Virus record (IMG/VR): IMGVR_UViG_3300010413_000016
Coordinates: 1 to 64,000 of that record
Origin: a virus
DNA: 64,000 nucleotides
Reading direction: 5' to 3' (one strand)
Shown here: positions 1 to 64,000 of the stretch, one piece after another
How the letters are laid out: every line of letters begins with the position of its first letter
Position numbering within the stretch: the first letter of the stretch is position 1
The notes under the pieces: generated by a model
Told to the model about the DNA's origin: nothing
The model's database searches: none
The model's input: the letters and a program-made list of their open reading frames with translations, nothing else
Program-made: the position numbers and the translations under genes

Positions 1-981
1 CTAAACAAGGTTATTTCTGGTAGCTTTCTTAAAGGACTTCCCCAAGGTCGACTTTTATCATTCTCGGGACCATCAGGATCTGGAAAAAGTTTCCTTCTAT
101 GCAACGCAATGCGTGAAGCACACAAGGATGGTGCACATATCGTAGTACTTGATTCCGAAAACGCACTTGATGATGATTTCGTTAAAGCGATTGGGGTGGA
201 TCCAACAAACAACTACAGTTATATTCCTGTTGTTACAGTACCACAAGTTAAGAAAGTAATATCAGCTTTCATAACGGGGTATAAAAAGGAATATGGTAAC
301 GATCCCGATGCACCCAAATTATTGTTCGCTATCGATAGTCTCGATATGCTTCTAACGGAAACAGAAGAAGAGCAATTTGAAAAAGGTGTCACTAAGGGTG
401 ATCAAGGCCAACGAAACAAGCAATTGAAGGCTATGCTTCGTAGCTTTGTTCAAGCCATCAAAAGTTACAACATGTCTATGATTGTAACTTCTCAGGTGTA
501 CAAAAATCAAGATGTTACAAATGGTGAAGGCCTGTACATTGTATCTGATGCTGTCAAGTATTCTCTCTCGCAAATTATAATGTTGACCAAACTGAAATTG
601 CGCGACAAAGCAACAAGAGAAACTACCGGCGTTCGTATTAAGTGCGAAGGATACAAAACACGCTTTACTAAACCTTTCCAAAATGTAACCATTGAAGTTC
701 CATATGAAGAAGGTATGGATCCATACAATGGTCTACTTGAAGTGGCTACAGATATGGATGTTATTAAGCAACGTGGTGCATGGTATTATCTGGGCGATGA
801 CACCAAATGGAATGGTAAATCGTTACCAGCCGAGCATGCTCCTCAAGTGTTAGAATTCTGTGAAGCAAAGCGCGAAAAATTCTTAGATGCTCTCGTTTCA
901 GATGATGAAATAGAGATGCCAGATGATAAAACGTCAGCTAAGGCTAAGCGGAAAGCTAAATTTGATGAAGATAAATCCTAA
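1..981 (+). CDS. uvsX: RecA-like recombinase UvsX (5' truncated by window edge)
   Basis: Frame is open from base 1 and encodes Walker A GPSGSGKS upstream of the ORF-track start; DSENAL and IDSLDML motifs; uvsY and uvsW follow. Confidence 0.9.
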   Translation, partial: LNKVISGSFLKGLPQGRLLSFSGPSGSGKSFLLCNAMREAHKDGAHIVVLDSENALDDDFVKAIGVDPTNNYSYIPVVTVPQVKKVISAFITGYKKEYGNDPDAPKLLFAIDSLDMLLTETEEEQFEKGVTKGDQGQRNKQLKAMLRSFVQAIKSYNMSMIVTSQVYKNQDVTNGEGLYIVSDAVKYSLSQIIMLTKLKLRDKATRETTGVRIKCEGYKTRFTKPFQNVTIEVPYEEGMDPYNGLLEVATDMDVIKQRGAWYYLGDDTKWNGKSLPAEHAPQVLEFCEAKREKFLDALVSDDEIEMPDDKTSAKAKRKAKFDEDKS

Positions 982-998
982 TCAACTTTTGCTCATCG

Positions 999-1026
999 AA
1001 AACCTCAGTTAATCTGAGGTTTTTTT
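999..1026 (+). terminator. Rho-independent terminator
   Basis: aaaacctcag-ttaat-ctgaggtttt plus T tract after uvsX. Confidence 0.75.
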
Positions 1027-1103
1027 CGTTACGCCCCTTATTCTTTTGTTGCCTCAGAACCACTGTTGTGGGAAAATACGAACACAAAATAAAAGGAATA
1101 ATA

Positions 1104-2150
1104 ATGGACGCTAAACAACTCGCGAAGAAAAATTTGTTAGTTAAGATGTATGCAGGATCAATCGCTTATGGCACAAACTTACCTACCTCTGATGTAGATT
1201 TTCGTGGAATTTTTTCTCCTGACCCAATCAACGTTCGCACACCATTTTTCAAAGTGAATGAGTACGAAGAAACAGACGAAGAAGATACAAAATATTACGA
1301 ACTATCACACTTCATGAAATTATGTGTGGATTGCAACCCAAATATTATTGAGTTGTTGTGGACAGATGAAAGTGATATTGTTTTTACTACACCTGCATAT
1401 AAATTGTTGCGCGAACATCGTCATGCTCTCCTTTCTAAAAAGATCGCATTCACAACGAGTGGCTATGCACTAGCTCAGTTGAAACGAATCAAAGGGCACA
1501 ATAAGTGGATCAATAATCCGCAACCGAAAGAGCCGCCTCGTCAAACAAAATTCGTATCTTTGTTGCAATATTTCACACCAGATCGAATCACTCATTTTGA
1601 CATTGAGAGTATTCGACGCGACCATCGTTTGATTCCATATGGCAGGGATGTGTATGGTGTTATTCAGTCCGAAGGACATGAAATTTTTTCTGATGATTAT
1701 ACGCTCAATACTGTTTATGAGCCAGATGCTAATGCGCCACGCCAAATGCCTCTGTATATTGTAAAATTCAACAAAGACGTATACAAAGAAGCAAAAGAAA
1801 AACATACTCAATATTGGGACTGGAAACAGAATCGAAATGCTGCACGTAGCGAACTAGAAGAAAAATTTGGGTATGACACAAAGCATGCTATGCATTTAGT
1901 GAGACTGTTGCGCATGGGACTCGAGGCCTTGCGGGATGAAGTGATTATCGTTAAGCGTCCTGATGCAAAGGAATTACTGGATATCAGAAACGGTGCCTGG
2001 ACATATGAGCAAGTAGTTGAATACGCTCAAGAAATGGACGAATTGGTTAGGAAAGAATGGTACAATAAATCCAATCTTCCAAAGAAACCAGACATCAAAT
2101 TTGCAGCAGAACTATTGATGGATATTCAAGATTGCTTGTGGAGTGACTAA
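1104..2150 (+). CDS. Pol-beta superfamily nucleotidyltransferase (RlaP/YcgL-like)
   Basis: GSIAYGTNLPTSDVDFRG motif, NPNIIELL, YDTKHAMHLVRLL; ATG at 1104 follows AAAGGA. Confidence 0.8.
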   Translation: MDAKQLAKKNLLVKMYAGSIAYGTNLPTSDVDFRGIFSPDPINVRTPFFKVNEYEETDEEDTKYYELSHFMKLCVDCNPNIIELLWTDESDIVFTTPAYKLLREHRHALLSKKIAFTTSGYALAQLKRIKGHNKWINNPQPKEPPRQTKFVSLLQYFTPDRITHFDIESIRRDHRLIPYGRDVYGVIQSEGHEIFSDDYTLNTVYEPDANAPRQMPLYIVKFNKDVYKEAKEKHTQYWDWKQNRNAARSELEEKFGYDTKHAMHLVRLLRMGLEALRDEVIIVKRPDAKELLDIRNGAWTYEQVVEYAQEMDELVRKEWYNKSNLPKKPDIKFAAELLMDIQDCLWSD

Positions 2151-2695
2151 TGGCAAAAATTTCAGTTCTACTTAAGAAACGTGAAAGGCAGTACCTTTCG
2201 TTAACCAATATTATTTTAAATGCCGCTTCTTGTGTAACGGAAGCGTCAGGTGATTTTATTAGGTCGCTAATGAATGGCACGTTTGCTGGTGAGACCACCA
2301 TTGAATGGAAATCAATAATCCCCATTGGCGATAACATTCAATTCATTGGAAAGTTAATACTCGATGTTGGTGGCACAGTAACATATGAAGGCGAAACGGT
2401 TGAGATAACCGAAGCAAACCAACCATATTTTCAATATCCAATTAACGTAGTACTGCCAAGTGATATTGTCGATCGAGGAGATAAACAAGAGATTACTCGC
2501 CATCTATATGAATACCAAGACGAACACGCCGAAGTTGTATATGACGAAGAACCTGATGTTCAGGATATGGAAGATGAGATTTTAACAACAACTGTTGAAG
2601 AAGCGTCAACCTCTACGTCACTTGGTAAACTTTCAGAAGAACAAAAAGAAAAATATGATATGTTCAAGTATTTGACTAGGAGTAACAAACATTGA
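2150..2695 (+). CDS. Hypothetical protein
   Basis: 181-aa ORF coupled to neighbours. Confidence 0.7.
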   Translation: MAKISVLLKKRERQYLSLTNIILNAASCVTEASGDFIRSLMNGTFAGETTIEWKSIIPIGDNIQFIGKLILDVGGTVTYEGETVEITEANQPYFQYPINVVLPSDIVDRGDKQEITRHLYEYQDEHAEVVYDEEPDVQDMEDEILTTTVEEASTSTSLGKLSEEQKEKYDMFKYLTRSNKH

Positions 2696-3150
2696 GTAGA
2701 ATTCCTGAACTTGGAGAAGGGTACTCTAATCTTCCAAGTATAATAGCTGAATATGAAGATTTGTTATCAGGCGTAGAAGAAAAAATTTCCATCAAAGGAA
2801 AATCAATTGAACACGCCAATCGGGAGAATCCAACATGGCAGTTATATTATGATCAAAAACGAATAGAACTCCACACTTTGGTGAGATATCTCGAAAGCCA
2901 AATGTCGCGCGTCAGAGGAAAATTATTTCGTTCGTATACTGAGGCTCATCAACGGGAATTGTCTGACAGAGCAAAGGACAAATATATCGATAACGAAGAT
3001 GCATTTTTGGCGATTAATGAATTGTATCTTGAAATCAAAGAAGTATATGACAAATATCAGGCTGTATGCGATGCGTACAAGTCAAGAGGGTATGCTCTAA
3101 ACAACATAACAAAGGTTCGTGTTGCATCACTAGAAGACGCAATGATATAA
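2692..3150 (+). CDS. uvsY: UvsY-like recombination mediator
   Basis: Helical 152 aa with LSDRAKDKYID and SRGYALNNI; lies between uvsX and uvsW. Confidence 0.7.
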   Translation: MSRIPELGEGYSNLPSIIAEYEDLLSGVEEKISIKGKSIEHANRENPTWQLYYDQKRIELHTLVRYLESQMSRVRGKLFRSYTEAHQRELSDRAKDKYIDNEDAFLAINELYLEIKEVYDKYQAVCDAYKSRGYALNNITKVRVASLEDAMI

Positions 3151-3273
3151 TAAGAGTGAGAATAATCTCGCCACAATAACTACCAAAACTCAACAAACCA
3201 AACTATCGCTATATTTTGGGTATCCTATATACCCAAATGACTAGCAATATGTTGAGTAAACGTAGGACTTTTA

Positions 3274-4773
3274 ATGAATAATAACAAATGCAAAGTAGTA
3301 ATTTTAGATGAAGTAACATGTACGTTCGTAGGTTTGCATCCTGACCATGTAATGTATTTTTATGAAGAGTATGGAGTGTTTGCAAACAACCACTTTTTCA
3401 ATCCTAAATTTAAACTTGGGAGCTGGGATGGAAAGATACGTCACTTTCACAAAACAGGCAAAACATATATCAACTTGCTTCCTGACATAATTCCTCGTGT
3501 TATCCGTCTTGGTTATAGTGTAGCTATTGACGATCGCCGGACAAATAAATCCATTGATCCACCAGTCATTACTAAAGACTTCTTCGAGGGGGTATTTGAT
3601 CGCGACACTGGTGAGCCATGGACCATGCGCGAGTATCAGGTTGATATGGTCAACGCATTATTACAAAATGGGGGTGGCGTCGGTATTGCAGGTACTGGTG
3701 CTGGCAAAACTAGTATGACAGCTGCAATAGCTCTTGCATATGAACAAGCTGCAAACTTTCGATCGATTATCATCGTTCCTGATAAAAATTTGACTGATCA
3801 GACGTTTCGAGAATATGAATTCTTCGGGTTAGATGTTGGTGAATATAGTGGTGAGCGCAAAGACACCTCACATCAACACATAGTATCAACTTGGCAAGCA
3901 CTCCAAAATAATCCAACAATTCTCCAAACATTCCAAGTAATCATCGTAGATGAAGCACACGGAATTCGTGGTAAAACTCTGACAGAACTGCTGAATAATG
4001 CTGCCAAAAGCGTAGCATATAGATTCGGTGTGACTGGAACATTACCCAAAGAACCCGCTGATGCTATGGCTGTTCGAATAGCTGTTGGTGATGTCCAATA
4101 TACAATTCCTGCACATGTGTTAATTGATCAAGGATATCTAGCCAAGCTTCAGATTGACATTTATCAACTGGATATTAATTTGCGTAAACAGTATAATGAA
4201 TATTTGGAAGAAGATCACGAAAAGGTACTAACATACAAACAATTCAAAGACAGCTACTTTCCCGATTGGCATTCAGAAAAGCGATTTCTACAAACAGAAA
4301 AAGAAAGGTTGGCATGGATCGTTGACTTGATTGAATCAAAACGATCCGAAAGAAAAGGGAATGTGTTCTGCTTGGTAGACGGTGTTCGATTTGGCAAAAA
4401 ATTGACCGAAATGATAGATGGTGCTGTCTTTGTATATGGTAAAGATAAGATGGCAGATCGCCGCCGTGTGTATGATCTATTCAAAGAGAATGACAACTTG
4501 GTAGTAATCGCAAATGTGCAAGTTGCTAGTACAGGTTTGGACATCAAACGAATATTCAACTTGATGTTTATTGATGTAGGAAAATCATTTATTCGAGTCA
4601 TTCAAACGATTGGCAGAGGACTAAGAAAAGCACCTGATAAAGATGAAGTAAACGTATCGGATGTTTGCTCTGACTTAAAGTACTCAAAACGTCATTTGCG
4701 TGAACGGACCAAATTTTACAAAGAACAGATGTACCCATATAACAAAAAAGTGGTTGACTATTCATCGGAATGA
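3274..4773 (+). CDS. uvsW: UvsW-like SF2 DNA helicase
   Basis: WDGKIR, REYQ, GTGAGKT, DEAH, TGT and QTIGRGLR motifs. Confidence 0.9.
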   Translation: MNNNKCKVVILDEVTCTFVGLHPDHVMYFYEEYGVFANNHFFNPKFKLGSWDGKIRHFHKTGKTYINLLPDIIPRVIRLGYSVAIDDRRTNKSIDPPVITKDFFEGVFDRDTGEPWTMREYQVDMVNALLQNGGGVGIAGTGAGKTSMTAAIALAYEQAANFRSIIIVPDKNLTDQTFREYEFFGLDVGEYSGERKDTSHQHIVSTWQALQNNPTILQTFQVIIVDEAHGIRGKTLTELLNNAAKSVAYRFGVTGTLPKEPADAMAVRIAVGDVQYTIPAHVLIDQGYLAKLQIDIYQLDINLRKQYNEYLEEDHEKVLTYKQFKDSYFPDWHSEKRFLQTEKERLAWIVDLIESKRSERKGNVFCLVDGVRFGKKLTEMIDGAVFVYGKDKMADRRRVYDLFKENDNLVVIANVQVASTGLDIKRIFNLMFIDVGKSFIRVIQTIGRGLRKAPDKDEVNVSDVCSDLKYSKRHLRERTKFYKEQMYPYNKKVVDYSSE

Positions 4774-4782
4774 TGGTATAAT
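4754..4782 (+). promoter_or_regulatory. sigma70-type promoter
   Basis: TTGACT-17 bp-TATAAT. Confidence 0.7.
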
Positions 4783-4813
4783 AGGACACCAAACAATAAT
4801 AAGAATAGGTATT

Positions 4814-5299
4814 ATGTTAATTTTTGACAATGATAAAGCAATCATATTGGACAATGTCCATACGCCCACTGCAACGGACCATTTCTGGGTTTTGGATTTA
4901 AACATGATGGATTACACATTAACTCCATTGTTGGTGTTGGAAGAAGTAATATCACCGTCAATCGAACTCATGGTAGGCGGCTTTCAATTTATTCTGCCTG
5001 CAAATTGGAAAGTGCTGGTAGCCGACGAAGATACAATGCAATTAGATGTTGTCGAAGTTGCTGATTTGGGCGGAAAGGAATTCAAAGCATTGATATATGG
5101 TCCTGATAAACCAATGGCTGAACTTGAAACTATTGTTGTCACAAATTACTTTCCGAGTTATAAGAATGTTGGACCATCTCTAAATAAACACCAGATGCTA
5201 TGCCATCCAATCTCACCAACTTCGTGGATCAATGTATCTCCATCAGATTCATATAATAAGTACCTTAAAGGCTGCACAGCAGGCGACATTATTTCATAG
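4814..5299 (+). CDS. Hypothetical phage protein
   Basis: ORF; likely ATG at 4814, downstream of the promoter. Confidence 0.7.
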   Translation: MLIFDNDKAIILDNVHTPTATDHFWVLDLNMMDYTLTPLLVLEEVISPSIELMVGGFQFILPANWKVLVADEDTMQLDVVEVADLGGKEFKALIYGPDKPMAELETIVVTNYFPSYKNVGPSLNKHQMLCHPISPTSWINVSPSDSYNKYLKGCTAGDIIS

Positions 5300-5307
5300 G
5301 AACAATT

Positions 5308-5709
5308 ATGGCTAGAAAAAGAAACAAAAAAATATCATTGCTCGAATTTCGAGCTTGGCTAGAAGGCGTAGAAGAACTTCAACCATCTGATTGGAGTCCG
5401 TCTGCTGAACAGTGGAAATTGATTCGCGAAAAGATTAAACTAATCAAAGAACCAGAACCAGAAGTGGTGAAAGAGAGCACACCTGCCCCACCTCAATCAC
5501 CAGTATCAACTGAAAATGCACCAATGATGCCTCAGTTCAATAGAGAACCAGCACTACCACCTCTTGTACCGAGCAGTATTCCTTTGGATGCAGAGATTGA
5601 GATGTCTCCTGAGGCCAAACGTTTGCTTCAAGGTAATCCATCTATTCCAGCACAACCCGGTCAACCTGGTCCAGTAGATGATACATATACCTCAAGCCCC
5701 TTCCAGTAA
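5308..5709 (+). CDS. Hypothetical protein, Pro-rich C-terminus
   Basis: ORF with AGGA RBS. Confidence 0.7.
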   Translation: MARKRNKKISLLEFRAWLEGVEELQPSDWSPSAEQWKLIREKIKLIKEPEPEVVKESTPAPPQSPVSTENAPMMPQFNREPALPPLVPSSIPLDAEIEMSPEAKRLLQGNPSIPAQPGQPGPVDDTYTSSPFQ

Positions 5710-6274
5710 AACGGAGTTGACCAATCGTACTTTGTGGTACGATGGGGATTATACAGTCAAAAGCACTGATGTAATACGTGTGTTTGCGTCAGGCGCTAAT
5801 ACTTGTGGCGTTTTTGTGGATGAGATGACAAAAGACATTGAAGGGTTTAATCGCCTCGTCCCAGAATCACAGCAAATTAATGTAAAAACGTCAGTACGCG
5901 ATATCTCTTCTGATTGGGCACTGCCAGAAGAATATATGTCACTGGACGTACGTGATTATGTTGTAGCACAACTATATAATCATCTCCAAGATGAGGAGAT
6001 GATTGATAATTTAGGCAATGTAACCAAAGAAGGCAAAGATCGTATCCTACGAACTTCCAAGGAGTTAGAGCTATTTACTCACCATAACTTAATGGACGTT
6101 TTGCGTGTGATCATTTTTATCATAAATACGCTAAGTGAGCGTGATGCGGTGTGGGGGGTTGGACGTGGAAGTAGTGTGTCTTCATACGTTTTGTACCTCA
6201 TCGGCGCTCATGACATAGATAGTTGCAAGTATGACCTAGATTTTGGCGACTTTCTACATCTGGATCACATATAA
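5678..6274 (+). CDS. dnaE: DNA polymerase III alpha (DnaE)-like, N-terminal catalytic fragment
   Basis: WGVGRGSSVSSYVLYLIG matches DnaE GPGRGSAAGSLVAY; ORF ends just before the expected PDIDxD motif. Confidence 0.8.
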   Translation: MIHIPQAPSSKTELTNRTLWYDGDYTVKSTDVIRVFASGANTCGVFVDEMTKDIEGFNRLVPESQQINVKTSVRDISSDWALPEEYMSLDVRDYVVAQLYNHLQDEEMIDNLGNVTKEGKDRILRTSKELELFTHHNLMDVLRVIIFIINTLSERDAVWGVGRGSSVSSYVLYLIGAHDIDSCKYDLDFGDFLHLDHI

Positions 6275-6287
6275 AACGGAGATAATA

Positions 6288-6656
6288 ATGGGTAAAAAAG
6301 TAAAGAGTGCACGTGGTGAGATAATTGACCTTGATTTGTTTAGAATTAAGGAACAGATCGCATCCATGCCTGCACCTGTAGATGTAAAACAACGACAAGA
6401 CTTTATAGAACGTCGTCTCCGCCGTCGCTTAAAGAAAAAGCCGGTAGAAACTACGCCTTCAGTGGAGGTCGAACCACAACTTCCAGTTACTGATAAAGTT
6501 GAAAATGATAAACTAGAACAAGAAGCAATCATACCACCAGAACAAGAAGAAACTATCACAACAGATGAGAGCACAGATGACAAGCCAGCAAAACGCACCA
6601 CAAAACAACGAGCAAGACCAAAGCGAAAAACAAAATCCACTGAATCTTCAGAATGA
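6288..6656 (+). CDS. Hypothetical charged protein
   Basis: ATG at 6288 after GGAG. Confidence 0.65.
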   Translation: MGKKVKSARGEIIDLDLFRIKEQIASMPAPVDVKQRQDFIERRLRRRLKKKPVETTPSVEVEPQLPVTDKVENDKLEQEAIIPPEQEETITTDESTDDKPAKRTTKQRARPKRKTKSTESSE

Positions 6657-6990
6657 AGAGTTAGTAGCTCTTCGTGATCATATCGTCTTTCAATTTGAAC
6701 AAGATGGTCTACGAGTCAATTCAGGTGGCAATGTATCTGATGCATTCCAAGAGAAGACAAATTGGGGATTCGAGTTTTTTGATTACAACGAAAGTACCAA
6801 TCACCCAAGATGGGGAACGGTCGTTGTTGTTGGTCCAGAAGTAAAGGAGCACATAGTACCAGGGATGCGTGTACTTATTGACGCTCTACGTTGGACCAAC
6901 CATGTTGTATACAAAAACCAGAAGTATTGGAGAACGGATGAAACCAATCTTCTGGCATATGATGCGGATTCCATTCCAGACAAAAACTAA
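6565..6990 (+). CDS. GroES/Cpn10-like co-chaperonin
   Basis: LVALRDHIVF...PRWGTVVVVGPEVKE.IVPGMRVL resembles the GroES barrel; start uncertain. Confidence 0.6.
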   Translation: MRAQMTSQQNAPQNNEQDQSEKQNPLNLQNEELVALRDHIVFQFEQDGLRVNSGGNVSDAFQEKTNWGFEFFDYNESTNHPRWGTVVVVGPEVKEHIVPGMRVLIDALRWTNHVVYKNQKYWRTDETNLLAYDADSIPDKN

Positions 6991-6996
6991 TAAATA
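6990..6996 (+). promoter_or_regulatory. T4-like late promoter ATAAATA (also 11055, 14051, 21366, 22340, 40982, 46909; GTAAATA at 27040)
   Basis: Recurs shortly upstream of structural or late-type genes; resembles T4 TATAAATA. Confidence 0.6.
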
Positions 6997-7020
6997 CCCC
7001 GTAGTTAAAGGAGAACTAAC

Positions 7021-8076
7021 ATGGTATTTATAACAGTATTGATCTTAGTAACGCTATCAATTGCTGGCTCAGCCGCATTTTTTAGTATATATGGATTGGC
7101 ACAAATCTTCTCGGGAGCGTTCTGGCCAGTTGTAATTATGGCAGGATCTCTTGAGGCTGGAAAGTTAGTAGCAGCTTCCTATGCCTATCGCTATTGGAAC
7201 AAGATGAATATTTTCATGCTTGGCTACCTATTGTTGGCAATTTTGGTGCTAATGTCCATCACGTCAGCTGGAATATTTGGATTTCTTTCATCTGCATATC
7301 AGCAGGATATCCTTCCAATAAAACTGCAACAACAAAAGTTAGCACTATTAGAGAAAGAAAAAACTGAATTGACAGCTCTAAAAAGCGAACGCCTTGAACG
7401 AAAGCAACAAATTGACGCAGATATTGCAGCACTACCAAATAACTACGTTACTGGTCGTCAACGGTTGATGAAATCGTATGGTCCCGAAATTGCACAACTG
7501 AGAAAAGATATTTCAGACTATACGACAGAAATTAGAGCCAAAACGCTTCAAATCTCAGACATCAAAAATAAAGTAACTCAAGCAGAAGTACACGTTGGAC
7601 CAATTGTCTTCATCGCATCTGCTTTCAATAAGGATGTTGATGATGCAACCAAATGGCTAATCCTATTGATAATTTTCGCATTTGATCCACTTGCAATTGT
7701 GTTAACTATTGGTGTGAATAAGGCCTTGTTGGAACGAACATATTCACGAGAACAAACACAGTCATCGAGTTCTCTTCTTGATGCTTTTGATGGAATAACG
7801 TTCGAAGTATCTACAGATGATGATAGCGGAGATGATGAAGATGACGAGGAAGAAGGAATTGGTAGCGAAGAAGTTGAGATATTTACAGAACCTGAACCAT
7901 CTGTAAATGATGTGTCGCAACTTGGCCCAGATCACCAAGAACAAAAAACACAACCAAAGGCACGAGTCGTCAAGGAAGAGACCCAACCAATTCCACGAAT
8001 GATAGAGGAACCAATTGCACCACGTCCTCGTTCTGCATCAACAAAACTATATAAACCACACTCATATCACGAGTAA
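7021..8076 (+). CDS. Membrane protein with coiled coil
   Basis: Three N-terminal TM segments, coiled coil, FAFDPLAIVL TM segment, acidic tail. Confidence 0.75.
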   Translation: MVFITVLILVTLSIAGSAAFFSIYGLAQIFSGAFWPVVIMAGSLEAGKLVAASYAYRYWNKMNIFMLGYLLLAILVLMSITSAGIFGFLSSAYQQDILPIKLQQQKLALLEKEKTELTALKSERLERKQQIDADIAALPNNYVTGRQRLMKSYGPEIAQLRKDISDYTTEIRAKTLQISDIKNKVTQAEVHVGPIVFIASAFNKDVDDATKWLILLIIFAFDPLAIVLTIGVNKALLERTYSREQTQSSSSLLDAFDGITFEVSTDDDSGDDEDDEEEGIGSEEVEIFTEPEPSVNDVSQLGPDHQEQKTQPKARVVKEETQPIPRMIEEPIAPRPRSASTKLYKPHSYHE

Positions 8077-8080
8077 TGTG

Positions 8081-8109
8081 TTGACAACTTTTTCTCCTTG
8101 TGGTATGGT
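8081..8109 (+). promoter_or_regulatory. sigma70-type promoter
   Basis: TTGACA-17 bp-TATGGT before clamp loader. Confidence 0.55.
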
Positions 8110-8133
8110 TTCACCACAAGGAGAAAAATAATA

Positions 8134-9069
8134 ATGAACTTAGATAAGCACACACTCTGGACCGAGAAGTATCGTCCCAGAACTCTCAAAGAATACATTT
8201 TCCATGATGAGCGACAGCAATTGTCAATCGAAAACATGGTAGCAAATGGTACTATCCCGCACTTATTACTGTCTGGCGTTCAGGGTAGTGGTAAAACTAC
8301 ATTAGCACAAATTATCATTAATGAATTAGGCGTTGATCCAATGGATGTGTTGACGCTGAACGCATCAGATGAGAATTCTGTTGATGTCATGAGAGACAAG
8401 ATTAGGAATTTTGTATCCACATTTGCAATGGGAGATTTTAAAATTGTCCATCTGGAAGAAGCGGATTACGTATCATTAGCAGGACAAGCGGTTCTGCGTA
8501 AGTTGATGGAAGATGAATACGCTGATTCAGCCCGATTTATACTGACTTGTAACTACGAAAGCAAAATAATGCCTGCTATTCGATCCCGCTGTCAACAGTT
8601 CCGTTTTAAAGCTCCTGATCGAACTGATGTTACTGAATATATCGCTGGAATTTTGTTAAGTGAACACATCAAATTTGATTTAGAGTTGTTGGACAAATAC
8701 ATTGTAGTTGGTTATCCCGATGTTCGCAAAATCGTAAACTTAATTCAGCAAAACTCTTCTTCGGGATCTCTATTATCTTTATCCCAAGAAACGGAGACGG
8801 GCGATTATAAATTCGCATTACTTGATTTGATAGAACGAGATGCGTGGGAAGATGCTAGAGCATTGGTATGCGAAAGTGTTGCAAATGAAGAATGGGAAGA
8901 CTTGTATCGATTCCTATACGAAAATCTAGACAAAGCACCAAAATACTCAATAAGAGACAAGTGGGAGGCAGGAATTGTTGTCATTGCTGACCACTTATAT
9001 AAACATTCAATTGTTGCCGATCCAGAGATCAACGCATCAGCAATGTTTATAAGACTATCACAAATTTAA
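8134..9069 (+). CDS. Clamp loader AAA+ subunit (gp44/RFC-like)
   Basis: LWTEKYRP, GVQGSGKT, LNASD, EEAD and SRC motifs. Confidence 0.92.
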   Translation: MNLDKHTLWTEKYRPRTLKEYIFHDERQQLSIENMVANGTIPHLLLSGVQGSGKTTLAQIIINELGVDPMDVLTLNASDENSVDVMRDKIRNFVSTFAMGDFKIVHLEEADYVSLAGQAVLRKLMEDEYADSARFILTCNYESKIMPAIRSRCQQFRFKAPDRTDVTEYIAGILLSEHIKFDLELLDKYIVVGYPDVRKIVNLIQQNSSSGSLLSLSQETETGDYKFALLDLIERDAWEDARALVCESVANEEWEDLYRFLYENLDKAPKYSIRDKWEAGIVVIADHLYKHSIVADPEINASAMFIRLSQI

Positions 9070-9078
9070 GGAGTTACG

Positions 9079-9552
9079 ATGACTATAGATTATAATGGTC
9101 CAATGTTCTTCAATCCTCAAAAAATTTCAGATATTTCTTGCGATGAAGAAAAAGTTAATAATGAGCCCATCGCCGCATATGTGGATACATTTCGGACTAA
9201 TTACCACAATCAACTTGATGATGAATTTATGGATTCATTAATAAAAACAATAGAGGTTGATTATGATATCCAACTTCCATCAAGTATTGGTTATTCAACT
9301 ACGGCTGATTGGAGTGCGTGTGCAGCATCAAATGTAGTCCCTCCGCAGTGGACTGAAACGAATATAGCTCTAACTCTTGAAGAATTAAAGAGACAGGTCG
9401 ATGCATTAACTGAGAAGGTCGATGGACTCCGTGCTAACCAACCAATCGAATACTCATTTAAAATGGTCAAATCTAACCAACGACCAGTAGATGATGTTGA
9501 CGCCACAAAGTTAAAGTGGGACCAAGCAATGGAGATAGTTGAACGTGGCTAA
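9079..9552 (+). CDS. Hypothetical protein
   Basis: ORF with AGGAG RBS. Confidence 0.65.
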   Translation: MTIDYNGPMFFNPQKISDISCDEEKVNNEPIAAYVDTFRTNYHNQLDDEFMDSLIKTIEVDYDIQLPSSIGYSTTADWSACAASNVVPPQWTETNIALTLEELKRQVDALTEKVDGLRANQPIEYSFKMVKSNQRPVDDVDATKLKWDQAMEIVERG

Positions 9553-9898
9553 AAAAAGAAAAGTAGAAAACGAAACAGACCAACAAGCAAAGGAGCGTAA
9601 GCTGCTTGAAACTGTTGCGAATGCAGCAAACCGAAGTGAGAAGACATCTTGGAACCGTAAGATGGACAATATGGTAAAGCTATTGTCCAAAATACAACCA
9701 ATTGAACAAAAAATTCTTGACATTATCAAGAATGAGAAACTTCCTATCCAAGACGAAATTCAAGTCTTGCGCAACACAATGCTACACGAATGCGTTCATC
9801 CTTATGAATACCTTGTCATCGAAGGGGAAAATCAGGTTCGATGCAAATTTTGCAACAAACTGTTGAGTGTACCAAATGACAGCACAGAAAAAGTATAA
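9539..9898 (+). CDS. Hypothetical protein with C-terminal CxH...CxxC zinc ribbon
   Basis: ECVHP...RCKFC. Confidence 0.65.
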   Translation: MNVAKKRKVENETDQQAKERKLLETVANAANRSEKTSWNRKMDNMVKLLSKIQPIEQKILDIIKNEKLPIQDEIQVLRNTMLHECVHPYEYLVIEGENQVRCKFCNKLLSVPNDSTEKV

Positions 9899-10355
9899 AG
9901 TAGATATTTTTCGTTTGTTGGGAAGTCTCAGTAAACGAAGTACTCATGCTTATGATGAGTTGACTGCCGATGAAAAGAAAACCGTACAGCCACTGATTCT
10001 GATGAGATGGATGTCTGGTACAAGTGATGCACGACAAGTATACTTTCTGAATGAGTTAGTTAACCCTTTTGTGTTCCCATTCTATAAACACAATGAACTA
10101 TTGGTCAAGTTGCTATCGATATGTGGTCCTGGTCAACCACGAAGATATAAGTGGGTAAAAGCCTCAAGCAAAAAATCAACTAAGCTGCCTGAATCGACCA
10201 AGGTAGTACAAGAAGTGTTTGGGTACAATAAAACAGATGCTGTCGATGCCTTACGTATTTTAAGTGATAATGACATATTGTCTTATGCCACTAGTCTTGG
10301 TCGGCAAGATGATGAGATTAAAGTGATCAAAAAAGAACTTAAGTCACGAGGGTAA
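9876..10355 (+). CDS. Clamp loader small subunit (gp62-like)
   Basis: PLILMRWMS...NELVN...RRYKWVK pattern; near the gp44-like gene. Confidence 0.55.
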   Translation: MTAQKKYKVDIFRLLGSLSKRSTHAYDELTADEKKTVQPLILMRWMSGTSDARQVYFLNELVNPFVFPFYKHNELLVKLLSICGPGQPRRYKWVKASSKKSTKLPESTKVVQEVFGYNKTDAVDALRILSDNDILSYATSLGRQDDEIKVIKKELKSRG

Positions 10356-10357
10356 TA

Positions 10358-11038
10358 ATGTCTGATACGCGCTACCAATGCGATTTTTGTGGGCAACGTT
10401 TTGTCCGTGAAGATAGATTTCTGAAGCACAAATGCAAACAAATGGAACGTGATGAACAGTTTCATTCTCAAGATGGCCAGACTGCATGGTCATACTATCA
10501 GAGTTGGATGAAAGCATACCGAAGAGTTGTACCAAGTCCGAAGTCTTTTCTTCACTCTAAATTCTTCAACGCTTTTTATCGCTTTGCGTTGTTTGTTAAA
10601 AGAGCTCAGATTCCAGATACGGACATATTCATTCGGCTGATGAGAGAAAAAGATATCTCGCCTGTTTTGTGGGATAATGATCAAGTATATGCTCTGTACT
10701 TAGAACATATCGATCGTCGCATGGGACCCATAAGACACGCTGAAATATCTATCAATACCTTATTCGACTTGGCGGATGATTCGAACGTGGATGTGTCTGA
10801 AGTATTTGAAACTATCACACCGAATCAGCTAATTCAGCTAATTCGTCAGCGCAAAATATCTCCTTGGATACTTCTTAACAGCTCGAAATTTAAAGAATTT
10901 TTTGTATCCAAGACAACTTCCGAAGAGAAAATCATTCTCGAATCGATCATTCGTCCACCTTATTGGAAAGAAAAGTTCCAGACCAAAACTAAGGAATTGA
11001 CAGCAATACGAAAGTATATCACAGAATTGCGGCTGTAA
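10358..11038 (+). CDS. Zn-finger-containing phage protein
   Basis: YQCDFCGQRF...FLKHKC. Confidence 0.65.
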   Translation: MSDTRYQCDFCGQRFVREDRFLKHKCKQMERDEQFHSQDGQTAWSYYQSWMKAYRRVVPSPKSFLHSKFFNAFYRFALFVKRAQIPDTDIFIRLMREKDISPVLWDNDQVYALYLEHIDRRMGPIRHAEISINTLFDLADDSNVDVSEVFETITPNQLIQLIRQRKISPWILLNSSKFKEFFVSKTTSEEKIILESIIRPPYWKEKFQTKTKELTAIRKYITELRL

Positions 11039-11092
11039 GTGTAGGGCAATCGACATAAATAGCTCATAGAATAGTACTACTATGGGTGAACT

Positions 11093-11761
11093 ATGTCCAA
11101 AACATTCATTATTAAACCAACATCAGGATCATCTGGTGCATTTACGATCAAACCAGGAGCCTTGGATGGTCCTGGTGGCCTCGAACGTCACACTGACTTA
11201 CGTTTGTATGGATTAGGCATACATGAGTGGGGTGATGGTGTAGGTGAAGATTTGTACCGCCTCCTTGAAAATTTTTCATGTCCTCAAAAAGAGAGTGGGG
11301 ATTATTATGCGCCTCGAGCTGCATATGATTATAATCCCAGCACAGATCCTGTCCAACCAAAATCCGAACATGATATAGCTCCAGGATACGGTATAACCAC
11401 ACCTGTTTTAGGCCAAAAGTGGTTCAATACCAGTCAAGACCGTACGTTTGTATACACCTCAACTGGATGGCTTCCTGAATCGGGAATCCACATGTCTATA
11501 TCATTCGATAACACTGGCGCAGTTCTAAAAACTACAGGTGGTGGTTCCGTTACTAGAAACGGAACTGGCGATTTTACTATTTCCTTTCCAAACGCTGGTA
11601 CCACTTTATATTCAATCTCAGGTTCAGGTAGTAGCAGTTCTTCGGATACTACAGTGACACCTGTAGATGGTACATTTGCCACCACTAGTGTTCGTGTACT
11701 GTTTAAAGCGGCTGGCATCGCATATGATCCACAGCAGGCGAGTGTGATTATCACTTTGTAA
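11093..11761 (+). CDS. Virion/baseplate-attached protein
   Basis: Shared module LYGxG...GE...LLENF...GQxWFN; late promoter upstream. Confidence 0.65.
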   Translation: MSKTFIIKPTSGSSGAFTIKPGALDGPGGLERHTDLRLYGLGIHEWGDGVGEDLYRLLENFSCPQKESGDYYAPRAAYDYNPSTDPVQPKSEHDIAPGYGITTPVLGQKWFNTSQDRTFVYTSTGWLPESGIHMSISFDNTGAVLKTTGGGSVTRNGTGDFTISFPNAGTTLYSISGSGSSSSSDTTVTPVDGTFATTSVRVLFKAAGIAYDPQQASVIITL

Positions 11762-11775
11762 GGTAAGAATTAACA

Positions 11776-13467
11776 ATGTCGAAAAAAATATTTACCGTCA
11801 ATTTTGTTGACCCTTCAAAAACTACAGTCGACTTAAGTCCATCAGCATTATCGGGTCCATCGGGTACCGCATCGCGCCGGTCTGATTTGGATTTGATGGG
11901 AATGGGGCACTCATTGTGGGGAGAGTACATTCTAAATGACATACTGCACTTACTAGAAAACTTCGCCTGTAGTGAAGATTTGCATAGTATCATTGCTGTA
12001 AGTACGGGCGCAGGAACACTGACATTCAGTGGTGATGTTACAAAAAGTTTCGTATCTGGCGAAACGTTTGAAATTATCAATTCTGACACAAACAATGGAA
12101 CGTGGACAGTTGCTAGTTTAAGTAGCTATAATGATGTAAGTGATGAGACGACAGTTACAGTTGTTGAAGCATTGAATGCAACATCAACTTATGGACAAGC
12201 GGGACAAGTTGGAATACCAAATAGATCTCTCTTTTATGGTCCTACTACTCCAACTGAAGGGCAAATTTGGTACAACCAAACTCGTCAGCAAGCATTTGTG
12301 TATAGAACTACAACAGGATCACCTATAACTGGATCATGGGATCGCATTAATGGACTAACAGTAGGTTCTACTCAACCAACAACCCCCTCACAAGGTGATC
12401 TGTGGTGGGACACGACAACTTATGCTGCAACTGCCAATGAGTATGGTCGTAATCTTAAAATATATGTGTCTGGAGCCTGGGTTCGTGTAGTTGAAAATTA
12501 TCTTCCACTTGATGGCAGCAAGACCGTACAAGGTAATATCAACATGGGTGGATTCCTAATTGAGAATGTTGGAAATCCGAACACCAGTGATGATGCTCTA
12601 AATCTAGGTTATGCTGATGGTAGATATGTCAACGTAACAGGCGACACGATGACAGGCATTCTCAATATGGGTGCAAACCGAATTGAGAATGTTGGAAATC
12701 CGAACACCAATGATGATGCTCTAAATCTAGGTTATGCTGATGGTAGATACGTCAACGTAACAGGCGATATAATGACAGGCATTCTCAATATGGGTGCAAA
12801 CCGAATTGAGAATCTAGCATCTCCTAATTCGAGTGATGATGCTCTAAATCTAGGTTATGCTGATGGTAGATATGTCAACGTAACAGGCGACACGATGACA
12901 GGATACCTAACTCTCAACGCTAATCCAACTGCAAATCTTCATTCTGCTACAAAACAGTATGTTGATACAGAAGTCAGCTCTGGCGTCGCTGGTGTAACTG
13001 ATCCCGTTCGAACACCAGGGTACAACGTTGAGGCTATTGCTTATAGTACTGGAAACTGGAACAGTGGCGATGAGGTGTTGTGGACAATTGCAACATTTAC
13101 GAGTGCAGCAACAGGCGATTTCATAGTCAGAGTTCGCTGTGCGGGATTTGCAGACAACCAATGGTTGTTATATAAGAACGCAACTCAGATAGCGTCAGTA
13201 TTTAATACACATAGTGGAACATGGACTTATGACCGATACCTGTCAGACAAAATTGTGTCTCTCGTTCCAGGTGACGTTCTAACTCTAAAGTTCAGAACCA
13301 AGTGGTCAGGATCATATGCAACTGGTGGATGGATTCATGTAATGTCTGACTACCTACCGTTGTCATCGATGTCCCATACGGGTACACAAAACATTGAAAC
13401 GATGGGTGGAAGGCTAGATGTTACACCACTTTCACCAGCTAATGAAAACAACACATTAACGTGGTAA
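11776..13467 (+). CDS. Tail fibre-like protein
   Basis: LLENF/EGQIWYN module, 41-aa repeats, ATKQYVD motif. Confidence 0.75.
   Translation: MSKKIFTVNFVDPSKTTVDLSPSALSGPSGTASRRSDLDLMGMGHSLWGEYILNDILHLLENFACSEDLHSIIAVSTGAGTLTFSGDVTKSFVSGETFEIINSDTNNGTWTVASLSSYNDVSDETTVTVVEALNATSTYGQAGQVGIPNRSLFYGPTTPTEGQIWYNQTRQQAFVYRTTTGSPITGSWDRINGLTVGSTQPTTPSQGDLWWDTTTYAATANEYGRNLKIYVSGAWVRVVENYLPLDGSKTVQGNINMGGFLIENVGNPNTSDDALNLGYADGRYVNVTGDTMTGILNMGANRIENVGNPNTNDDALNLGYADGRYVNVTGDIMTGILNMGANRIENLASPNSSDDALNLGYADGRYVNVTGDTMTGYLTLNANPTANLHSATKQYVDTEVSSGVAGVTDPVRTPGYNVEAIAYSTGNWNSGDEVLWTIATFTSAATGDFIVRVRCAGFADNQWLLYKNATQIASVFNTHSGTWTYDRYLSDKIVSLVPGDVLTLKFRTKWSGSYATGGWIHVMSDYLPLSSMSHTGTQNIETMGGRLDVTPLSPANENNTLTW
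12558..12902 (+). repeat. Tandem 123-bp (41-aa) repeat, about 2.8 copies
   Basis: Units start at 12558, 12681 and 12804; near-identical DNA. Confidence 0.95.
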
Positions 13468-13478
13468 AAGGTAACAAC

Positions 13479-14054
13479 ATGACATATTACATTCTTTTGA
13501 CACCCAGAAACCAAGTGGTCGACGTAGTAGAAACGTCAAACGGTAACTTGCCACCTGACGCAGTTGAAATATCTCAGGAGCAGTTTGAACTCTTGAATAG
13601 TGAACCAACAGTACAATATGAATACGTGTCTGGTGAAGTACAAAAAAGCATATATGCTGATGTTGCTCAAAAGGTAAATGCTGCAATTTCGGACGCATCA
13701 GAAACATGCAAACACCAAATTATCAACAACTTTACTTCGTCCGTATTGGGGTCTGAACATCAATACAAGAATACACTTGAAGATCAAGTAAATCTGATGG
13801 ACTTAAATTCAAATGGTATTGGAGCAGATATTAAGTGCGTTGATATTGAAGCGAAAACTGATTTTGCTTTTAAGCGCCATACGGCAGAACAGGTATCTCA
13901 GCTATATGTTGAGATGACACAACACAAATTTACATGCCTCAAAAATTTTAGCGACATCAAAGAACGACTAATTAGTATCCAAGATGAGTATCACTCTTCG
14001 GTGGAGGACGCTGAGATTTTAATAGACGAGACGTTGGCTACACAAAGACGATAA
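13479..14054 (+). CDS. Tail fibre assembly-like protein (DUF4376-like)
   Basis: FTSSVLGSEHQY...DQVNL...RHTAEQV; directly follows the fibre gene. Confidence 0.6.
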   Translation: MTYYILLTPRNQVVDVVETSNGNLPPDAVEISQEQFELLNSEPTVQYEYVSGEVQKSIYADVAQKVNAAISDASETCKHQIINNFTSSVLGSEHQYKNTLEDQVNLMDLNSNGIGADIKCVDIEAKTDFAFKRHTAEQVSQLYVEMTQHKFTCLKNFSDIKERLISIQDEYHSSVEDAEILIDETLATQRR

Positions 14055-14083
14055 ATAAAAGAATACACTAACCGGAAAAACGA

Positions 14084-16267
14084 ATGGCTGCTTTACAATA
14101 TACTATCAAGTTTACAGATACTGCAAAGAATGAGTTTGTAGTAACACCTTATGGTGCTGATGGACCAAGAAGTCCTACAAATCCGTTGCTTATCGATCAT
14201 GCTGTCCGTGCAAGTACGACACTTAAGTTATATGGTAAGGGCACGCCCAACTATGGTGAAGGTTTCGAGCAGAATATGGTATACATGCTTGAGAACTTTG
14301 CTGGTGGATCCGCACCCGTATACCCTATAGAGGGCCAACTTTGGTATAACAACGGTAGCAGCGGAAGCCCTCTGTTGCCAGCGGAAATGTTCGTTTATAA
14401 TGGAGGGAGTAGTTGGGATGCGGTGATGCTATCAACTGGTACATCTCCAATGACAGGCCCTTTGACACTATCTGGTAATCCAACAAGTAATTTGCATGCA
14501 GCTCCGAAACAATACGTTGATTTAGTAGGAACCTCTCTTTCTGCCCACATATCAGATACAACAGTTCACTTGACAAGTGACCAAAATGTTCTTCTTGATG
14601 GTTTAAATTTACCAGCATTATCAGCAGCAAACATTAACACTCTAGTAGGGGTAAGTACTGCACAGCCACTACAAACGCAAATTGATAGTAAAATAGGTCG
14701 CGCTGGGGACACGATGGATTTAAACGCTGACTTAACATTTAATGGTGGTGAGCCTAGAGGACTTCCATTTACCCCAACAGCTGGTGATGCTGCTGCTTCA
14801 AAAAATTATGTCGATAATCAACTTGGTAGTGGAGCAGGTGGTGACGGTGTGCTTACATCAACAGCATGGGTAGCTGGACAAGGAACAGTTGGTAGCGTAA
14901 ATGATAACATCCTCCAACTAACTGTCACATATCCACATGGCTCTCCTAACTATACAGTTTTTCAAATAGATGGGATATCACGTTATGGCCACGGTCATAC
15001 TGCTAGTGAAATAACATTCGATAATTCCGTTCTAACTTTATACCCAGCAGACATGCAAGGTGTTGTGGAGTATGTTGATACAGTATTAGATACAAAAGCA
15101 CCAACAAATAGCCCTACATTTAATGGTGGTGTCACAATCAATGGTATCTTAACACTTAGTCAAAATCCATCAACGGATTATGAAGCAGCTACAAAACAAT
15201 ATGTCGATAGTGTTGTTGGTGGCATTACGCAACCAAACGCTGTTGTTGATATTTCTCGAGAACTGCAATTCACTCCAGGTGGGTCACCACTAAGTAACAT
15301 ATACCAGGTTCCACAATTTGTTGCAGACTCTAATTCTCTCTTTGTTTACATTAACGGTATCAAACAATATTGTAACACATACGGAGGTTACCAAGAAGCA
15401 ACATTCGACTCAAATATCATATACGTTGATAGTTTATCCGTAACGAGTATGGATAATTCCATTCCATATCATTTTAATCTTACTGTTGATGGTGTTGGTC
15501 CTACATTAGTTACAATTCCTGCGTTGTCCTCTATTTCAACGTTTGGTAGTTTTGTGAGCACACTTACGACTAGAATACAAGCAGCTGGATTTAATGCTGG
15601 TGCTGAGATTATTAATACATCAACAATAGCAATTCGCTCATACAACTCAGGTAGTACAGCAGCAATCTCAATTACAGATCCAAATACAGGGTCTCCGTTA
15701 TTGTATAACTATTTGTTCAACATTCCATCACCTGTTTCTATTGTACGGCCTGAATTTGTTGGTGATTTCTCAAATCCTGATTCAGCATTCTGGACACCAG
15801 ACCATATAGTTATATCTGGAAACGTTACAGCTGATTTTCCTGTCGGTAAACAATTTACCATCAGAAACTCTAGCACTGATTATGGTTCATATGATGGAAT
15901 TTATACTGTGTATACATCAGGTGCTACATATAGTAGTGGACCAAACGAAACAACTATTCCAGTTGCTATTGCTGATAATTCAGCAATACCTTCGCAACTC
16001 CTTACAACATATAGTCCATGGCTTGGATCGCCAGTACCACCTGCACCAGTCGTATCAAATGCTGGAGTTGTTTATTTGACTTACATTGGAGGATTAACTA
16101 GTTTGGGAACTCCTTCAGTTGGTATAGATGGAGATTACAGAGAAATTGTGTACGTTGGATCTCCAAGTGTACCTGCACAGGCTGCACCTGGAACATCTTC
16201 AACGTGGATCGAATTCAATTATGACATTCCTGCCAATTCGAGAATGGAAGTCAATGTTTTTAACTAA
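14084..16267 (+). CDS. Tail/baseplate structural protein
   Basis: YGE...MLENF...EGQLWYN module; AAPKQYVD, AASKNYVD and AATKQYVD repeats. Confidence 0.75.
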   Translation: MAALQYTIKFTDTAKNEFVVTPYGADGPRSPTNPLLIDHAVRASTTLKLYGKGTPNYGEGFEQNMVYMLENFAGGSAPVYPIEGQLWYNNGSSGSPLLPAEMFVYNGGSSWDAVMLSTGTSPMTGPLTLSGNPTSNLHAAPKQYVDLVGTSLSAHISDTTVHLTSDQNVLLDGLNLPALSAANINTLVGVSTAQPLQTQIDSKIGRAGDTMDLNADLTFNGGEPRGLPFTPTAGDAAASKNYVDNQLGSGAGGDGVLTSTAWVAGQGTVGSVNDNILQLTVTYPHGSPNYTVFQIDGISRYGHGHTASEITFDNSVLTLYPADMQGVVEYVDTVLDTKAPTNSPTFNGGVTINGILTLSQNPSTDYEAATKQYVDSVVGGITQPNAVVDISRELQFTPGGSPLSNIYQVPQFVADSNSLFVYINGIKQYCNTYGGYQEATFDSNIIYVDSLSVTSMDNSIPYHFNLTVDGVGPTLVTIPALSSISTFGSFVSTLTTRIQAAGFNAGAEIINTSTIAIRSYNSGSTAAISITDPNTGSPLLYNYLFNIPSPVSIVRPEFVGDFSNPDSAFWTPDHIVISGNVTADFPVGKQFTIRNSSTDYGSYDGIYTVYTSGATYSSGPNETTIPVAIADNSAIPSQLLTTYSPWLGSPVPPAPVVSNAGVVYLTYIGGLTSLGTPSVGIDGDYREIVYVGSPSVPAQAAPGTSSTWIEFNYDIPANSRMEVNVFN

Positions 16268-16285
16268 TTTATAAGAGATTGCTAA

Positions 16286-18232
16286 ATGGCTAACAAATAC
16301 ACAATTATATTATCTGATGGTGCGACGCAGTTTAATGTATATGACCACGAACAAAACGGCCCCGGAAACATATCTACTGGACGCTTCATTGGGGTTGTTA
16401 ATTTAACTGGCGGTGCCGGATCAAACTATTTTGAACTTGAAGATGATTTAACTTATCGCTTCGTTGCTGGATTCACTTTTACAGTTTCAGGATCAGGAAC
16501 TCCATCAGTCAACAATGACGGAACGTATACGGTTGCCCCAGCTGGATCAACTTATAATGCGGTGACAAGAAGAACTTCGATCCCTGTGGTTGAAGCAATT
16601 ACAACAGCCGGTCTGCCTTATGGTCAAATAACATATTCGATCCCAACAACCGAAGAAGCCACATCTCTGTTAATTCCTGGTCGTGGAACTTTAAATTATG
16701 GCGAAAATCACATTAGTAACTTGGTGCATATATTAGAGAATTTCTCTAACACATCAGCTCCAACAAACCCTATAGAAGGTCAACATTGGTTTAATCCTAT
16801 AGATCGATCGACTAGCACATATAAAGAAATTCCAAATTCCCCAGGAAATTATGAGTGGATACCTGATAATCTAGTATCTCAAGTTACTCACGAACCTACT
16901 GGTTTTCCTAACCGCACCGACTCCATTTTTTCTTTTGTGGACGGTACTGGTGTATTCTCTATTCATCCAACAGGCACAAGTTACGATTACTACATTGCAG
17001 GCGTAAAATATACTGAAACGGGTACCAAAAACATATCAATATCCGATGTTGAAGGATTGCATTTTGTTTACTTCGATAGCACTCAAACGCTGCAAGAAAT
17101 AGTATCTTTTGATGTTAACACATTGTTTAGAAATGGTGCTTTTATTGCAGTAATTTACTGGGACGCAACAAATAAACGAGCTGTTTATCTTGGTGAAGAA
17201 CGTCACAGTATCATCATGGATGGCGATACTCACTATCACCTTCACACAACCTTGGGCACGCAGTACATGTCAGGGTTGGGAATATCAAACATCAATACCG
17301 CTGGAACGGGTGCTAATAACACAGATGTTCAATTTGGAGTAGATAATGGCGTTATTCGTGATGAGGACATCATTCTTGATATTGCAACAGGTACCCCTCA
17401 AGTACTAACTCCTTATGCTTATATTCCAGTCTTCTATCGTTCTGGAGCAAATGGTGTTTGGAGACTCAAAGATGCAGACGCTTATCCATTAATCTACAAT
17501 GGAACAGCAGGCTGGGGTGGTGGTAGTCCACAAGCACGTCCACCTTACAACGCATTGGTTGGATCACCAGCGGTATGGAGTTTGGTTGAAGTACCCGAAG
17601 GTGATTATCTGTTGATGCATTATCTTGCTACCAACGATGTTAATCATCCAATAATCGGTATTCAAGGTCAGAATTCATATGTTGATATCACGAGCGCTAG
17701 AGATGGTGCAAATAACGAATTAAATACACTAACGGGATTACCTTTCCAAGAATTTACGCCAATCGCTTCCATCATATTTCAATGTAGTTCATTCTATACT
17801 AATGTACCACACGCAAGAATTCAACCTGCTGCTGGTGGTGATTATGTTGACTGGAGATCAGTAGAAAACTTTGTTGTTGGAGCTGTTCCAACTCAACACG
17901 GGAACTTAGGCGGACTATTAAAAGATGATCACCCTCAGTATCTCAACACCACTAGAGGTGATGCTAGGTACTACACACAATCACAAGTTGATCAAGCTAT
18001 AATTCCTGACTACGATCTTCAAGCAGGAACTGGTACCGCAAGTTATACAACGTCATTTACCTTTAGCTCTCCAACATTGGGAACTGCAACATTGCAGGTT
18101 TTTGTTAATGGTGTTAAACAAGTGGAAGGTGGTGCCAAGGCATATGTTTCGACTGCACCAAATACAGTTACATTTAATGCTGGTGCAATTCCAGTGGCAG
18201 GTGATGATGTTGAATTCTACGGATTCGGCTAA
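16286..18232 (+). CDS. Tail/baseplate structural protein
   Basis: ILENF/EGQHWFN module; large domain shared with the next gene. Confidence 0.72.
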   Translation: MANKYTIILSDGATQFNVYDHEQNGPGNISTGRFIGVVNLTGGAGSNYFELEDDLTYRFVAGFTFTVSGSGTPSVNNDGTYTVAPAGSTYNAVTRRTSIPVVEAITTAGLPYGQITYSIPTTEEATSLLIPGRGTLNYGENHISNLVHILENFSNTSAPTNPIEGQHWFNPIDRSTSTYKEIPNSPGNYEWIPDNLVSQVTHEPTGFPNRTDSIFSFVDGTGVFSIHPTGTSYDYYIAGVKYTETGTKNISISDVEGLHFVYFDSTQTLQEIVSFDVNTLFRNGAFIAVIYWDATNKRAVYLGEERHSIIMDGDTHYHLHTTLGTQYMSGLGISNINTAGTGANNTDVQFGVDNGVIRDEDIILDIATGTPQVLTPYAYIPVFYRSGANGVWRLKDADAYPLIYNGTAGWGGGSPQARPPYNALVGSPAVWSLVEVPEGDYLLMHYLATNDVNHPIIGIQGQNSYVDITSARDGANNELNTLTGLPFQEFTPIASIIFQCSSFYTNVPHARIQPAAGGDYVDWRSVENFVVGAVPTQHGNLGGLLKDDHPQYLNTTRGDARYYTQSQVDQAIIPDYDLQAGTGTASYTTSFTFSSPTLGTATLQVFVNGVKQVEGGAKAYVSTAPNTVTFNAGAIPVAGDDVEFYGFG

Positions 18233-18257
18233 TTGATATATTAAGGACATTATAAGA

Positions 18258-20741
18258 ATGGTTAAAAAGACGTACCCAATTAAATCCGACCAATTAGACG
18301 TCGGTACATCTCAAGGTCAAATTCCTGTACTGGGAGCAGGTGGGTCACTACCAGCTGGCATTCCTGTGGATTCATCTAGTGTTACTTACAACAATACAAC
18401 ATCGAAACTAAATGCAACTCAACTGCAGGCACTCGGTGATGAGATGGCTAAACTACACGATAATACGCTTGATCCTACTGGCATCATCACACGTGGTGAC
18501 AATACGTTAACGTTCGATGATGTTACTCGCACGGTCACGTTGGCTCCAACTGGAACCAGTTTCAGTTATTACATCCACGGCATTGAGTATGTTGTTACTA
18601 GTCCTCTCACGCTCGTTATTCCTGACGTCGAAGGAATGTACTTTGTATACATTGACGTTGATGGGGCACTCCATTCAACGTCAATTTTCTCAGTAGACAT
18701 CATATTAAATTTTGCGTATGTATCTGCAATATATTGGGATGCGACAAACAAAACTGGGGTATATGTGGCTGATGAACGCCATGGGATAACGATGGACGGA
18801 CAAACTCACATGCACCTTCACTTATCCCTTGGAACACAATACATTTCAGGGTTCGGGTTGAGCAATTTTGTCATTGATGGTAATGGGACACTTGCAACGC
18901 AAGCACAATTTGGGGCTGATAACGGTATCATCCGTGACGAAGATCTGCAACACACAATAACAAGTGGAAGTCCACAAACACTATACCCTATAGCGCAAGT
19001 TCCAATCATGTGGCGTTCTGGTGCAAATGGTAATTGGAGAATTAAGGCAGCTGACTCATATCCAATTATCTACAGTGGAGATAGCTCTGGGTATGTTGGA
19101 GCAAGTGGTCTATTACCATACAACCAGTGGACTGGTACTACGTGGCAACTGACACAATTAGCTGATGCGGATCATGTATTGGTTCACTACTTTGCGACAA
19201 ACGATATTAACCATCCGTTTGTCGGTATCCATGGTATCAATAAATACGCTACCATAACACTTGCAAGAGCTGGTGCAAATGAAGAATTATCGTCGCTATC
19301 AGGCCTACCTTTCCAGGAATTTGTACCAATCGGTACCGTAATATTCCAAACAGATCTAGCGTTCACAAACACCCCTAAAGCTGCAGTAAGATCGACCGAT
19401 CTTGGCACATCGTACGTGGATTGGAGAAATAGTGCACAATTTTCTTCTGTTGGGATTTTCACTGATCATGGAAATTTGAGTGGTCTTTCTGACGACGATC
19501 ATATTCAATACCACAACGATGCTCGCGGTGACGCTCGTTACTATACGCAAAGTCAATTAAACACAAGAATCAATCACCCATCAACAGGTGTGTTTTCTGG
19601 TGGTAACGTAACGTTGGGGACTGGAACTGGTTCTCCGGTTACAACAAACAAATTTTCAATAGCTGCAGGGGTTGGTTTGATAGTCGATAACGTTACCAAT
19701 CCTCAAAATCCAACATATCAAGTTGTAAGTTGGCCTGCTTATAATGACGTTACGGTTACAAATATTGCTACCACCGATAAAACTGTCGTAGGTATTACTA
19801 GTGCAGGGACTGTATTCCAACAATCAACGAGTGCTTCACCACAAGATCATAGAACGAAAATAGTTTTAGGAACGTTAGCTCACTTTAATCACACAAGCAT
19901 CGAAGGGATAAGAAGCGACGGTCATCCTGTGTATGATATCAACGCTCGATTTAATGATTTTGGACATTCGGTGGGTGCATTTAACATATCTGGAAACGTG
20001 TATGGAGCTGATGGAGCATCACTATCTATAACAAAATCTGCAGGCACGAGTTATCAGGTTGGTTCAAACTTTATAGTTGATGCATACTCTCCAGATATTA
20101 CAACAGATCCTGCTGCGTCCCCTGTTAATTTCAGATACAGTTATCGAAATGGGTCAGGTGGGTATACGGAAACAACATCTACAACATTGATCGATCCAGG
20201 CCATTATGACAATGGGACTGGCACACTCGCAACTGTGTCCACAAACTCATGGACCGCTCAAATAATATCATATTTCCCTGGGGCAGACCAACACCGTATA
20301 CAATATGGACAAAAAGTCTTTGCGTCTTCATCAGATGCTTTAGCTGCCGTACCATACATATCGCATCAACACAATCCAATATTATATGAAGAAGGCATTA
20401 TTAGAGGGTATTTGATTGTACGTGGGAATGCCACGAATCTGACGTTGACAACAGATGCTGTCTTCGTCGAAGCTGCAAAGTTCTCGGGCGCTGGCGGAAC
20501 GATACCACCACTGACAGGTCACGCGTATGACTTACAAACGGCTGGTGCAAGCCAATCTATATTCACAACTGCATTCACATTTGCTCCAACTGCAAACGGT
20601 CGAACCTATTTGTCAGTGTACGTCAATCGAACAAAGCAGATAGAAGGAGGTAGTTACGACTATACAGTGACAGGAACAAACCAAATAACGTTTGTCACCC
20701 CTCTGACCGGTGGAGAAGTTGTCGAATTTTATGGGTTGTGA
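18258..20741 (+). CDS. Tail fibre/structural protein
   Basis: Central domain paralogous to 16286; DHGNLSGL..DDHIQY; shared C-terminal VEFYG domain. Confidence 0.72.
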   Translation: MVKKTYPIKSDQLDVGTSQGQIPVLGAGGSLPAGIPVDSSSVTYNNTTSKLNATQLQALGDEMAKLHDNTLDPTGIITRGDNTLTFDDVTRTVTLAPTGTSFSYYIHGIEYVVTSPLTLVIPDVEGMYFVYIDVDGALHSTSIFSVDIILNFAYVSAIYWDATNKTGVYVADERHGITMDGQTHMHLHLSLGTQYISGFGLSNFVIDGNGTLATQAQFGADNGIIRDEDLQHTITSGSPQTLYPIAQVPIMWRSGANGNWRIKAADSYPIIYSGDSSGYVGASGLLPYNQWTGTTWQLTQLADADHVLVHYFATNDINHPFVGIHGINKYATITLARAGANEELSSLSGLPFQEFVPIGTVIFQTDLAFTNTPKAAVRSTDLGTSYVDWRNSAQFSSVGIFTDHGNLSGLSDDDHIQYHNDARGDARYYTQSQLNTRINHPSTGVFSGGNVTLGTGTGSPVTTNKFSIAAGVGLIVDNVTNPQNPTYQVVSWPAYNDVTVTNIATTDKTVVGITSAGTVFQQSTSASPQDHRTKIVLGTLAHFNHTSIEGIRSDGHPVYDINARFNDFGHSVGAFNISGNVYGADGASLSITKSAGTSYQVGSNFIVDAYSPDITTDPAASPVNFRYSYRNGSGGYTETTSTTLIDPGHYDNGTGTLATVSTNSWTAQIISYFPGADQHRIQYGQKVFASSSDALAAVPYISHQHNPILYEEGIIRGYLIVRGNATNLTLTTDAVFVEAAKFSGAGGTIPPLTGHAYDLQTAGASQSIFTTAFTFAPTANGRTYLSVYVNRTKQIEGGSYDYTVTGTNQITFVTPLTGGEVVEFYGL

Positions 20742-20782
20742 TATAATGGAGATATAACAACCCCCTACGTGGCTCATACCTT

Positions 20783-21373
20783 ATGGATATTGATATTGAT
20801 TTGCCAACAACGTTTGATCCAATCAATCACTTTAACAACATTGTAAATGCGTCGATGGTTAAAGATGGCGATTTAAAGAAACATCCTGTTGGCGTATATT
20901 TCCAAACAATGCCAACAGATGCAAAAACTGGTTTAGCAGCAATTCCTTATGACAAAGCAGAGGAATTAGGATTCTTTAAGATTGATTTTCTGCATTTATC
21001 GTTGTTGGATTATTTTGAAAGCAAAAATGAAATTCGGACATTAATTAAAGTTGAACCTGATTGGCTATTGTTACAAAGTGCATCTGTCGTTCAGCATTTG
21101 TTTCAAATTCATCGTCATTATGAAGTTGTAGCTCGTGTTAGGCCAACTTCTATACAAGAGTTAGCTGATTGCATAGCTCTAATAAGACCAGCCAAGCGCA
21201 GTCTTATGGAGGCATATTTGAAAGATCGTAAAAACACGAGACCTCATCTATATGCCAAACCAGCCGACGGCAAATATTACTTTAAGAAGGGACACGCAAT
21301 CGCATATGCCCTCAACATTGTATTGCAACTTCACTTAATTAAAAGTGGAATAATTGACATAGAACATAAATAA
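20783..21373 (+). CDS. dnaE: DNA polymerase III alpha (DnaE)-like, second catalytic fragment
   Basis: Begins MDIDID (catalytic DxD); KHPVGVY, FKIDFL, ALIRP and FKKGHAIAY (DnaE FNKSHAxAY). Confidence 0.8.
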   Translation: MDIDIDLPTTFDPINHFNNIVNASMVKDGDLKKHPVGVYFQTMPTDAKTGLAAIPYDKAEELGFFKIDFLHLSLLDYFESKNEIRTLIKVEPDWLLLQSASVVQHLFQIHRHYEVVARVRPTSIQELADCIALIRPAKRSLMEAYLKDRKNTRPHLYAKPADGKYYFKKGHAIAYALNIVLQLHLIKSGIIDIEHK

Positions 21374-21377
21374 TAGC

Positions 21378-21824
21378 ATGTCATCAATAATCGAAAAAGA
21401 GATTCTCACCACAGTGCATCTTTCTGATGCTCAACGTATAGTATTGACCAAAATATTATCATCCCCAACGCCCCAAGTTGCTTATGAATCAATTTCAGCT
21501 ACCCGTAATTTGGTTGCAGCAAGGAATTTGATGGCAAAATTGGGATTGATATTGGTGACAGATAATACAGCAGCTATAACTCAGCCAGGCCGTGAAGTTG
21601 CAAAGGATGAAGCTCTAATCGATGATACGGGGAAATTAACGGATGAGGGTGAACGTTATGCCCAAGCAGATCGCCTATCTGACTTGAAGCCTGAAACAGA
21701 TAATGAACCTACATCAACTGATGGCAACTTAGCAGCTCCACCAATGGAATCTACTAAGTTGATACAGGGAATAAACGCTGAGTTGAAATACTTAAGAGAA
21801 GTGATTAAAAAAGTCACACCTTAA
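21378..21824 (+). CDS. Hypothetical protein, wHTH-like
   Basis: LMAKLGLI...ITQPGR; late promoter upstream. Confidence 0.55.
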   Translation: MSSIIEKEILTTVHLSDAQRIVLTKILSSPTPQVAYESISATRNLVAARNLMAKLGLILVTDNTAAITQPGREVAKDEALIDDTGKLTDEGERYAQADRLSDLKPETDNEPTSTDGNLAAPPMESTKLIQGINAELKYLREVIKKVTP

Positions 21825-22266
21825 GTTTGTTGTATTTGATATCGACGCCAACAGGAACTGGTTTTCTCTTCCGACGTTTAACACTCTGAACACTGTCCAT
21901 TTCAAATCTTGGTAAAGGTCCAATGATTCGAGTTATGAATTCTGTGCTAAACGTCTTATAAATTGCAGACACGTCATTCGATAGTCCCAGACGAGAAAAC
22001 TCAAACGATAAAGGATATACAGATCGTTTTTCATCGAACCAGTTTAATGCAACACGAATGACCAACTCTTCGTCTACTTGTGTCGGACCACATAAATCAA
22101 GTACGTATGCTCGAACAGTTTTATCATTAGCATTATCAATGATTGCTAATATTGGATTTTCTCTATACTGTATTAGCGTGATAAACGGATATCCCGAATA
22201 ATCACTTGGATGTTCTTCTACAATTAGTGGAATCGGATTCCCACGAATTCTTTTCTTTTCTACCAT
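21814..22266 (-). CDS. Hypothetical phage protein
   Basis: Minus-strand ORF with GAGG RBS filling the gap between plus-strand genes. Confidence 0.65.
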   Translation of the reverse strand: MVEKKRIRGNPIPLIVEEHPSDYSGYPFITLIQYRENPILAIIDNANDKTVRAYVLDLCGPTQVDEELVIRVALNWFDEKRSVYPLSFEFSRLGLSNDVSAIYKTFSTEFITRIIGPLPRFEMDSVQSVKRRKRKPVPVGVDIKYNKLKV

Positions 22267-22367
22267 TATTACCTCATTTGTGGACGCCTACAGAGAATAT
22301 ATATCAATATGAAATTGCAAGACCAAAGTTTAGGTAACCATAAATACCTTATCACAGAGGAAACCCT

Positions 22368-23147
22368 ATGACAAAATTACGGTTCAAACACTATATCAAG
22401 CAGTTAGATGATAAAATGTTATCAAAAACACGAAAGCGACTAAACGCAAAATCTCCAAAAAAGCGAATGTTTGGGGAAATTGAGGAAGGTCAAGGTGAAC
22501 TCGACATATCCGAAGACACGCTCCAAGAGTTTTTGAGTGGGATCGTTCGTCATGGCGAAGAAGAACAAGAAACTACCACTACAGGAAACAAAATCGATCT
22601 CGCTCGACAGCTTTTCCAGACACTAATTAATAGACCTGACATGAACCGTCAGTCTATAATTCAGCACTTTGTTGATCGAGTTGGAGTGACACACTCAACT
22701 GCCGTGTCTTATTATGAAAGATTGGCAAAAGAAGCAGGTCTAACAAGAACGGACGACAAGGAAGATTTGGGACAGAGTATTGATATGACTGCTGGCACAA
22801 AAACTCCTCCTTCAACAGCACCCATTAAAGAATTGCCAGCTGATACCCACGCCGAACTGACTGATGAGATTGGTGAGCCAAGTAACGAAGAACGCACTGG
22901 TGTAATTCGTACAGTTAAGGATGCTCATCTGATATACAAAAAAAGATCAGAGGATGGCACATTTGAAGAGTTGTGGATATACAACGTAAGTGATAATATG
23001 CGAGACGAGTTAAAGATCCGCCGCGACATTCTAGCTGGCACAGACATACCTAAGCACAAAACGAAGTCTCCAGATGGTTCTCAATCGTATAGCATCAGTA
23101 CTGTTGGTAATGCTCAATACGTTCACATTAAGGGTCTTCCAAACTAG
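22368..23147 (+). CDS. Hypothetical protein with HTH-like domain also found in early genes
   Basis: ARQLFQTLI...RQSIIQHFVDRVGVTHSTAVSYY. Confidence 0.65.
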   Translation: MTKLRFKHYIKQLDDKMLSKTRKRLNAKSPKKRMFGEIEEGQGELDISEDTLQEFLSGIVRHGEEEQETTTTGNKIDLARQLFQTLINRPDMNRQSIIQHFVDRVGVTHSTAVSYYERLAKEAGLTRTDDKEDLGQSIDMTAGTKTPPSTAPIKELPADTHAELTDEIGEPSNEERTGVIRTVKDAHLIYKKRSEDGTFEELWIYNVSDNMRDELKIRRDILAGTDIPKHKTKSPDGSQSYSISTVGNAQYVHIKGLPN

Positions 23148-23197
23148 TTGACTTGACACACAAATTCCAGTATTATGACCACATAACGAGGTCAAAT

Positions 23198-23479
23198 ATG
23201 GAAAATAAAAATAAGAAAGATGTTAAGGGGCCGATATCAGTAACAGATGACATTACCCCAATAACACACCAACCAGTAAATCAAATCACCGCCAATGAAT
23301 GGAGCGCACTTTCTCTCACAGAACTGTGGGAACAGCGCGTTACGCTTGATAATAGGCTTAACTACGCTCTCCAACTTGGCCACTCCGAATTAATTAAGCA
23401 ACTACAACGAGGGCTATCACAGCTTGATGAAATCATCAAACAGCGCTCATCAACTTCTGACGACTCAGGATTAATATGA
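23198..23479 (+). CDS. Hypothetical protein
   Basis: ATG after GAGG; TTGACT-17-TATTAT upstream. Confidence 0.6.
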   Translation: MENKNKKDVKGPISVTDDITPITHQPVNQITANEWSALSLTELWEQRVTLDNRLNYALQLGHSELIKQLQRGLSQLDEIIKQRSSTSDDSGLI

Positions 23480-23673
23480 GCACTGTATCTGACGCTATAC
23501 GAGCCGAACTCATTGAAAAAATTGAACTGTCACGACAGTATAACACCAAGATTCAAGAAGCAAAGACTTCAACAAAGAAAAAATACTATTTGCAAAAACT
23601 CAAAGCGAATAATAACTTGGTCAGCGAAATGTTATTAACATTAGATAAAATTGGTAAGGGGAAGAAAGAATGA
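23476..23673 (+). CDS. Small hypothetical protein
   Basis: Translationally coupled ORF. Confidence 0.55.
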   Translation: MSTVSDAIRAELIEKIELSRQYNTKIQEAKTSTKKKYYLQKLKANNNLVSEMLLTLDKIGKGKKE

Positions 23674-24080
23674 CTGCCTCCTTTTTAACTAAAAGTGGTG
23701 AGCTCAAAAAGAGAGCTGTGGGTAACGATACCATATCAGATATGATCATTCTTGGAGCAAGCGAAGACGAAGAAGAATGGTCGCCGATTGAAGTAGTAAC
23801 ATTAAAACAACACGCAAGAGACCAAGCAACCACGATTGCTTGGAATGATCTATCAGTAACACCAACCACTGCTGATGCAAGAATAGACACAATTGCTAGG
23901 GCACAATTTCATACTCTTCAAGAATTTGTACAGGTACTCGACGACAAAATTCTTATTGGAGTAAATTGTGATACCGTAGACGACAACGCAATTGATAAGG
24001 CGATGTTGATGTTAATTGACGTTCCTGACTTTACAGCTGGAACATATTTGACTTTTGGTGATAAAATACAAGTACTATGA
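23670..24080 (+). CDS. Hypothetical protein
   Basis: Translationally coupled ORF. Confidence 0.6.
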   Translation: MTASFLTKSGELKKRAVGNDTISDMIILGASEDEEEWSPIEVVTLKQHARDQATTIAWNDLSVTPTTADARIDTIARAQFHTLQEFVQVLDDKILIGVNCDTVDDNAIDKAMLMLIDVPDFTAGTYLTFGDKIQVL

Positions 24081-24787
24081 ATATATTGCAACCTATTAAA
24101 GAAAACTTCTCAGATGAAATTGCGCTACTAACTACAATTCAAACAAAATTTCCATCTGCTATTATTGCAGGAGGTGCGGTCCGTGATTTATTATTGAACC
24201 GACCTCGAAAAGATATTGATATTTTTGTCCACGAGAGTGATGCTGAACAAAGTTTACTTAGCGCATCACTCTTACAAGATATGTTAAAAGATCACTTGCC
24301 AGATCAACTGCCGACTAGTGACTTAAATCCATTCATGCCAAAGTCTCAAAGCATGAATATGGCTACACAACGGAGAGCACCAATTTTTCGCAAATGCACT
24401 TCATTCACGGATGATGATATTGCCGCAAATAGCGTAATAGTGGATGTATTTGGTGGTACAACTTCAAGAAATGTGGACTTTGACATTATTGTAACCAGTT
24501 GTTCTCCAAAAACTTACGTGCAAGAGTATTTTGATATTGGTCTTTGTAAGGTATTTTTTGATGGCAAATCGTGGACTTGTCATAGCGATTTCGTGGATGA
24601 TTACAGAAACAATACGATAACGGTATGTGGAGCTCATATGGGTGCTCAGGAAATTACACGTAGTGTGACAGGTCATGCAAAACGCGTACAGGCAAAGTAT
24701 CCAAACCTTACAATTGCTCTCTCTCCACGCAACCAGAAAATTCTTGACAATGCTAAACCACCTACAGGTCTGATTAACCCATGCTAG
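24077..24787 (+). CDS. tRNA nucleotidyltransferase/poly(A) polymerase head-domain protein
   Basis: IIAGGAVRDLLL.RPRKDIDIF; FDIGLCK. Confidence 0.75.
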   Translation: MNILQPIKENFSDEIALLTTIQTKFPSAIIAGGAVRDLLLNRPRKDIDIFVHESDAEQSLLSASLLQDMLKDHLPDQLPTSDLNPFMPKSQSMNMATQRRAPIFRKCTSFTDDDIAANSVIVDVFGGTTSRNVDFDIIVTSCSPKTYVQEYFDIGLCKVFFDGKSWTCHSDFVDDYRNNTITVCGAHMGAQEITRSVTGHAKRVQAKYPNLTIALSPRNQKILDNAKPPTGLINPC

Positions 24788-25356
24788 TAGCAATATCAGG
24801 AAGTCAAGGAAGTGGAAAATCAACCATCCTTACGTGTATAAGTGAGATGGGATATAATACTGTAACAAGAAAAACTTCAAGATCAATTTTGGCAGATTGG
24901 GGAGTTTCGTTGCAGGAAGTGAATAACAATTCTGAATTAACGTTGCGGTTTCAAGAAGAAATAACAAAACGCAAATATAAAGATGAAGCGCAGTACGCTA
25001 AGTCCAATGAGTTGTGGTTCACAGAACGCACTCACGCAGACTTGATGACTTACGCACTTGTTTCGTTAGGAAAGGATAACGTTCATAGTGATTGGCTTAA
25101 CGAGTATTATGTTACGTGTATGAAGCACAACCAAGCGTATGACTTAGCATTTTACCTACGAGCCGGACACTTTACTCCAGTACATGATGGTGTGCGTGGG
25201 TCAAATCATCACTATAGTCGAATGGTAGACCTAACAATGCTTGACATGACACAACAAATGGTGCATAATAGTAAATTAACTGTCGTTGAAACGCCAGATC
25301 TGGAACAAAGAGTAAACATTATTACTCTTCAAGCAGAATCATTATTAAACAAATAA
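24781..25356 (+). CDS. P-loop nucleoside/nucleotide kinase-like (AAA_28-like)
   Basis: ISGSQGSGKST, TERTHAD, HDGVR. Confidence 0.7.
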   Translation: MLVAISGSQGSGKSTILTCISEMGYNTVTRKTSRSILADWGVSLQEVNNNSELTLRFQEEITKRKYKDEAQYAKSNELWFTERTHADLMTYALVSLGKDNVHSDWLNEYYVTCMKHNQAYDLAFYLRAGHFTPVHDGVRGSNHHYSRMVDLTMLDMTQQMVHNSKLTVVETPDLEQRVNIITLQAESLLNK

Positions 25357-25370
25357 CAAGAGGAAAAAAA

Positions 25371-26462
25371 ATGTCGGGACACTGCAACTGTGACAATTGC
25401 GAAAGTACTGCCGTAACTGAAACGGGGACTGAGCACCAAGCACCAACTGGTGAATACAACTATACCGATTACTCTGAAAAAATGACTGATCTCGTTTTTT
25501 CCTATGACAAAGATTTCTATCCATTGGATAGCGATCTTCCAGATCCACAAGTAGATCCTATTATTCCAGGAGCAAAGGTACCCCTACAGAAGGTAGGTAT
25601 TGCTCCAGTAGATCTACCCATTCGTGTAAAGCGTCGAGATGGGGACGATCAAATTCTCCAAGCTCAAGCGTCTTTGTATTGTTCTCTTGATGATGAGAAT
25701 GCTAAAGGATTAAACCTTAGTCGTCTTTACATTCTTATGCACAATACAATTAAGGACCACCTCACTGTAGATGGAATTAAATCAGCTCTACAGGAGATGG
25801 CTACAAAACAAGGTAGCAATAGCGCATTCTGCAAGCTGAGATTTAAGTATCCTTGGGTGCAAAAAGCGTTACGCACGCGTATGCCCTTAACACAAGAAGA
25901 TACCGACTCTGGAGCATTCATAACTCTTGATGATGGTAATAAGATCAGCCTTAGGAAGATGGAAGGTCATATTGCTTATAATGTAACTCTTGAGGGACGA
26001 TATCAACGCGACTCCGTTAAACCGTATACCTTCTATCTGACAGTTGAGTACGTATACAGTTCGACCTGTCCATGTAGTTTTGAGTTGGCACACAATGCCA
26101 AAGAAAAACGTGATGCAGCAGCCAACGCTCATAGCCAGCGTAGTATTATGAAAACTACTGTCGAATTTGATCCTAACAACGTTGTGTGGATCGAAGATCT
26201 GGTAGAACTGCACCGCGAAAAGATTCCAACGGAAGTTCAGGTCATTGTAAAGCGACGTGATGAACAAGCATTCGCTGAGTTGAATGGTTCCAATCTGCTA
26301 TTCTCTGAGGATGCTGTGAGACTGATGTTTGGTGCTTTGAATGAGTGGTACGATGATGGAAAGATCTATGACTTCTGTGTTGTCACTAGCCACGAAGAAA
26401 GTCTACATCCTTGGAACGCAATTGCAATGGCTTGGAAACATAGCGACATTACGCCCAAGTAA
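25371..26462 (+). CDS. folE2: GTP cyclohydrolase I type B
   Basis: QKVGI, KGLNLSRL, SSTCPCS, AHSQRS, KRRDEQ, EDAVR, EESLH. Confidence 0.9.
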   Translation: MSGHCNCDNCESTAVTETGTEHQAPTGEYNYTDYSEKMTDLVFSYDKDFYPLDSDLPDPQVDPIIPGAKVPLQKVGIAPVDLPIRVKRRDGDDQILQAQASLYCSLDDENAKGLNLSRLYILMHNTIKDHLTVDGIKSALQEMATKQGSNSAFCKLRFKYPWVQKALRTRMPLTQEDTDSGAFITLDDGNKISLRKMEGHIAYNVTLEGRYQRDSVKPYTFYLTVEYVYSSTCPCSFELAHNAKEKRDAAANAHSQRSIMKTTVEFDPNNVVWIEDLVELHREKIPTEVQVIVKRRDEQAFAELNGSNLLFSEDAVRLMFGALNEWYDDGKIYDFCVVTSHEESLHPWNAIAMAWKHSDITPK

Positions 26463-26500
26463 TACTTGGGCTCATATAACACAACAAAAAGGAAAGAAAA

Positions 26501-26695
26501 ATGGCTACAATAGAACAAAGAGTGCTGACAATCGGTCCCAATAATGGGGTGCGAGTTTATAAATCAATTCGTGCAACCAGTAGAGCCCTGAGTGGGACTG
26601 GGTCCGATGATATGCGATCTACCATTTCTCGTCGGTTGAGTGAAGGTGGTGGTTATATTGGTGATGTGTTCATTACATCTGCAACCAAATATTAA
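26501..26695 (+). CDS. Small NUMOD1/HTH-like protein
   Basis: YKSIRATSRAL...TISRRL; terminator follows. Confidence 0.5.
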   Translation: MATIEQRVLTIGPNNGVRVYKSIRATSRALSGTGSDDMRSTISRRLSEGGGYIGDVFITSATKY

Positions 26696-26703
26696 CACAA
26701 GAC

Positions 26704-26726
26704 AAAGGCCCTTCGGGGCCTTTTTT
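26704..26726 (+). terminator. Rho-independent terminator
   Basis: aaaggccc-ttcg-gggccttt plus T tract. Confidence 0.85.
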
Positions 26727-26745
26727 CATCGTCATATATACCTAT

Positions 26746-27012
26746 ATGATGAATACCAAAAAAGAAATATACTTTAGCATCGCTGAAAAAGAGATCATTA
26801 ATTGGATGGTGAATCAAGCTGGAACCACTCAAATTGAAGCTGTTGAGCATGTCATCTCACAAAAACGAGAACTTGCGTATATTCATGGCCAAAGAGGCAA
26901 TTTAGCACTTCAACGGCAACTCCTCAAAGAAATTAATGAGTGGGACGACCAGGCTGAACAAGACTATCAAAATATCGCTCAAAAAGAACAAAAAATATAC
27001 GTCCCAGGTTGA
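26746..27012 (+). CDS. Hypothetical protein
   Basis: ORF. Confidence 0.5.
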   Translation: MMNTKKEIYFSIAEKEIINWMVNQAGTTQIEAVEHVISQKRELAYIHGQRGNLALQRQLLKEINEWDDQAEQDYQNIAQKEQKIYVPG

Positions 27013-27037
27013 CTTTATTCGTGGGTTCGGGTATAGT
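27009..27037 (+). promoter_or_regulatory. sigma70-type promoter
   Basis: TTGACT-17 bp-TATAGT. Confidence 0.6.
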
Positions 27038-27079
27038 TAGTAAATACCTTAGCAAATTACTAACTTATTAGGAGGCAGT

Positions 27080-27469
27080 ATGTTTCACCCCATTGAAATC
27101 CCATTCGAATCAAAAATGTTGTTCAACGTCGTCAAGCTCAAAGAAGGCGTATCTATGGATGATGTAGAACTTGTCCTTGGCGAGATGTGTAACACAGTAA
27201 AGAACACATATGGCAATGACGCAGGTGGCTTTATCGCAGGTCAGGTTTTCAAATATGCTGGTTTTATTTCCGACGAAGGATCTGTCAATCAACCCAGCGA
27301 TGAAACCGAAAACCATATCGCGATCGTCACTTACTGGAAGTCCTTCGAACAGCATGAAGTATCTCATGCAGATGCTGTGTTCCTGGACAAGTTTTCGGCG
27401 CTGGCGGAACTGTGCGAAAATACGTACGAAATTGGGTATGACTTGTTGTGGCAAGGCGTCCCTGAATAA
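27080..27469 (+). CDS. Dimeric alpha-beta barrel (ABM-like) protein
   Basis: GFIAGQV...IVTYWKSFEQHEVSH; strong AGGAGG RBS. Confidence 0.55.
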   Translation: MFHPIEIPFESKMLFNVVKLKEGVSMDDVELVLGEMCNTVKNTYGNDAGGFIAGQVFKYAGFISDEGSVNQPSDETENHIAIVTYWKSFEQHEVSHADAVFLDKFSALAELCENTYEIGYDLLWQGVPE

Positions 27470-27508
27470 ATTACACTTTGGAGGCCCTGTGCCTCCAACC
27501 ATTTTAAT

Positions 27509-27733
27509 GTGAGGCAATTAGTGAAAACGTTAATTGGAACGGTTACAATCATAACAGTTGAAGATGAAAACTATATAGAAGATGTGTACAGAGATCTAAC
27601 AGAACTAAGACGTGAATTTATTCATCCTCATGGGGTACTATCTGAAATTAGTAAGCAAAAACAAAAAGATCTTGTTGATGAAGGTTACCATATCCAATCA
27701 GTTTGCATTGACCCAACGGAATTAATTTGGTAA
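27509..27733 (+). CDS. Hypothetical protein
   Basis: ORF; start uncertain. Confidence 0.5.
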   Translation: MRQLVKTLIGTVTIITVEDENYIEDVYRDLTELRREFIHPHGVLSEISKQKQKDLVDEGYHIQSVCIDPTELIW

Positions 27734-28113
27734 AATATTCTTCGAATAATCATTCGGAGAACAAGATGTGTGAAGTCATAGAAACTGGATTCAAAATCAG
27801 ACGTCGCAGTGACGGTCTCTTTTCAACTGGTGGCATGTATCCGAAGTTTAACACGAAAGGGAAACTTTGGCGACAGCGAAATTTTCTGACAAATCACCTC
27901 CATGTAGTATCATCCTTGAGCGTATACGACGATTGTGATGTTGTAATCGTTGAAGTGAGAGTACAAGATACTTCTCAGACTGTTGAAGAGTTCTGTGCGT
28001 CTGCCAGGCAGACCAAAAAAGATAAAGAACTCTCCGCAAAAAAGGCCATGGAGGACAAACGAAAAGAGGAACGGCGAGTCTTATACAAGACACTTCAAAA
28101 AGAATTTGGTTAA
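27727..28113 (+). CDS. Hypothetical protein
   Basis: FKIRRRSDGLFSTGG...GKLW; start uncertain. Confidence 0.55.
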   Translation: MVKYSSNNHSENKMCEVIETGFKIRRRSDGLFSTGGMYPKFNTKGKLWRQRNFLTNHLHVVSSLSVYDDCDVVIVEVRVQDTSQTVEEFCASARQTKKDKELSAKKAMEDKRKEERRVLYKTLQKEFG

Positions 28114-28192
28114 TTTGTAGTTGACCATTGACATCCAACTCCTATTGTTGTAGTATATGAATATAACTATAACAATAGGAGTTTTTCTTTTT

Positions 28193-28567
28193 ATGGTAAA
28201 AGAAGTATTCTGCACACTTCAAATAGAAGGTACACACAACTGGCCTTCCTGCCCCTTTGACGAAGTAGCTTATCTTCGTGATCCACACAGACACGTATTT
28301 CATATTAAAGCTCATAAACCCGTATTTCATGACGATCGTGACGTTGAGTTTATTATGCTCAAACACAAGATTCAAAAATTTTTGATTGGAAAATATTGGT
28401 CAGGCTACACACCTCGAGAAGAATTTTCAGGAACAGCTGTTTGTGAATTTGGTTCCATGTCTTGTGAGATGATAGCACAAGAACTTATCGAAGTATTTGA
28501 CCTTTCTCGTTGTGAAGTATCCGAAGATAATGAGAATGGCGCCATCGTAACGAACGTTACCGACTAG
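28193..28567 (+). CDS. dpdL: QueD-paralog T-fold protein, DpdL-like (putative CDG decarboxylase)
   Basis: LRDPHRHVF matches the LxxxHRHxF signature; SCEMIA; VSEDNENGA; TTGACA-17-TAGTAT promoter at 28128-28156. Confidence 0.7.
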   Translation: MVKEVFCTLQIEGTHNWPSCPFDEVAYLRDPHRHVFHIKAHKPVFHDDRDVEFIMLKHKIQKFLIGKYWSGYTPREEFSGTAVCEFGSMSCEMIAQELIEVFDLSRCEVSEDNENGAIVTNVTD

Positions 28568-28576
28568 GAAAAATAT

Positions 28577-29014
28577 ATGGCCAACGAATTGCTGCTCACA
28601 GGGAAACTGCTCGAGTGTAACGTGGTTCTTCCGACAGGAAGAATGTACTCCAAAAAAGAGATGGTAGACGTAATCCACCAATTCAAAGTCGAAATTAGCA
28701 ACGCGCCTAAATTTGGTACAATTTCCAACGATGCTAGCGCTGTGGTGGGCGTGCAAAACATATCTCATCGTATAGTTGATGTGTACATGGAAGGGAATAG
28801 TGTATACTGCACAATATCTGTCCTGGATACTCCCAAAGGCAATTTCGTGTCTTCTTTATTTGATGCCAACGTGCCAATGAAGTTGTTGCCAATGGTGTTC
28901 GGCAAAATAGAAGAGAAATCAGGAATACAAAAAGTCACACCAATGTCAATTGCAAGCATCAACGTATCGCAAACTGATGATGACAGTAACGAATTAATCA
29001 AATTAGAGAACTAG
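28577..29014 (+). CDS. Prohead protease (gp21)-fold protein, apparently degenerate
   Basis: GRMY...NISHRI...VLDTPKG; lacks GELxHP and GVSSRG. Confidence 0.6.
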   Translation: MANELLLTGKLLECNVVLPTGRMYSKKEMVDVIHQFKVEISNAPKFGTISNDASAVVGVQNISHRIVDVYMEGNSVYCTISVLDTPKGNFVSSLFDANVPMKLLPMVFGKIEEKSGIQKVTPMSIASINVSQTDDDSNELIKLEN

Positions 29015-29015
29015 T

Positions 29016-29888
29016 ATGACGTCTTACAAACCAACAATCCCAATGAATGAACCACAGTTTTGTTTTATTGCACCAATCGAATATCTAGATTTCGTACCAC
29101 AAGAATCTCGTGCGCACCTTGTGTTGGCACATCTTGTTGATTCCAGTGAAACCTACGCCAGCTTTTATAAGAAGCGTTCGGAGGATGGTGATTACATCAT
29201 GATGGACAACTCAGCGTATGAGTTAAAAGAACCATACAGTCCTGACAAACTACTGGAGTTGGCTAATAAGTGTGGAGCAGTTGCCATTGTTCTTCCTGAC
29301 TATCCATTCCAACCATGTGAAGTGACTATTGAGGCAGCCGAGAAATTCATTCCACAGTTCAAGGAAGAAGGTTACGATACGTTCTTTGTTCCCCAGTCAG
29401 AGAAAGGCAATTTGGATGATTGGCTAGAAGGATACAAGTACGCATCACAACATCCAGACATTGACATCATCGGCATGTCGATTCTTGGAATCCCAAATGC
29501 GATTCCCCATATTGATCCAGCTTTTAGTCGTGTAGTAATGACTCAAATGCTCAAAGATCGCAACATGCTATCAAACATTAAACGTCATCATTACTTGGGA
29601 CTGAATTCAGGACCAAAACTTGAGATCCCTTCACTGTTACGCATGGGAGTATTGGACACGATTGACTCGTCAGGACCAGTTTGGGCAGGAATTGTAGGTC
29701 ACCAATATACCAACGAAGCAGACAGTCTTCAGATGGTATCAAAGATTAAGTTGCCGGTGAACTTTGAATTGCCAGGCAGCAAAGATGAGATGACACACGA
29801 ACGTATTAAACACAACATCAAGATGACTCAAGAATTGTTTGATCCTGAATTTTGGAACAGGGGTTCGGTTTGGTACGCGGAAGAGTGA
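29016..29888 (+). CDS. dpdA: Guanine transglycosylase-fold protein (DpdA3-like)
   Basis: TGT-like motifs MDNSAYE, VLPDY, FVPQ, HHYLGL, DTIDSS; near dpdL-like gene. Confidence 0.65.
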   Translation: MTSYKPTIPMNEPQFCFIAPIEYLDFVPQESRAHLVLAHLVDSSETYASFYKKRSEDGDYIMMDNSAYELKEPYSPDKLLELANKCGAVAIVLPDYPFQPCEVTIEAAEKFIPQFKEEGYDTFFVPQSEKGNLDDWLEGYKYASQHPDIDIIGMSILGIPNAIPHIDPAFSRVVMTQMLKDRNMLSNIKRHHYLGLNSGPKLEIPSLLRMGVLDTIDSSGPVWAGIVGHQYTNEADSLQMVSKIKLPVNFELPGSKDEMTHERIKHNIKMTQELFDPEFWNRGSVWYAEE

Positions 29889-30187
29889 CTCTAGACTACA
29901 TGGATCTGGAAAATTTTCCAGATGAACTCAGAGGAGTATTGGTGGGGCCTAATATTCCACCAACGCCTCGTGAGTGTGCCGCTTTAACACCACATTGGAA
30001 AGATTGTATCAAGTTGGACGATAGAAAAATTTTCGTGTGGCTGGAAGGAATGTATACATCACAACTAGACAACGCTTGGTATCAGTGCGACGACAAAGAA
30101 GAAAAAGAAGAACTTCGGTTACAGATACTAGAAAAAAGACAAGAGTGGTTACAGTTCTGGCTGAAAAACATTTACCACGAACAATAA
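29852..30187 (+). CDS. Hypothetical protein
   Basis: ORF; likely GTG start at 29885. Confidence 0.5.
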   Translation: MEQGFGLVRGRVTLDYMDLENFPDELRGVLVGPNIPPTPRECAALTPHWKDCIKLDDRKIFVWLEGMYTSQLDNAWYQCDDKEEKEELRLQILEKRQEWLQFWLKNIYHEQ

Positions 30188-30202
30188 TAACAAAGGAAAA
30201 AA

Positions 30203-30751
30203 ATGTTTATAAATCCAAAGATAGCAATTGAGAATGGATGGATTATTCCACCTTCTGACAATTTTGATTGGGAAAAATATGTTCAACCAAATGCAATAGA
30301 CTTTACGATCGATAGCTTGTTTACAATCAACGACAAAGTATCATTCATTATTAGCGAATCAGGTAAACAAATGCGCAAAGGTGAACCCGTTGTGGCAAAT
30401 CAGTTTGAAGATGGTTTATCATATTGGATGTTAGAATCCAATTCTGTTTATGACTTTATGTCAAACTTTTATGTTAACTTGCCTGATGGTGTTGCTTGTG
30501 AAATGATTGTTCGTAGCACATTTAATCGCAACGGAATCTTCCTCACAAGTGGATTATACGATAGTGGATTCAAAGGTAATATAGCTGGAGCACTGCATAA
30601 CCGTAGTGGTGTTGCATATATCTCTCCAGGCACACGTGTTGGCCAAATTAAATTCATTGCATCTGATAGCGAAGGCTCATATGCAGGCCAATACAACACA
30701 GAAAATGGCCAGCACTGGTCAGATGCAATTAAAAATAAGGAAGATAAATGA
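30203..30751 (+). CDS. Trimeric dUTPase/dCTP deaminase family
   Basis: QPNAID, RSTFNRNG, YDSGFKG, RVGQ, YAGQY. Confidence 0.8.
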   Translation: MFINPKIAIENGWIIPPSDNFDWEKYVQPNAIDFTIDSLFTINDKVSFIISESGKQMRKGEPVVANQFEDGLSYWMLESNSVYDFMSNFYVNLPDGVACEMIVRSTFNRNGIFLTSGLYDSGFKGNIAGALHNRSGVAYISPGTRVGQIKFIASDSEGSYAGQYNTENGQHWSDAIKNKEDK

Positions 30752-31392
30752 TTTTTGAAACTATGGCGGCAGCATTCGTAATCACGAGTGGGTGGTTTTG
30801 GGTTGGTACGGTACTAACGTTTTTGATTATTTTAGCATTGTCAGAAAATGATCACAATTGGCTAGCTGGTATCTTTGCAGGTGGTTTTGTGTATGTAGTA
30901 ACCACAACAAATCCAACGTTGTTTGATTGGAGTTGGTCATCGATTATTTTTGTGTCACTACTGTATGTTGTTATTGGCTGTTTATGGTCACTAGCCAAAT
31001 GGTTCTTCTATGTACGTAGCTATGCAGAAGCTTTTAAGGAATATAAACTACGGTGGATTCGTAAGTATAACAAACAGCATCCCAATTCACCTATTGCCGA
31101 AGATGCAAGTGTACGGCTTTCACAAGTTTGTGATGACAATTTATCAAACTTCCATAGCTTTATGAGAGCACATGCGCATCAAGGTAAACTAATGACATCC
31201 AATCTGCCAAGGTGGACAAACGAAAAGGATAGAATCGTTCCGTGGATAATGTTTTGGCCAACCTCTTTTGTGTGGACAATGTTAAATGAGCCTACTGTTC
31301 GAATGGCCAAAGCAGCATACCAATCAATGGGCAAACTTTTTGATTCTATTACCAAATCTGTTAACTTGAGCGTTGGCGTTTCCGATGAATAA
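30748..31392 (+). CDS. Membrane protein
   Basis: Several TM segments; WIMFWP. Confidence 0.7.
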   Translation: MIFETMAAAFVITSGWFWVGTVLTFLIILALSENDHNWLAGIFAGGFVYVVTTTNPTLFDWSWSSIIFVSLLYVVIGCLWSLAKWFFYVRSYAEAFKEYKLRWIRKYNKQHPNSPIAEDASVRLSQVCDDNLSNFHSFMRAHAHQGKLMTSNLPRWTNEKDRIVPWIMFWPTSFVWTMLNEPTVRMAKAAYQSMGKLFDSITKSVNLSVGVSDE

Positions 31393-31491
31393 TATTTTTG
31401 ATCGAATCAATTATGGATTTCGTCCAGGTGAGGTGGTAGTCTTTATGGCTACCACCAAACCAAAAAACAAAAATTAAAAAAGAAGGCGCGT

Positions 31492-32130
31492 ATGAGCTCA
31501 CCAAAAGACAAACCAAGAGGGTACTTTAAGTACCTCTTGACAATTGATTGTGAGACCACAGGTCTCAACTTCGAGACAGACGACCCATCTGATGGACAAC
31601 AGACGGTATCGTGGGGAGTAATTGTAGCTGATGCTACTACTCTTAAACCAGTCGAAGACTTATATGTTGAAATCAAATGGAACGAAGAAAGTATTCGGAA
31701 ACGAGAAGAAGATCCATCGTTTGGTAAAAAAGCTGAAAAAATTCACGGACTGACACAAGATTATCTTGAACAAAATGGTGTAACAGAAGAAGAGGCCGTC
31801 ACTCAAATTGCTAACCTAATCCTAAAATATTGGGGACCAACTGTGAGCGTCAGAACGTTAGGACATAATGTTCACACTTTCGATATGCCATTTTTGCGAT
31901 CCATGTTCCGTCGAGTTGGAATTGAATTGAAATTCGGGAATCGACACTACGATACAAACAGCCTTGGGTTTATGGTTTATGAAACGTTCAATTCTGATGA
32001 TCTCTTTTCAATTATTGGCTTTGACGAACGTGGACAACATAACGCACTCGAGGATGCACACATGGCTCTTAAATCTGCTCGTGTAACTCGAAAGTTGTTC
32101 AAGGGGATGTTTGAAGGAGACACTAAATGA
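31492..32130 (+). CDS. DEDDh 3'-5' exonuclease (DnaQ-like)
   Basis: IDCETTG, GHNV.FD, HNALEDA. Confidence 0.88.
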   Translation: MSSPKDKPRGYFKYLLTIDCETTGLNFETDDPSDGQQTVSWGVIVADATTLKPVEDLYVEIKWNEESIRKREEDPSFGKKAEKIHGLTQDYLEQNGVTEEEAVTQIANLILKYWGPTVSVRTLGHNVHTFDMPFLRSMFRRVGIELKFGNRHYDTNSLGFMVYETFNSDDLFSIIGFDERGQHNALEDAHMALKSARVTRKLFKGMFEGDTK

Positions 32131-32588
32131 AACCATCAGTATACTTAGCAGGTACAATAACAGGCAGTTCTTTCACTGAAGCTACAGGTTGGCGAGAAGA
32201 CGTTACCCAAATCCTCGAAGCAAGTGGGATTGCATGCTTCTCTCCACTACGTACCAAGACTTACCTTCTCGAAGAAACCTGTATTGCTGACTCATATGAA
32301 GAAAAGGTGATGTCATCGCAACGTGGCATTTACGCAAGAGATTTTTATGATTGTAGATCCAAAGATGCAGTATTTGTTAATCTTCTTGGGGCAACGAAAG
32401 TTAGTATTGGTACTGTAATGGAAATTGCTTGGGCGACAGCGTATAGCAAACCTATTGTGTTAGTAATGGAAAAGGAAGGAAATCTACATGATCACGCGAT
32501 GATTCGAGAAGCCTGCCCATTTATAGTACACTCTCTCGAAGAAGGCATTCACATAATGAAATCAATTTTACTACCGTTAGGACACTGA
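32127..32588 (+). CDS. Nucleoside 2-deoxyribosyltransferase / dNMP N-glycosidase family
   Basis: VYLAG, RD..D, SIGTVMEIAWA. Confidence 0.8.
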   Translation: MKPSVYLAGTITGSSFTEATGWREDVTQILEASGIACFSPLRTKTYLLEETCIADSYEEKVMSSQRGIYARDFYDCRSKDAVFVNLLGATKVSIGTVMEIAWATAYSKPIVLVMEKEGNLHDHAMIREACPFIVHSLEEGIHIMKSILLPLGH

Positions 32589-32589
32589 T

Positions 32590-33978
32590 ATGGGAACACG
32601 CAAACAGGGATACAAGCGGATTCGGAGTGTAGCAGGTGATCTTTTACTATCACCATATGAAGATTATTCAAATAATAGAACTATGTTGAGATTTAAATGT
32701 CTTGGTTGTGATCAAGTATTCGAGACAACATCCTATCTATACCAAAAAAGCGAAGACGGAAAACGTTGTGTGTCGTGTAAACGAAGAAACGTGGTCACCG
32801 ACAATGATACTCGGGAGGAGTTTATATCGCGATGCGAAGAGGTTCATGGAAAGTATTATAACTATTCACAGTTGCCACATACATTCTCTAAAACCGAAAA
32901 AGTAACTATAATTTGTCCTAAACATGGCAAGTTCACTCAAACGCCAGACGTTCATCTACGCGGAAGTGGCTGCCCAAAATGTAAGGTTGAAAAGGTAACA
33001 CAAGTAACGAGATCAAACAAAACAGATTTTATTTTTAAAGCAAATAAAATACATGATTTTAAGTTCAATTATACCAATGTAACATATGTTAATGCAATAA
33101 CGCCTGTAACTATAATTTGTCCTAAACATGGCAAGTTCACTCAAACGCCAGACGTTCATCTACGCGGAAGTGGCTGCCCAAAATGCTATTCAAGCTCTCA
33201 AATAAGAACTATCCAACAAACGTTAGATAATCATAATATTTTATATGTAAGCGAAAAAACTTTTGCAGGATGTATTGGTATTGGGGGCAAACTATTGCGT
33301 TTTGACATATACATTCCCGAATTTAACACCTGTATCGAGTACGATGGACCTCACCATTATCGGCCAACAATATATGGTGGTTATACAATTGAGCAGGCTA
33401 CTAATAATTTCAAAAAACAAAAACAAAATGATACTATTAAAAATGACTTTTGTACCAATAACCACATAGATCTTATACGCATACCATACACACAGAATCA
33501 TCCTGATGCTACAGTACTTAAATATTTAAATACAAAGCAACCTGAAAGGTTTATGTATACATGGGATGATTTATCAGTGGATGTTAAGAAGATTATTAAT
33601 TACATCATGTCATTTGACTATGAAAGATTCGCGGTGTATGGTATCAAACGTGGGGGGATACCTTTTGCTATTCCTGTATCGTATCATTTTGAAAATCAAT
33701 GTGAGCTAGGAATAGTGACGTATCAAAGATACGATAATAATGATACAAAAGTATCACATGATATCAACCACTCAACCAAAGATATACCTATTTTTGTAAT
33801 TGATGATCTAATCAGTTCTGGTGAAACTATGAGTAAAGTAGTCAAGTCGCTACAACACAAATACAAAAAAGCAAAGATACATCCTATTGTAATATTCGGA
33901 GACGAGAATGAAGAAGGTATCTTTTTTATTCGAGCTCATCCAAAGCAATGGATTGTTTTTCCTTATGAAGCGGAATAG
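32590..33978 (+). CDS. Fusion: zinc-ribbon/PD-(D/E)xK homing-type endonuclease plus Gpt-like purine phosphoribosyltransferase
   Basis: CPKHG...HLRGSGCPKC twice; RFDIYI...IEYDGPHH; then YTWDD, GIKRGG, VIDDLISSGET, WIVFPYE. Confidence 0.8.
   Translation: MGTRKQGYKRIRSVAGDLLLSPYEDYSNNRTMLRFKCLGCDQVFETTSYLYQKSEDGKRCVSCKRRNVVTDNDTREEFISRCEEVHGKYYNYSQLPHTFSKTEKVTIICPKHGKFTQTPDVHLRGSGCPKCKVEKVTQVTRSNKTDFIFKANKIHDFKFNYTNVTYVNAITPVTIICPKHGKFTQTPDVHLRGSGCPKCYSSSQIRTIQQTLDNHNILYVSEKTFAGCIGIGGKLLRFDIYIPEFNTCIEYDGPHHYRPTIYGGYTIEQATNNFKKQKQNDTIKNDFCTNNHIDLIRIPYTQNHPDATVLKYLNTKQPERFMYTWDDLSVDVKKIINYIMSFDYERFAVYGIKRGGIPFAIPVSYHFENQCELGIVTYQRYDNNDTKVSHDINHSTKDIPIFVIDDLISSGETMSKVVKSLQHKYKKAKIHPIVIFGDENEEGIFFIRAHPKQWIVFPYEAE
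32902..33185 (+). repeat. 80-bp exact direct repeat (32902-32981, 33106-33185)
   Basis: Identical DNA encoding VTIICPKHGKFTQTPDVHLRGSGCPKC. Confidence 0.95.
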
Positions 33979-34081
33979 GATCACAATGGAACAAATTATA
34001 AGCTATAATTGTTGACTCCTATTACCCTCTTATGATATAATTATACTATGTAAAATTTAACTTTTGAATAGGACAACCGTT

Positions 34082-34609
34082 ATGAATAAAGCTAAAACAT
34101 TAACTTGGAATGATCGAATCGCGTTGATTGAACATTATAAACCTGATGACAATACTATTTGTCAAGTGTTTGGTGTAACGCCAAATGAGTTGGTTGCTGC
34201 ACGCCACATGGAAGGAAACGGTACGCTTGTGCCAACGCCCAATATCGATTATGCTTCATACAAGCATCTATTTGTAACCGCCACGTCATCCACAAAAGAT
34301 GTTCCAAAAGAATCTTCTGCCACTTCAGTGAAAGTAGAACCTGGAGGCAAACCAGAAACTGCAACGAAGAAGTCAAAAACTCCTCAGAAGCGTGGAAGAA
34401 AAGGTGATAAAATCACAAAAGCGTTTGAAGCTATTCCCGAAATCCCAGTTGATGCAGAAACGTTTGCAGAGACTCATTCTGTTTCTTTAGCTGTATTGCG
34501 TCAAAGCAAACGATTTGACAAGACCAATATCAATGGTAGTGTTAAAGTTAAAAAAGACAAAGAGTCGGGCAAGTTGATGATCTGGCGCGAAGCATTGAAC
34601 GAAGAATGA
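34082..34609 (+). CDS. Hypothetical basic protein
   Basis: KRGRKG; TTGACT-18-TATAAT at 34012-34041. Confidence 0.65.
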   Translation: MNKAKTLTWNDRIALIEHYKPDDNTICQVFGVTPNELVAARHMEGNGTLVPTPNIDYASYKHLFVTATSSTKDVPKESSATSVKVEPGGKPETATKKSKTPQKRGRKGDKITKAFEAIPEIPVDAETFAETHSVSLAVLRQSKRFDKTNINGSVKVKKDKESGKLMIWREALNEE

Positions 34610-34616
34610 GGTCATA

Positions 34617-35531
34617 ATGGAACGAACCGAAAAAAAATATACCTATAGCGAAATCTTTCATTCATTTCAAGGTGAAGGAACATATACTGGCCGCAACACT
34701 GCATGGATTAGATTCTTTCTGTGCAACCTCCAGTGTTCAGGATTCGGACAGAAAGATCCAACAGATCCGTCTACCTATATCTTGCCCTATAAAGATTTGG
34801 ATGTTAGTAAGTACACTAATATTGAAGACCTTCCTGTCTTTGAGTATGGCTGCGATTCGAGCTATACTTGGGCCAAGAAATATAAACACCTAGCAAAAAA
34901 AGCGTCGGCGTTTGAAATATGTGATAGGATTCAGGCCGTTTTAGCCCACGAGACTAATCCGGGCGGATTATTTTTGCATCCTATATCAAGACAGCATACT
35001 AATTTAGCATTTACTGGCGGCGAGCCGATGTTAAATCAAGAAGCGATGGAATCGATTATCATCGAATTTGCTGAACGTCACAACTCTCCTCTCTACGTCA
35101 CGGTAGAAACAAATGGAACTATTGATATTGCAAATCCTGAATTGCAGACAATCATTGAAGAGTGGTATGCTGATGAAGGAGCAGAGTGGTTTTGGTCCGT
35201 AAGTCCTAAGCTATTCTCGACGAGCGGCGAACTGGCTAAAAAAGCTATTCGTCCCGAAGTCGTCAGCATGTATGCCAATATGAGTAATCACGGACACTTG
35301 AAGTATGTTGTAAACGGAACAAATCAAAGTTGGGATGAAGTTGAACAAGCAACTGAAGCATTTCGTAAAGAAGGTGTCGGTTGGGACGTCTACATTATGC
35401 CAGTTGGAGCAACGAAAGAGCAGCAAGAAGATGAACAAATTGCTGAAATTGCAATGGAAGCTATGAAACGTGGATATCATGTATCTGGACGATTGCATTG
35501 CTACATTTTCGGAAATAAAATCGGCACGTAA
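34617..35531 (+). CDS. queE: 7-carboxy-7-deazaguanine synthase (radical SAM)
   Basis: SEIFHSFQGEG, RF..CNLQC...CDS, TGGEP, ETNGT, SVSPKL, RLH. Confidence 0.9.
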   Translation: MERTEKKYTYSEIFHSFQGEGTYTGRNTAWIRFFLCNLQCSGFGQKDPTDPSTYILPYKDLDVSKYTNIEDLPVFEYGCDSSYTWAKKYKHLAKKASAFEICDRIQAVLAHETNPGGLFLHPISRQHTNLAFTGGEPMLNQEAMESIIIEFAERHNSPLYVTVETNGTIDIANPELQTIIEEWYADEGAEWFWSVSPKLFSTSGELAKKAIRPEVVSMYANMSNHGHLKYVVNGTNQSWDEVEQATEAFRKEGVGWDVYIMPVGATKEQQEDEQIAEIAMEAMKRGYHVSGRLHCYIFGNKIGT

Positions 35532-35537
35532 TTTGTC

Positions 35538-35566
35538 TTGACATACTACCCTTAATCCAATACAAT
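35538..35566 (+). promoter_or_regulatory. sigma70-type promoter of the channel/PspA cassette
   Basis: TTGACA-17 bp-TACAAT. Confidence 0.7.
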
Positions 35567-35601
35567 ACCCTCTCTGGAAAAAATCCTTTGAGGGTATTTT
35601 T

Positions 35602-36615
35602 ATGTTACGTAAAATTATTACTGTACTGTTGTTTGTAGTTGCAACAAACGTTTTTGCATCGCCGTTGTATACTATCGGTGTCAAAGAAGCTAAACCCTTT
35701 TCATATAAAGAGAATGGCCAATGGAAAGGAATCAGCATTAATTTGATCAGACTGCTATCCGAGGACATGGGCTTCAGATATAAATTCGTGGAAGACAAAA
35801 CAGTCGATCAGTTAATTGGTGATACGGAAAACCATGCAACTGACTTTTCTATAGCTGCGGTATCGACGACAGCTGCCCGCGAAAAGGTTGTTGATTTTTC
35901 GCATCCTTATTTCTCCACATCAATGGGAATTCTGTCTTATGGGAAACCACCTTGGTATGAAACTGTCTGGTGGATCGCAAAACGGCTACTAATAACGTTG
36001 GTGATCTTTATCGTCGGACTGTACATTGTTGGAGCCTTGGCTGACAAAATTGATGGCGATGAGAATATACGCAATCCGCACGAAGGTGCTTGGTGGGCAT
36101 TGGTAACCTTTACTACGACAGGTTATGGTGACTACGTTCCAAAGACGGGCAAAGGAAAAATATTCGCATCTATTTGGATGGTCGCTAGTCTGATATTGTT
36201 GTCAACATTTACAGGTTATTTGGCGTCAGCGATGACGATTAAACAAATGTCCACAGCGCCTATCACTCTTGGTAACCTTTATTCGTCTTCCGTTGTTACG
36301 GTTAAAGGTACCACTAGTCAACGATTGTTAGATAATCTTGGTATTAAGTATCATTCTGTGCAAACAGCAGATGAAGCTGTCGATTTGGTAATGAAACGAC
36401 GGGTGAGAGCGTTTGCATATGATAGTGCGTTGCTCCAATATTATGCGAACACCAACGGTAATTTGTCGATGGTAACCGTTGATGCGAATAATGAAAATTA
36501 TGCTATCGTTTTTCCTCAAGGGTCACAGTTGACAGAACAGTTTAATGTCGGTATACTTAGGGTCATGACGTCACCGAAGTGGAAAGATGTACGTCACGAA
36601 TATTTTGTTCAATAA
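35602..36615 (+). CDS. GluR0-type ligand-gated potassium channel
   Basis: Signal peptide; family 3 solute-binding S1 (REKVVDFSHPYF); TM1; WWALVTFTTTGYGD filter; TM2; S2. Confidence 0.88.
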   Translation: MLRKIITVLLFVVATNVFASPLYTIGVKEAKPFSYKENGQWKGISINLIRLLSEDMGFRYKFVEDKTVDQLIGDTENHATDFSIAAVSTTAAREKVVDFSHPYFSTSMGILSYGKPPWYETVWWIAKRLLITLVIFIVGLYIVGALADKIDGDENIRNPHEGAWWALVTFTTTGYGDYVPKTGKGKIFASIWMVASLILLSTFTGYLASAMTIKQMSTAPITLGNLYSSSVVTVKGTTSQRLLDNLGIKYHSVQTADEAVDLVMKRRVRAFAYDSALLQYYANTNGNLSMVTVDANNENYAIVFPQGSQLTEQFNVGILRVMTSPKWKDVRHEYFVQ

Positions 36616-36634
36616 CCAAACAAGGAGATGACAA

Positions 36635-38320
36635 GTGTCATTTAAATCAAGTATTAAGAAAATCGCCTTATTGGCCACTATCGTTGCAATCGCAGCACCC
36701 ATGGCATATGCGCCTGTTGCAGATGCAAAGAGTTTTGGTGGAGGCCGTAGCTTTTCTTCTTCCTCGTTCAGCCGTAGCTCTTCCTATTCATCTCGATCGA
36801 GTGGAAGCTTCTGGGGGAGCAGCAAGAAGTCTTCGTCCTACTCGTCTGCAAAAACGTATACTTCCAGCAAGCCGGTCCAGAAGAAATCTACTTCCGTTAA
36901 GCCAGTTTCATCTGCCAAGAGTTCGAAGTTTGGAGCGTCCAAACCGAAGTCCTTCCAACACGTTGGAACGGGCTACCAAACTGCGTCAGCGAAGTACTCT
37001 CTGAAAGCTCAACGAGCTAAGTTCAAGAAGCCAGCGTACACTTCAACTGCGGGGTCGAAAGTTAATCGTAGCTTTGCCTACAAGAAGACTTACAGCTCCA
37101 ATCCTGTTTACGCATCGGCGAGACACAGCAACCGTAGTACCTATTTCGATCGCCGTCATCGTTACTACAGCAGCTATCATGTGCCGACCTACGTATACAA
37201 TGTGTCGCCGTCCTATGGTTTGTGGGATACTATCTTCCTGTACAGCATGTTAAATAATATGTCGAACGCATCAACTTTTGCATATAACCATCAGCATGAT
37301 GCAGACTATATGGCATGGAGACGTGAAGCTGAGCGTCAAGCTCAAACCAACGCCGACCTTCGAGCTGAACTTGCCTCTTTGGATTCGAAGATATCCAAGA
37401 TGAGTGGACCTGTAAATCCTAACTACCTGCCTAAAGGTGTTGATGCTGACATCGCTCTGTCTCAGGAAGCTCTCGCTTCCCAGAAGCCCACTTTGCGAGT
37501 GTGTGTTGGAAGTAAATCTGGAGCATACTACCGCGTCACAAGTCTGCTTCAACAAGGCCAAAATTCAGTGAACGTTGATATTATCACCACTGAAGGTTCA
37601 CTGGATACGATTGATGCTATTGCCGACGGCAAGTGCGATGGTGGATTTGTTCAAAGCAACAGTTACTGGAACTACGTTGAGACTAAGCAGAGTGCCAACC
37701 TTCCATTCACACGTATGTTCTCACCCTTCAAAGAGACTGTACACCTCGTATGCAATGCTCGAAGTGGCATCAAAAATGTAGATGATCTGGACTCCGATAA
37801 CCATGTGTACTTCCCACAGAAATCTGGAGCCGCATCAACCTGGGCAGATTTCGTTGCTGATGATAGTGACTACCGTGATGTGCAAACTTCTCTGACCAAT
37901 CCTGCTCTTAAGGTTGGATCTACCGAAGAAGCATTCCTAAAGGCTGGTCAGGATAAGAATGGTTGTGCAATGTATGTTGTAGCTGCAGGAGCAACTTCTA
38001 TCATGCGTAATACTGACAACGGTGCCAAAGCTAGCAATCTTGTGTTGGTTAATGTGAAGGAAGATGGTGTCACTGACACGACTGATCCGTCTGGTGCCCA
38101 TGTGTATTCAACTACGGAACTGAACAAGAAAACGTATCCTAACCTTCTTCGCAAAGCTGGTTGGTTCGGTCTGTTCTCTGGTAATGTCAACACTCTGAAA
38201 GTCAACGCTGATTTTATTATCAGCGATGCTTGGAAGGACAAGAACAAAGATGCATATCCTGAAATGGCAAATGTGTTTGTAGGAATGACTCCTACCATTC
38301 ACAAGACTGTTCACCAGTAA
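36635..38320 (+). CDS. Secreted Ser/Lys-rich protein with C-terminal TAXI-type solute-binding domain
   Basis: Signal peptide; SFGGGRSFSSS low complexity; GSKSGAYY, TEGSLD, GFVQS, ETVHLV. Confidence 0.7.
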   Translation: MSFKSSIKKIALLATIVAIAAPMAYAPVADAKSFGGGRSFSSSSFSRSSSYSSRSSGSFWGSSKKSSSYSSAKTYTSSKPVQKKSTSVKPVSSAKSSKFGASKPKSFQHVGTGYQTASAKYSLKAQRAKFKKPAYTSTAGSKVNRSFAYKKTYSSNPVYASARHSNRSTYFDRRHRYYSSYHVPTYVYNVSPSYGLWDTIFLYSMLNNMSNASTFAYNHQHDADYMAWRREAERQAQTNADLRAELASLDSKISKMSGPVNPNYLPKGVDADIALSQEALASQKPTLRVCVGSKSGAYYRVTSLLQQGQNSVNVDIITTEGSLDTIDAIADGKCDGGFVQSNSYWNYVETKQSANLPFTRMFSPFKETVHLVCNARSGIKNVDDLDSDNHVYFPQKSGAASTWADFVADDSDYRDVQTSLTNPALKVGSTEEAFLKAGQDKNGCAMYVVAAGATSIMRNTDNGAKASNLVLVNVKEDGVTDTTDPSGAHVYSTTELNKKTYPNLLRKAGWFGLFSGNVNTLKVNADFIISDAWKDKNKDAYPEMANVFVGMTPTIHKTVHQ

Positions 38321-38334
38321 GAGAGGCCAGTCCA

Positions 38335-39000
38335 ATGTGGAATTACATCAAACGTAAAATTGGACTGGGTGGTGCGGACAAGGATGTCCCAGCCTCCGAA
38401 CAGTTCTATTCGCCTCTACGAATCGCTCTGCATAGTACAATCGGACTGGATACTGTCGATTGGATCGTTGTACAGCAGGATCTGAGCCCCAATTTCAGCG
38501 TTCCTGTCGGAAAGATGGAAGTTCTTGCAATTGGACAAACGGAACAAGGCATATACCGTTTCTACTTGCAAGATGAAAAAAGTACCGAATTCGTATTGCA
38601 AGTGTTGTGCGATAAAGATCATCGAACTGGCGATGAGAAAGTGAGCGAAATTATGTTGTTCAAGCAGGTTTCATCTCACTATCCATCTTCGGATGAAGCA
38701 TGGTCAGAGTACATCAAAGACTTCGGTCTTAAGACATTCATTCTTGATGACATCACTTATGACCGAGTATGGGGTGATGAAATGTCCGAAGTTGCTGAAC
38801 CGATTAAATTTGATGAGCATATCATTGCTCCTCAAGAAGAGTACGATTATGAAGATAGTTACATGTTGTATGTCAGAGAGATCGGTGGACAGGACATCTC
38901 GGAATTCGCTCTCATCGGAATCGAAGAAAGCAGTGACTCAGCAGAAGTGGTAACACACATTGGGCTGACCGTTTATCCTTCAAACGTGACAGTTCAGTAG
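38335..39000 (+). CDS. YjfK/DUF2491-like protein
   Basis: YRFYLQD..FVLQV...YDRVWG...MLYVR...LIGIEE; next to PspA as in yjfJK. Confidence 0.65.
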   Translation: MWNYIKRKIGLGGADKDVPASEQFYSPLRIALHSTIGLDTVDWIVVQQDLSPNFSVPVGKMEVLAIGQTEQGIYRFYLQDEKSTEFVLQVLCDKDHRTGDEKVSEIMLFKQVSSHYPSSDEAWSEYIKDFGLKTFILDDITYDRVWGDEMSEVAEPIKFDEHIIAPQEEYDYEDSYMLYVREIGGQDISEFALIGIEESSDSAEVVTHIGLTVYPSNVTVQ

Positions 39001-39052
39001 CCCCAAACAACTTTTTAATGTATAGTGTTATTTTCAACTTAGGAGATTAAAC

Positions 39053-39808
39053 ATGATTGGTCGTTTCTTTAAGCACTACGGCAAACAAAAAATCACTGAT
39101 GGTATTAACGCGCTGAATGACGCCATCGTTTCTTTTGACCCTGTTGGTGCATCCGAGGCAGCCATTGCCGAAATGGAAGAGAACTTCGACAGTATCAACC
39201 GCGAATACTCGAAAGCGAAACAGGACTGGGCACGCGAACAGAAAGAGGCTGACGAAATCGTTGCTCTGTACGACAAGCGCCTGGCCGCTGCTGAACACAT
39301 CCAGAACCAACTCGCTACCGATCCTGACAATGGCCAGCTATCTGATGCCCTCGATCAGTTGGTATCGGCACTGGAAGGAATGCAGGATGATGTCGAGCGC
39401 GAGAAAGAAGAAGCAGCTGATGCGAAGGAAGTGATGACGGAACTCGAAGCTACTGTCAAGATGTATGCTGACAAGCTCAAGACTGCACGCACAGACATGA
39501 AGAAGGCTGCAAACGCAATGGAAAAAGCCAAGCGTCAGGAAGAGCGTGCCAATGCTCAAGCTGATCGTGCTGCTCAACTTGCGGGGATTAAATCTCAAGC
39601 GTCTGGAATCAGTTCTGCCCTTGAGAGCATGAATCGCCAAGCTACCGAGGCTCAGGCACGTGCTGATGCTGCTAAGCGGAAAGCTGAACTTCTCGGTCCT
39701 TCCACAGTCGACGACAACGACGCAGTGGCAGCCGCAATGGCTGCTGTATCTGGAACCGCCGGCCCAGCCGCTTCTGTAACAGATCGTCTGGCGGCCCTTA
39801 AGAAATAA
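39053..39808 (+). CDS. pspA: PspA/IM30 (ESCRT-III-like) family protein
   Basis: DP motif, long coiled coils, C-terminal DRLAALKK. Confidence 0.75.
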   Translation: MIGRFFKHYGKQKITDGINALNDAIVSFDPVGASEAAIAEMEENFDSINREYSKAKQDWAREQKEADEIVALYDKRLAAAEHIQNQLATDPDNGQLSDALDQLVSALEGMQDDVEREKEEAADAKEVMTELEATVKMYADKLKTARTDMKKAANAMEKAKRQEERANAQADRAAQLAGIKSQASGISSALESMNRQATEAQARADAAKRKAELLGPSTVDDNDAVAAAMAAVSGTAGPAASVTDRLAALKK

Positions 39809-39826
39809 GGATCCGTCGCTTCGTCT

Positions 39827-39855
39827 AAAAGGGACCTAATCTAGGTCCCTTTTTT
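39827..39855 (+). terminator. Rho-independent terminator
   Basis: aaaagggaccta-atc-taggtcccttttt. Confidence 0.85.
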
Positions 39856-39920
39856 ATTATATTTTTGTTGTGCCGTTGCACACTTTTTGATATAATAAGT
39901 AGAACTAGAGGAAGTAAGTT

Positions 39921-40352
39921 ATGACAACCAAAAAAATATACAGAGCTGGAACAATTCCTTACATTATCAATCCTGAAACATCTCAGATTGAGATGCTGTT
40001 TATGTATCCCAGCGATCCAAAATATGGAGGACCGTATTATCAATGCTGCAAAGGTCGAGTCGAAGAAGGTGAAACGAATCTTGAGGCCGCTCTCAGAGAA
40101 GCAACTGAAGAACTAGGACTGTTTACTGGGAACATTGATGGCGATCCACACAATCTTGGAAATTTTCTCGGACGTACAATGATGTACGTTGTTAAAGTCG
40201 AAGACAAGGATATGTTTGGCGATCCACATTTCGAAACGAGAGATACTAAGTGGATGACGCCAGAAGAATTCGAAGAAACTGGACGAAGTCTTCACAAGCC
40301 AATAGTGAAAGCAGCAGTTCGCTATATAAAAGAAAAAGAAAACATAAAATAA
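39921..40352 (+). CDS. Nudix hydrolase
   Basis: GRVEEGETNLEAALREATEELG Nudix box. Confidence 0.9.
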   Translation: MTTKKIYRAGTIPYIINPETSQIEMLFMYPSDPKYGGPYYQCCKGRVEEGETNLEAALREATEELGLFTGNIDGDPHNLGNFLGRTMMYVVKVEDKDMFGDPHFETRDTKWMTPEEFEETGRSLHKPIVKAAVRYIKEKENIK

Positions 40353-40371
40353 TTAACATAGAGGTCAAAGA

Positions 40372-40989
40372 ATGAGTTGGGAAATTAGCAAAGAGTTTGG
40401 ATTCGACTATGGTCACCGTGTATGGTCACAAAAGTTGAACAAAGAATATAGCATCGATGATGAAACGGTGTGCAGACACATTCATGGTCACCGAGGACAA
40501 GTACACATTCACTTATCTGCAGAGTGTTTGACAAACGGAATGTGTACTGATTTCAAACATCTCAACTGGGCAAAAAAGTTTCTAGATGATTACATTGATC
40601 ATAAGTTTATCCTCGATACTAATGATCCATGGTTTATCAACATTATCAACGCAACCCCTGTTTTTGAAGATGGTAAGTTTGTACGAGTAAAAACTACGTA
40701 TCCATTGAACACTTCCGAAATCAATGAGCTTAACGTTAAAGAGGTGTTCGTACCAGGAACTGAACATTTTGCGGGATATATTCTGGAGGTTGATCACCTA
40801 CAAGGACCAGAAAAAGAGTTTTTTGAAGGATTCTTCTTGGTTAAATTCTTACCAACGTCTGAAAATCTGTCTCAGTGGCTGTTTGAATGCGTAGATGCAA
40901 AAATGTCACTGATTGATGTCACAACTTCCAAGATTGAGTGGTGGGAAACACCAAAAAGTTGCTCTGTTTTCACTCGACCTGATAAATAA
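40372..40989 (+). CDS. queD: 6-carboxy-5,6,7,8-tetrahydropterin synthase
   Basis: FDYGHR, CRHIHGH, DF, DHKFI, PTSENL, WETP. Confidence 0.88.
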   Translation: MSWEISKEFGFDYGHRVWSQKLNKEYSIDDETVCRHIHGHRGQVHIHLSAECLTNGMCTDFKHLNWAKKFLDDYIDHKFILDTNDPWFINIINATPVFEDGKFVRVKTTYPLNTSEINELNVKEVFVPGTEHFAGYILEVDHLQGPEKEFFEGFFLVKFLPTSENLSQWLFECVDAKMSLIDVTTSKIEWWETPKSCSVFTRPDK

Positions 40990-41018
40990 GTGTATAAACA
41001 CCAATTTAGGGGTCAAAG

Positions 41019-41213
41019 ATGTTGTTATCGCAGCTATTTGAAGCGGTTATGAGTAAAAAGAAGAAAAAGAAGCAGGACGAACTGCCACAAGTACGCAACT
41101 TCGTTGCAAAAAACGCACAACGAGCTGGCGCTGGAGCACATGCTGACAAGAAAGGAAAGCATGCAAATCGCCAACGTCAAAAGAAACAGTGGAAGAAGGA
41201 GGAAGGATTGTGA
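41019..41213 (+). CDS. Small basic late protein, possible internal head protein
   Basis: Late promoter; MLLSQLFE leader. Confidence 0.55.
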   Translation: MLLSQLFEAVMSKKKKKKQDELPQVRNFVAKNAQRAGAGAHADKKGKHANRQRQKKQWKKEEGL

Positions 41214-41734
41214 GTCTCTTTAAAGAAATTGACAAAGCTATTCGTGAAAAAGATATGGTCGAAACTGCAATCAAGGAAGTGTGTGCCAAGCACACAGAAG
41301 AGGAAGAAGAAAGTGTCGCAAGTGCGTGTAAAAAGTACATGAATCCATCCCGAGCCAACGATTTTGCAAAGGTAATCGCGCAGCTAATGGATAACGGCGC
41401 ATCTTATGGGGATGCAAAAGCACAAGCATTTGACGAAACAGAAATGCCACCTTCCAATAGTCCTTGCTGCAAATTCATTCGTTCGGCAGTTGCAAAATAC
41501 CGCAAGAAGTCGGTTTCAGAATCGGAAGTAATCAACGAAGCTCGTCGTAAAGTTGGCGAATACGAAAATGCAGATACTGGTCGTAAGGCTGTGTTGTACA
41601 AAGATCCTGAGTGGGAAGAATTTCAAGTGGAATTTTTTCAAGATGGAAAGCACCAAAAGAAAGCAACATATCACACCGATGACAAGCAAGATGCAATTGA
41701 TACTGGAAAAGGATTTATTAACAAAAAGTTCTAA
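41210..41734 (+). CDS. Hypothetical late protein
   Basis: GTG start coupled to upstream stop; (I/V)xE motifs. Confidence 0.6.
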   Translation: MSLFKEIDKAIREKDMVETAIKEVCAKHTEEEEESVASACKKYMNPSRANDFAKVIAQLMDNGASYGDAKAQAFDETEMPPSNSPCCKFIRSAVAKYRKKSVSESEVINEARRKVGEYENADTGRKAVLYKDPEWEEFQVEFFQDGKHQKKATYHTDDKQDAIDTGKGFINKKF

Positions 41735-41753
41735 CTAGTACACAGCATACTTT

Positions 41754-41782
41754 AAAAGGGGGACTAAATTGTCCCCTTTTTT
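41754..41782 (+). terminator. Rho-independent terminator
   Basis: ggggac-taaatt-gtcccc plus T tract. Confidence 0.75.
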
Positions 41783-41837
41783 ATTGTTGGATTCCACTAA
41801 CGCCTCTTGTATAATATTAATATCTAGGAGGCAAATT

Positions 41838-44150
41838 TTGAAACTTCACACCAAAACAAATACCATCGAACGGGGTGGCGTGTATGCTGAAAACGCATTC
41901 ACAATTAAGACAACAGCAAAAGCGTTTGATATTCTTTCAAGTGGGTTATATACCGATCCAATCGCAGCTATAGTTAGAGAGCTGAGCTGCAATGCATCTG
42001 ATGCGCATGTGGCCGCTGGAAAACCAACCGAACCTTTCATCATTCACCTTCCAAATGAACTCGAACCATATTTCTCAGTAATTGATAATGGTACTGGCTT
42101 ATCTGATGAAAATATTCGTGGTGAATTGGTTCCTACTACAACGGTAGAAGGTGACAGAATCGTTCCTATGTTGGACGAGGAGGGTAACCAATTGTACCAC
42201 CGCGCTGGTGGTTTATATACTACGTACTTTGAGTCTACAAAAACAGATTCAAACGATTTCGTCGGCGCACTTGGACTTGGTTCTAAGAGTCCATTCAGTT
42301 ATGCTCGAGCGTTTGATGTCATTTCACGCTACAACGGAACAAAGCTGGTATATTCTGTTTTTCTTAACGAGAGCAACATTCCTTCTGTTGCCTTATTGGG
42401 GAAAAAATCAACTGACGAACCAAACGGTCTTGAAGTCAGAATTGCCATCAGATCGGAAGACTTTAGTGCATTCGCTGAAAAAGTATCACACGAACTTCGA
42501 TTTTTCGACATCAAACCTAACATCATCGGATCATGTAATTTTGAGTTTGTAGATACTCCAGAACCGATTGTATCAGGAGAAGGGTGGTCACTATTTCGTT
42601 CTAGTAGATGGGGCAGTAACCACGTGACAGCAATTCAAGGTAATGTTGCATACCATGTCAACACTGATCAATTGTACAGCCACCTCAGTGATTCAGCTCG
42701 CGCACTTATCGGAGACGTGGACATTGCTTTGTTCTTTGACATTGGTCAGTTAGAATTTGCTGCTAACCGTGAAGAAATTCGATATGACGAAGACACACTA
42801 AGCAACATTATAGATAGACTCGAACAAATGTGTTCAGATTTAACAAAATATGCGAATGATATAATCAGTCCATATTCTGACAGTCGGTGGAACGCAGCAA
42901 TTGCTTTCGAATCTCTCTCCAAGGAATGGTTTTTGGGAGATCATAATCTTCGAATATTTCTGTCTCACAAAACCAAAGAACTTGAAGATGATTCTGTTCT
43001 AAAAGATCTTGTTGTCAAGGGAAACTATGTACAAATTAACAATGATATCAGAGGACACGAGATCGTTGAATATACATACAGAGCACGAGGCAGAATTACC
43101 AGAGAAGGAAGGGTTGAAAATACGAGTGTGAATCCACGCAGCGATACGGTTGTGTTTTACAATGATATTAAAACACGTGGTATCACTCAAATTAAAGAAT
43201 ATCTTCGCAATTCACAGGAAATCAATACAGCGTTGGTCATTACTCCTCTAAAAATTCCTCGAGCAGTCAATACATTCAACGAGGCATATGAAACGCCATT
43301 TACAGATTATGACGAAGAGTACGAATATATCATCGATAGTTTGGGTCATCCTGAAGTTAAAATAGCAAGCATTGACACAGAGACTGTTAAACGAAAAATC
43401 GGAAATGGAACGAAAGCACCCATCTATATTCCAAATGGATATCACTCAGTTAGACGCGGTATGTGGGATACGACATACACAGCAGATTGGAAAACGGCGG
43501 AACTTGGTTCGGTGTATGATAGTACAGATGAATTTTTGTGGTTCCTGCTCGAACATCGTTCAAACATAATTGATGATGAAGGTGGTACGGTATATTGGGA
43601 ATCTCGTAGCATTAGTGATAATATAGCCAATATGGTTAACATCATAAATGAGCACTTTGGTACAAATTACGAAATGGATAATGTGTATGGTGTCTCAGTA
43701 ACAGCTCAAAGAAAAATATCCAAAAAATCCAATTGGACGAATTTATTCGAATTATATTTGTCAGCACTAGAGTCATACTCTCCAACATTGGAGTATATGC
43801 AAATCAAAAATGTAACAACAGATAATGATAATTTTGGAATACTGGCCATGCTGGAAGATTCACAAGCCCGATCCAAAATTTTAGGTCTTGATCGATCGTC
43901 GCCTTTTCGCCAAGCGGTTGAGCCAGCGATAACTAGTATAGTGGAACATGAAGGCAATGTCTCAGCAGCAAGAAAAGTTCTGAGTATCTGGAATTCCCAA
44001 CGTATCTTTGACACACACGTTCCAAACGATGTTGCTCCTTTCTTTGAAAAGGGGCAATTTAACAAATATGAAATGTTGCCGGTAGTCGGAAATTATACTC
44101 GCAACATCGACAAAATTATAAACTATATCAATCTTATAGATAGGAGCTAA
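41838..44150 (+). CDS. rIIA: RIIA-like protein (GHKL ATPase N-terminus)
   Basis: AFDILSSGLY, RELSCNASDAH, DNGTGL, GALGLGSKSPF; TTG start after AGGAGG. Confidence 0.9.
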   Translation: MKLHTKTNTIERGGVYAENAFTIKTTAKAFDILSSGLYTDPIAAIVRELSCNASDAHVAAGKPTEPFIIHLPNELEPYFSVIDNGTGLSDENIRGELVPTTTVEGDRIVPMLDEEGNQLYHRAGGLYTTYFESTKTDSNDFVGALGLGSKSPFSYARAFDVISRYNGTKLVYSVFLNESNIPSVALLGKKSTDEPNGLEVRIAIRSEDFSAFAEKVSHELRFFDIKPNIIGSCNFEFVDTPEPIVSGEGWSLFRSSRWGSNHVTAIQGNVAYHVNTDQLYSHLSDSARALIGDVDIALFFDIGQLEFAANREEIRYDEDTLSNIIDRLEQMCSDLTKYANDIISPYSDSRWNAAIAFESLSKEWFLGDHNLRIFLSHKTKELEDDSVLKDLVVKGNYVQINNDIRGHEIVEYTYRARGRITREGRVENTSVNPRSDTVVFYNDIKTRGITQIKEYLRNSQEINTALVITPLKIPRAVNTFNEAYETPFTDYDEEYEYIIDSLGHPEVKIASIDTETVKRKIGNGTKAPIYIPNGYHSVRRGMWDTTYTADWKTAELGSVYDSTDEFLWFLLEHRSNIIDDEGGTVYWESRSISDNIANMVNIINEHFGTNYEMDNVYGVSVTAQRKISKKSNWTNLFELYLSALESYSPTLEYMQIKNVTTDNDNFGILAMLEDSQARSKILGLDRSSPFRQAVEPAITSIVEHEGNVSAARKVLSIWNSQRIFDTHVPNDVAPFFEKGQFNKYEMLPVVGNYTRNIDKIINYINLIDRS

Positions 44151-44151
44151 C

Positions 44152-45210
44152 ATGGCATCTTTTATTAAATCTTCTACCCACATCTCGATTGTGTTCGATG
44201 ATGGGGAATCGGCAACAATTTATGCTTCACAGGAAAACTACGACCCTGTATGTGCAGCCATCAAACAAGATGATTGGAGTCTCGCCCAGCACCTAGCGTT
44301 TCCAGTTAATGAGGTCAAGGCCAACCTTGCTCCTCTTGGTGATCGGGTTTCAGTTGAGCATGGAGTTGTGTCTTTGGATGGGACAGCAATTCATAACACT
44401 CTTACCGAGCGCATGCTACAAATGCACAGTGAAGGATTTAATATTGCTCCAATGGCAAAATTCCTCGAGAATCTGATGGACAATCCATCTTATCGAGCGG
44501 TGAACGAACTGTATACATTCCTTGAACAATCAGACCTACCAATCACCGAGGATGGTCACTTCATCGCCTATAAACGTGTCGCCAGTGACTTTACAGACAT
44601 GTATTCACATACGATGGACAACTCTCCAGGCAAGGTGGTATCGATGCCTCGCAATCAAGTGAACGAAGATAAGAACGTAACGTGCTCACGTGGACTGCAC
44701 TTCTGCTCACGTTCTTACTTACCTCACTATGGTGATGTTCCGGATTCGAGAGTGGTTATGGTTAAAATTAATCCGCGTGACGTTGTGTCCATTCCCGCAG
44801 ATTATAACAATGCTAAAGGTCGTTGTAGTCGGTATGAAGTTATCAGGGATCTCCAGCTCAAAGAGACTGGAAACAATTCATACCTTCCTGTTGAACGATT
44901 GGAAAAATCATATCTGCCTCCCGAGGAAGTTTCAGCACCAATTGAAGAGATTAGAACTCCCACCGAAGATGTTGAGCAAGAAGTTCCAAAGGAAAGTCAA
45001 ACCAAAGCGGTCGCTGCCTACTACTCTAAGGATAACACTGAGCCATTTGATGTGTTTGCTTCGCCACGAGATGCTCAAGAAGCGATTGGTGTCGATTCTT
45101 CTAGTATTTCTAAAGTGTGCAGAGGGCAACGTAACACAGCAGGTGGATATGTTTGGAAGTGGACAGATCTTCCACCTACAGTAACTCTACACACCTCCTC
45201 AAGCGACTGA
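44152..45210 (+). CDS. rIIB: RIIB-like protein with C-terminal NUMOD1-like domain
   Basis: NPS.RAV.ELY.FL, CSRGLHFCS, VSIPADY; SISKVCRG...AGGYVWKW. Confidence 0.9.
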   Translation: MASFIKSSTHISIVFDDGESATIYASQENYDPVCAAIKQDDWSLAQHLAFPVNEVKANLAPLGDRVSVEHGVVSLDGTAIHNTLTERMLQMHSEGFNIAPMAKFLENLMDNPSYRAVNELYTFLEQSDLPITEDGHFIAYKRVASDFTDMYSHTMDNSPGKVVSMPRNQVNEDKNVTCSRGLHFCSRSYLPHYGDVPDSRVVMVKINPRDVVSIPADYNNAKGRCSRYEVIRDLQLKETGNNSYLPVERLEKSYLPPEEVSAPIEEIRTPTEDVEQEVPKESQTKAVAAYYSKDNTEPFDVFASPRDAQEAIGVDSSSISKVCRGQRNTAGGYVWKWTDLPPTVTLHTSSSD

Positions 45211-45211
45211 C

Positions 45212-45643
45212 ATGATAACAACTATAATTGCAAGTTTGTACTTCTGGACGCTACTAGTGAGAACTCGTCTAAGAGAGCTAACCTCACTAGTAGCTGAGGG
45301 GGCAGCTACGGTACAGCAAGCGTATTATTTTTCTGATATGGAGGATGACCACGAGACGAAAGATCAAATCGAAAACGTTGATTTTCCTAAACTTCAACGG
45401 CATAATTTGTTGGTAGGAATATCCACAACAGTAACGGCGTGGTCACTTGTTGTTAATGCAATTTCTCTGTTTGCATTAACGTATGCTGCAATGACAGGAT
45501 ACGTCATATCACATGTCGTTTACATGACAACGATATTAGCAGTGGCAGGTATTAATGCAGGAACTATACTGATTCACACAAACGTGCACAAGTGGAAAGA
45601 TTCCATCAGCACTATCATTGATAAGTACGCATTACAACAATAA
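45212..45643 (+). CDS. Membrane protein
   Basis: Hydrophobic segments. Confidence 0.6.
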   Translation: MITTIIASLYFWTLLVRTRLRELTSLVAEGAATVQQAYYFSDMEDDHETKDQIENVDFPKLQRHNLLVGISTTVTAWSLVVNAISLFALTYAAMTGYVISHVVYMTTILAVAGINAGTILIHTNVHKWKDSISTIIDKYALQQ

Positions 45644-45665
45644 CATGAAAGGAGCTTAGACGCTA

Positions 45666-46628
45666 GTGATAACTTCTTTAACGAACGCTAAAATTTTTAC
45701 AGGTAACTCTAATCCAGCCCTTGCACGTAAAGTTGCTCGAGCTCTTCATCTTCCACTAGGAAAAATTGAAGTTGAACATTTTAGTGATGGGGAGGTTCGC
45801 GTTGAAATTGGAGAACCTGTCCGTGACGATACTGTTTTTATCGTTCAATCAACTTGTGCTCCAACAAACGACAATTTGATGGAATTGATCATCATGGCTG
45901 ATGCATTTCGTCGGTCAGCTGTAAAGAAAATCGTTGCCGTAATTCCATATTACGGGTATGCGCGACAAGATAGACGACCCGACCACACTCGAACACCAAT
46001 CACATCTCGTTTGGTAGCTGATATGATTCAAGTCGCTGGTGTTGATCAAGTTGTCGTTGTTGATATTCACTCTGGACAGCAGCAAGGCTTCTTTACTATT
46101 CCAGTCATTAATGTGTCAGCTGCACCTGAGATCGTGGGAGATATTTGGAGACATCATGGCAATAACATTGACAATGTATCAATTGTGTCTCCTGACACGG
46201 GTGGCGTTGTCCGTGCTCGTTCAATCGCAAAACAGCTCAATGACGCTGATCTAGCAATTGTTGATAAGAGACGTCCAAAAGCCAATGAATCTCAAGTGAT
46301 GAATGTAATTGGAGATGTCGAGGGTAAAACGTGCATCGTTGTAGATGATATGATCGACACGGCTGGAACTCTATGCAAAGCAGCTGCTGCTTTAGTTGAA
46401 CGTGGAGCAGATAAAGTTATTGCATATGCAACGCACCCAGTATTTTCTGGACCAGCATACGATAATATCGAAAACTCAGTACTATCTGAGGTCGTAGTAA
46501 TGGATACGATCCCAGTATCACACGAATCTCCAAAAATTCGCACAATATCAATCGCAAATCTTATTGCAGAGACTCTCAGTCGATCCCAAAACGGCAAATC
46601 AGTTAGTGAACTGTACGTTGGCCACTAG
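45666..46628 (+). CDS. prs: Ribose-phosphate pyrophosphokinase
   Basis: FSDGE, PYYGYARQDR, DIH, SPDTGG, VDDMIDTAGT. Confidence 0.93.
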   Translation: MITSLTNAKIFTGNSNPALARKVARALHLPLGKIEVEHFSDGEVRVEIGEPVRDDTVFIVQSTCAPTNDNLMELIIMADAFRRSAVKKIVAVIPYYGYARQDRRPDHTRTPITSRLVADMIQVAGVDQVVVVDIHSGQQQGFFTIPVINVSAAPEIVGDIWRHHGNNIDNVSIVSPDTGGVVRARSIAKQLNDADLAIVDKRRPKANESQVMNVIGDVEGKTCIVVDDMIDTAGTLCKAAAALVERGADKVIAYATHPVFSGPAYDNIENSVLSEVVVMDTIPVSHESPKIRTISIANLIAETLSRSQNGKSVSELYVGH

Positions 46629-46636
46629 GAGGCAAA

Positions 46637-46912
46637 ATGGATAACGTAACAAAATTCCCAACAAATTCGCAGAAAGAAGGTGATATTGTAGCTGGAACCT
46701 CATTCTATCTATTGGACGAATACTGGTTTTCACCAGGAGGAAACCAATCTACTATTGGAGTAGTTCTTGTTGAAGATTCTATAATGCATGTCGTCAAATC
46801 ATACATTGGAACTGGAACGGATGCGGCAGAAATAGCAAAGTGGGGCGCTAAAGTGCCAAGAGATATGGCCGAAAGTATTTTTGGCCCTCAACCTAACTGG
46901 CATATACGATAA
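46637..46912 (+). CDS. Hypothetical protein
   Basis: ORF with GGAGG RBS. Confidence 0.6.
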   Translation: MDNVTKFPTNSQKEGDIVAGTSFYLLDEYWFSPGGNQSTIGVVLVEDSIMHVVKSYIGTGTDAAEIAKWGAKVPRDMAESIFGPQPNWHIR

Positions 46913-46945
46913 ATACGAAAAAACATCATTCGTATAGGACCTAAC

Positions 46946-47515
46946 ATGAAAATTCTACAACAAATTAACGAAACAGTTAATGCTGTGAACAAGCAACACC
47001 AGATTGTCTCGACTAACATCGATATCGTTCTCGAAAAAAGCACTGATCTTACTGCAGATCAGTTAAACGAAGCAGTTACAAACTGGTTAGCTCGCCTACG
47101 TGGTGCAGCGGAAAAAGGAAACGTCGATCCTTCCAAAAAACAAGGAATCGCATACGTACTGGGAGCTCTAATGGCGCTAAGTGATCCAAATATCGCTGAT
47201 GCTCTAGATGAACGCAATGATTTGGGAACAATGCTGTATGCTGTTAGCAGTGATAATAAAGAAGACAGCAAAGCAGCTCTGCAACGCTTGGTTCAAATTG
47301 GTCGTCACCCTAGCTTAAAAAGTTACGTGGCACAAGCTAGTGAAACTTTGGATAATCCTGACACGATTAATCAAGTTGCCAATCAACTTCAAACAAAGAT
47401 TGATCAAGTAATGCGCAGCAAATTGTCGAAAGAACGTCAAACGACTCAAAGTAATCAAGCTCAGCAAACAACTCCAAAGCTGGGCCTCAAAGATGAGATG
47501 AATAAGCAGCAATAA
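46946..47515 (+). CDS. Late protein, possible internal head protein
   Basis: Late promoter; MKILQQINE leader. Confidence 0.6.
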   Translation: MKILQQINETVNAVNKQHQIVSTNIDIVLEKSTDLTADQLNEAVTNWLARLRGAAEKGNVDPSKKQGIAYVLGALMALSDPNIADALDERNDLGTMLYAVSSDNKEDSKAALQRLVQIGRHPSLKSYVAQASETLDNPDTINQVANQLQTKIDQVMRSKLSKERQTTQSNQAQQTTPKLGLKDEMNKQQ

Positions 47516-47592
47516 CGTAATTGGGTGACAGTTGTCACATACTATTTTTTAGGGTAATATTGTCGTAACTGGTAATTTATCGGAGATAGAAC

Positions 47593-47796
47593 ATGGGACA
47601 GCTGAATGACATCCAACGTACGTCAGTATACAAATACATCGGCCCTACAATCGATTTTGACTTTGATGGGCCTGATGATACCATCCTCAGCGATGAGGTA
47701 TTTGTAACAGATCAAATGATGGATAACTTCCGTAAAAATTGCGTCCAAATGGGACTAATGGAAGAGATTTCTATCGAAGACTTGGAACGGCTCTAG
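47593..47796 (+). CDS. Hypothetical protein
   Basis: ORF with GGAG RBS. Confidence 0.5.
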   Translation: MGQLNDIQRTSVYKYIGPTIDFDFDGPDDTILSDEVFVTDQMMDNFRKNCVQMGLMEEISIEDLERL

Positions 47797-47907
47797 GGCC
47801 GTTTTCCTTCCTCTCAATCGTAATAATTCCCCTTCTGGTGGATTTCCCTTTTCAGAAGGGAGAAAATATGTTTTAAACTGAAAACATATTGATTCTAGAG
47901 GAAGAAA

Positions 47908-48153
47908 ATGAGCGTATTAGAGTGTAGTCGTAATGGTTGCGAGAACATAATGTGTGACAGATATTCTCCAGCTTATGGTTATATCTGCAATGAATGTTTC
48001 GAGGAACTAGTAGAGACTGGACCAACAACTGACATCAGTGAGTTTATGAACACTCTCAAAGAGCCCCATAAAACTTCAAGAGCTGAAGCATACGCTCGAT
48101 ATGATGCCGCATTCACATTATGGTATTGGGTAATTAACGAGGAAGAAAAATGA
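47908..48153 (+). CDS. Small Cys-rich protein
   Basis: CSRNGC...C...CNEC. Confidence 0.6.
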   Translation: MSVLECSRNGCENIMCDRYSPAYGYICNECFEELVETGPTTDISEFMNTLKEPHKTSRAEAYARYDAAFTLWYWVINEEEK

Positions 48154-48593
48154 AAGAAGTAAAAGGTGATCTAATCGCCCTTGCAGAACAAGGTAACTTT
48201 GATGTTATTGTGCATGGATGTAATTGTTTTAACACAATGGGCGCTGGTATCGCTGCGACTATTCGTAGCAAATATCCTCAAGTGTACCAAGTAGACTGCG
48301 AAACGGTAAAAGGTGATCGGTCAAAGCTGGGAACATATACCGCAGCGGTCACTGGGAAGTTTGTCATTATCAATGCTTACACACAATATACGTACAATCC
48401 AAGAACGAACCCCGTAGATTATGATGCCATTCGTGAAGTCTTCAAAAAGATCAAAAAAGACTTTGCAGGTAAGCGTATTGGATATCCTCTAATTGGTGCC
48501 GGACTTGCTGGAGGTGATTGGAACAAGATTTCGACCATCATCGATGAAGAACTTGCTGGCGAAGATCATACTGTTGTGATCTACCAACCGTAG
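48150..48593 (+). CDS. Macro domain (ADP-ribose processing) protein
   Basis: VHGCNCFNTMGAGIA; YPLIGAGLAGGDW. Confidence 0.88.
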   Translation: MKEVKGDLIALAEQGNFDVIVHGCNCFNTMGAGIAATIRSKYPQVYQVDCETVKGDRSKLGTYTAAVTGKFVIINAYTQYTYNPRTNPVDYDAIREVFKKIKKDFAGKRIGYPLIGAGLAGGDWNKISTIIDEELAGEDHTVVIYQP

Positions 48594-48819
48594 GATGAAT
48601 GACGAAACGGATATCGCGCGGTCGAATGAAGCAAGGGTTTCATGATAGTATAACAAATAGTATTCTGCTGGTTGTTGGAATACTATTTGTTGTTTTGTTT
48701 ATTTTAATTGTACTTGGTGGACGCTAATGATCGTAGTAGTTAACATTGTAATAGTAGGAATTGGTGTTCTTGTTGGAACGATTTTTGCTGTAACCTTTCC
48801 AATTTGTGAGTGATTGTAA

Positions 48820-49191
48820 ATGAAAAAACAATATGATTACATTGAAGGCCAGACAATCGAAGTTAAGACAGATGTGAATGGTTCGATTTCATTTGAAATA
48901 ACGACAATGCTTGGTGATACCTATCCTGTAACATTATCATCAGAAGACGCGTCAGAACTAGTTGAAGAGCTTTCTGAAGAATTGTTACCTTGGAGACCAA
49001 TCGAAACAGCACCAACTGATACGAAAACAATGTTTGTCGTAATTGCGTTGGGTGTAAAACCTGTAGGAACGTTCCCATACGATTCCGATCCATATTGTGT
49101 GTGGCACCATGATGGTGTCTTCGTAAGATGGCCACACGACTTCCCACCGACGCACTGGTTACCACTACCTCCAAAAACAAGAAAGAAATAA
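48820..49191 (+). CDS. Hypothetical protein with DUF551-like C-terminus
   Basis: WRPIETAP...PTHWLPLP. Confidence 0.7.
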   Translation: MKKQYDYIEGQTIEVKTDVNGSISFEITTMLGDTYPVTLSSEDASELVEELSEELLPWRPIETAPTDTKTMFVVIALGVKPVGTFPYDSDPYCVWHHDGVFVRWPHDFPPTHWLPLPPKTRKK

Positions 49192-49763
49192 GGATCAAAT
49201 ATATGGGCGCGTTACTGATATACATTTTGGTAGTTGCAATGTTTCCTCTATTAGGATACTTTTTCGATTATCGTAGTATGGGCCGAAAGGAAGAGTACAC
49301 TCGCAAAGTATTTAATGAATACTTCACTGTGGGACTAAAAATTGGTACAGTTATAACCATAATCTTAATTTGTGCATTGGTTTCATTGTCTGGCAAAGTT
49401 CTTAAATTTGGACCATCTGTTGATTGTGTTAAACAATCAACCAATATTCCGATCGTTTCTGTGTTCAGAGACAAATCTTATACCAGCAGTTTCATTTTAG
49501 GTACCGGTGGTGGTACGTCTGTAACAAAATACTATACGTACATCTCGTTACCTCAAGGACTAAAACTGATTGATTTTAGTGTCGCGACTACTTACATCGT
49601 CGAGGATGATGATGCCCCACACTTTGAACGATTCGACTACATGTGTCCAAAGACAGTGAAACATTGGTTACTATCAACACCACTTGAAATGAGATATAAC
49701 GTTGGCAAAGAAGGCAGACTGCATGTTCCACCTGGAACCATAATGCGTAGTTTCAAACTATAG
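49128..49763 (+). CDS. Membrane-anchored hypothetical protein
   Basis: Two TM segments; true start probably downstream. Confidence 0.55.
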   Translation: MATRLPTDALVTTTSKNKKEIRIKYMGALLIYILVVAMFPLLGYFFDYRSMGRKEEYTRKVFNEYFTVGLKIGTVITIILICALVSLSGKVLKFGPSVDCVKQSTNIPIVSVFRDKSYTSSFILGTGGGTSVTKYYTYISLPQGLKLIDFSVATTYIVEDDDAPHFERFDYMCPKTVKHWLLSTPLEMRYNVGKEGRLHVPPGTIMRSFKL

Positions 49764-49772
49764 GACAACGTT

Positions 49773-50006
49773 ATGGTAGCGAAAAAAGATGCACCAAAGC
49801 TAGACTTTGCTGGTGGTAAACTGGACATACTTGGACGGCAATTAATAATGGGCCAACAAGTTGCATTCAACCCGCCAAAATACAAAGGAATCACAATTGG
49901 CCACATTGCTGGATTTACCGAAAAGATGGTCCGTGTGAAATATCGGGATCATATGAATAGAATTAAGATAACGGTCGTATATGCAAGGGACTGTGCAATT
50001 CTTTAG
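49773..50006 (+). CDS. Small hypothetical protein
   Basis: DILGRQLIMGQQVAF. Confidence 0.55.
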   Translation: MVAKKDAPKLDFAGGKLDILGRQLIMGQQVAFNPPKYKGITIGHIAGFTEKMVRVKYRDHMNRIKITVVYARDCAIL

Positions 50007-50018
50007 AAAGAGGTTCGA

Positions 50019-50282
50019 ATGAAGATAATTGAAGAACTCAATGACATTGAGGAACATGACGAATATGTTTTTAGGCTCGAAAGCAAAGAGTGTGCCGTTC
50101 GAGCGATCGCAGAACTTGGACGCCATGGGATAGTTGTTGGGGTCGGAAAGACTCCATCGCCTCATGTGTCAATCTTTACTCATGGATGGACAGGAAAATA
50201 TGAGGCAGTTATTGGCTACGCTCGGATGCTTCTTAAAGGTATTCCGTATTACGAAAACAACATATTGCGATTTAAACGATGA
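50019..50282 (+). CDS. Hypothetical protein
   Basis: ORF with GAGG RBS. Confidence 0.55.
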   Translation: MKIIEELNDIEEHDEYVFRLESKECAVRAIAELGRHGIVVGVGKTPSPHVSIFTHGWTGKYEAVIGYARMLLKGIPYYENNILRFKR

Positions 50283-50536
50283 ACTGCAAAGTCCATCTCC
50301 GTAACATGACATCTGCTCGAATTTATCGCATGTCAGTCGCACACAGAAAAATTCAAGACATCATATACCGAGCTAAGCAGCACAATCAACAATCTCTAGC
50401 TGCCTTCCTTCATCTTGAGGGAGAATACATCTTGGAATATATTACATCAATGGCTAATGTACATCCTCTTGCGATTGCGATATGTGGACATGACGACGAG
50501 GCATTTCTCATGCCAGTTCAAGTGTGTGATGATTGA
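50279..50536 (+). CDS. Hypothetical protein
   Basis: Coupled ORF. Confidence 0.5.
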   Translation: MNCKVHLRNMTSARIYRMSVAHRKIQDIIYRAKQHNQQSLAAFLHLEGEYILEYITSMANVHPLAIAICGHDDEAFLMPVQVCDD

Positions 50537-50738
50537 CGAAACGCTTTGGCGCCACCGCCTTCAAGTCAAACGAGAGATTATCGAAATATATGGTGACATA
50601 ATCACTGAGCTCCGTTTTGAGCTTACTGAGTTACAACAAAAGTATGATCAACAAGTCAAACACGCGCAAGATGCTGATCAGCGTCTTTTAGAATGTGAAT
50701 ATGACTTAGACAAGTTATCAGAAAAACTGAAAACATAA
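50415..50738 (+). CDS. Coiled-coil hypothetical protein
   Basis: Likely real start near 50529 (MIDETLW). Confidence 0.45.
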   Translation: MRENTSWNILHQWLMYILLRLRYVDMTTRHFSCQFKCVMIDETLWRHRLQVKREIIEIYGDIITELRFELTELQQKYDQQVKHAQDADQRLLECEYDLDKLSEKLKT

Positions 50739-50758
50739 TACCCACAAAGAGATTCCAC

Positions 50759-51724
50759 ATGCATTTTACAGTTTTGGTTACTGGAGAGAATATTGGAGAG
50801 CAACTTGCTCCGTTTCAAGAGAACAACATGGGCGACTGTCCCAAACAGTACCTTGAATTCTTCAATGTAGAAGATGAGTATAGGAGCGAGTATGAGACGG
50901 GTTCATCAACAATGGTTGTTATGTCTGATGGCCGTCTTGTTTCTCAGTACGCAGTTCAGTTCTACGAACGCGGAGAGCTTGGTACTCGTTTTCATAAAAT
51001 TCCCGAAAACCTTGAGCAACGTGAAATTCCGCACACCGAACGGTATCCAACGTTTGGAGAATTTCTCGAATCTTGTCACGGATACGAAAAGGATAAAGAG
51101 ACTGGCAAGTATGGATACTGGGAAAATCCTAACGCAAAATGGGACTGGTATCAGCTTGGCGGCAGATGGTCTGGATTCCTTCAAATCAAACCAAACCCAG
51201 TCGGTGAAGTTTATCTTGGCGACAAGAGTCTAACATTTCCGAGGCGCACCGAAAAGGGGGAAGCGGACTCTGCACTTAAGAAAGATATTGACTTTCAAAA
51301 GATGCGAATGCAAGCAAAGGTGAAAGCTCACGAAGCGTATGATGAGTTTGAAGCCGCAATCGAAAAACACAATGTTACAGACTTTGGTGTTTCTCGTGAG
51401 CAATTTGATAAGATGCATTCGGGCCTCGGCAACAAAGAGCTCCGCGAACTTTGGTTTAATATACCGTTAAATCGAGCACTATCTAACGAACGAATTTGGA
51501 CAACTGATCCTGTCGAAGAATTCTTTATTTTTACAGGTGGTCGTGAAGCATTCGTTCAACATGCTATTGATACTTCATTTGTTCTCTACGCATTTCTTCA
51601 TGAAGGAAAGTGGTACGAAAAAAGCTTTGGAAAGAACGAAAAAGTATGGGACAGCAATTTCATGTTGTTGATTGATGCTCTGCCAGATGATACAAGGCTC
51701 TCTGTCGTAGACTGCCACATTTAA
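50759..51724 (+). CDS. Hypothetical phage protein
   Basis: HFTVLV...LAPF.E, NPNAKWDWYQLGGRW, VVDCHI. Confidence 0.7.
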   Translation: MHFTVLVTGENIGEQLAPFQENNMGDCPKQYLEFFNVEDEYRSEYETGSSTMVVMSDGRLVSQYAVQFYERGELGTRFHKIPENLEQREIPHTERYPTFGEFLESCHGYEKDKETGKYGYWENPNAKWDWYQLGGRWSGFLQIKPNPVGEVYLGDKSLTFPRRTEKGEADSALKKDIDFQKMRMQAKVKAHEAYDEFEAAIEKHNVTDFGVSREQFDKMHSGLGNKELRELWFNIPLNRALSNERIWTTDPVEEFFIFTGGREAFVQHAIDTSFVLYAFLHEGKWYEKSFGKNEKVWDSNFMLLIDALPDDTRLSVVDCHI

Positions 51725-51741
51725 TATAATAGGAAAATAAC

Positions 51742-52635
51742 ATGGGAACAAGACACCTAATAGCTGTAGTAGCAGATGATGAATACAAGATTGCTCAATA
51801 TGGACAATGGGATGGATATCCTTCTGGTCAGGGAGTGGATATCCTCAAATTCCTTCACGAGACGAACATCGTCGAGTTTAAGAACACACTACGAAACGTC
51901 CGATGGATAACACAAGAAGAATGGGATGACATTATTGAAAACCACTCAGATGGTGGCAGTATTATATTTGGAAGCGACCATGCAAAATATTGGGAAACTC
52001 AGCTCAAACGGTTTAGTCGAGACACGGGATCAGATATTCTTGCAATGGTTCGTGATGGAGAAGCTACAACACTTCGCAACAACATTAGTTTTGCTGGAGA
52101 CTCTCTTTTTTGTGAGTATGCATATGTCATCGATCTCGATAATCTGACATTTGAAGTGTACGAAGGATTTAACAAAGAACCTATCACGCACGGTCGCTTC
52201 CTTTCCAGCGACGAAAGTCTCACTCACACGGATGGGTATGAACCCGTTAAACTGATCAAGACATATTCCCTCGTTGATCTTCCGTCAAAGGAACAATTCC
52301 TTGCTGACCTCGAGCCACCCGATGAAGATGGAGAGGACGAAGAAGATACGGGTGTAGAGCCTGTGAGACATAGTGTTTATAAAGTGACAACCGATGACTG
52401 GTATCCTTCATATAAACTTGCCAATGGGACATCGCTAGTCAAAGTCAGCTTTTTGCAACTTCTGCCTTCCAATGATCGATACAACTGGCGCGTGTGCGTA
52501 TGGGGAGCAGACGATTGTGGAATGGAAAAGGACTTTGGAGACAAACATACCGCATGGAGCTGTTATCTTGAAATAATTGGCCATGATGATGTCACAAGAG
52601 ATCTATTAACCAAAATTGGATTAGTATCAGCCTAA
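51742..52635 (+). CDS. Hypothetical phage protein, two domains
   Basis: MGTR...QYGQWDGYP...EYAYVIDLD. Confidence 0.7.
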   Translation: MGTRHLIAVVADDEYKIAQYGQWDGYPSGQGVDILKFLHETNIVEFKNTLRNVRWITQEEWDDIIENHSDGGSIIFGSDHAKYWETQLKRFSRDTGSDILAMVRDGEATTLRNNISFAGDSLFCEYAYVIDLDNLTFEVYEGFNKEPITHGRFLSSDESLTHTDGYEPVKLIKTYSLVDLPSKEQFLADLEPPDEDGEDEEDTGVEPVRHSVYKVTTDDWYPSYKLANGTSLVKVSFLQLLPSNDRYNWRVCVWGADDCGMEKDFGDKHTAWSCYLEIIGHDDVTRDLLTKIGLVSA

Positions 52636-52641
52636 AAGGAA

Positions 52642-53271
52642 ATGACGATGTATTGCAATTGCCCGCTATCTTTTCCACGAATAACAACCAACCTTACGTT
52701 GGAGCAGACAACATGTCGGACCTGCGGTCGAGAAATCCGTTCCTCTTTGCCTTCTGGTGCAGTGACGAATGCAAGCCGTGTAATTAAAAAGATGAGCACA
52801 GAAGATGTTCTTCGTGGTGTTATTGTTGAGAAAAAGCCATGGGCCGCGAAGATGAAGACGGAAGATGTGTGGGTGCGCGAAGAAGGAATCGATTCTCTTG
52901 CCGCTGCTATCTTTCATGAGTATGAAATTGGTATAATTGATGTTGCGACGGTCAATTGGCAAGATTTTGACTGGGATTTCTTCAATCAATATGGTGGGAT
53001 TCCTGTTTCAGATGATGGAAAAGACAAATTCGAACGGTCCCCATCTTCACTCTCCTGCATGACAGAGCTACGCGAATCTCCTTTCTATTATTGGATAGGA
53101 GACAAGCACCCTCCTGTTCCTAACGATGTTGAATTTACTGCGAAGTTAAGATGTGGCGATATCCTCGTTGGGACTGCTTCAGAATTTGACTGGGAACACA
53201 ATGGTAGTAATGGTGATATTATCGCATTCCGACTAACTGGCAAAATTGTACCGAATATTGAGGAAGATTGA
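52642..53271 (+). CDS. Hypothetical protein, paralog of next gene
   Basis: FDWDFFNQYGG...SPFYYW...GDIIAFRLTG. Confidence 0.65.
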   Translation: MTMYCNCPLSFPRITTNLTLEQTTCRTCGREIRSSLPSGAVTNASRVIKKMSTEDVLRGVIVEKKPWAAKMKTEDVWVREEGIDSLAAAIFHEYEIGIIDVATVNWQDFDWDFFNQYGGIPVSDDGKDKFERSPSSLSCMTELRESPFYYWIGDKHPPVPNDVEFTAKLRCGDILVGTASEFDWEHNGSNGDIIAFRLTGKIVPNIEED

Positions 53272-53272
53272 T

Positions 53273-53833
53273 ATGAGAACAGTTCCCGATTTGGAACCAT
53301 GGGAAGTAATGAAAGCGGCAAGCGAAGGCAAGCGAATTGCATTCAAATGGCGAGAAGGGCCAGGAAACATTCCAGCAATTCAAGAGTGTAGCTACCCTCC
53401 TGCTTTTGACTGGCACCGTTGTGAATACTTCGTCATTGTTCCACCCAATAACCATTGGGACGAATTTGATTACGAGTTCTTCGACCTGTATGGTGGGCTA
53501 CCTGTAACGTATATCAGTGGTGGTCCAACGGAAGGAATAACCGATGGACGCAATCTTCATGGGCTGGACGATAATGCCGCTCTACGTCCCTCCCCATTCT
53601 ACTTCTGGGGTGGTGGTGCATGTCCCGTTCCGGAGAATGCTGAAGTCGATGTGCGGTATCGTGGAAGAGACACAGAGATTACTCTTGCTGGCAACTTGCA
53701 GTGGAGCCATTCCCCTTTTGACTCTCCTATGGATTCTTCGCTAAAAAGCGCACTTGGAGATATCATTGCATTCAGACTGACTGGCAATGTTGCAAGCTAT
53801 AAACAAGGAGACGTTGGTGAAAGCGCTATCTAA
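53273..53833 (+). CDS. Hypothetical protein, paralog of previous gene
   Basis: FDYEFFDLYGG...SPFYFW...GDIIAFRLTG. Confidence 0.65.
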   Translation: MRTVPDLEPWEVMKAASEGKRIAFKWREGPGNIPAIQECSYPPAFDWHRCEYFVIVPPNNHWDEFDYEFFDLYGGLPVTYISGGPTEGITDGRNLHGLDDNAALRPSPFYFWGGGACPVPENAEVDVRYRGRDTEITLAGNLQWSHSPFDSPMDSSLKSALGDIIAFRLTGNVASYKQGDVGESAI

Positions 53834-54428
53834 AAACTCAGAGATACTGGCACACTTACACTCACTGCATCGGAAGATCAAAGTAATCCGTTCCTCCCTT
53901 TTGATCAAAATCACCAAGCGCAAACAGCTTGAAGCTGAGCTATCACTGATCAAAAACCCCGCCATTGCTCATGAGTTGCGAGATCGAGCATATCAGTATC
54001 GTGGCTATTACGCTCAGATCAAGAACCCTCGGTACGCGTTGCTCGATCGCATCAAGGATAAGTTCAGATCCACACCGTCCAAACCAATGACAATACTTGA
54101 TCCTGTTGACGTTCGAGCGAAGAACAGACATGATTTCAAAGTAGCGTGGGCACAGCAAAAGGAGGTCATTAGAAATGGTGAGTCATCCTCTACGTCGAAC
54201 CAATTCAACGCGTTCACGTCTTCCGATCGGTACTTCCCTAAAATTCTTAGAGGACACCTCATATACGCATGGTCTGGAAGAATGCAATATCTTGATGAAG
54301 TGGAACATAACCTAACTCAAATCATTGAAAAGATTACGGCTCTGTTCCAAGCTGATAGTAATATCGAGATCACGCTTTCTGATCAAGAAATCGAAGTAAT
54401 ACAACAAGCAAATAACATTACACCCTAG
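53787..54428 (+). CDS. Hypothetical basic protein
   Basis: ORF; start uncertain. Confidence 0.55.
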   Translation: MLQAINKETLVKALSKNSEILAHLHSLHRKIKVIRSSLLIKITKRKQLEAELSLIKNPAIAHELRDRAYQYRGYYAQIKNPRYALLDRIKDKFRSTPSKPMTILDPVDVRAKNRHDFKVAWAQQKEVIRNGESSSTSNQFNAFTSSDRYFPKILRGHLIYAWSGRMQYLDEVEHNLTQIIEKITALFQADSNIEITLSDQEIEVIQQANNITP

Positions 54429-54440
54429 AAGGATATAAAA

Positions 54441-54773
54441 ATGAGCGAGCAATACCTGGTAGTACAGTCCGAATTTGATTATGCAGATGAGTTTGATGTG
54501 TACGGACTCTTCATTACAACAAAATCGGACTTTGATAAGATGATGGAAGAAGCGAAGAAGTACTTCGATGTGCATGGTGATTATGAAGGGTGGTTTGGTA
54601 CGAATGAGGCTATACTCATTGAATCGTTTGAGGACTATCAGGCAGGTCTGCACGTATCAGAAATTACAGAAGAGACATACCACACATTAAACAAAGCGCT
54701 AAATCCGTATTATAAAGGTGAGAGTAAACCCTTCTCATGTGGACGTTTTTTCTTCATCGAATTGGACGAGTAA
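54441..54773 (+). CDS. Hypothetical acidic protein
   Basis: Last plus-strand gene; DYADEFDV, FGTNE. Confidence 0.6.
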   Translation: MSEQYLVVQSEFDYADEFDVYGLFITTKSDFDKMMEEAKKYFDVHGDYEGWFGTNEAILIESFEDYQAGLHVSEITEETYHTLNKALNPYYKGESKPFSCGRFFFIELDE

Positions 54774-54791
54774 TCCCACACTGGAGCTGGT

Positions 54792-55289
54792 TCACTCGAC
54801 ATTATCGTGTATTAAGTGAACCAGCTCCACAAACTCTTTATAGCTCATATTCTGTTTCATTTTATTTACTCTCCACTGACATAACACTACATTACCTTCA
54901 ATATACCCCAAAGTGCTGTCAACGCGATCTAACGATAACGTCGTTGAGCTTTCGCCACATGTTGACATCGGTTCGCCAGTGTAAAAACACTTTCCGTCTT
55001 GAGCATCCCACATCTTTTCTATTTCTTCCAATGTTATGTTGAACTCAAGTCCTTTATATTTGGCTCGATTCTTTGCAGAGACAAAACGATATTGAATTGG
55101 ATTGTCCTTTACCCATTGGTTAAAATTCTTCTTTGCGTTAGTAATATACACTTGTTTATCTTCTTCAGATAATTGATGATACCGAGCCCTTGATTTTTTC
55201 TTGAGACATTCTTTACACGTCGATTTGCGTACGCCATAGAATTTTGATGGATCAGTCTCGCCACACGTGTTACATAGATGATTAGCCAT
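54792..55289 (-). CDS. HNH-like (His-Me finger) endonuclease with N-terminal Zn ribbon
   Basis: CNTC...CKEC; CFYTG...SLDRVDS..GY...NV..C...VN.MK. Confidence 0.75.
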   Translation of the reverse strand: MANHLCNTCGETDPSKFYGVRKSTCKECLKKKSRARYHQLSEEDKQVYITNAKKNFNQWVKDNPIQYRFVSAKNRAKYKGLEFNITLEEIEKMWDAQDGKCFYTGEPMSTCGESSTTLSLDRVDSTLGYIEGNVVLCQWRVNKMKQNMSYKEFVELVHLIHDNVE

Positions 55290-55817
55290 GGTTGGTTCCT
55301 TTTTGTATTATATAGGGAAACAAAAACTCATGGTTATTTTTGTGCCCTCCCATTTTCAGAACGATTTTTTTTTTTTAAAAATTTTTTCGCACCACGATTT
55401 TTCGATGGCGGGATATTTTCCGGGGGGGGGAGCAGAAACTCTAATCTAAGATCCATAATATTAACGGGAGAGATGATTGTAGAAAATGTATGGGAACGTG
55501 TGGCGGAAATTGGCGGGCGATGTTTTCAGGGTGAAAAATTTGGTATACGTTGAACCTAGCAAAGAAGGGTATAATCGCCCATCGGTGTTCTTAGGGACCT
55601 GGCCTCTCGATTTTACCAGATTCTATTTTCAAAGTCAACTGTTGACTTTTAGTTAGTGGGAGGAGCCGAGTCTCCTTCCACTCAGATCATAGCATTCATG
55701 TTGTCTTCTTCATCAAGATGGTGTACGACTTGCTACGTGACTTGTCTCCTCCCTATCAACTGTCGTGATTAGATTGATTGAAAGATATATTATCTCTCAC
55801 CCTAACTATGAAGTCAA

Positions 55818-55916
55818 CTAGTACCCCATACCGACTGCAGCCACAGATGCTGCCATCAAGGTGATGATGGGAGTAACGATAACAACTGCCACAATGATGA
55901 TCACTTTCTGTTTCAT
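55818..55916 (-). CDS. 32-aa single-TM peptide, paralog of 63828-63926
   Basis: MKQKVIIIVAVVIVTPIITLMAASVAAVGMGY; own promoter and RBS. Confidence 0.7.
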   Translation of the reverse strand: MKQKVIIIVAVVIVTPIITLMAASVAAVGMGY

Positions 55917-55980
55917 CTCATCTCTCTTTTCTCTCAACTGTTGAAGCTATTATAGCTCCAACAGTTGAAGAAGTCAACTG

Positions 55981-56316
55981 TTATTTTAATTCATACTTGC
56001 TAAACATATTGACGTCAATATCAGATGACAGAATTTGTTCAACTTCTTGTTTGATCTTGTTCATTCGTTTTGTGACAATGTCAACACTCACAGAACGTGA
56101 TTGATTGATATAGTAATCACTAGATTCAATATAGTTTAAATTGAATTGTTCTGTGAATTTGACGTCTGCATCATGAAAGTCAGACACAGTTGAATCTTCG
56201 TTCATAACAAAGATAATGAAGTCGTCATCAACACTACTGATGATACAGTTGTCTATGTTTGTATCAACTTCATGTTCAATAAACAGATAATTGAACGATA
56301 TGAATACTTTTTTCAT
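55981..56316 (-). CDS. Early hypothetical protein
   Basis: ATG at 56316 after promoter. Confidence 0.6.
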   Translation of the reverse strand: MKKVFISFNYLFIEHEVDTNIDNCIISSVDDDFIIFVMNEDSTVSDFHDADVKFTEQFNLNYIESSDYYINQSRSVSVDIVTKRMNKIKQEVEQILSSDIDVNMFSKYELK

Positions 56317-56377
56317 GTGATCTCTCAGTTCTCTCAACTCAGAGATACTATCTCATGATTCATGATTGAAGACAACA

Positions 56378-56410
56378 GATGGAGAGATTCAGATAATGAA
56401 TCTCTCCATC
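56378..56410 (-). terminator. 14-bp perfect hairpin after gene, terminator-like
   Basis: gatggagagattca-N5-tgaatctctccatc. Confidence 0.55.
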
Positions 56411-56418
56411 AACTGAAC

Positions 56419-56910
56419 TTATTTGCTCAGTTTCTTTTTGATGTTGTAGTGATATGTAGATGCACCTGCTTGAGTCATGTCAAGTTCTGCCATGAAACGA
56501 GTGATAACATCTTTTCTTGCAGGATGTTGACCATCAACTATCATACTGATGTATATTTCTTCTGCAATTTGTGACTTTGATACTTTCTTTTCTTTTTGTA
56601 CTTTGACCGTTTCTACTTTCGGCTTTGTATCTTTGATCTTACGAACTTTCTTCTGTTCAGTTATCTTTTCTTGTTGTGCAATAAATTCAACAATTTCCTT
56701 TTCAGTTTCAGTAACTGCATCTTCAACACTCAACATCTTACTGTCAACATGTGACATCATCCATTCTTGTTTGTATTCTTCTTTCCATTGTTTGAATGGA
56801 ATATAATCTTCAGAAGGAAATGATGCGGCTGCTTTCTCTTCTTTATACAGAGTCAGAAGTGAAATGTTATCCGGAAATTGTGATTCGATTTGATTGATTA
56901 CGTGTTGCAT
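56419..56910 (-). CDS. Early protein with C-terminal HTH-like domain (copy 1)
   Basis: HPARKDVITRFMAELDMTQAGASTY; paralog of 59921 gene. Confidence 0.75.
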   Translation of the reverse strand: MQHVINQIESQFPDNISLLTLYKEEKAAASFPSEDYIPFKQWKEEYKQEWMMSHVDSKMLSVEDAVTETEKEIVEFIAQQEKITEQKKVRKIKDTKPKVETVKVQKEKKVSKSQIAEEIYISMIVDGQHPARKDVITRFMAELDMTQAGASTYHYNIKKKLSK

Positions 56911-57060
56911 GTTGTTTTCCTCTCTCAATTGTTGAATCTATTATCTGTCCAGTTGGTCACTTTGTCAACATGTTTCTGAAATTAATTTCAATCGATTCAT
57001 GTTTGTGTGCCAATGAGGACACCATCTAATAAAGAGAGGCTGAGGGCAACAATTAATTTG

Positions 57061-57239
57061 AGCCGATATTTGATCGGCTGATAAGGAGATGTGATTAGAG
57101 TTCCAACTTGATGGTTGGAGATGATGGGTGGATCAATTTGATCACTTCAGATCCACCCATCATATAATAGGTGGAGGCTACAAGTAGCCTCCTGAGTCGT
57201 CCGCCGGGAGAGATGAGAGAGAGGAGTGGCGGACGACTC
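57061..57239 (-). ncRNA. Candidate structured RNA: five consecutive hairpins, the first with an anti-SD loop
   Basis: Stems at 57194-57239, 57173-57192, 57121-57163, 57102-57119 and 57061-57079. Confidence 0.55.
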
Positions 57240-57241
57240 TG

Positions 57242-57415
57242 TTAACTTGCTAACTTCACTGTTGCCATCCCAAGTCCGTAACCGAACGCGAATATTGCGA
57301 TCGAGAGGCCGAGAACAGCTACCTTGGCGTTGTTACCAAGTGCCCCAAAGAATAGGACGATGAGACCTAGCACGAAGGCGACAACCCAGAGGATAACCGC
57401 CATAACTATCATCAT
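57242..57415 (-). CDS. Small two-TM membrane peptide (57 aa)
   Basis: MMIVMAVILWVVAFVLGLIVLFFGALGNNAKVAVLG...; coupled to upstream stop. Confidence 0.55.
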   Translation of the reverse strand: MMIVMAVILWVVAFVLGLIVLFFGALGNNAKVAVLGLSIAIFAFGYGLGMATVKLAS

Positions 57416-57561
57416 GGTTTAGTCCTGCCGTTCCATACTTGTAGAGCAACTCCCGTGAAGAAGCCAGACAAACAGACTAGAGTAGAGATGACATCGTTGG
57501 TGGCAATGTAGGCGCCCATTCCGATAATCACACCAAGTAATCCAAGTACAATTGCTTTCAT
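57412..57561 (-). CDS. Small two-TM membrane peptide
   Basis: MKAIVLGLLG...; internal promoter TTGACA-17-GATACT near 57596-57624 implies this start. Confidence 0.55.
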   Translation of the reverse strand: MKAIVLGLLGVIIGMGAYIATNDVISTLVCLSGFFTGVALQVWNGRTKP

Positions 57562-57620
57562 CCCATCATTCCACTTTTGTCTCTCAACCGATGACAGTAT
57601 CATCCCACTTTTATGTGGTG

Positions 57621-57896
57621 TCAAGCGGCCCTTTTCAGCTCAGGATGGTTAGTTGCCATCCAACGAACAAGGTCAGGAATGTTGTTGCTGAACTCTTCGA
57701 ACGGAACGGTCGTGTGGCTGAAGATTAGACCACCGCTGAGGAAGTCAATGTCGATCGTATTGTTTGCGTAGTTGATACAAGCTTTGCAGATCGAGTGTGC
57801 CTTGTTACGATCAGCTACATGAATGTACGTGACCTTCGCTGCAGGATAGTTGTTCGCCAAGTAGTCGTACATGTTGCCATTTGCTTCAACTTGCAT
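57621..57896 (-). CDS. Early hypothetical protein
   Basis: Promoter and GAGAGG RBS. Confidence 0.6.
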   Translation of the reverse strand: MQVEANGNMYDYLANNYPAAKVTYIHVADRNKAHSICKACINYANNTIDIDFLSGGLIFSHTTVPFEEFSNNIPDLVRWMATNHPELKRAA

Positions 57897-57955
57897 GTTA
57901 GTGTCCTCTCAATTGTTAGAGGAATTATAGCTCAGCCACTCAAAAGAGTCAACAG

Positions 57956-58171
57956 CTATTTGGATATTGCCCACATCGACGTGAGCGCATACAATGACCA
58001 CCCAAGCCCTTCGAAGAAGACAAACACAATCAGTGCTGATTTCAGTGGAATCAGCCACTTAACGTGATAGTCGCCATACGCTTCGATCTTGTTGTGATCT
58101 TCAAACAAAATGAATCTGGCATATTCTATCAAGATCAATATGATCAAGAACTCAAAATGGATGGCGTTCAT
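57956..58171 (-). CDS. Small membrane protein
   Basis: Two hydrophobic segments; GGAG RBS. Confidence 0.55.
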   Translation of the reverse strand: MNAIHFEFLIILILIEYARFILFEDHNKIEAYGDYHVKWLIPLKSALIVFVFFEGLGWSLYALTSMWAISK

Positions 58172-58203
58172 GTTTTCTTCTCCTTATTGGAGGAGTTATT
58201 CTC

Positions 58204-58611
58204 CTACAACACACTTTCAGCATCAACAGCTGAAAGTGGAAAACTTCCGACATAACGAGCTCGATTTTTACGGAAGACAGCTTGATATTTGCCAATGTTC
58301 ACGTCTTCGTGAGCATCAATTTGGTACACTTTAACAGAAAAGTTACTTTCATCCATTGCTTGACGAACACGTGATGATATTGTCCAGTCTTTAAGTTGTT
58401 GTTTGGAGCCAAATCCAAAGAACCAATTACGCCGATCATCATATTCGATGCTATCCCACATGAGGAAATGGTCATCTTCTGGCACTGGGTGTTTTGGGTC
58501 GGCGATCGAAGATACATATTCAAGGTCACCAAATGATACTGACCGATTGGTGGAATTGCGGTTGTACATTCCTGTACCCTTGGCATGTTCGACGCGTAGA
58601 ACTGTAATCAT
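58204..58611 (-). CDS. Early hypothetical protein
   Basis: Start MITVLRVEH; HPVPEDD...FFGF. Confidence 0.65.
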   Translation of the reverse strand: MITVLRVEHAKGTGMYNRNSTNRSVSFGDLEYVSSIADPKHPVPEDDHFLMWDSIEYDDRRNWFFGFGSKQQLKDWTISSRVRQAMDESNFSVKVYQIDAHEDVNIGKYQAVFRKNRARYVGSFPLSAVDAESVL

Positions 58612-58674
58612 TTGTGATCTCCTCTCAATTGATGGGGCCATTATAGCCCCACCCTGAGTTGAAGTCAACGGGAG

Positions 58675-58989
58675 TCACAGACGTTTCAGTTCAGACTCCA
58701 AACGATTTCGAAAATTCTTATATTGGTCGGTTTCGCTGTACTTCATGTAGAAGTCATGGTATGCCGGGCGAGGAGGTTGGGACAACAACTTCTCCCTGCC
58801 GATTGTGATGTCGAATTTCATCGTTTTCCACGAGCTTTGAAATTCATACGATACGCTACCAAACACCTCGATTCCTTTCAGAATCATAAGGGAGCCAGTG
58901 TTAGCCCAGTTGCGTTCTTGTTCGGACTCAAATCCACACTGGCTAATCAGGTCCATCAAATCTTTCAGGATACGGGTTTGCATTGACAT
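58675..58989 (-). CDS. Early hypothetical protein
   Basis: Promoter and GAGGAG RBS. Confidence 0.65.
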   Translation of the reverse strand: MSMQTRILKDLMDLISQCGFESEQERNWANTGSLMILKGIEVFGSVSYEFQSSWKTMKFDITIGREKLLSQPPRPAYHDFYMKYSETDQYKNFRNRLESELKRL

Positions 58990-59041
58990 GGCGATCTCCT
59001 CTCATTTAATAGAGATATTATAGCTCCATCCTATGATGAAG

Positions 59042-59272
59042 TCAACTGATTTTGTAAATCAGCAGGTCAGATTCTTCCCCAGCCTCACAGGCAAAGATTT
59101 CATCTACTTGTCCGAAGGTTGAGTATTTGAGGTAGGCTTCTTGTTTTTCATGTGAGTCTTCAATCTCATAAAAGATGAAGGCTGCTTGCTGATGGGTATC
59201 AGCCTCAATCACCCGGTGACTAGATTCGCGAGTGTCATAACGATCGAACCAAATTACTAAGAACTGTGCCAT
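59042..59272 (-). CDS. Early hypothetical protein
   Basis: Promoter upstream. Confidence 0.6.
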   Translation of the reverse strand: MAQFLVIWFDRYDTRESSHRVIEADTHQQAAFIFYEIEDSHEKQEAYLKYSTFGQVDEIFACEAGEESDLLIYKIS

Positions 59273-59341
59273 CTCTCTTCAATTCTCTCTTGTGTTAATT
59301 GATGAGACCAGCATAGCACATCCTCGTCTTAGAGTCAACGA

Positions 59342-59860
59342 TTATTTGAATTCAAACGGACCATTAAACTTCTGCTTGTTGATAGTAACAGAAGTGATAG
59401 AAGAGATTTCGAAAGTTCGGATGATGACTTTGTTTTCCAGCCCACCCTGACTCGATTCTGGCTTACTTTCAGGAATACCTTCGATTTGATCTTTGGGAGT
59501 TACGACACCATCTACTTCGTAATGAGTAGTTCCCTTGTTGAGGAAGATGACTTCGAGGTAGTGTTTCTCTTTATATTCTACGAAAGGAATTCCTTCCAGC
59601 CGAGTTCCCCAAGTACGAGGACCAACAGTAAACGACTCAGGATCTTTACCTTCTTTACCGAGACGACGTTTCACCATCTCACCGTAGCCACTTTTCTCTT
59701 TGTTCTGAAAGACCATGACATTAGAGCCAACGGTTACCTTCCGAACGCGACCTTGCAGAAGATTATGACGACCACCACGAAGCTTGACGTTAGTGGAAGT
59801 GTCAATGCTGATGAAAGTTGCGCCATTAACAGCATCCATGATTTTGCGGATATTGTTCAT
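59342..59860 (-). CDS. Early phage protein
   Basis: Start MNNIRKI after GAGGAG; ORF-track N-terminal extension is promoter sequence. Confidence 0.7.
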   Translation of the reverse strand: MNNIRKIMDAVNGATFISIDTSTNVKLRGGRHNLLQGRVRKVTVGSNVMVFQNKEKSGYGEMVKRRLGKEGKDPESFTVGPRTWGTRLEGIPFVEYKEKHYLEVIFLNKGTTHYEVDGVVTPKDQIEGIPESKPESSQGGLENKVIIRTFEISSITSVTINKQKFNGPFEFK

Positions 59861-59920
59861 TCGTGATCTCCTCTCAATTGATGGGGCCATTATAGCCCCA
59901 TCCTGAGTTGAAGTCAACCG

Positions 59921-60400
59921 TTAGCTGAGTTTCTTTTTGATATTGTATTGATAAGTAGAAGCACCAGCTACTGACATGTTCAGTTCATTCATGAAACGTT
60001 GTACTACTTCCTTTCTTGCAGGATGGTTACCATTGACCATCATTTCCTGATAGACCTTCAAAGCACGTTCAGCTTTGGTTGGAACTTTCTCTTTCTTGAC
60101 TTTGACCTTAGGAGTACTTTTGATCTTCCGTACAGTTACCTTTTTCTCAGGTTTTGCCTGTTGTTGCTTTTGATCGTTTTCCATTTCTTCTTCAGACAAC
60201 TTGACAGCAGTCTCAGCATCAACCAATTTTGAAGTTGAGTGAGTCTCCAACCATTCTACTTTGTATGACGCTCTCCAATCCTGAAAGGAAGGAAACGGAT
60301 CTGAAGGAAAATCCATCTGCTCTTTCTCAATCTTGTATAGAGCAAGCAGGTTGATGTTGTTGGGGAATTTAGTTTCGATTGATTTGATTTGCTTCGCCAT
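59921..60400 (-). CDS. Early protein with C-terminal HTH-like domain (copy 2)
   Basis: Paralog of 56419 gene over its full length. Confidence 0.75.
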   Translation of the reverse strand: MAKQIKSIETKFPNNINLLALYKIEKEQMDFPSDPFPSFQDWRASYKVEWLETHSTSKLVDAETAVKLSEEEMENDQKQQQAKPEKKVTVRKIKSTPKVKVKKEKVPTKAERALKVYQEMMVNGNHPARKEVVQRFMNELNMSVAGASTYQYNIKKKLS

Positions 60401-60558
60401 GCGAAATCCTCTCTCTCGTTTGTTAACTGTTGAAGCTATTATCTTCTAAGTTGGGTCTCATGTCGACAAACTTTTCAATTTATTTTTCGTTGAAACACTT
60501 GCTGCATGTGATAGAGAGACTATCCAATAAGATGGGCCTGTTGTCAACAGGAACAGCG

Positions 60559-60692
60559 AAAAAAATGGGTGGCAGCAAAATGAGAGAGGAGCTGCCACCC
60601 ATAAGGGCAAGTTATCCGCCCTCAACATGTATTAATAATGCAACCGACAAAGAGAGTCCACAGGTTATGGGTTGAAATGCTTTGTCGGTTGC
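60559..60692 (-). ncRNA. Candidate 3'UTR-derived RNA ending in a terminator with anti-SD loop
   Basis: Stems 60640-60692, 60604-60622 and 60565-60602 (loop UCCUCUCUCAUUUU) plus U tract. Confidence 0.55.
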
Positions 60693-60693
60693 C

Positions 60694-60954
60694 TTAAACT
60701 GGTTTCTTGGCGACCTGCTCCATTATATAATCGCGCAGATCGTCTTTCATTTCTTCTTCACAATCATTGAAGTCGAACTTTTCAGTTCCATCAATGTTTG
60801 CAGCAAAAACGTTTGCCACACGTTGTGAAGTTTCATCAGAGAACCATTTGACGTTCAGACCAAGCTCATCAGCGAGTTCTTGACGTGTGTACGTTTGTTC
60901 TGCATTGCCGAACTGATCAGCAGGAACATGAAACTGCGCATTTGGATCTGACAT
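60694..60954 (-). CDS. Early hypothetical acidic protein
   Basis: Promoter and RBS. Confidence 0.65.
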   Translation of the reverse strand: MSDPNAQFHVPADQFGNAEQTYTRQELADELGLNVKWFSDETSQRVANVFAANIDGTEKFDFNDCEEEMKDDLRDYIMEQVAKKPV

Positions 60955-61014
60955 CTAACTTCTCCTCTCATTGGATGGAGCCATTATCGCTCCATCCTGA
61001 GTTGGTGTCAACAG

Positions 61015-61449
61015 TTATTCAGAACACTCTTTCTTGCAAGTATTTTGATATGTAGATGCACCTGCTTGAGTCATGTCAAGTTCTGCCATGAAACGAGTGA
61101 TAACATCTTTTCTTGCAGGATGTTGACCATCAACTATCATACTTTGGTAGATGGCAACTGCTTTTTCCTTTTTACTTGTACCATCTGTTGACTTTGTATG
61201 AGGTTTACGTTTGGTAGAGGTAGAAGTTGTCACTTCTTTCTCTTTTTTAGGAAGTGCAATTCTCCATTCTTTTGGCTCAGGAATTTCTTTGAGTGTGCCA
61301 TCATCATGAGGAATCTTTACAGTAGACCCATTAGGAGAAATCTCGATAATGGCATGCACTGCAGAGTAGTCAACTACTTTGCCATTATGAGTGAACTCAC
61401 CATTCTCATCTTCACCCTTCCACTCAACAAACTGACCTTTCGTAAACAT
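61015..61449 (-). CDS. Early protein: beta-rich N-terminus plus HTH-like C-terminus (copy 3)
   Basis: Start MFTKG; C-terminal DNA identical to 56419 gene. Confidence 0.72.
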   Translation of the reverse strand: MFTKGQFVEWKGEDENGEFTHNGKVVDYSAVHAIIEISPNGSTVKIPHDDGTLKEIPEPKEWRIALPKKEKEVTTSTSTKRKPHTKSTDGTSKKEKAVAIYQSMIVDGQHPARKDVITRFMAELDMTQAGASTYQNTCKKECSE

Positions 61450-61665
61450 TTTTGATTCTCCTCTCTCAACTGATGAGTCCATTATAGATCCACCGGTTGA
61501 AGAAGTCAACACAAATCATGAAATTTTTCTGTTGTTCCCAACTTCAACTATGTTGAAGGTGTGTTGATGTGAGTGATCAGATCTCATAACTGAATACTAT
61601 CTTCGTGATCAAATGTAGTGATAGAAGTGGATATATGCCACACTTCTAGCCTCTATTTTCTACCA

Positions 61666-61965
61666 TCAGTGGTGGAAATCATCATCAAAGAACGCGAACA
61701 GATACACCCCTTCTTCCTCGAGATTGTCAGAGTTAAATGCTAATCCCTTTTTGTGGTCACCTTTGTACTCAACGACAAAGTCTCCCAGCTCTGGATAGTC
61801 AACTTTGGGATGCCCAGCTTCTTGCATCAGTTCTACCAATTTGGCTGTGTCTCGTTCACTGATGCATGCATCGCCTGTGGACAAACTGAATGCATCGATA
61901 TCAATTACTTGAGTAACGATATCGAACATCTGTTGTGCCCACTCATTCAGAATCATGCCAGACAT
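61666..61965 (-). CDS. Early hypothetical acidic protein
   Basis: Promoter and RBS. Confidence 0.65.
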   Translation of the reverse strand: MSGMILNEWAQQMFDIVTQVIDIDAFSLSTGDACISERDTAKLVELMQEAGHPKVDYPELGDFVVEYKGDHKKGLAFNSDNLEEEGVYLFAFFDDDFHH

Positions 61966-62055
61966 CTCATATCTCCTTCCTCAACTGATGATGCTACTAT
62001 CCCACATCATCACAAGAAGATCAACAACATCCCACTACCATCCCACTTTCGTGGA

Positions 62056-62203
62056 ACAAAAAAAGAGGCCGACATGTGCCAGCCTCGAAAAGGAGGACGC
62101 TTGTGGTCCTCAGGGGGAAGAAGTGGTCGGCGGCCAAGAGAGAGGAGAGAGGGCGGCCGCCAACCGGGTAAACTTTCAAGCTACATCGTTCTCCTCAACC
62201 GAT
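62056..62203 (-). ncRNA. Candidate sRNA with start-stop ORF and anti-SD hairpin
   Basis: Promoter TTGCAT-17-TATAGT (62210-62238); GAGGAG RBS; ATG-TAG; three hairpins, the last with a U7 tract. Confidence 0.7.
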
Positions 62204-62227
62204 GACTCTACTATACTTTATTCCGTG

Positions 62228-62506
62228 TTAGGATGCAACAGGCTCCACCATGAAAGTTGTCAGCCAGTCGCATACATCTTCGTGGGTGAGCAGCTCAATA
62301 CCTTCCTCACCATCGCGAACGTACCAACTACATTCGTGGGCACATAGAGTGCTTGTTCCAACAATGTCAGTTACACTAAACTCGTTGGCTACCTCGATGA
62401 ACTGAGGAATCGTCAGTGATGAGCCATCTGAGTCGTTGTAGGCAATATCGCCATCAAGAGTATACTTGTGTCCATTGCCGAGTGTCGCTGCTCCATAAAT
62501 GTGCAT
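62228..62506 (-). CDS. Early hypothetical acidic protein
   Basis: Start MHIYG after cassette RBS. Confidence 0.65.
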   Translation of the reverse strand: MHIYGAATLGNGHKYTLDGDIAYNDSDGSSLTIPQFIEVANEFSVTDIVGTSTLCAHECSWYVRDGEEGIELLTHEDVCDWLTTFMVEPVAS

Positions 62507-62565
62507 TTGCTTTCTCCTCTCAATTGATGGGGCCATTATAGCCCCATCCTGAGTTGAAGTCAACG

Positions 62566-62877
62566 TTACATTGACCAATAGGTCTCTGAAGCAGGAGAGC
62601 ATGAGTTAGGAGTGTTGATCGGTTCCTGATACTCTTTGCCGCTCATCAGGTTGGTGCGAGTAACCATCTTCTCGATGTTCTCAGCAAAGTCACGACTGTC
62701 AGCAATCGCGTAGTCGTCCTTCGTAGCACCATCGTGGAGCTTACCTTTGTTGTCAAGACGAGTCAGCGCCGCTTTGGCTGCACGCTCAGTCTTGTAGCTC
62801 TCAACCCAACATCCCCACGACTTGCTCGGCGCTTTGAGGATCAGGGTGGTTTCTTTGTGATAGATTACGTAGCTCAT
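62566..62877 (-). CDS. Early phage protein
   Basis: YKTERAAKAALTR...NLMSGKE...PASETYWSM. Confidence 0.7.
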   Translation of the reverse strand: MSYVIYHKETTLILKAPSKSWGCWVESYKTERAAKAALTRLDNKGKLHDGATKDDYAIADSRDFAENIEKMVTRTNLMSGKEYQEPINTPNSCSPASETYWSM

Positions 62878-62939
62878 TTTGTTTCTCCTCTCTCAAGTGT
62901 TGAAGTAATTATAGCCCAACACCTGAGAGAAGTCAACGG

Positions 62940-63167
62940 TTAGAGTTTCAACTCTTCTTTCAGCGCATCATAGATTGCCTGGCGAAATTCTCGAGTCTCT
63001 TCGGAGTACATGTCCTTGATATTCTCGTCGATCCAGTCGGCGATCTCTTCACCATCTTTGATGCCTCCATCACTGGCAAGCCACTCGTACGGACTTTCGA
63101 TTGGGTTCTCGTAGTGGGCCATCATCAGACAGGCAATGTGTTTGGCTGCCTTTGTCATTGTGTTCAT
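62940..63167 (-). CDS. Early hypothetical protein
   Basis: GAGGAG RBS. Confidence 0.6.
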   Translation of the reverse strand: MNTMTKAAKHIACLMMAHYENPIESPYEWLASDGGIKDGEEIADWIDENIKDMYSEETREFRQAIYDALKEELKL

Positions 63168-63222
63168 TTATATCTCCTCATTTGATGAGGAGCGTCGCTC
63201 CTCATCAAACTGTTGACAACGT

Positions 63223-63537
63223 TTACTTTTCGCTGTTTTCGAGATGCTCTTTGTAGTACTCGATGGCAGCTTCAACGCGATCGTCACCATCGATGCCGTA
63301 GATCTTGTAGTCGCCCATCGTGGTGGTGTTCTCATCATTGATATACTCGAACCCACCATAGTACTCGAGTGAGCGGATATTGTGTGCCTTGGTGATGATC
63401 AGCTCGTCATTAAGGTCAACGAACACGTGACCAGCACGTGAGTCAAGGCCGATCTTGTCAGCACGAACGTATGGAAGATCCTCAATGACGTTGCCAAGCA
63501 TCTCGTTTGCTTCGTCGATTACGTTCAGTAGTTCCAT
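63223..63537 (-). CDS. Early hypothetical protein
   Basis: Start MELLNV; LEYYGGFEY. Confidence 0.65.
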   Translation of the reverse strand: MELLNVIDEANEMLGNVIEDLPYVRADKIGLDSRAGHVFVDLNDELIITKAHNIRSLEYYGGFEYINDENTTTMGDYKIYGIDGDDRVEAAIEYYKEHLENSEK

Positions 63538-63592
63538 TGCTTCTCTCCTTTCGTGATTGATGGGGCCATTATAGCCCCATCCTGAATTGAAG

Positions 63593-63814
63593 TCAACGTT
63601 CGATGTACTCACCGTTGAGCCAAGCCTGCATTACCTCTACAGTTTGACGTACTTGATCTTCGGTCATTTGGATGGAAGCAGGAGAACGGTCTCCTGGTAC
63701 GATACCTTGGTTCAGTTGAAGACAACGACCTGGTGTGATACCACGGAATGAAGTCAACATTACTTCTTGAACGTTTCCAGTTTCATCGATTGCTGATTTC
63801 AGATTGATGCTCAT
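63593..63814 (-). CDS. Early hypothetical protein
   Basis: GGAGG RBS. Confidence 0.6.
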   Translation of the reverse strand: MSINLKSAIDETGNVQEVMLTSFRGITPGRCLQLNQGIVPGDRSPASIQMTEDQVRQTVEVMQAWLNGEYIER

Positions 63815-63827
63815 GATGCATCCTCCC

Positions 63828-63926
63828 TTAGTACCCCATTCCAGTGGCAGTGAACAGGGCGAGTCCAGCCAGGATGGTCGGAGTGGTGACTACAACTGCT
63901 GCGATGATGATTACTTCCTCTTTCAT
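63828..63926 (-). CDS. 32-aa single-TM peptide, paralog of 55818-55916
   Basis: MKEEVIIIAAVVVTTPTILAGLALFTATGMGY; own promoter and RBS. Confidence 0.7.
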   Translation of the reverse strand: MKEEVIIIAAVVVTTPTILAGLALFTATGMGY

Positions 63927-64000
63927 GATGATCTCCTCTCACTATGAGTACATTATTGCTCAACCACACCAAGAAGTCAACAGTGGTTGGGATCTTGGCC

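What the first reader, a model, noticed from the sequence alone, without database searches (positions are those of the whole stretch)
35538..39855. Phage-borne membrane module: GluR0-type K+ channel, TAXI chimera, YjfK-like protein and PspA
Seen: four genes bounded by a promoter (35538) and terminator (39827), inserted between queE and the Nudix-queD pair; the last three look more GC3-rich than their neighbours. The channel keeps the TTGYGD filter and a split ligand-binding domain. Established: PspA/IM30 proteins are bacterial ESCRT-III-like membrane remodellers, and yjfJ (PspA-like) sits beside yjfK in bacteria. Inference: the phage senses periplasmic ligands and maintains membrane potential or integrity, for example against pore-forming abortive infection or for lysis timing. 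A ligand-gated channel in a phage is unusual.
Basis: partly seen in the sequence, partly recalled or inferred. Interest (0 to 1): 0.7.

Follow-up and report, generated by a model that had tools for sequence, protein, structure and literature searches.

The report
Phage potassium-channel and PspA-like membrane cassette
A large uncultured phage carries a self-contained four-gene unit: an amino-acid-gated potassium channel, a secreted sensor-like protein, a YjfK-like protein and a distant relative of the membrane-repair protein PspA. It probably keeps the infected cell's inner membrane and ion balance working, but nothing has been tested at the bench.

Summary
Four + strand genes (35602-39808) lie between a strong sigma70-type promoter (35538) and a 12-bp-stem terminator (39827), with QueE upstream and Nudix-QueD downstream.

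- **Gene 1** is a GluR0-type channel: split SBP_bac_3 domain, two membrane helices, invariant TTGYGD.
- **Gene 2** is an exported protein with a very basic (+29) S/K/Y-rich arm and a weakly TAXI-like binding domain.
- **Gene 3** is DUF2491 (YjfK family).
- **Gene 4** gets no Pfam or PDB sequence match to PspA. It is a remote PspA/IM30 homologue by profile-profile comparison (prob 84-94%; controls 2.8% or less) and by fold.

The same four genes, in the same order, occur in a complete 363-kb phage, a 229-kb phage (only 23-41% identity) and five phage-like metagenome contigs. Genes 2-4 without the channel form an operon in Candidatus Thiosymbion and other bacteria. None of 29 sampled bacterial GluR0-type channel loci had genes 2-4 nearby.

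The closest known systems are yjfJ-type PspA operons (PspA, DUF2491, a different K+ channel) and the phage-borne PspA modules reported in a 2026 preprint. This scan had already found the cassette on other DNA (e1-5378902, e1-5376681). Function is inferred: membrane and ion homeostasis during infection.

The parts
35538..35566 (+). sigma70-type promoter of the cassette (TTGACA-17-TACAAT)
   Evidence: (11 of 12 matches, joint best in 34500-41200). Relatives also have a sigma70-like promoter just upstream of their channel gene, often after a terminator.
35566..35596 (+). 5' UTR hairpin whose 3' arm holds the Shine-Dalgarno GAGGG, followed by a U run and the ATG
   Evidence: -14.2 kcal/mol, z -3.5, 0 of 200 shuffles fold as well. 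It is not conserved upstream of the channel genes of relatives, so it is probably specific to this phage.
35602..36615 (+). GluR0-type ligand-gated K+ channel (337 aa): signal peptide, S1 lobe, M1 (129-147), pore loop with TTTGYGD (171-177), M2 (187-205), S2 lobe, no further membrane helix
   Evidence: Pfam SBP_bac_3 1.5e-21 (residues 24-336), Ion_trans_2 2.7e-13, Lig_chan-Glu_bd 3.8e-11, Lig_chan 9.5e-10. PDB sequence matches to the Nostoc GluR0 ligand-binding core 2PYY and to full-length GluA2 and GluK2 over residues 12-326. Hydropathy. Invariant T172-D177, R93, E94, T238 and D274 in 14 relatives.
36529..36557 (+). second promoter-like site (TTGACA-17-TATACT) inside the 3' end of the channel gene, about 80 bp before gene 2
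   Evidence: 11 of 12. It could transcribe genes 2-4 without the channel. This is a consensus match only.
36635..38320 (+). exported protein (561 aa): signal peptide (about 1-31), basic S/K/Y-rich low-complexity arm (32-190; 30 K+R against 1 D+E), conserved helical block with coiled coil (about 150-260), TAXI-like binding domain with 4 invariant Cys (281-561)
   Evidence: TIGR02122 7.2e-10 and NMT1_3 3.3e-5, both below their cut-offs. phrog_6856 5.9e-25. PDB profile match 1US4 at E 9e-4. Foldseek top five are TAXI proteins, E 1e-9 to 5e-8, on a model of mean pLDDT 46.
38335..39000 (+). DUF2491 (YjfK-family) protein, 221 aa, no signal peptide or membrane helix
   Evidence: PF10679 1.2e-24, 87 bits against a cut-off of 25. 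BLASTP against E. coli YjfK E 8e-6. Atlas neighbours are DUF2491 and DUF4178. Hydropathy.
39053..39808 (+). PspA/IM30-like protein (251 aa), member of a distinct family of about 250 aa with no Pfam model
   Evidence: No PF04012 match even at E 10. Family of 643 representatives. hhalign of the family against PspA/YjfJ: prob 84-94%, 219 columns end to end; reversed and shuffled controls at most 2.8%. AF2 model pLDDT 76 with N-terminal helix, long hairpin and C-terminal helices. Foldseek top 12 are all Vipp1 or PspA.
39827..39853 (+). intrinsic terminator-like hairpin closing the cassette
   Evidence: (12 pairs, 5 G-C, T-rich tail).

Best explanation
This is a conserved accessory cassette of large (jumbo-class) phages. 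It is transcribed as its own unit from a host-type sigma70 promoter. It joins an amino-acid-gated K+ channel of the GluR0 type to a three-gene bacterial module: an exported, polycationic, TAXI-like binding protein; a cytoplasmic DUF2491 protein; and a divergent PspA/IM30-like protein.

Shown here: the domain identities, the transcription-unit boundaries, the conservation of gene content and order across phages that share only 23-41% protein identity, and the existence of genes 2-4 as a channel-less operon in bacteria.

Inferred: the channel sits in the host inner membrane with both ligand-binding lobes in the periplasm. It opens on binding an alpha-amino acid (the Arg/Thr/Asp ligand triad is invariant) and lets K+ move down its gradient, which sets K+ content, turgor and membrane potential. 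The PspA-like protein, with DUF2491 as its partner (as YjfK is beside YjfJ), assembles on the cytoplasmic face of the membrane and limits ion leakage. The exported protein acts as a periplasmic sensor or membrane-surface binder. A soil variant fuses its N-terminal part, through one membrane helix, to DUF2491, which argues that the two proteins work across the membrane.

Net effect: the infected cell keeps an energised, intact inner membrane and a controlled K+ balance during a long infection.
For: - **Identities:** (channel; gene 2; DUF2491; PspA-like).
- **Own promoter and terminator:**. Relatives have their own promoters.
- **Same four genes, same order:** in a CheckV-complete 363-kb phage in a different genomic context; in a 229.5-kb viral contig at 28/35/23/41% identity; and in metagenome contigs L008, L009, L015, L035 and L036, where L008, L009 and L035 showed HNH endonuclease, L009 also sigma-factor and virion-protein matches, and L036 an NAD-dependent DNA ligase.
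- **Genes 2-4 without the channel:** in Ca. Thiosymbion genomes and about 15 related metagenome loci.
- **Soil variant:** one ORF fuses the gene-2 N-part, a membrane helix and DUF2491.
[quoted passage not shown] E. coli yjfJ-yjfK adjacency confirmed.
- **Phage PspA:** phage-borne pspA genes with membrane and transport neighbours, some of them transcribed in nature, are reported in huge phages (bioRxiv 10.64898/2026.10.24.761521).
- **GluR0 physiology:** Synechocystis GluR0 gives K+ uptake and affects cell volume under KCl stress (PMC13099474).
- **Bacterial sample:** 1 of 29 sampled bacterial GluR0-type loci has a bona fide PspA next door.
Against: - There are no expression, conductance, ligand or membrane data for any of the four proteins.
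- The PspA link rests on profile-profile comparison and fold ranking only. Pfam, NCBIfam and PDB sequence searches fail. VIA-align cannot separate Vipp1 (Z 11) from other long helical hairpins (Z 11-12.7).
- The gene-2 model is poor (pLDDT 46) and its TAXI scores are below the family cut-offs.
- Neither mature gene 2 nor gene 3 has a membrane helix in the phage version, so how periplasm and cytoplasm would be coupled is unknown.
- The direction of K+ flux, and therefore whether the channel protects or depolarises, cannot be read from sequence.
Confidence: 0.5

Rival explanations
1. Superinfection exclusion or host takeover by controlled depolarisation. The phage opens a K+ pathway to lower the membrane potential, so that DNA entry by competing phages fails. 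The PspA-like module limits the collateral damage.
For: There is an intact K+ filter and an early-type sigma70 promoter. From general knowledge, chlorovirus Kcv channels depolarise the host at entry, and many phages need membrane potential for DNA injection. The channel evolves faster than the PspA-like gene (49% against 72-73% identity between this phage and the 363-kb phage), as conflict-related genes often do.
Against: A ligand-gated channel makes the effect depend on an outside amino acid, which is an odd design for constant exclusion. Depolarisation would also cost the phage its own energy supply over a long jumbo-phage cycle. PADLOC gave no match for genes 1-3 and only coiled-coil noise for gene 4.
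Confidence: 0.15
2. Counter-defence. The cassette neutralises abortive-infection systems that kill by opening or collapsing the inner membrane. The PspA-like protein would seal the membrane and the channel would rebalance ions, working alongside the rII proteins.
For: rIIA (41769-44150, phrog_612 3.5e-115) and a likely rIIB lie 2 kb downstream in this phage. From general knowledge, rII counters Rex-type membrane depolarisation and PspA limits proton leakage.
Against: In the 363-kb relative the cassette (about 108 kb) and rIIA (about 193 kb) are far apart, so the adjacency is not conserved. Genes 2-4 also exist in bacteria with no phage context. No known anti-defence family matched.
Confidence: 0.15
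3. Ion supply. The channel imports K+ (with glutamate as cue or counter-ion) to meet the cation demand of replicating and packaging a genome of more than 300 kb. Genes 2-4 adapt the envelope to the resulting turgor change.
For: Synechocystis GluR0 complements a K+-uptake-deficient E. coli and acts in volume regulation (PMC13099474). The cassette has so far been found only on large phage genomes (363 kb, 229 kb; contigs of 172 kb; this fragment is estimated at 23% of its genome). yjfJ-type operons are linked to polyamines, which are also DNA counter-ions.
Against: Hosts already have Trk and Kdp uptake systems. A channel can only move K+ down its electrochemical gradient. Nothing in the cassette is an energised transporter.
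Confidence: 0.12
4. Selfish cargo. The cassette is a mobile bacterial operon that spreads among phages with a neighbouring homing endonuclease and gives the phage little or nothing.
For: An HNH endonuclease gene lies directly upstream of the channel in L005, L008, L009 and L035. The cassette sits in different contexts in different phages. GC3 of genes 2-4 is 1.3-2 sd above the window mean.
Against: All four genes stay intact and in order across phages that share only 23-41% identity. The PspA-like protein is far better conserved (72-73%) than rIIA (39%) between two of the phages. The filter and ligand residues are invariant. No HNH gene lies beside it in this window.
Confidence: 0.05

Closest known systems
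yjfJ-type PspA operons of Proteobacteria (E. coli yjfIJKLMC; 'third group' of PspA contexts in Ravi et al. 2024, PMC11237479)
   Same: A PspA-family protein sits next to a DUF2491 protein, and the operon also carries a K+ channel and a cell-surface or secreted protein. The paper's reading is that these operons link extracellular sensing to membrane dynamics.
   Different: The PspA-like protein here belongs to a separate family that PF04012 does not detect. The gene order is DUF2491 then PspA-like. There is no CesT/Tir (DUF2170), DUF350, DUF1190 or ATP-grasp gene. The channel is gated by an extracellular ligand (GluR0 type), not by an intracellular one. The cassette is on a phage.
GluR0 of Synechocystis PCC 6803 (slr1257) and the Nostoc punctiforme homologue (PDB 1II5, 2PYY)
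   Same: S1-M1-P-M2-S2 order, TxGYGD filter, no third membrane helix, signal peptide, and conserved Arg/Thr/Asp amino-acid-binding residues.
   Different: Only about 30% identity to the nearest cellular relatives. The protein is shorter (337 aa). It is encoded by a phage and fixed in an operon with a PspA-like module. Its ligand and conductance are unknown.
Phage-encoded PspA modules of huge phages (Yuan and Chen, bioRxiv 10.64898/2026.10.24.761521)
   Same: PspA-type genes on large phage genomes, flanked by membrane and transport genes. [quoted passage not shown]
   Different: That paper does not call the neighbour a K+ channel and does not mention DUF2491. Whether its PspA set includes this divergent family is unknown; its supplements were not requested.
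TAXI-type TRAP substrate-binding proteins (T. thermophilus 1US4 and 8U79, V. cholerae VcGluP 9IBO)
   Same: The C-terminal 280 aa of gene 2 matches them best, both by profile and by fold. The solved relatives bind glutamate.
   Different: The scores are below the family cut-off. There is no TRAP membrane partner nearby. The protein carries an N-terminal extension of about 250 aa that includes a polycationic arm. Its ligand is unknown.

Membership tests
GluR0-type prokaryotic ionotropic glutamate-receptor homologue | Ligand-binding domain split by the pore module (S1-M1-P-M2-S2) | tested here: met
   SBP_bac_3 spans residues 24-336 and Ion_trans_2 spans 137-212 inside it. One alignment to full-length GluA2 and GluK2 covers residues 12-326.
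GluR0-type prokaryotic ionotropic glutamate-receptor homologue | K+ selectivity filter TxGYGD | tested here: met
   TTTGYGD at residues 171-177. T172-D177 are invariant in 14 relatives.
GluR0-type prokaryotic ionotropic glutamate-receptor homologue | Two membrane helices only, with no helix after S2, and an N-terminal signal peptide | tested here: met
   Hydropathy peaks at residues 5-23, 129-147 and 187-205 only. This is a simple scale, not a trained predictor.
GluR0-type prokaryotic ionotropic glutamate-receptor homologue | Residues that bind the alpha-carboxyl and alpha-amino groups (Arg and Thr in S1, Ser/Thr and Asp/Glu in S2) | tested here: met
   R93, E94, T238 and D274 are invariant in the clade. 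They align with the matching motifs of 2PYY. The assignment of their roles comes from general knowledge of iGluR structures.
GluR0-type prokaryotic ionotropic glutamate-receptor homologue | Ligand-gated K+ conductance | not testable with these tools
   Needs electrophysiology, flux assays or K+-uptake complementation.
PspA/IM30 (PF04012; bacterial ESCRT-III superfamily) | Match to the family model above its curated cut-off | tested here: not met
   PF04012 gives no match at E up to 10. There is none in the six-frame search of the 363-kb phage or the Thiosymbion genome, while 9 of the 14 control genomes matched. PDB sequence and profile searches find no PspA or Vipp1.
PspA/IM30 (PF04012; bacterial ESCRT-III superfamily) | Detectable homology over the whole length | tested here: met
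   hhalign of a 254-sequence family alignment against 8 PspA/YjfJ sequences: prob 84% (local) and 94% (global), E 7e-6 and 2e-8, 219 columns from end to end. Reversed and block-shuffled controls reach prob at most 2.8% and scores of 13-22 (local mode) against 44.9. A thinner profile against YjfJ alone failed (prob 2%).
PspA/IM30 (PF04012; bacterial ESCRT-III superfamily) | N-terminal helix, long alpha1/alpha2-3 hairpin, then alpha4 and alpha5 | tested here: inconclusive
   The model has helices at 5-28, 30-89, 94-183, 189-214 and 218-232. The Foldseek top 12 are all Vipp1 or PspA, aligned over 212-243 columns, but E is only 2e-3 to 2e-2. VIA-align gives Z 11 for Vipp1, tied with YscO, colicin and other hairpins.
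PspA/IM30 (PF04012; bacterial ESCRT-III superfamily) | Oligomeric rings or rods that bind and remodel membranes | not testable with these tools
   Needs purified protein, electron microscopy and lipid-binding assays.
DUF2491 (YjfK family, PF10679) | Match to the family model above its cut-off | tested here: met
   87.2 bits against a cut-off of 25, covering profile positions 11-209 of 210. The homologue in the 363-kb phage scores 69 bits.
DUF2491 (YjfK family, PF10679) | Lies beside a PspA-family gene | tested here: met
   It is adjacent to the PspA-like gene in every locus long enough to judge, as yjfK is to yjfJ in E. coli.
TAXI family of TRAP substrate-binding proteins (TIGR02122) | Match to the family model above its cut-off | tested here: not met
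   38.2 bits against a cut-off of 84.35, and only residues 281-400. Pfam NMT1_3 scores 24.1 against a cut-off of 27.
TAXI family of TRAP substrate-binding proteins (TIGR02122) | TAXI-like fold of the binding domain | tested here: inconclusive
   The top five Foldseek matches are TAXI proteins (E 1e-9 to 5e-8, the next family at 3e-6). The model has mean pLDDT 46, with roughly 58-82 in most of residues 321-450.
TAXI family of TRAP substrate-binding proteins (TIGR02122) | Works with a neighbouring TRAP membrane component | tested here: not met
   No such gene lies in the cassette or its flanks in the window or in the related loci.

The most novel reading that the evidence does not exclude
The combination was put together in phages, not simply copied whole from a host. 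In my samples the bacterial three-gene module never has the channel, and 0 of 29 bacterial GluR0-type channel loci had gene-2-like or gene-4-like genes within 1.5 kb, whereas every phage copy has all four genes. If so, it would be a virus-built signalling device. Amino acids in the periplasm, for example glutamate released by neighbouring cells that are lysing, would gate a K+ channel and a TAXI-like sensor. These would then set the membrane state and the timing of lysis of the infected cell, as a chemical counterpart of lysis inhibition.
Probability: 0.1. Interest if true: 0.85.

Novelty: new variant of a known kind. Interest (0 to 1): 0.55.

Why it matters
Ligand-gated ion channels are known from cells and small K+ channels from algal viruses, but a complete amino-acid-gated K+ channel fixed in a phage operon would show that bacteriophages manage host electrophysiology in response to outside chemistry.

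The cassette also ties a large uncharacterised family (643 representative clusters) to the PspA/ESCRT-III superfamily.

It repeats, with unrelated parts, the PspA-DUF2491-K+ channel link seen in bacterial yjfJ operons. That is independent support that these three functions belong together.

It offers a compact four-gene system in which to test what DUF2491 and the yjf-type PspA modules do, which is still unknown in E. coli.

Tried and rejected
1. **Direct sequence searches for PspA.** Pfam at E up to 10, NCBIfam, and phmmer or hmmsearch against PDB gave only coiled-coil noise (SMC, Rad50, apolipophorin). An 18-sequence profile against YjfJ alone gave prob 2%. Only the 254-sequence profile against an 8-sequence PspA profile worked.
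2. **VIA-align second look.** It could not tell Vipp1 from other long hairpins.
3. **Cultured phages.** There was no nucleotide match, no gene-4 match, and only partial (at most 33%) channel matches.
Synteny came from the search for related loci, the DNA search and the genome search instead.
5. **Searches that could not run.** The pattern search with the wide alignment A1 failed for lack of a conserved stretch. Relatives cannot be drawn for a virus record.
6. **Testing 'insertion'.** The 363-kb relative has no QueE or QueD. 80 QueE-bearing viral contigs have no cassette, Nudix or QueD nearby. Not informative.
7. **Gene-2 N-terminal arm against E. coli YjfM (DUF1190).** Only compositional similarity (E 0.12), so rejected as homology.
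8. **The 181-aa ORF at 34064-34609 against the 181-aa HNH gene upstream of relatives' cassettes.** Unrelated.
9. **PADLOC defence models.** Nothing for genes 1-3, coiled-coil noise for gene 4.
10. **The 5' UTR hairpin as a conserved regulator.** Not conserved in relatives.
11. **A wider channel alignment (A5) against viral contigs.** It found only the 363-kb phage again. The filter-motif scan was what found the 229-kb phage.

Full report
**Setting.** The window is the first 64 kb of a 74.8-kb IMG/VR virus contig that CheckV rates 23% complete, so it is probably a fragment of a genome well over 200 kb. Phage identity is clear. rIIA lies at 41769-44150 (phrog_612, 3.5e-115), QueE and QueD genes for 7-deazaguanine synthesis are present, and so is a Nudix gene. 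No cultured phage matches the region at nucleotide level.

**The observation.** Four + strand ORFs fill 35602-39808 with gaps of 14-52 bp.
- The site at 35538 (TTGACA-17-TACAAT, 11/12) is the joint best promoter-like site in 34500-41200.
- The hairpin at 39827-39853 (12-bp stem, T run) is the best terminator-like site.
- A second 11/12 promoter-like site at 36529, inside the 3' end of gene 1, could drive genes 2-4 alone.
- GC3 of genes 2-4 (0.45, 0.44, 0.48) is 1.3-2 sd above the window mean (0.356, sd 0.065). Gene 1 is at 0.39.

All the stated facts hold.

**Gene 1, the channel.**
- Pfam finds SBP_bac_3 across residues 24-336. Ion_trans_2, Lig_chan and Lig_chan-Glu_bd lie inside or beside it.
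- phmmer against PDB aligns residues 12-326 in one piece to full-length AMPA and kainate receptors. The best match is the Nostoc GluR0 ligand-binding core, 2PYY.
- Hydropathy shows a signal peptide and two membrane helices (129-147, 187-205) and nothing after S2.
- TTTGYGD and the residues expected to hold an alpha-amino acid (R93, E94, T238, D274) are invariant in 14 relatives.

This meets every sequence-level criterion for a GluR0-type channel. Conductance and ligand are untested.

**Gene 2.** The N-terminus is a signal peptide ending ADA|K. Residues 32-190 have 30 K+R against 1 D+E, with 54 S+T and 15 Y. A conserved helical block and coiled coil follow, then a 280-aa domain with four invariant cysteines. 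That domain gives sub-threshold matches to TAXI and NMT1 models. It matches phrog_6856 strongly. Its best PDB profile match is the glutamate-binding TAXI protein 1US4 (E 9e-4). TAXI proteins are the top five Foldseek matches of a weak model. So 'TAXI-like' is fair, but membership is not shown.

**Gene 3.** It is a clear DUF2491 (YjfK family) protein with no export signal.

**Gene 4.** No sequence search links it to PspA.
- It belongs to a well-conserved family of about 250 aa: 237 matches in the word-index search and 643 representative clusters by HMMER. Named members come from Ca. Thiosymbion, Methylovulum, Methylobacter and Desulfovibrio inopinatus.
- The family is rare in sampled genomes. 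Among 400 genomes of the class, only the Thiosymbion genome that served as the search centre had it.
- The AF2 model (pLDDT 76) has an N-terminal helix, a long hairpin and C-terminal helices. The twelve best Foldseek matches are all Vipp1 or PspA over nearly full length, at modest E-values.
- A 254-sequence profile aligned end to end with a profile of 8 PspA/YjfJ sequences at prob 84-94%. Reversed and block-shuffled PspA profiles reached at most 2.8%, so coiled-coil composition does not explain the match.

I read gene 4 as a remote PspA/IM30 homologue that forms a family of its own.

**Relatives.**
- *Phage copies.* The four genes occur in the same order in IMGVR_UViG_3300021514_000002 (363.5 kb, CheckV 100%). 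There they lie between HNH endonuclease, sigma-factor and Dam genes on one side and MazG on the other. That phage has no QueE or QueD, and its rIIA (39% identity) is 85 kb away. A scan of IMG/VR for the coded filter motif found one more full cassette, on a 229.5-kb viral contig. It shares only 28, 35, 23 and 41% identity for the four genes, and its flanks match phage families. Five metagenome contigs also carry all four genes. HNH endonuclease matched upstream of the channel in L008, L009 and L035; L009 also has sigma-factor and virion-protein matches, and L036 has an NAD-dependent DNA ligase. Each relative has its own sigma70-like promoter ahead of the channel.
- *Bacterial copies.* Ca. Thiosymbion genomes and about 15 related metagenome loci carry genes 2-4 only, beside ordinary cellular genes. 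A soil group fuses the N-part of gene 2, through one clear membrane helix, to DUF2491, followed by a gene-4 homologue. This fusion places the N-part outside the cell and DUF2491 inside, and it argues that the two proteins cooperate.
- *Tree.* On a tree of gene-4 homologues the Thiosymbion copies form one clade (100/100). All the other channel-bearing loci in the tree (the 229.5-kb phage L159 was found later and is not in it) fall in another clade (92/96). The window's copy sits unresolved at the base.
- *Bacterial channels.* GluR0-type channels occur in 28 of 401 sampled Pseudomonadota genomes. None of the 29 loci has a gene-2-like or gene-4-like gene within 1.5 kb, and one has a bona fide PspA beside it.

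**What is known.**
- Ravi et al. 2024 (PMC11237479) describe yjfJ-type PspA operons. [quoted passage not shown]
- E. coli yjfJ-yjfK adjacency was checked directly.
- Yuan and Chen (bioRxiv 10.64898/2026.10.24.761521) report 189 pspA genes in 184 huge phages and 667 IMG/VR genomes. [quoted passage not shown] They name neither a K+ channel nor DUF2491.
- Synechocystis GluR0 supports K+ uptake and volume control (PMC13099474).
- No paper in the library describes a GluR0-type channel in a phage.
- Earlier agents of this scan reported the same cassette in the 363-kb phage, and a PspA plus GluR0 cassette in a 461-kb phage. I reached the first independently and did not test the second.

**Mechanism.** The step from parts to function is inference. 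The most economical reading is a membrane and ion homeostasis module that host RNA polymerase expresses. It would comprise a periplasm-facing, amino-acid-gated K+ pathway, a PspA-like membrane stabiliser with its DUF2491 partner, and an exported sensor or surface binder. Depolarisation for exclusion, counter-defence, K+ supply and selfish cargo remain open. They are ranked under Rival explanations.

**Verdict.** The finding is real and its annotation is largely right. It is not unique to this genome, and its general theme (phage PspA modules; the PspA-DUF2491-K+ channel link) is already in the literature. Three points are new variants of that theme:
- the channel class, which is gated by an extracellular ligand (GluR0 type);
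- the divergent PspA-like family, which Pfam does not detect;
- the apparent restriction of the four-gene combination to large phages.

Noticed in passing
window 35566-35596: A stable hairpin (-14.2 kcal/mol, z -3.5) sits between the -10 box and the start codon of the channel gene. It buries the Shine-Dalgarno GAGGG and is followed by a U run, so it looks like an attenuator or a translational lock. It is absent upstream of the channel genes of seven relatives.
   Followed up: partly
window 36529-36557: A second near-consensus sigma70 promoter (TTGACA-17-TATACT) lies inside the 3' end of the channel gene. It could express the three downstream genes without the channel, which mirrors the channel-less bacterial operon.
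   Followed up: no
L005:4740-5273, L008:2137-2679, L009:3011-3556, L035:1088-1708: An HNH homing-type endonuclease gene (phrog_59) lies directly upstream of the channel gene in four related cassettes but not in this window. It may explain why the cassette sits in different genomic contexts.
   Followed up: partly
L046:2158-3810 (soil metagenome contig WNFX01013289.1): One 550-aa ORF fuses a signal peptide, an S/G/R-rich region and the conserved helical block of gene 2, through a single membrane helix (289-307), to a C-terminal DUF2491 domain. A 171-aa ORF with no Pfam match then separates it from the PspA-like gene.
   Followed up: partly
L159:5095-8939 (IMGVR_UViG_3300023313_000001, 229.5 kb): A third large phage carries the whole four-gene cassette at only 23-41% identity. 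Its channel is closer to the ordinary bacterial GluR0 group than to the window's clade.
   Followed up: partly
L260 (G559:C91:63234-67274): In one of 29 sampled bacterial GluR0-type channel loci, a bona fide PspA-family ORF (E 5e-18 against my PspA profile) lies next to the channel on the opposite strand.
   Followed up: no
window 36728-37204 (residues 32-190 of gene 2): A 159-residue exported segment has net charge about +29, is very rich in S, K and Y, and contains no cysteine. This is an unusual composition for a periplasmic protein. It is reminiscent, in composition only, of the S/G/R-rich tail of E. coli YjfM.
   Followed up: partly
L002:3533-5047: In Ca. Thiosymbion an NfeD-like gene and a 343-aa ORF with no Pfam match lie about 1.6 kb upstream of the channel-less three-gene module, with a TANGO2-like gene in between. 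NfeD usually accompanies SPFH/stomatin membrane-scaffold genes.
   Followed up: no

Follow-up and report, generated by a model that had tools for sequence, protein, structure and literature searches.

Promoter–stem-loop cassettes of PeSL type between the ORFan genes of a non-T4 jumbo phage

Along the minus strand of a 74.8-kb viral contig, sigma70-like promoters recur whose -10 box lies in the loop of an inverted repeat, raising the question of whether this repeat serves the promoter as DNA, a protein that binds it, or an RNA that is transcribed across it. We addressed this question with the promoters of the window (the stretch of 64,000 nucleotides that was analysed), those on the remainder of the contig and those of related phages.

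Layout of the cassette array

The contig, from an uncultured jumbo phage, harbours 34 strong, near-consensus sigma70 (host-type) promoter sites on its minus strand, 20 of them inside the window, and each occupies the 52-74-nt gap that separates small, early ORFan genes (0/10 genes of the cassette region have a Pfam match). In these gaps the upstream stop codon adjoins or falls within the -35, followed by TTGACT, a 17-nt spacer and TATAAT, then by a discriminator/start region with a conserved C-A-t-C-A core and finally by a leader of ~22 nt that carries the GAGAGGAG Shine-Dalgarno (SD) sequence ahead of the ATG. Because coding sequence extends to the -35, the AT-rich tract upstream of it is only weak (63% AT versus 55%). 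In 13 of the 34 promoters the spacer and the discriminator/start region form the two arms of a stem, leaving the -10 in the loop; six of these stems are copies of one cassette and not independent, so that nine distinct stems remain. The features of the window are collected in Table 1.

Table 1. Promoter cassettes, stems and terminators of the array (contig coordinates; dG, E and z, predicted folding values)
Feature	Position	Strand	Elements	Folding
Cassette p55977	55917-55977	-	-35 55972-55977, -10 55949-55954; before 32-aa peptide gene	
p55977 stem, 14-17 bp	55934-55968	-	-10 in loop; helix WWWgWWWWWWWWWW	RNA dG -25.8, z -5.7; DNA hairpin sense -14.5, antisense -12.7
Stemless promoter	56911-56968	-	after long non-coding gap with terminators	E -0.8, z 0.66
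Promoter without straddling stem	57897-57952	-	same cassette again at contig 64256-64312, gene behind unrelated	
Cassette p58668	58612-58668	-	GGTGGGGC/GCCCCATC stem, arms 58646-58653 and 58631-58638, one G-U	E -19.9 sense, -14.6 antisense; z -4.6
Cassette p59045	58990-59045	-	interrupted, G-U-rich stem flanking -10; WWWgWWg..WWWW	E -7.6, z -1.8
Promoter without significant stem	59273-59338	-		E -2.3, z 0.8
Cassette p59917	59861-59917	-	GATGGGGC/GCCCCATC stem, arms 59895-59902 and 59880-59887; before widely conserved 172-aa ORFan	z -5.6; dG -25.8, z -5.1
Stemless promoter	60401-60466	-	after terminator 60568-60602; retains AGCTTCAACAGTT 3' sequence, spacer without complement	E -0.4
Canonical terminator	60568-60602	-	12-bp stem and U-run	dG -23.6, z -5.9
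Cassette p61011	60955-61011	-	GGATGGAGC/GCTCCATCC stem, arms 60989-60997 and 60973-60981	z -6.3; dG -22.3
Cassette p61509	61450-61509	-	imperfect 14-position stem, 2 G-U and 2 A-C; WWagWWgWaWWWWW	E -11.0, z -1.5
Weaker promoter TTGATC-17-GATAGT	61966-62024	-	9-bp stem TGATGATG/CATCATCA, arms 61986-61993 and 62005-62012	dG -17.0, z -2.4
Canonical intrinsic terminator	62065-62086	-	9-bp GC stem and T7	
Cassette p62563	62507-62563	-	promoter and stem identical to p59917; gene behind unrelated	
Cassette p62936	62878-62936	-	16-pair stem 62889-62930, 3 G-U, shifted register	dG -27.8, z -6.4; sense -21.7, antisense -16.1
Hairpin-only cassette	63168-63219	-	TTGTCA at -35 place, GACGCT in place of -10; perfect 13-14 bp stem 63181-63209, usual place before SD and ATG at 63167	dG -24.7, z -6.2
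Cassette p63596	63538-63596	-	GATGGGGC/GCCCCATC stem; upstream stop TGA within -35 TTGACT	z -4.2
Promoter, weak G-U-rich stem only	63927-63980	-		E -7.1, z -0.6

The stems named in the original prediction are present at or near the positions it gave (the imperfect 14-position one at about 61465-61499), including an 8-bp stem near 55778 that is weak and AT-rich (dG -4.0, z 0.18). It had assigned a stem to most of some 20 promoters, whereas we find one in about half (~10/20 clear, 2 weak, 8 none). Cassettes of 62 nt that are 92-97% identical stand before unrelated genes, and the cassette region is mosaic when compared with relatives. The GATGGGGC/GCCCCATC cassette is found in identical copies at 59880-59917 and 62526-62563 and in copies with one mismatch at 58631-58668 and 63559-63596, while the p61011 stem represents a double, compensatory change relative to this GGGGC/GCCCC family.

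Excess pairing and its strand bias

A helix straddling the -10 with a score of at least 7 was detected in 13/34 distinct promoter segments, compared to 1.1 ± 0.9 when the arms were shuffled (maximum 4 in 100 shuffles) and 2.9 ± 1.6 when a 5' arm was combined with the 3' arm of another promoter, so the predicted excess over shuffled controls is borne out. With a fixed register across all 34 promoters, 52.5% of the cells are paired versus 46.6 ± 1.5% after shuffling (0/500), a baseline that is raised because the promoter consensus itself is partly palindromic; sliding the register lowers pairing to 32-43%.

The bias of G-T mismatches to the minus, non-template strand also held up under a symmetric scoring in which G-T and A-C are treated alike: on the sense strand, the non-Watson-Crick stem positions are G-U rather than A-C at 16:2 (register-free) or 13:3 to 16:4 (fixed register), and the stems with G-U fold 3.5-5.6 kcal/mol better as sense than as antisense RNA. 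Mutation biased from C to T in the non-template strand could explain part of the G-U excess.

Three related jumbo-phage contigs (L140, L166 and L149) have the same layout with unrelated stems. Straddling stems occur there in 9/20, 14/20 and 7/26 promoters, respectively (nulls, our contig included, 0.9-3.6), and the same scoring returned none in the control contigs L154 and L163. The G-U to A-C ratios within stems are 16:2 for our contig and 5:2, 5:0 and 6:1 for the three relatives, pooling to 32:5 where composition predicts 56% G-U (p=1.7e-4). In the relatives L158, L163 and L165 and in coliphage phi1 the hairpin lies wholly within the spacer, and thus the feature retained throughout is a gap hairpin and not a caged -10.

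Likeness to the PeSLs of T4-type phages

The original prediction had mentioned T4-type promoter-early stem-loops (PeSLs) as background, and the cassettes in fact constitute such an array. PeSLs of coliphages RB49 and phi1 (Arbiol et al. 2010, PMC2839356) likewise combine a near-consensus sigma70 promoter with a stop codon on the 5' side, SD and ATG on the 3' side, a start region resembling CCCATCAA and a stem-loop with sense-strand G-T pairs that either sits between the two boxes or overlaps the -10, and they too form arrays of near-identical repeated cassettes between small ORFans; marked G-T pairs are part of the published description, as is the phrase 'overlapping the -10 box' (PMC2839356). 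The bona fide phi1 PeSLs that we read (GGGGATAT-AGCATA-ATATCCCC-ATCAA and similar) share the G-U/stem layout seen on the contig. Unlike in RB49 and phi1, the stems here are not polyG/polyC, the AT-rich tract is only weak and the host phage lies outside Straboviridae, its nearest cultured relatives being RsoM2USA, XacN1 and PA5oct (45-51% clamp loader identity). PeSLs and PmSLs have also been reported in Vibrio phages nt-1/KVP40 and in PST/T4 (Comeau et al. 2014, PMC4122927), where the same composite cassettes occur in large (245-kb) phages with a different, looser promoter consensus, and where degraded copies keep the -35 and the stem-loop without a -10 (PMC4122927). The hairpin-only cassette (63168-63219) belongs with these degraded copies, and we saw no middle-mode (Mot-box) variant in our array. 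Thus, the design is a known PeSL array and not new in kind, carried by a non-T4 jumbo-phage clade.

Other systems resemble the cassettes in part. Intrinsic terminators, too, close a cistron with a GC-containing RNA hairpin, but no U-tract follows the stems described here (the 8 nt behind them hold 0.8-1.4 T on average), making efficient intrinsic termination unlikely, and canonical terminators with T5-T7 are present separately in the same region, the one at 62065-62086 showing that true terminators are separate elements. REP-type 3' barriers and the RNase III sites of T7 early mRNA are stable intercistronic hairpins in polycistronic RNA; by analogy, the cassette hairpins could block 3' exonucleases or specify where the RNA is processed, although they share their sequence with a promoter and most stems fall short of the length typical of RNase III substrates. 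The cassette hairpins have no Rfam family match. DNA inverted repeats at promoters are likewise known from N4 virion RNA polymerase promoters, short conserved hairpins read by the phage polymerase, and from Frpo/ssi promoters, Frpo being single-stranded DNA whose folding makes the -35 and -10 double-stranded, whereas here sigma70 consensus boxes stand in duplex register with the -35 outside the repeat and the -10 in the loop.

A hairpin in read-through RNA and its alternatives

We consider it most likely that the stems work at the RNA level, as hairpins of read-through transcripts, and not by giving the promoter DNA a special structure, and put the probability that these PeSL-type cassettes form an attenuator or 3'-end barrier in read-through RNA at roughly 0.6. 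Several observations support the RNA hairpin: the cassette at 63168-63219 has lost its -10 and kept its stem, the sense-strand G-U excess is replicated in three relatives, the design matches that of published PeSLs, and promoters directly abutted by an upstream ORF have stems more often. Stems occur in 28/51 promoters with a same-strand ORF ending within 20 nt of the -35 versus 9/30 otherwise (odds ratio 2.8, p=0.039), a modest association. Promoters that follow true terminators (contig 71206, 60466 and 56968) have no stem, with the exception of at least one stem (61986-62012) that does follow a terminator.

One reading offered in the original prediction was a cruciform or pre-melted, supercoiling-sensitive promoter, in which extrusion of a cruciform or non-template hairpin under supercoiling would leave the -10 single-stranded for sigma70 region 2. 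The AT-rich loop holding the -10 hexamer, the DNA hairpins predicted on both strands (-8.6 to -14.5 kcal/mol) and a G-T bias on the very strand that sigma binds are consistent with this, but stems of 8-9 bp with a 7-nt loop, as many are here, are short for cruciform extrusion in vivo. Moreover, A-C mismatches in the antisense hairpin argue against retention of a symmetric four-way structure, extrusion of the spacer-internal hairpins of relatives and phi1 would destroy the -35/-10 spacing, a stem persists without any -10, and about half of the equally consensus promoters are stemless, so that we regard a DNA-level role as very unlikely. An operator at which a dimeric phage or host repressor shuts off the early promoters would fit an inverted repeat centred on the -10 and a sub-family with common ATGG...CCAT half-sites; it is highly improbable given at least nine stem sequences and several registers on the contig, quite different ones in L140 and L166, G-T pairs that a duplex-reading protein would meet as mismatched half-sites, and a stem that outlasts its promoter.

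The proposal that the stems hide downstream ribosome-binding sites, such that translation of a gene would rely mainly on the short transcript from its own promoter, draws on the outer pairs of the longest stems reaching UUGAGAG just 5' of the SD core, on discriminator CCUC pairing with GAGG in two cassettes (57952 and contig 64312), and on a similar plus-strand hairpin at 8081-8128 that buries AAGGAG. However, the AGGAG core lies outside most stems and the predicted unpaired probability of the SD drops equally with a stem (0.60 to 0.45) and without one (0.56 to 0.42), making this effect quite improbable. Lastly, the stems might have no RNA function, with recombination or gene conversion homogenizing the cassettes as shuffling homology and template switching refreshing a palindromic ancestor (quasi-palindrome). 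Near-identical cassettes before unrelated genes, the mosaic region, the pairing that the palindromic consensus retains even with shuffled columns and the precedent of recombination within PeSLs, demonstrated for RB49/phi1 (PMC2839356), all point that way. We nevertheless judge this origin unlikely, as the partner swaps reveal pairing beyond the shared consensus, the stems of L140, L166, L149 and phi1 are unrelated in sequence and register, neither template switching nor homology alone would be expected to favour G-U over A-C, and the hairpin-only cassette is perfectly paired.

For the read-through hairpin, we infer the start site and the read-through RNA from sigma70 geometry, and likewise infer that the hairpin has an effect. 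The spacer, otherwise free to vary, has become complementary to the constrained discriminator/start region, and the -10 would occupy the loop only because it is the sole fixed AT-rich unpairable stretch in a gap that leaves no space for a second element. With a predicted start ~6-7 nt after the -10, the transcript of a cassette's own promoter would lack the 5' arm and hence the hairpin, whereas RNA from upstream promoters would contain both arms and could form a hairpin of 8-17 bp with the -10 hexamer as loop (predicted dG about -15 to -28 kcal/mol), marking the 3' border of the upstream cistron. An attenuator role for PeSLs rests on one reporter test of the PeSL211/210 stem-loop (PMC2839356), and the phi1 copy between ORF210 and ORF212 is a spacer-type hairpin. 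Since about half of the promoters are stemless, the hairpin is dispensable. It may weakly attenuate cumulative read-through, bar the way to 3' exonucleases or do both, and would thereby insulate gene modules, while near-identical cassettes before unrelated genes may also supply the homology by which modules are shuffled, as has been suggested for PeSLs.

A minus-strand promoter array with stems across the -10

A consensus scan recovered 42 promoter-like sites between 54 and 64 kb, compared to 21.4 ± 4.3 in shuffled sequence, and nearly all of the strong ones lie on the minus strand. Across the whole contig we retained 34 sites on the minus strand that combine a 17-nt spacer with 10/12 matches or better, 11 of which match TTGACT/TTGACA-17-TATAAT at all 12 positions (either -35 hexamer accepted), and their ungapped consensus reads G-TTGACTTC...G.ttG.GC-TATAAT-ggcccCAtCA.TTGAGAg.AgA. 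The intergenic gaps holding these cassettes measure 52-74 nt, with the upstream stop codon inside the -35 or 0-15 nt from it and the ATG 25-31 nt 3' of the -10. The 20 nt before the -35 are 63% AT, versus 55% regionally and far below the A-runs of phage phi1. A 62-nt unit recurs in nine copies, up to 97% identical, ahead of unrelated genes.

The original prediction held that in most of about 20 such promoters the -10 is caged in the loop of an inverted repeat. All of the stems it named are found in the sequence and a clear stem is present in about 10 of the 20 window promoters, so that "most" was generous. A register-free helix finder identified a straddling helix (score at least 7) in 13 of the 34 promoters, whereas shuffled arms gave 1.1 ± 0.9 and partner swaps, joining the 5' half of one promoter to the 3' half of another, gave 2.9 ± 1.6; the pairing thus goes past what a shared consensus alone yields. 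When the -10 was forced unpaired, 12/34 segments folded at z <= -3.8 relative to arm shuffles, and RNA folds of the stemmed cassettes range from -17 to -28 kcal/mol (z -2.4 to -6.4). In a fixed 14-pair register, 52.5% of cells at the 34 sites are paired, compared to 46.6 ± 1.5% in shuffles (0/500) and 32-43% when slid, the high shuffled value revealing palindromy in the consensus itself. A single cassette (GATGGGGC/GCCCCATC) accounts for six of the 13 strong stems, and its copies are not independent data points; the distinct stems number nine. The pairing is real and beyond chance.

In the commonest register, spacer position -1-k pairs with +2+k after the hexamer and the loop comprises the -10 plus one base, with shifts of 1-3 nt in a few cassettes. 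Stemless cassettes, too, have a conserved discriminator and start region (the 3' arm), so adaptation fell to the spacer. The -10 becomes the loop because only spacer and discriminator are free in so short a gap of fixed signals.

Loci on related phage contigs, drawn from 43 recovered in IMG/VR, carry their own versions. L140, L149 and L166 have sigma70 promoter arrays with a hairpin spanning the -10, and their stems and registers are unrelated to those of this contig: GATGGGAGT-ATTAT-ACTCCCATC in L166, GTGAGGAGA...TCTCCTCAC plus one of 17 bp among those of L140, and GATGGAGC/GCTCCATC in L149, which also has variants with a displaced 5' arm. Straddling helices occur at 9/20 promoters in L140, 14/20 in L166 and 7/26 in L149, above both nulls. 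A short hairpin lies entirely within the spacer in L158, L163 and L165, and similar promoters without a hairpin are found in L154 and L156. The hairpin is thus an optional element that varies by lineage and has no set place with respect to the -10.

The predicted bias of G-T mismatches to the non-template strand was upheld with a symmetric helix finder that scores G-T and A-C alike, combined with a composition control: on the minus (mRNA-sense) strand they prevail by 13:3 to 16:4 in fixed register and by 16:2 register-free. The bias recurs in L140, L149 and L166 (ratios of 5:2, 6:1 and 5:0 among these three loci), and pooling with this contig gives a G-U ratio of 32:5 versus the 56% that arm composition predicts (p=1.7e-4). 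A C-to-T bias on the non-template strand could underlie part of the excess. Counting G-U among RNAfold 'enclosing pairs' was rejected, as it is antisense-biased at A/C-rich leaders via spurious long-range pairs. For stems with G-U, the sense RNA folds 3.5-5.6 kcal/mol better than the antisense, while the difference between the two DNA strands, folded as hairpins, is only 0.9-1.8 kcal/mol.

Identity of the cassettes and their genomic setting

The promoter-early stem-loops (PeSLs) of coliphages RB49 and phi1 consist of an upstream stop codon, sigma70-like -35 and -10 boxes, then an SD and start codon, and are grouped among ORFans of hyperplastic regions (Arbiol et al. 2010, PMC2839356). The likeness to the present cassettes is point for point: near-consensus sigma70 boxes about 17 bp apart, a stem-loop overlapping the -10 or between the boxes (13/34 versus 1.1 expected), clustering among small ORFans of hyperplastic regions, and a repeated cassette sequence usable as recombination homology (9 copies, 62 nt). 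The phi1 ORFan region, read directly and scored identically, contains both hairpin types, one within the spacer (GGGGATCggtGATCCCC ahead of TATAAT) and others with the -10 in the loop (GGGGATAT-AGCATA-ATATCCCC-ATCAA; GGGAGTAG-TAAGAT-ACTCCC-ATCAAG), and the CCCATCAA start region is common to phi1 PeSLs and our cassettes. Degraded PeSLs that retain the -35 and stem and have lost the -10 are known (Comeau et al. 2014, PMC4122927), and a hairpin-only cassette of the same kind occurs here (see table). The element is a PeSL array, of known kind, now in a new jumbo-phage clade.

Other kinds of element were set aside. A canonical intrinsic terminator lacks support from the 3' flanks, where the U-tract is missing: the 8 nt after the 13 stems contain on average 1.15 T (maximum 2), with means of 0.8-1.4 across this contig and three relatives, and true terminators (T5-T7) are separate elements of the same region; the stems are therefore not canonical terminators. 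N4-type promoters, short conserved hairpins that lack sigma70 boxes and are recognised by a single-subunit phage RNA polymerase, do not match cassettes with sigma70-consensus boxes and stems of varying sequence and length. In a Frpo/ssi promoter one folded DNA strand renders the -35 and -10 double-stranded; here the -35 is outside the repeat and the -10 unpaired in the loop. An Rfam search gave no match. RsoM2USA has zero TTGAC-N18-TATAAT sites and therefore offers no cultured model of these cassettes, and promoter-embedded hairpins go unmentioned in the main text of the PA5oct transcriptome paper, which does refer to promoters and terminators.

The contig (74,769 bases, of which the window is bases 1-64,000; 23% complete by CheckV) encodes helicase, clamp loader, RIIA/RIIB, tail-fibre and 7-deazaguanine genes in its plus-strand part. 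The clamp loader shares 51% identity with that of RsoM2USA and 45% with those of XacN1 and PA5oct, its best matches, and RIIA is 26-32% identical to proteins of T4-like and KVP40-like phages. Judged by protein identity, the host phage is not T4-type and its nearest cultured relatives are jumbo phages; a T4-type host is the setting in which PeSLs were described and not a property of the element. The minus-strand gene block spans contig positions of about 55.6-72.0 kb and encodes products of 32-250 aa, none of the 10 early-region proteins tested having a Pfam match. A profile search of IMG/VR with the family of a 172-aa early ORFan yielded 43 loci, carried by contigs as long as 520 kb. The relatives are only 45-60% identical in protein, and in the 43 loci a homologue close to the shared gene exists for just 8 of 29 early proteins. 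Together with the identity of the 62-nt cassettes, this scarcity of shared homologues fits a hyperplastic, module-shuffled region. The 172-aa ORFan itself, by its metagenomic relatives, is a conserved early protein of the jumbo-phage clade. No close relative emerged from megablast against GenBank phages, from locus searches with this ORFan alone or RIIA alone, or from cassette pattern scans, which returned only unrelated promoters in IMG/VR and more than 120 unrelated, mostly AT-rich bacterial-type promoters in metagenomes.

Cassettes, genes and other hairpins in the early region and elsewhere on the contig
Feature	Coordinates	Strand	Description
Hairpin-only cassette	63168-63219	-	-35-like TTGTCA, GACGCT replacing the -10, perfect 13-14 bp stem (dG -24.7, z -6.2); usual position ahead of SD
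Gene after hairpin-only cassette	62940-63167	-	75 aa; ATG at 63167
Canonical terminator	contig 71217-71247 (locus L013, 7217-7247)	-	13 bp + T-run, directly upstream of stemless cassette p71206
Stemless promoters	contig 71206; 60466; 56968		each after a canonical terminator or long non-coding gap
Stemmed promoter	61986-62012		downstream of a terminator
172-aa early ORFan	59345-59860	-	461 metagenomic homologues (55-73% identity) on jumbo-phage contigs up to 520 kb; no Pfam match
121-nt block	56450-56570; 59949-60069; 61046-61166		common to three early genes (163, 159, 144 aa), near their 3' ends; first and third 92% identical; paralogues or exchanged domains inside the ORFan array
32-aa hydrophobic peptides	55818-55916; 63828-63926	-	paralogous, MK.(K/E)VIII.AVV..TP...; own cassette each, one with 17-bp stem, other with weak stem only
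Promoter-like hairpin	8081-8128	+	TTGACA-17-TATGGT, 14-16 bp stem across -10-like box; 3' arm includes AAGGAG of clamp-loader gene (8098-9069); RBS would be buried in read-through RNA and free in the transcript from the embedded promoter
Terminator hairpin	28137-28195	+	~20 bp then U-run, overlapped by TTGACA-17-TAGTAT; 3' arm includes the GGAG that immediately precedes the next ATG
Pyrimidine-loop hairpins	57194-57239; 60568-60602	-	GC-rich, 12 bp; loops CUCCUCUCUCUCAUCUCUCCC; UCCUCUCUCAUUUU, complementary to early-gene ribosome-binding sites GAGAGGAG; 60568-60602 doubles as terminator; third similar hairpin near 62120-62165
Candidate small RNA unit (may be)	62056-62238	-	promoter-like TTGCAT-17-TATAGT, GAGGAG, then just ATG-TAG, hairpins, U7 terminator
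Hairpin over 3' gene end	58212-58238	-	10 bp, CACTTTCAGC/GCTGAAAGTG, 7-nt loop, over last codons of gene 58204-58611; precedes gene 57956-58171, itself without a promoter

A probable role for the stem in read-through RNA

By standard sigma70 geometry, transcription would start about 6-7 nt past the -10, on the A in CAtCA; a transcript from a cassette's own promoter would have a leader of about 22 nt and no 5' arm, and both arms would be present only in RNA arriving from upstream. Several observations point to a stem that serves the sense strand in single-stranded form, with read-through RNA the simplest candidate, as one branch of the original prediction had it: the G-U excess lies on the sense strand, sense RNA folds beat antisense folds while the DNA-hairpin strands barely differ, the hairpin is kept where the promoter is gone, and relatives carry spacer-only hairpins. 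Stems are also enriched, modestly, where an upstream ORF abuts (28/51 with a same-strand ORF terminating no more than 20 nt from the -35, versus 9/30 otherwise; p=0.039), and three promoters situated after canonical terminators or long stretches of non-coding sequence have no stem, although one stemmed promoter does lie downstream of a terminator.

Alternatives that place the stem in DNA or at the ribosome-binding site fare less well. A cruciform or pre-melted -10, also put forward in the original prediction, is disfavoured by the strand asymmetry of G-U, by the shortness of the stems, by the spacer-only variants and by the one stem that has no -10 at all. The same prediction allowed for a protein operator, which is hard to reconcile with at least nine different stems in this contig and quite different ones in L140, and for concealment of the downstream RBS in read-through RNA, which we dropped as pairing probabilities predict that SD accessibility falls equally in promoters with and without a stem. 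Recombination homology alone, with the palindromy merely inherited, accounts for the identity of the cassettes but leaves the partner-swap result, the independent stems and the G-U bias unexplained; it probably coexists with the RNA role.

For the RNA role, the most economical reading of the analysis is that the hairpin would weakly attenuate transcription, shield the upstream cistron from 3' exonucleases, or do both, and the "caged -10" is best seen as the by-product of an RNA hairpin laid over a promoter in a very short gap. In the one published functional test, the PeSL211/210 stem-loop placed ahead of lacZ favours attenuation (PMC2839356). The phi1 copy between ORF210 and ORF212, as we read it, is a spacer-type hairpin. 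Placement of the -10 in the loop might even contribute to attenuation, a speculative and improbable extension that we raise because sigma70-dependent pausing is known and because of the cassette anatomy. An elongating polymerase from upstream would encounter the consensus non-template TATAAT, sigma70 re-binding would pause it and buy the arms time to fold, and a U-tract-independent attenuator would result, the cassette being a promoter to new polymerases and, with help from sigma, a stop or brake to old ones.

To our knowledge, PeSLs have so far been described solely in T4-type myoviruses, and finding their design in an uncultured jumbo-phage clade closer to RsoM2USA, XacN1 and PA5oct widens that range. 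The cassettes do not open a new class of mechanism. PeSLs have been proposed both as transcriptional insulators of ORFan modules and as drivers of module shuffling. The lineage variants, with the hairpin over the -10, in the spacer or missing, provide natural contrasts on the role of the hairpin. The bias of G-U to the sense strand and the hairpin without a promoter argue, on comparative grounds, that the stem is retained for a sense molecule in single-stranded form, RNA being the simplest candidate, which bears on how DNA and RNA signals are overlaid in compact phage early regions.

Follow-up and report, generated by a model that had tools for sequence, protein, structure and literature searches.

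In the early region of an uncultured phage from marine sediment, three minus-strand hairpins at operon ends present pyrimidine loops that are exact antisense copies of the ribosome-binding motif of early genes, and we infer that these loops may damp early-gene translation by pairing with the ribosome-binding sites (RBSs), a reading to which we give about an even chance. The window analysed is a stretch of 64,000 nucleotides of the 74.8-kb phage contig, and the genome-wide scans covered all 74.8 kb. Structures, uniqueness, strand, in silico loop accessibility and early-leader-specific complementarity were computed directly. The hairpins, proposed by an earlier sequence-only reading, were all recovered by re-reading and folding, at the same positions and on the same strand:

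HP1, 57239-57194, minus strand: hairpin with a 12-bp GC-rich stem without G-U pairs and a 22-nt CU loop (57206-57227), ACUCCUCUCUCUCAUCUCUCCC
HP2, 60602-60565, minus strand: hairpin with an 11-12-bp stem and a 14-nt loop (60577-60590), UCCUCUCUCAUUUU; 7 U follow (60565-60559)
HP3, 62165-62125, minus strand: hairpin with a 12-bp stem including 2 G-U pairs and a 17-nt loop (62137-62153), CCCUCUCUCCUCUCUCU

Pyrimidines make up 91-100% of the three loops; that of HP1 holds CUCCUCUCUC and CUCAUCUCUC, and that of HP3 holds UCUCCUCUCUC, the complement of GAGAGAGGAGA. The hairpin regions were predicted to fold much more stably than shuffled sequences, with z values of -7.7 (HP1), -3.7 (HP2) and -4.9 (HP3), and the loops were predicted to be fully single-stranded, with an unpaired probability of 1.00 in transcript contexts of 460-590 nt. 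The G-U pairs in HP3 and the U tracts 3' of HP2 and of the IGR3 terminator (see below) indicate that the minus-strand RNA is the structured one, as had been proposed. A whole-genome scan of both strands revealed no further members, HP1-HP3 being the sole GC-rich stems of at least 10 bp with loops of more than 10 nt and at least 90% pyrimidine. They lie 1.5-3.4 kb apart, and each has neighbouring hairpins that are not CU-rich. Ordinary terminators of the early region, such as those at ~71.2 kb and 66.2 kb, have loops of 3-5 nt, and a terminator scan allowing 3-8-nt loops picked up none of the three; HP1-HP3 form a class apart from these terminators. No match for the hairpins was found in Rfam at the gathering threshold or at E<=5, and a tRNA search found none. 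An H-type pseudoknot pairing the HP1 loop with the AGGAGG next to it was set aside as sterically implausible given the 12-bp stem, as were RNase III sites on the reasoning that the stems are too short. Plus-strand ORFs behind RBS-like sequences in the loops were rejected, neither spacing nor frame being plausible.

The ribosome-binding motif common to the promoter-RBS cassettes is (UU)GAGAGGAG(A), and every loop holds CUCCUCUC, the exact complement of its core. Counting this 8-mer together with its complement gave 19 copies in the genome, namely 15 RBSs (13 on the minus strand; 2 on the plus strand, at 72.1 and 72.36 kb), three antisense copies that fall one to a loop, and a copy at 35093 that looks like a chance occurrence. 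Under a Markov model, 0.9 copies would be expected on the sense strand. The RBS strings quoted in the sequence-only reading are all present, and the longest perfect Watson-Crick matches between an RBS and a loop span 9-12 nt. Examples of the candidate targets are:

61457..61467, minus strand: GAGAGAGGAGA, RBS of paralogue gene 61015-61449, with 10-11-nt perfect complementarity to all three loops
60407..60417, minus strand: GAGAGAGAGGA, RBS of paralogue gene 59921-60400, ~170 nt downstream of HP2
56915..56926, minus strand: GAGAGAGGAAAA, RBS of paralogue gene 56419-56910, ~290 nt downstream of HP1
62884..62894, minus strand: GAGAGAGGAGA, RBS of gene 62566-62877

Genes carrying the extended leader GAGAGAGG include three HTH-like paralogues just downstream of the hairpins. 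Modelling of the paralogue protein gave a pLDDT of 71 overall and ~90 in the C-terminal three-helix domain. A fold search with this model yielded weak HTH or homeodomain-like rows but nothing significant, and tblastn of the protein against 50,697 phage records gave no match.

Predicted duplex energies between the loops and 38 early initiation regions, which take no account of the topological strain that a closed loop would impose on pairing over 10-12 nt, had means of -10.7 to -14.6 kcal/mol. Duplexes of -12 kcal/mol or stronger were predicted for 17-31 of the 38 early genes, compared with 0-2 of 45 late genes. Shuffled loops paired worse with the early sites than the real ones (p 0.000-0.037), suggesting that base order matters and not composition alone, although they still attained about -9 to -10 kcal/mol, as any CU-rich loop scores on GA-rich leaders. 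The loop complementarity is specific to the early-cassette RBS motif and not to purine-rich Shine-Dalgarno (SD) sequences in general. The canonical 16S tail (anti-SD) is predicted to pair with the early sites more weakly than the loops, at a mean of -8.8 kcal/mol. Mimicry of the 16S 3' end, as first suggested, appears too simple a description, because the predicted pairing of the loops with GAGAG-extended leaders spans 8-12 nt, beyond canonical anti-SD reach. Repression of host mRNAs, raised in the same reading, would be speculative.

The genomic setting differs among the three hairpins. HP1 begins 2 nt past the stop codon of gene 57242-57415, has no U tract, and is followed by two further hairpins (57173-57192 and ~57118-57160); its position is that of a predicted 3'-UTR element. 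HP2 (60559..60602 with the U run) closes an operon starting at ~62010 and is a predicted intrinsic terminator, judged by its GC-rich stem and the directly adjoining U7. Both stand behind the final gene of an operon with several promoters, and their loops match leaders of that operon; no promoter was found directly upstream of either in the terminator and promoter reading. HP3 lies in a separate, sequence-predicted transcription unit, IGR3, without a real ORF. The elements next to HP2 and around HP3 are:

60547-60519, minus strand: promoter TTGACA-17-GATAGT, directly after HP2
62058..62238, minus strand: predicted IGR3 transcription unit
62238-62233 (-35) and 62215-62210 (-10), minus strand: cassette-type promoter TTGCAT-17-TATAGT of IGR3
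62196-62191, minus strand: SD GAGGAG of IGR3
62186-62181, minus strand: mini-ORF ATG-TAG of IGR3
62086-62065, minus strand: IGR3 terminator with U7, separate from HP3

The mini-ORF is followed by HP3, a CU-rich linker (ACUUCUUCCCCCU), a small hairpin, a CCUCCUU linker and the terminator, so ordered that three CU-rich stretches would be exposed or semi-exposed in a predicted RNA of ~146 nt. A trans-acting sRNA would be expected to have its own promoter and terminator without an ORF, and on sequence only IGR3 has this arrangement.

The sequence-only reading had called the stems unrelated and had taken their difference as an argument for selection on the loop. Comparison in register revealed that HP3 shares 7 of 11 stem pairs with HP1 and 7 of 10 with HP2 (p ~0.04 each and 0.015 jointly, against shuffled pair order), and that compensatory changes account for most of the differences; all loops keep the CU run. 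The hairpins may therefore be diverged paralogues, in which case the common loop may partly reflect descent instead of three independent selections, and the earlier argument is weakened. Paralogy also bears on the alternative that the hairpins are plain 3'-end terminators or exonuclease barriers whose CU loops stay unpaired and were inherited from one duplicated ancestor hairpin. The paralogous look of the stems would make three loop selections unnecessary, all three hairpins stand at operon ends in long intergenic gaps, and HP2 carries a U tract. However, HP1 and HP3 lack such a tract and are followed by other hairpins, and loops of 14, 17 and 22 nt are larger than the 3-8 nt typical of intrinsic terminators and the 3-5 nt of the phage's ordinary ones, large loops being known to weaken terminators. 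Moreover, the flanking intergenic sequences have diverged beyond alignment, yet the exact RBS complement is kept in every loop, and the base order of the loops matters beyond composition. We regard this explanation as fairly unlikely.

That the loops, being C/U-rich, G-poor and held single-stranded, are sites for a protein preferring single-stranded pyrimidines (ribosomal protein S1, Rho via rut-like C-rich RNA, cold-shock proteins, Hfq or a phage RNA-binding protein) instead of antisense elements would fit the further C-rich linkers in IGR3, but the present data point to no such protein, a loop of 14-22 nt closed by a stable stem offers little length for a rut site, and the exact match to the RBS 8-mer and the early-leader specificity would have to be coincidental, which makes this reading quite improbable. 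A DNA-level feature seems very improbable. Here the GAGAGGAG box would be a double-stranded site for an early-promoter regulator, e.g. the neighbouring HTH-like paralogues, or a cassette recombination hotspot, and the loops inverted copies of the box. The same box does lie just downstream of each cassette promoter, cassette deletions in relatives join inside the RBS/promoter cassette, and the downstream paralogues end in a confidently modelled three-helix domain; nevertheless, RNA is favoured by the U-tract terminator and by the GC-rich 12-bp inverted repeats around the loops, with G-U pairs that become A-C mismatches on the opposite strand, and the paralogue fold search gave no significant DNA-binding match.

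The closest known systems share parts of this architecture. The cuckoo RNAs of Alphaproteobacteria (CcsR/RSs0680 and alpha-r14/NfeR1) consist of 24-50-nt hairpins whose stems vary strongly with compensating changes and whose loops, 9-27 nt long, share one CU-rich anti-SD-like motif thought to occlude RBSs (PMC4615179). The phage hairpins fit this family in stem variability and loop sizes. The cuckoo motif is CCUCCUCCC, which is absent from all three phage loops; theirs is of the CUCCUCUC type and matches a phage-specific leader, and no Rfam match links them to the family. Cuckoo hairpins also lie adjacent, 2-4 within one chromosomal sRNA, whereas those of the phage are dispersed at operon ends. 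Loop-exposed C/U-rich seeds that pair with SD regions are likewise found in hairpins H7, H13 and H14 of S. aureus RNAIII and in RsaE/RoxS-type C-rich-region sRNAs (PMC4615179). These are host sRNAs with short UCCC seeds and host mRNA targets, in contrast to the longer CU repeats of a virulent-type phage matching its own early leaders, and no sequence or Rfam relation to the phage hairpins was found. RNAIII H14 is an SD-pairing hairpin that doubles as a terminator, and HP2 is similarly both a CU-loop hairpin and a predicted terminator; like RoxS, the predicted IGR3 RNA has several C-rich stretches. In the icaR mRNA of S. aureus, a 3'-UTR pyrimidine motif pairs with the SD region and blocks initiation (PMC3868564), and HP1 and HP2 similarly occupy 3' UTRs of transcripts carrying candidate target leaders, with predicted pairing. 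That case concerns a single gene, a UCCCCUG motif and demonstrated RNase III cleavage (PMC3868564), compared with many candidate, sequence-predicted targets in the phage. Among phage systems, the c4 antisense RNA of P1 and P7 also has loops complementary to the ribosome-binding region of phage mRNA (reviewed in PMC12197685). The present hairpins lie in a lytic-type early region with many candidate targets. The c4 RNA, by contrast, serves temperate-phage immunity with a single target (the icd/ant operon); it is made on the same strand as this target and upstream of it, and is processed from its transcript. The surrounding phage genes are organised exactly as the PeSL regions of T4-type phages, where the stem-loops belong to the promoter cassette and function as attenuators (PMC2839356). 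Each cassette abuts the previous stop codon and, as in PeSL, comprises a strong sigma70-like promoter, with a stem-loop that overlaps its -10 box, followed by an SD and the start codon; the regular cassettes carry the inverted repeat GATGGGGC/GCCCCATC around TATAAT. Unlike these stem-loops, HP1-HP3 are all outside promoter hexamers and form a separate class outside the cassettes.

Given that the loops are the exact antisense of the early-gene ribosome-binding motif, damping of early translation is proposed, for which we infer expression, stability, in vivo pairing and repression by the hairpins. The elements would be placed at the 3' ends of early transcripts (HP1 in a 3' UTR, HP2 as a terminator and HP3 in the separate small RNA), each GC-rich stem keeping open a pyrimidine loop antisense to the cassette motif. 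The loops would pair over 8-12 nt with early leaders, either in trans or within one long transcript, in duplexes predicted to outcompete the 5-6-bp duplex available to the 16S tail, thereby occluding the SD and lowering translation, with the strongest effect expected on genes with the extended leader. Being stable, the 3' hairpins are likely to outlast the mRNA bodies, so that the effect would accumulate over time as an RNA-only brake on early expression. Large virulent phages must shut off dozens of strongly expressed early genes, and the known solutions are proteins, e.g. the RegB nuclease and the RegA repressor of T4. It is possible, if doubtful, that the phage has an RNA-only early shut-off system, a protein-free functional analogue of RegB/RegA, in which hairpins and the small RNA accumulate from many strong early promoters, titrate the leader motif and outcompete the 16S tail, loop and leader co-evolving as cassettes shuffle. 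If the loops work as predicted, a few hairpins reading the common 'address label' of the cassettes would suffice for early shut-off, and cassette shuffling, termination and translational timing would be joined in a single RNA device. The sequence fully specifies this small system, whose promoters are of the sigma70 type.

Searches for related loci in viral contigs and in two metagenome scans found nothing, a DNA search of the 50,697 phage records for near or distant relatives gave no match, and neither of two cassette patterns occurred exactly in viral contigs. Of sequenced jumbo phages, the nearest ones checked were PA5oct, RsoM2USA and XacN1, and the lack of an equivalent in them counts against the proposal. 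No CU-loop hairpins were found in the first 45 kb of the PA5oct record, which covers the 39-kb LTR early region; the ncRNA001 and ncRNA002 published for this phage (PMC7318152) look different from HP1-HP3. A crude polypyrimidine scan revealed no equivalent hairpins in RsoM2USA or XacN1, the tracts picked up there belonging to the end of a tRNA, to an ordinary terminator and, probably, to antisense coding sequence. The sole protein homologue was P0002, with 63% identity, on a 6.7-kb JGI contig. Among relative contigs from a mangrove metagenome, divergence was lowest over IGR3 and its upstream gene (0.6-1.1%, compared with 2-12% in other pieces). This speaks for the proposed role, but the low divergence spans the neighbouring gene too and may result from recent exchange. 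Deletions of whole cassettes in relatives join within the RBS/promoter cassette (joints 60966->61464 and 61449->61980), and in the relative with the latter joint the paralogue downstream of IGR3 has the standard leader instead of the extended one, a point against the proposal.

The minus-strand RNA hairpins HP1, HP2 and HP3 are present with the positions, stems and pyrimidine loops described in an earlier sequence-only reading.

Hairpins with pyrimidine loops in the early region
HP1: 57239-57194, minus strand, stem of 12 bp, loop of 22 nt
HP2: 60602-60565, minus strand, stem of 11-12 bp, loop of 14 nt, followed by seven U
HP3: 62165-62125, minus strand, stem of 12 bp with two G-U pairs, loop of 17 nt

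That the minus-strand RNA is the structured strand follows from the G-U pairs, from the U tract behind HP2 and from a U7 terminator downstream of HP3 (62086-62058). In a whole-genome scan of both strands, no GC-rich stem other than HP1-HP3 combined ≥10 bp with a loop of >10 nt and ≥91% pyrimidine, while the loops of other early-region terminators measure 3-5 nt. When folded in transcript contexts of 460-590 nt, all bases of the three loops were predicted to be unpaired with a probability of 1.00.

Most early (minus-strand) genes are preceded by a repeated cassette consisting of GTTGACT, 17 nt, TATAAT in an inverted repeat, then CAAUUGAGAGGAGA and ATG, in which the -10 box sits inside the 10-bp inverted repeat GATGGGGC...GCCCCATC. 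About 25 cassettes are found on the minus strand, from 55789 to 64000 in the window and on to 74.7 kb of the contig, and their layout is the PeSL layout known from T4-type phages (PMC2839356). Most of them adjoin the preceding stop codon, so that transcripts from many promoters continue to the next terminator. Related-phage contigs from mangrove and sediment metagenomes omit whole genes, with joints (60966 to 61464, 61449 to 61980, 59918 to 61463 and 61012 to 62567) that fall inside the conserved RBS/promoter cassette, a pattern which indicates cassette-mediated gene shuffling, as expected for a PeSL-type arrangement. The early RBS consensus is UUGAGAGGAGA, whereas late (plus-strand) genes lack the GAGAG extension and carry ordinary sites of the AGGAG type. 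A small divergent unit of two plus-strand genes with UUGAGAGGAGA-type RBSs lies inside the minus-strand early region at 72.1-72.8 kb of the contig.

Each loop contains an exact complement of the early RBS consensus, CUCCUCUC in HP1 and HP2 and UCUCCUCUC in HP3, and the longest perfect Watson-Crick runs between loop and RBS reach 10-12 nt. Counting both the 8-mer GAGAGGAG and its complement, the genome has 19 copies: 13 are minus-strand RBSs, two are the RBSs of the small plus-strand gene pair (72.1 and 72.36 kb), one at 35093 is apparently there by chance, and exactly three are antisense, one in each loop. A first-order Markov model puts the expected number of sense-strand copies at 0.9. RNAduplex analysis of 38 early initiation regions gave mean loop:leader energies of -13.9 (HP1), -10.7 (HP2) and -14.6 kcal/mol (HP3), compared with only -8.8 kcal/mol for a canonical 16S tail on the same sites. 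Energies of ≤-12 kcal/mol were reached at 26/38, 17/38 and 31/38 early sites by HP1, HP2 and HP3, respectively, but at only 2/45, 0/45 and 1/45 late sites. Shuffling the loop order weakened the pairing (fractions 0.007 for HP1, 0.037 for HP2 and 0.000 for HP3). The best-matched RBSs carry an extra GA repeat.

Best-matching early RBSs, each with the extra GA repeat
Genes 61449 and 62877: GAGAGAGGAGA
Gene 60400: GAGAGAGAGGA
Gene 56910: UGAGAGAGGA
Gene 69765: GAGAGGAGAGAG

The 55-64 kb stretch has three long gaps, of 331, 293 and 262 nt; these contain HP1-HP3, each of which lies where a multi-promoter operon ends. HP2 is the terminator itself. HP1 starts 2 nt past a stop codon and lacks a U tract, but two further hairpins come after it. 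For HP3 there is a separate transcription unit, IGR3 (62058-62238, minus strand), which starts with a cassette-type promoter (TTGCAT-17-TATAGT) and, at 62181-62196, the cassette SD GAGGAG and an ATG directly followed by TAG; the predicted small RNA thereby carries a start-stop mini-ORF at its 5' end. Next in order are HP3, a C-rich linker, a small hairpin, a CCUCCUU linker and the U7 terminator. The predicted IGR3 RNA is ~146 nt long, and in its predicted fold the 5' SD is paired with the 3' CCUCCUU, leaving the HP3 loop free. An arrangement similar to the SD and mini-ORF of IGR3, AGGAGG...UUG-UAG, is found just after HP1 (~57176-57191).

Comparison of the stems altered one argument of the sequence-only reading, in which unrelated stems around a similar loop had spoken for selection on the loop. 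Counted outward from the loop, HP3 shares 7/11 pairs in register with HP1 and 7/10 with HP2, and most other positions show either double compensatory changes or G-U wobbles. Tested against pairs in shuffled order, the likeness has p ~0.04 for each comparison and 0.015 jointly. The stems look related, and the argument changes from convergence to duplication: judged from these alignments, HP1-HP3 probably represent one duplicated hairpin, rather than three convergent origins, whose stem was kept by compensation and whose loop was kept as the RBS complement as the surroundings decayed. The remainder of the three gaps, promoters excepted, is no longer alignable. Paralogous genes stand next after HP1 (gene 56419-56910), next after HP2 (gene 59921-60400) and second after HP3 (gene 61015-61449), and a fourth member (68243-68785 of the contig) has no upstream hairpin. 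All four proteins have in common a C-terminal domain of ~50 aa with the cores HPxRK..V..RF and AGASTY, for which the model shows a three-helix bundle with confidence. The domain gave no Pfam match, and a fold search returned no significant match, only weak HTH or homeodomain-like rows. In one mangrove relative, the contig joining 61449 to 61980 places the paralogue directly after IGR3, suggesting that the ancestral module was probably hairpin gap, promoter and paralogue gene; the likeness of the stems agrees with this. A special link of the hairpins to the downstream paralogues is possible, weakened by the standard leader of the paralogue in this relative.

The three hairpins are genuine and stand out statistically, and from them we infer a function of the loops. 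On the best-supported reading, to which we give even chances, the loops would work through base pairing with early leaders. Three observations argue for a functional loop sequence: it is unique in the genome, it is specific for early leaders, and the loops are of unusual size beside those of the phage's normal terminators. The hairpin RNAs would have to accumulate, a 10-nt helix would form within the closed loops, and the pairing would lower translation. The hairpins may act in trans, with the IGR3 RNA as the best candidate; alternatively, they may act in cis on read-through transcripts or through 3'UTR-to-5'UTR contacts. In relatives' contigs, divergence from the window is 0.6-1.1% (three runs) over the piece that contains HP3, IGR3 and the gene upstream, 2% over that with HP2 and its upstream gene, and 2-12% over other pieces, which lends weak support at best to the base-pairing reading. 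Plain terminators or stabilisers with inherited loops would account for the operon-end positions, yet the large loops and the effect of their base order on pairing speak against this explanation, which we consider unlikely. Somewhat less probable again is that the pyrimidine-rich loops are sites for a pyrimidine-binding protein, and a box acting at the DNA level, set beside the structured minus-strand RNA, appears improbable.

In proposed mode of action, the closest match is the cuckoo/CcsR family, in which the stems vary with compensating changes and loops of 9-27 nt all display a single anti-SD-like motif (PMC4615179). RNAIII-type C-rich loops and the icaR 3'UTR-SD contact (PMC3868564) are also close, and the P1/P7 c4 RNA (PMC12197685) is a close phage counterpart. 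HP1-HP3 belong to none of the cuckoo/CcsR, RNAIII, icaR or c4 systems. The cuckoo motif is missing from them and Rfam gave no match.

The window covers the first 64 kb of one contig of 74,769 bp from marine-sediment metagenomes, and mangrove metagenomes contain related contigs. Plus-strand genes fill 1-54.4 kb, including those for a helicase, clamp loader, tail fibres, rIIA/rIIB, QueE and PRPP/NAMPT-type enzymes, and small minus-strand genes extend from ~54.8 kb to the contig end. The clamp loader shares 45-50% identity with its counterparts in the jumbo phages RsoM2USA, XacN1 and PA5oct, so that the contig probably represents one part of a large phage from this group. The QueE-like radical SAM and ribose-phosphate pyrophosphokinase/NAMPT-type genes (34617-35531 and 45666-46628) are of the auxiliary metabolism kind that large marine phages typically carry. 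At the boundary of the late and early blocks, 528 nt (55290-55817) are without genes and contain homopolymers, with C9 on the minus strand and A/T tracts of 12. Two more early-region hairpins, at 65613-65643 and ~67960-67995 of the contig, pair a GA-rich arm (AGAGAGGG and GGGGAGGGAG, respectively) with a CU-rich arm, forming self-contained SD-like/anti-SD-like helices within one stem each.

Follow-up and report, generated by a model that had tools for sequence, protein, structure and literature searches.

The stretch from position 62238 to 62058 on the minus strand of the analysed phage DNA has the promoter-like site, ribosome-binding site and start codon of an early gene cassette, yet the start codon is followed at once by a stop codon, and the place of the gene is taken by a pyrimidine-rich, structured RNA with an intrinsic terminator. 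It is well supported that this element is a non-coding module of a cassette plus a structured RNA. We give about even credence to the more specific reading that an orphan cassette is joined here to a 3′-end anti-Shine-Dalgarno (anti-SD) riboregulator/terminator module of an early transcription unit, and regard an autonomous small RNA (sRNA) with a functional start-stop site as possible but unsupported. The parts on which the original prediction had been built (promoter, GAGGAG motif, ATG-TAG, hairpins, pyrimidine linkers and U7 terminator) were all recovered in the sequence and in the folds, each in its predicted place.

The analysed window covers positions 1 to 64,000 of an IMG/VR virus record of 74,769 bp that is estimated to be 23% complete; the genome is probably very large. 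The 74.8-kb fragment encodes the lysis-inhibition proteins rIIA and rIIB, a helicase and tail-fibre-like proteins. Its closest cultured relatives by rIIA are Vibrio phages and coliphages of the T4 type, and because the identity to these amounts to only ≈26–32%, the source appears from its sequence to be a distant, T4-like phage. Between ≈55.7 and 72 kb, the minus strand is occupied by small ORFans for which PHROG or other homologues were not found. With rIIA and rIIB in the fragment and a dense run of promoter cassettes in front of ORFans, this early region has the features of a hyperplastic region in a T4-like genome. Its intergenic gaps typically measure 50–75 nt and have room for just one cassette, whereas the gap that holds the element extends over 262 nt.

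The promoter cassette and its start-stop site

About 25 minus-strand early genes are each preceded by a near-identical cassette of the PeSL type with the consensus GTTGACT, 17 nt, TATAAT, 11 nt, TTGAGAGGAG, 6–8 nt and ATG. The −10 sequence sits within a short stem-loop in many copies. Between 55.7 and 64 kb of the minus strand, many cassette promoters place the −10 hexamer in a 3-nt loop that is closed by a 10-bp stem (examples are 62548-62526, 59902-59880 and 58653-58631), as in the PeSL subclass whose stem-loop covers the −10.

In the element, a promoter-like site is formed by TTGCAT (62238-62233), a 17-nt spacer and TATAGT (62215-62210) on the minus strand, and its −35 hexamer overlaps the final codons of the upstream gene 62506-62228. 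The Shine-Dalgarno sequence (SD) TTGAGGAG (62198-62191), which contains GAGGAG at 62196-62191, follows 11 nt past the −10 as in the other cassettes, and the same variant is the SD of real genes at the genome positions 70328, 67199 and 64255. We scored the genome with a position weight matrix (PWM) derived from 18 of its other cassettes. The stretch from promoter to ATG ranked 30th of ≈149,000 positions, ≈5 standard deviations above the mean, and the promoter portion by itself ranked 70th of ≈149,000. Because of this rank, we take the element to be a diverged member of the cassette family and not a chance look-alike; the spacing from the −10 over 11 nt and TTGAG..GGAG to the ATG is that of the family. 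The predicted architecture of a normal gene cassette is thus borne out by the PWM rank.

The promoter is nevertheless placed by the PWM among the weaker cassette copies. It matches 8 of the 12 consensus bases, compared with 11 of 12 in its neighbours, and its −35 shares just TTG with the consensus; with 3 of 6 bases matched there, the promoter falls below the threshold of a consensus scan. An inverted repeat around the −10, present in the neighbouring copies at 62548-62526, 59902-59880 and 58653-58631, was not found in the element. The weakened promoter and the absence of the −10 stem-loop fit plain decay equally well.

The ATG (62186-62184) and the directly adjoining TAG (62183-62181) lie 4 nt past the SD on the minus strand, in the order GAGGAG-AACG-ATG-TAG. 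SD and ATG thus stand at the spacing of the PeSL family, but the reading frame behind them is a single codon. With an SD upstream and a start codon directly before a stop, the site has the sequence make-up of a bacterial start-stop. TAG is a genuine stop codon in this phage: among 64 confident genes, 12 end with it, namely 5 out of 32 in the early region and 7 out of 32 large ones on the plus strand. Since 10 of 394 ATGs in the region (2.5%) directly precede a stop, the combination of an SD with ATG-stop is by itself weak evidence and not significant. The early region holds 34 strong SD+ATG sites, ≈29 of which start real genes. Only two are located in intergenic gaps, those at 62186 and 65718, and both are start-stops, a coincidence that is suggestive only, because the count is two and was made post hoc. 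The second site, at genome position 65718 beyond the window and likewise on the minus strand, reads AGGAGGUGA, 6 nt, ATG-TAA, and its SD has the strongest predicted pairing with the 16S rRNA tail among the sites scored (−16.1 kcal/mol).

The surroundings of this second site are of a different kind. At ≈65733-65713 on the minus strand, AGGAGGTGA, 6 nt and ATG-TAA are found in a 355-nt gap that shows no cassette context; a CA-rich stretch follows, and then a 13-bp hairpin (65643-65615) with the arms AGAGAGGG and CCCUCUCU. The first 50 kb of phage RB49 contain a single strong-SD ATG-stop, an ATG-TAA inside the gp38 gene. A 5′ mini-hairpin around the SD of the element (−2 kcal/mol, z +0.98) was not significant in comparison to shuffled sequences. 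We had considered that the SD might be displayed in the loop of a 5′ hairpin and form a kissing interaction with the anti-SD loop, and rejected this arrangement, as the 5′ stem folds no better than shuffled sequence.

The structured RNA and searches for relatives

Downstream of the start-stop, a hairpin with a 12-bp G+C stem and a 17-nt all-pyrimidine loop is formed by positions 62165-62125 of the minus strand (−23.3 kcal/mol, z −5.8); none of 200 shuffled sequences folded as well. Its stem includes two G-U pairs, which are possible only on the minus-strand transcript, and the hairpin is therefore a fold of the minus-strand RNA. Within this loop lies CUCCUCUC, which is exactly complementary to the cassette SD GAGAGGAG. 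Two sister hairpins of this kind exist on the same strand. The one at 60602-60565 (−23.6 kcal/mol, z −7.0) has a 12-bp stem with the loop UCCUCUCUCAUUUU, is followed by U7 and thus constitutes a U7 terminator in itself; the other, at 57239-57194 (−24.2 kcal/mol, z −4.6), has a 12-bp stem and a 22-nt loop that begins with ACUCCUCUCUCUC.

The three hairpins have unrelated stems, and each of them follows a gene, within a long gap that is non-coding. All three minus-strand copies of CTCCTCTC in the early gene block (≈55.7–72 kb) are located in the loops of these 12-bp G+C stems, and the 8-mer CUCCUCUC has no other occurrence on this strand within the block. Two more minus-strand occurrences at 72.1–72.4 kb, outside the block, are SDs of plus-strand genes. 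No start codon follows any of the three loops on the plus strand, hence none of them is an SD of the opposite strand, a check that mattered because a motif scan of IMG/VR (see below) returned exactly such false positives. Strong large-loop hairpins, defined by a stem of 10 bp or more that includes 6 or more G-C pairs and by a loop of 10 nt or more, number only six in the entire 74.8 kb, and the three anti-SD hairpins among them have loops consisting of 91–100% pyrimidines. Each anti-SD hairpin is adjoined by a small hairpin on the minus strand (57185-57165, 60625-60603 and 62111-62093), with the SD-like 5′ arms GGAGGC, GAGGGC and GAGGAC, respectively, and anti-SD-like 3′ arms. These small hairpins could be alternative partners of the loops or a product of a GA/CT-rich sequence pool.

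As an SD, GAGAGGAG is confined to genes with promoter cassettes, mostly in the minus-strand early block, and the loop matches ≈14 different early genes. Duplexes of the loop with the initiation regions of GAGAGGAG cassettes are predicted at −16 to −24 kcal/mol, compared with −4.4 kcal/mol for random windows of the early region and −5.9 kcal/mol for the large plus-strand genes; the 16S tail reaches a predicted ≈−9 kcal/mol on the same sites. For the gene 62506 directly upstream, whose SD is GAGAGGAG and complementary to the loop sequence CUCCUCUC, the predicted duplex amounts to −17.2 kcal/mol. The SD of the element itself is predicted to pair with the loop over ≈7 nt at −12.5 kcal/mol, weaker than the SDs of other cassettes, and with the 16S tail at −9.4 kcal/mol. 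A consistent target in cis is not apparent for the three loops; the gene just upstream of hairpin 57239 matches poorly (−6.0 kcal/mol).

The anti-SD hairpin is followed by an unpaired C/U-rich linker, ACUUCUUCCCCCU (62124-62112), and by the small hairpin at 62111-62093 (−8.6 kcal/mol, z −2.7), in which the SD-like 5′ arm GAGGAC pairs with GUCCUC; the latter runs into CCUCCUU, which we take to match the 16S rRNA tail motif. An intrinsic terminator with a 9-bp stem (62086-62065), a 4-nt loop and U7 (62064-62058) closes the element (−16 kcal/mol, z −4.65) and was also picked up by a terminator scan. The fold of the whole 166-nt stretch has a z value of −2.1. Folding thus bears out a strong structure of the downstream RNA, with a terminator at its end. 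Its composition is unusual as well: the transcript 62180-62058 contains 11% A and 37% C, compared with 30% A and 21% C in the early region, G amounts to 21%, and loops and linkers are YC-rich.

A related early region was not found in GenBank phages, IMG/VR, the JGI metagenomes or two protein collections. In detail, blastn of positions 61900-62700 against GenBank phages gave no match, an exact-pattern scan of IMG/VR for the hairpin returned nothing, and two scans of JGI metagenomes revealed no relatives. A scan of IMG/VR for the cassette architecture yielded 10 contigs, all from other phage groups; those contigs with similar cassettes that were tested had neither rIIA nor anti-SD hairpins. Protein-based searches for the locus with both flanking genes, rIIA and an early PHROG_1106 gene found nothing or one fragment of 35% identity, and the helicase led to two fragments of 66% identity, both without early cassettes. 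The flanking proteins matched only themselves among 5.8 billion proteins; the 92-aa upstream protein is also encoded on a 1,429-bp Logan contig. No Rfam family, including c4, matched the window at gathering score, and a search of the 351-nt stretch 61950-62300 at E values up to 10 produced chance-level matches only (E ≥ 1.7).

The scan of IMG/VR for the loop motif resulted in 90 hits, of which the recurrent ones are no true anti-SD hairpins and were rejected: in five contigs, the motif proved to be an ordinary SD for a gene on the other strand, and three contigs shared a G+C hairpin that is unrelated. Two side observations were made on other contigs. An unrelated phage group in IMG/VR (L004 at ≈7533, L008 at ≈11066) uses cassettes of the form AACTTGAC...TATAAT...TTGAGAGGAG, and two of its promoters lead into GAGAGAGGAAAGGAAA and a G+C-rich stretch. 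A start codon is absent from the ≈85 nt displayed, and these two promoters may therefore drive non-coding RNAs. Another phage, represented by the three contigs L100 (13380-13440), L102 and L103, has in identical form a G+C hairpin of 9 bp whose 29-nt loop includes CCUCCUCUCUCAUUUU; it sits between a terminator-like hairpin and the downstream gene, and SDs matching this loop were absent from the flanks examined.

Proposed mechanism and alternative explanations

On the minus strand, the element comes after the ORFan 62506-62228, which has 92 codons and a strong cassette promoter of its own at 62563-62535. Neither a terminator scan nor a hairpin search found a terminator-like site between promoter 62563 and the element, and the RNA of the element is therefore expected as the 3′UTR of gene 62506-62228. 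The downstream gene 61965-61666 has its own promoter, TTGATC-17-GATAGT (61996-62024, minus strand, PWM score 23.8), which is placed past the terminator of the element. It belongs to a second class of promoters, in which the −10 reads GATAAT, GATAGT or GATACT and often follows AAAGTGGGA. Sites of this class were observed at 62050-61996, 57624-57596 and 60547-60438 of the window and at genome position 65588, with tandem arrangements in front of gene 61965 and of two paralogues, 60400 and 56910, and a decayed copy, ACGAAAGTGGGATGGTAGT, is located immediately 3′ of the U7 terminator of the element.

We propose that a PeSL-type cassette, complete with promoter, 5′UTR, SD and ATG and devoid of a gene, has been fused to a pyrimidine-rich RNA with a terminator. 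The RNA would be made at least as the 3′UTR of the upstream gene, starting from promoter 62563 and ending at U7, and the weakened internal promoter may add a separate RNA of ≈145 nt that starts near 62203. The hairpin loop is presumably the active part, as it shows the complement of a long SD that is private to early cassettes. We assume that it pairs with early ribosome-binding sites, either in its own mRNA (in cis) or in others (in trans), and that this pairing lowers translation or exposes early mRNAs to decay. The start-stop is most likely a leftover initiation site of the cassette that is closed at once. The immediate stop would halt ribosomes before they unwind the anti-SD hairpin and the terminator, which lie 20–120 nt downstream, and any selective value of the stop would presumably be of this kind.

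The original prediction had envisaged a transcription unit of its own that yields an sRNA of ≈150 nt, and a start-stop that might stabilise this RNA, act as a sponge for initiation complexes or work as a switch together with the anti-SD loop. A structured RNA with a clear terminator is indeed present; the claimed independence is weakened by the promoter, with its 8 of 12 matched bases, and by the read-in from 62563. That an independent sRNA of ≈145 nt is made from TTGCAT-17-TATAGT and carries an active start-stop seems unlikely to us. In such an RNA, a ribosome at SD-AUG-UAG could shield the 5′ end from RNases, or it could compete with the anti-SD loop for the SD, so that the loop would be masked or exposed. 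The layout is complete from promoter to terminator, and a switch is favoured by the SD, which is predicted to pair more strongly with the loop (−12.5 kcal/mol) than with the 16S tail (−9.4 kcal/mol). Ribosomes do initiate at bacterial start-stops (10.1101/520783), the second start-stop of the region has the strongest SD scored (AGGAGGUGA, −16.1 kcal/mol), and ribosomes that initiate at a strong SD stabilise the hbs mRNA of B. subtilis (PMC5737220). On the other hand, the promoter is among the weaker copies of its family, with 3 of 6 bases matched in the −35, and the strong upstream promoter would yield the same RNA anyway as a 3′UTR. A 5′ hairpin that displays the SD does not reach significance, the predicted pairing of the loop is stronger with the SDs of other cassettes than with that of the element, and no relatives that could demonstrate conservation came up in the searches.

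The same degree of doubt attaches to an explanation by decay, in which the element is a degenerate or recombination-scarred cassette with transcription termination as its only function, and in which ATG-TAG and the match of loop and SD are by-products of a sequence pool rich in GA and CT tracts. The degenerate −35 and −10 and the missing −10 stem-loop are what such a history would leave behind, and recombination is known to shuffle PeSL regions (PMC2839356). A stop follows 2.5% of the regional ATGs anyway, a chance ATG-TAA with a strong SD exists inside the gp38 gene of RB49, and the searches found no relatives that would show retention. Decay does not readily account for an 8-mer whose only copies on that strand of the block are carried by three separate 12-bp G+C stems, for stems that need G-U pairs on the transcribed strand, or for an A-poor composition that is extreme in a phage of 40% G+C. 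It is also confronted with the fact that both intergenic strong SD+ATG sites are closed immediately.

A further reading combines start-stop and loop into a ribosome-gated riboregulator of ≈14 early cassettes, for which we see a slim chance. The free RNA would mask its loop by pairing with the SD of the element, and a ribosome on the zero-length reading frame would release the loop onto the private SD of the early cassettes. The phage could in this way sense free initiation capacity and shut down its own early translation with RNA alone, which would represent an RNA counterpart of the early shut-off by RegB and RegA in T4.

It is very unlikely, in our view, that the RNA serves as a platform for proteins, either as a Rho loading (rut) site before the terminator or as a decoy for ribosomal protein S1. 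The excess of C over G (37% vs 21%) and the YC-rich loops and linkers would suit such a role; in addition, T4 RegB uses S1 for the cleavage of early-mRNA SDs with GGAG and A-rich sequence (PMC1702504), and the cassette SDs of the present phage consist of GGAG followed by A-rich sequence. Most pyrimidines are, however, located in or beside very stable hairpins, which are poor substrates for Rho, an intrinsic terminator is already there, and a protein platform has no need of an exact 8-mer complementarity. RegB or RegA homologues are absent from the 74.8-kb fragment, which amounts to 23% of the genome.

There is no credible ORF in the element. Past the start-stop, two of the three frames are free of stop codons over more than 50 codons: a 52-codon frame from a TTG at 62179, 11 nt past the SD, and a 57-codon frame that includes readthrough of the TAG. 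These long open frames result from the A-poor composition (11% vs 30%). Both of them run through the three hairpins and reach a stop codon only past the U7 tract, so that terminated RNAs would lack this codon. No homologue of the TTG frame turned up among 5.8 billion proteins, and the in-frame readthrough peptide found a single, low-complexity match among 1.84 billion representatives. Their codon scores (−0.003 for the TTG frame and −0.117) are below the gene mean of 0.239 ± 0.148, yet within the range of real genes (minimum −0.171). The prediction that ATG-TAG is the only ORF led by a ribosome-binding site is in agreement with these results. Plus-strand ORFs at 61753-62205 and 61955-62347 were set aside, as they overlap well-supported minus-strand genes. 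A small protein, made from the TTG at 62179 or by readthrough of the TAG, could thus draw on the two open frames, the position of the TTG 11 nt past the SD and its codon score within the range of real genes, but is extremely improbable given frames that owe their length to scarce A, run through three hairpins and past the terminator and lack a real homologue, and given that TAG is a normal stop here.

Relation to known systems

The element combines known kinds of sequence, namely PeSL cassettes, start-stop sites and anti-SD regulators of the 3′UTR or sRNA type. PeSLs are described as mobile modules of promoter, stem-loop and SD in the hyperplastic regions of T4-type phages (PMC2839356, PMC4122927). 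With the PeSLs of RB49 and phi1, the element shares the setting of a T4-like phage and of a hyperplastic region in which a strong sigma70-like promoter, often with a stem-loop over its −10, leads through an SD and start codon into each ORFan, and it keeps the layout of promoter, UTR, SD and ATG (PMC2839356, PMC4122927). It differs from these PeSLs by the weakened −35, the absent −10 stem-loop, the lack of an ORF and the structured non-coding RNA behind; an empty PeSL with ATG-stop does not appear in the sections consulted (PMC2839356, PMC4122927).

Start-stops have been found in E. coli by ribosome profiling with retapamulin, where an immediate stop disturbs the main ORF less than a longer out-of-frame ORF and one suggested function is to contain the harm done by initiation at an unwanted site (10.1101/520783). 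The E. coli sites are located within genes and out of frame, whereas the phage site is intergenic or part of a 3′UTR, belongs to a promoter cassette and is known by its sequence. In S. aureus icaR, an anti-SD motif in the 3′UTR pairs with the SD in the 5′UTR (PMC3868564). The phage RNA resembles icaR in that a C/U-rich anti-SD motif past the coding region is complementary to an SD of the same mRNA (predicted −17.2 kcal/mol). It differs in host, motif and phage context, in the presentation of the motif in the loop of a 12-bp hairpin and in the ≈14 early genes that are matched.

The c4 RNA of phages P1 and P7, CyaR and RsaE/RoxS are base-pairing RNAs with C-rich anti-SD loops. Like the present RNA, they end in an intrinsic terminator and have loops and linkers that are unpaired, rich in C and U and complementary to ribosome-binding sites; the present RNA differs from them by the lack of an Rfam match and by its putative targets, which are the early cassettes of the phage itself. 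Lambda bar minigenes (SD followed by AUG AUA UAA) have two sense codons and act via peptidyl-tRNA drop-off. They are likewise borne by a phage, led by an SD and extremely short in their reading frame. Their drop-off mechanism is inapplicable here because a one-codon frame yields only fMet.

Phages of the T4 type turn off their early genes after a few minutes. T4 uses proteins for this purpose: RegB cuts GGAG ribosome-binding sites and RegA represses translation. The predicted pairing of loop and SD remains an observation on a single genome. A long SD that is private to the early genes, together with gap hairpins that show its exact complement, points to an early shut-off by RNA only. The empty cassette would then show how an anti-SD RNA is mounted on the mobile promoter modules of the phage, and it represents a natural case for the question whether a reading frame of zero length is a harmless closure or a working landing pad for ribosomes.
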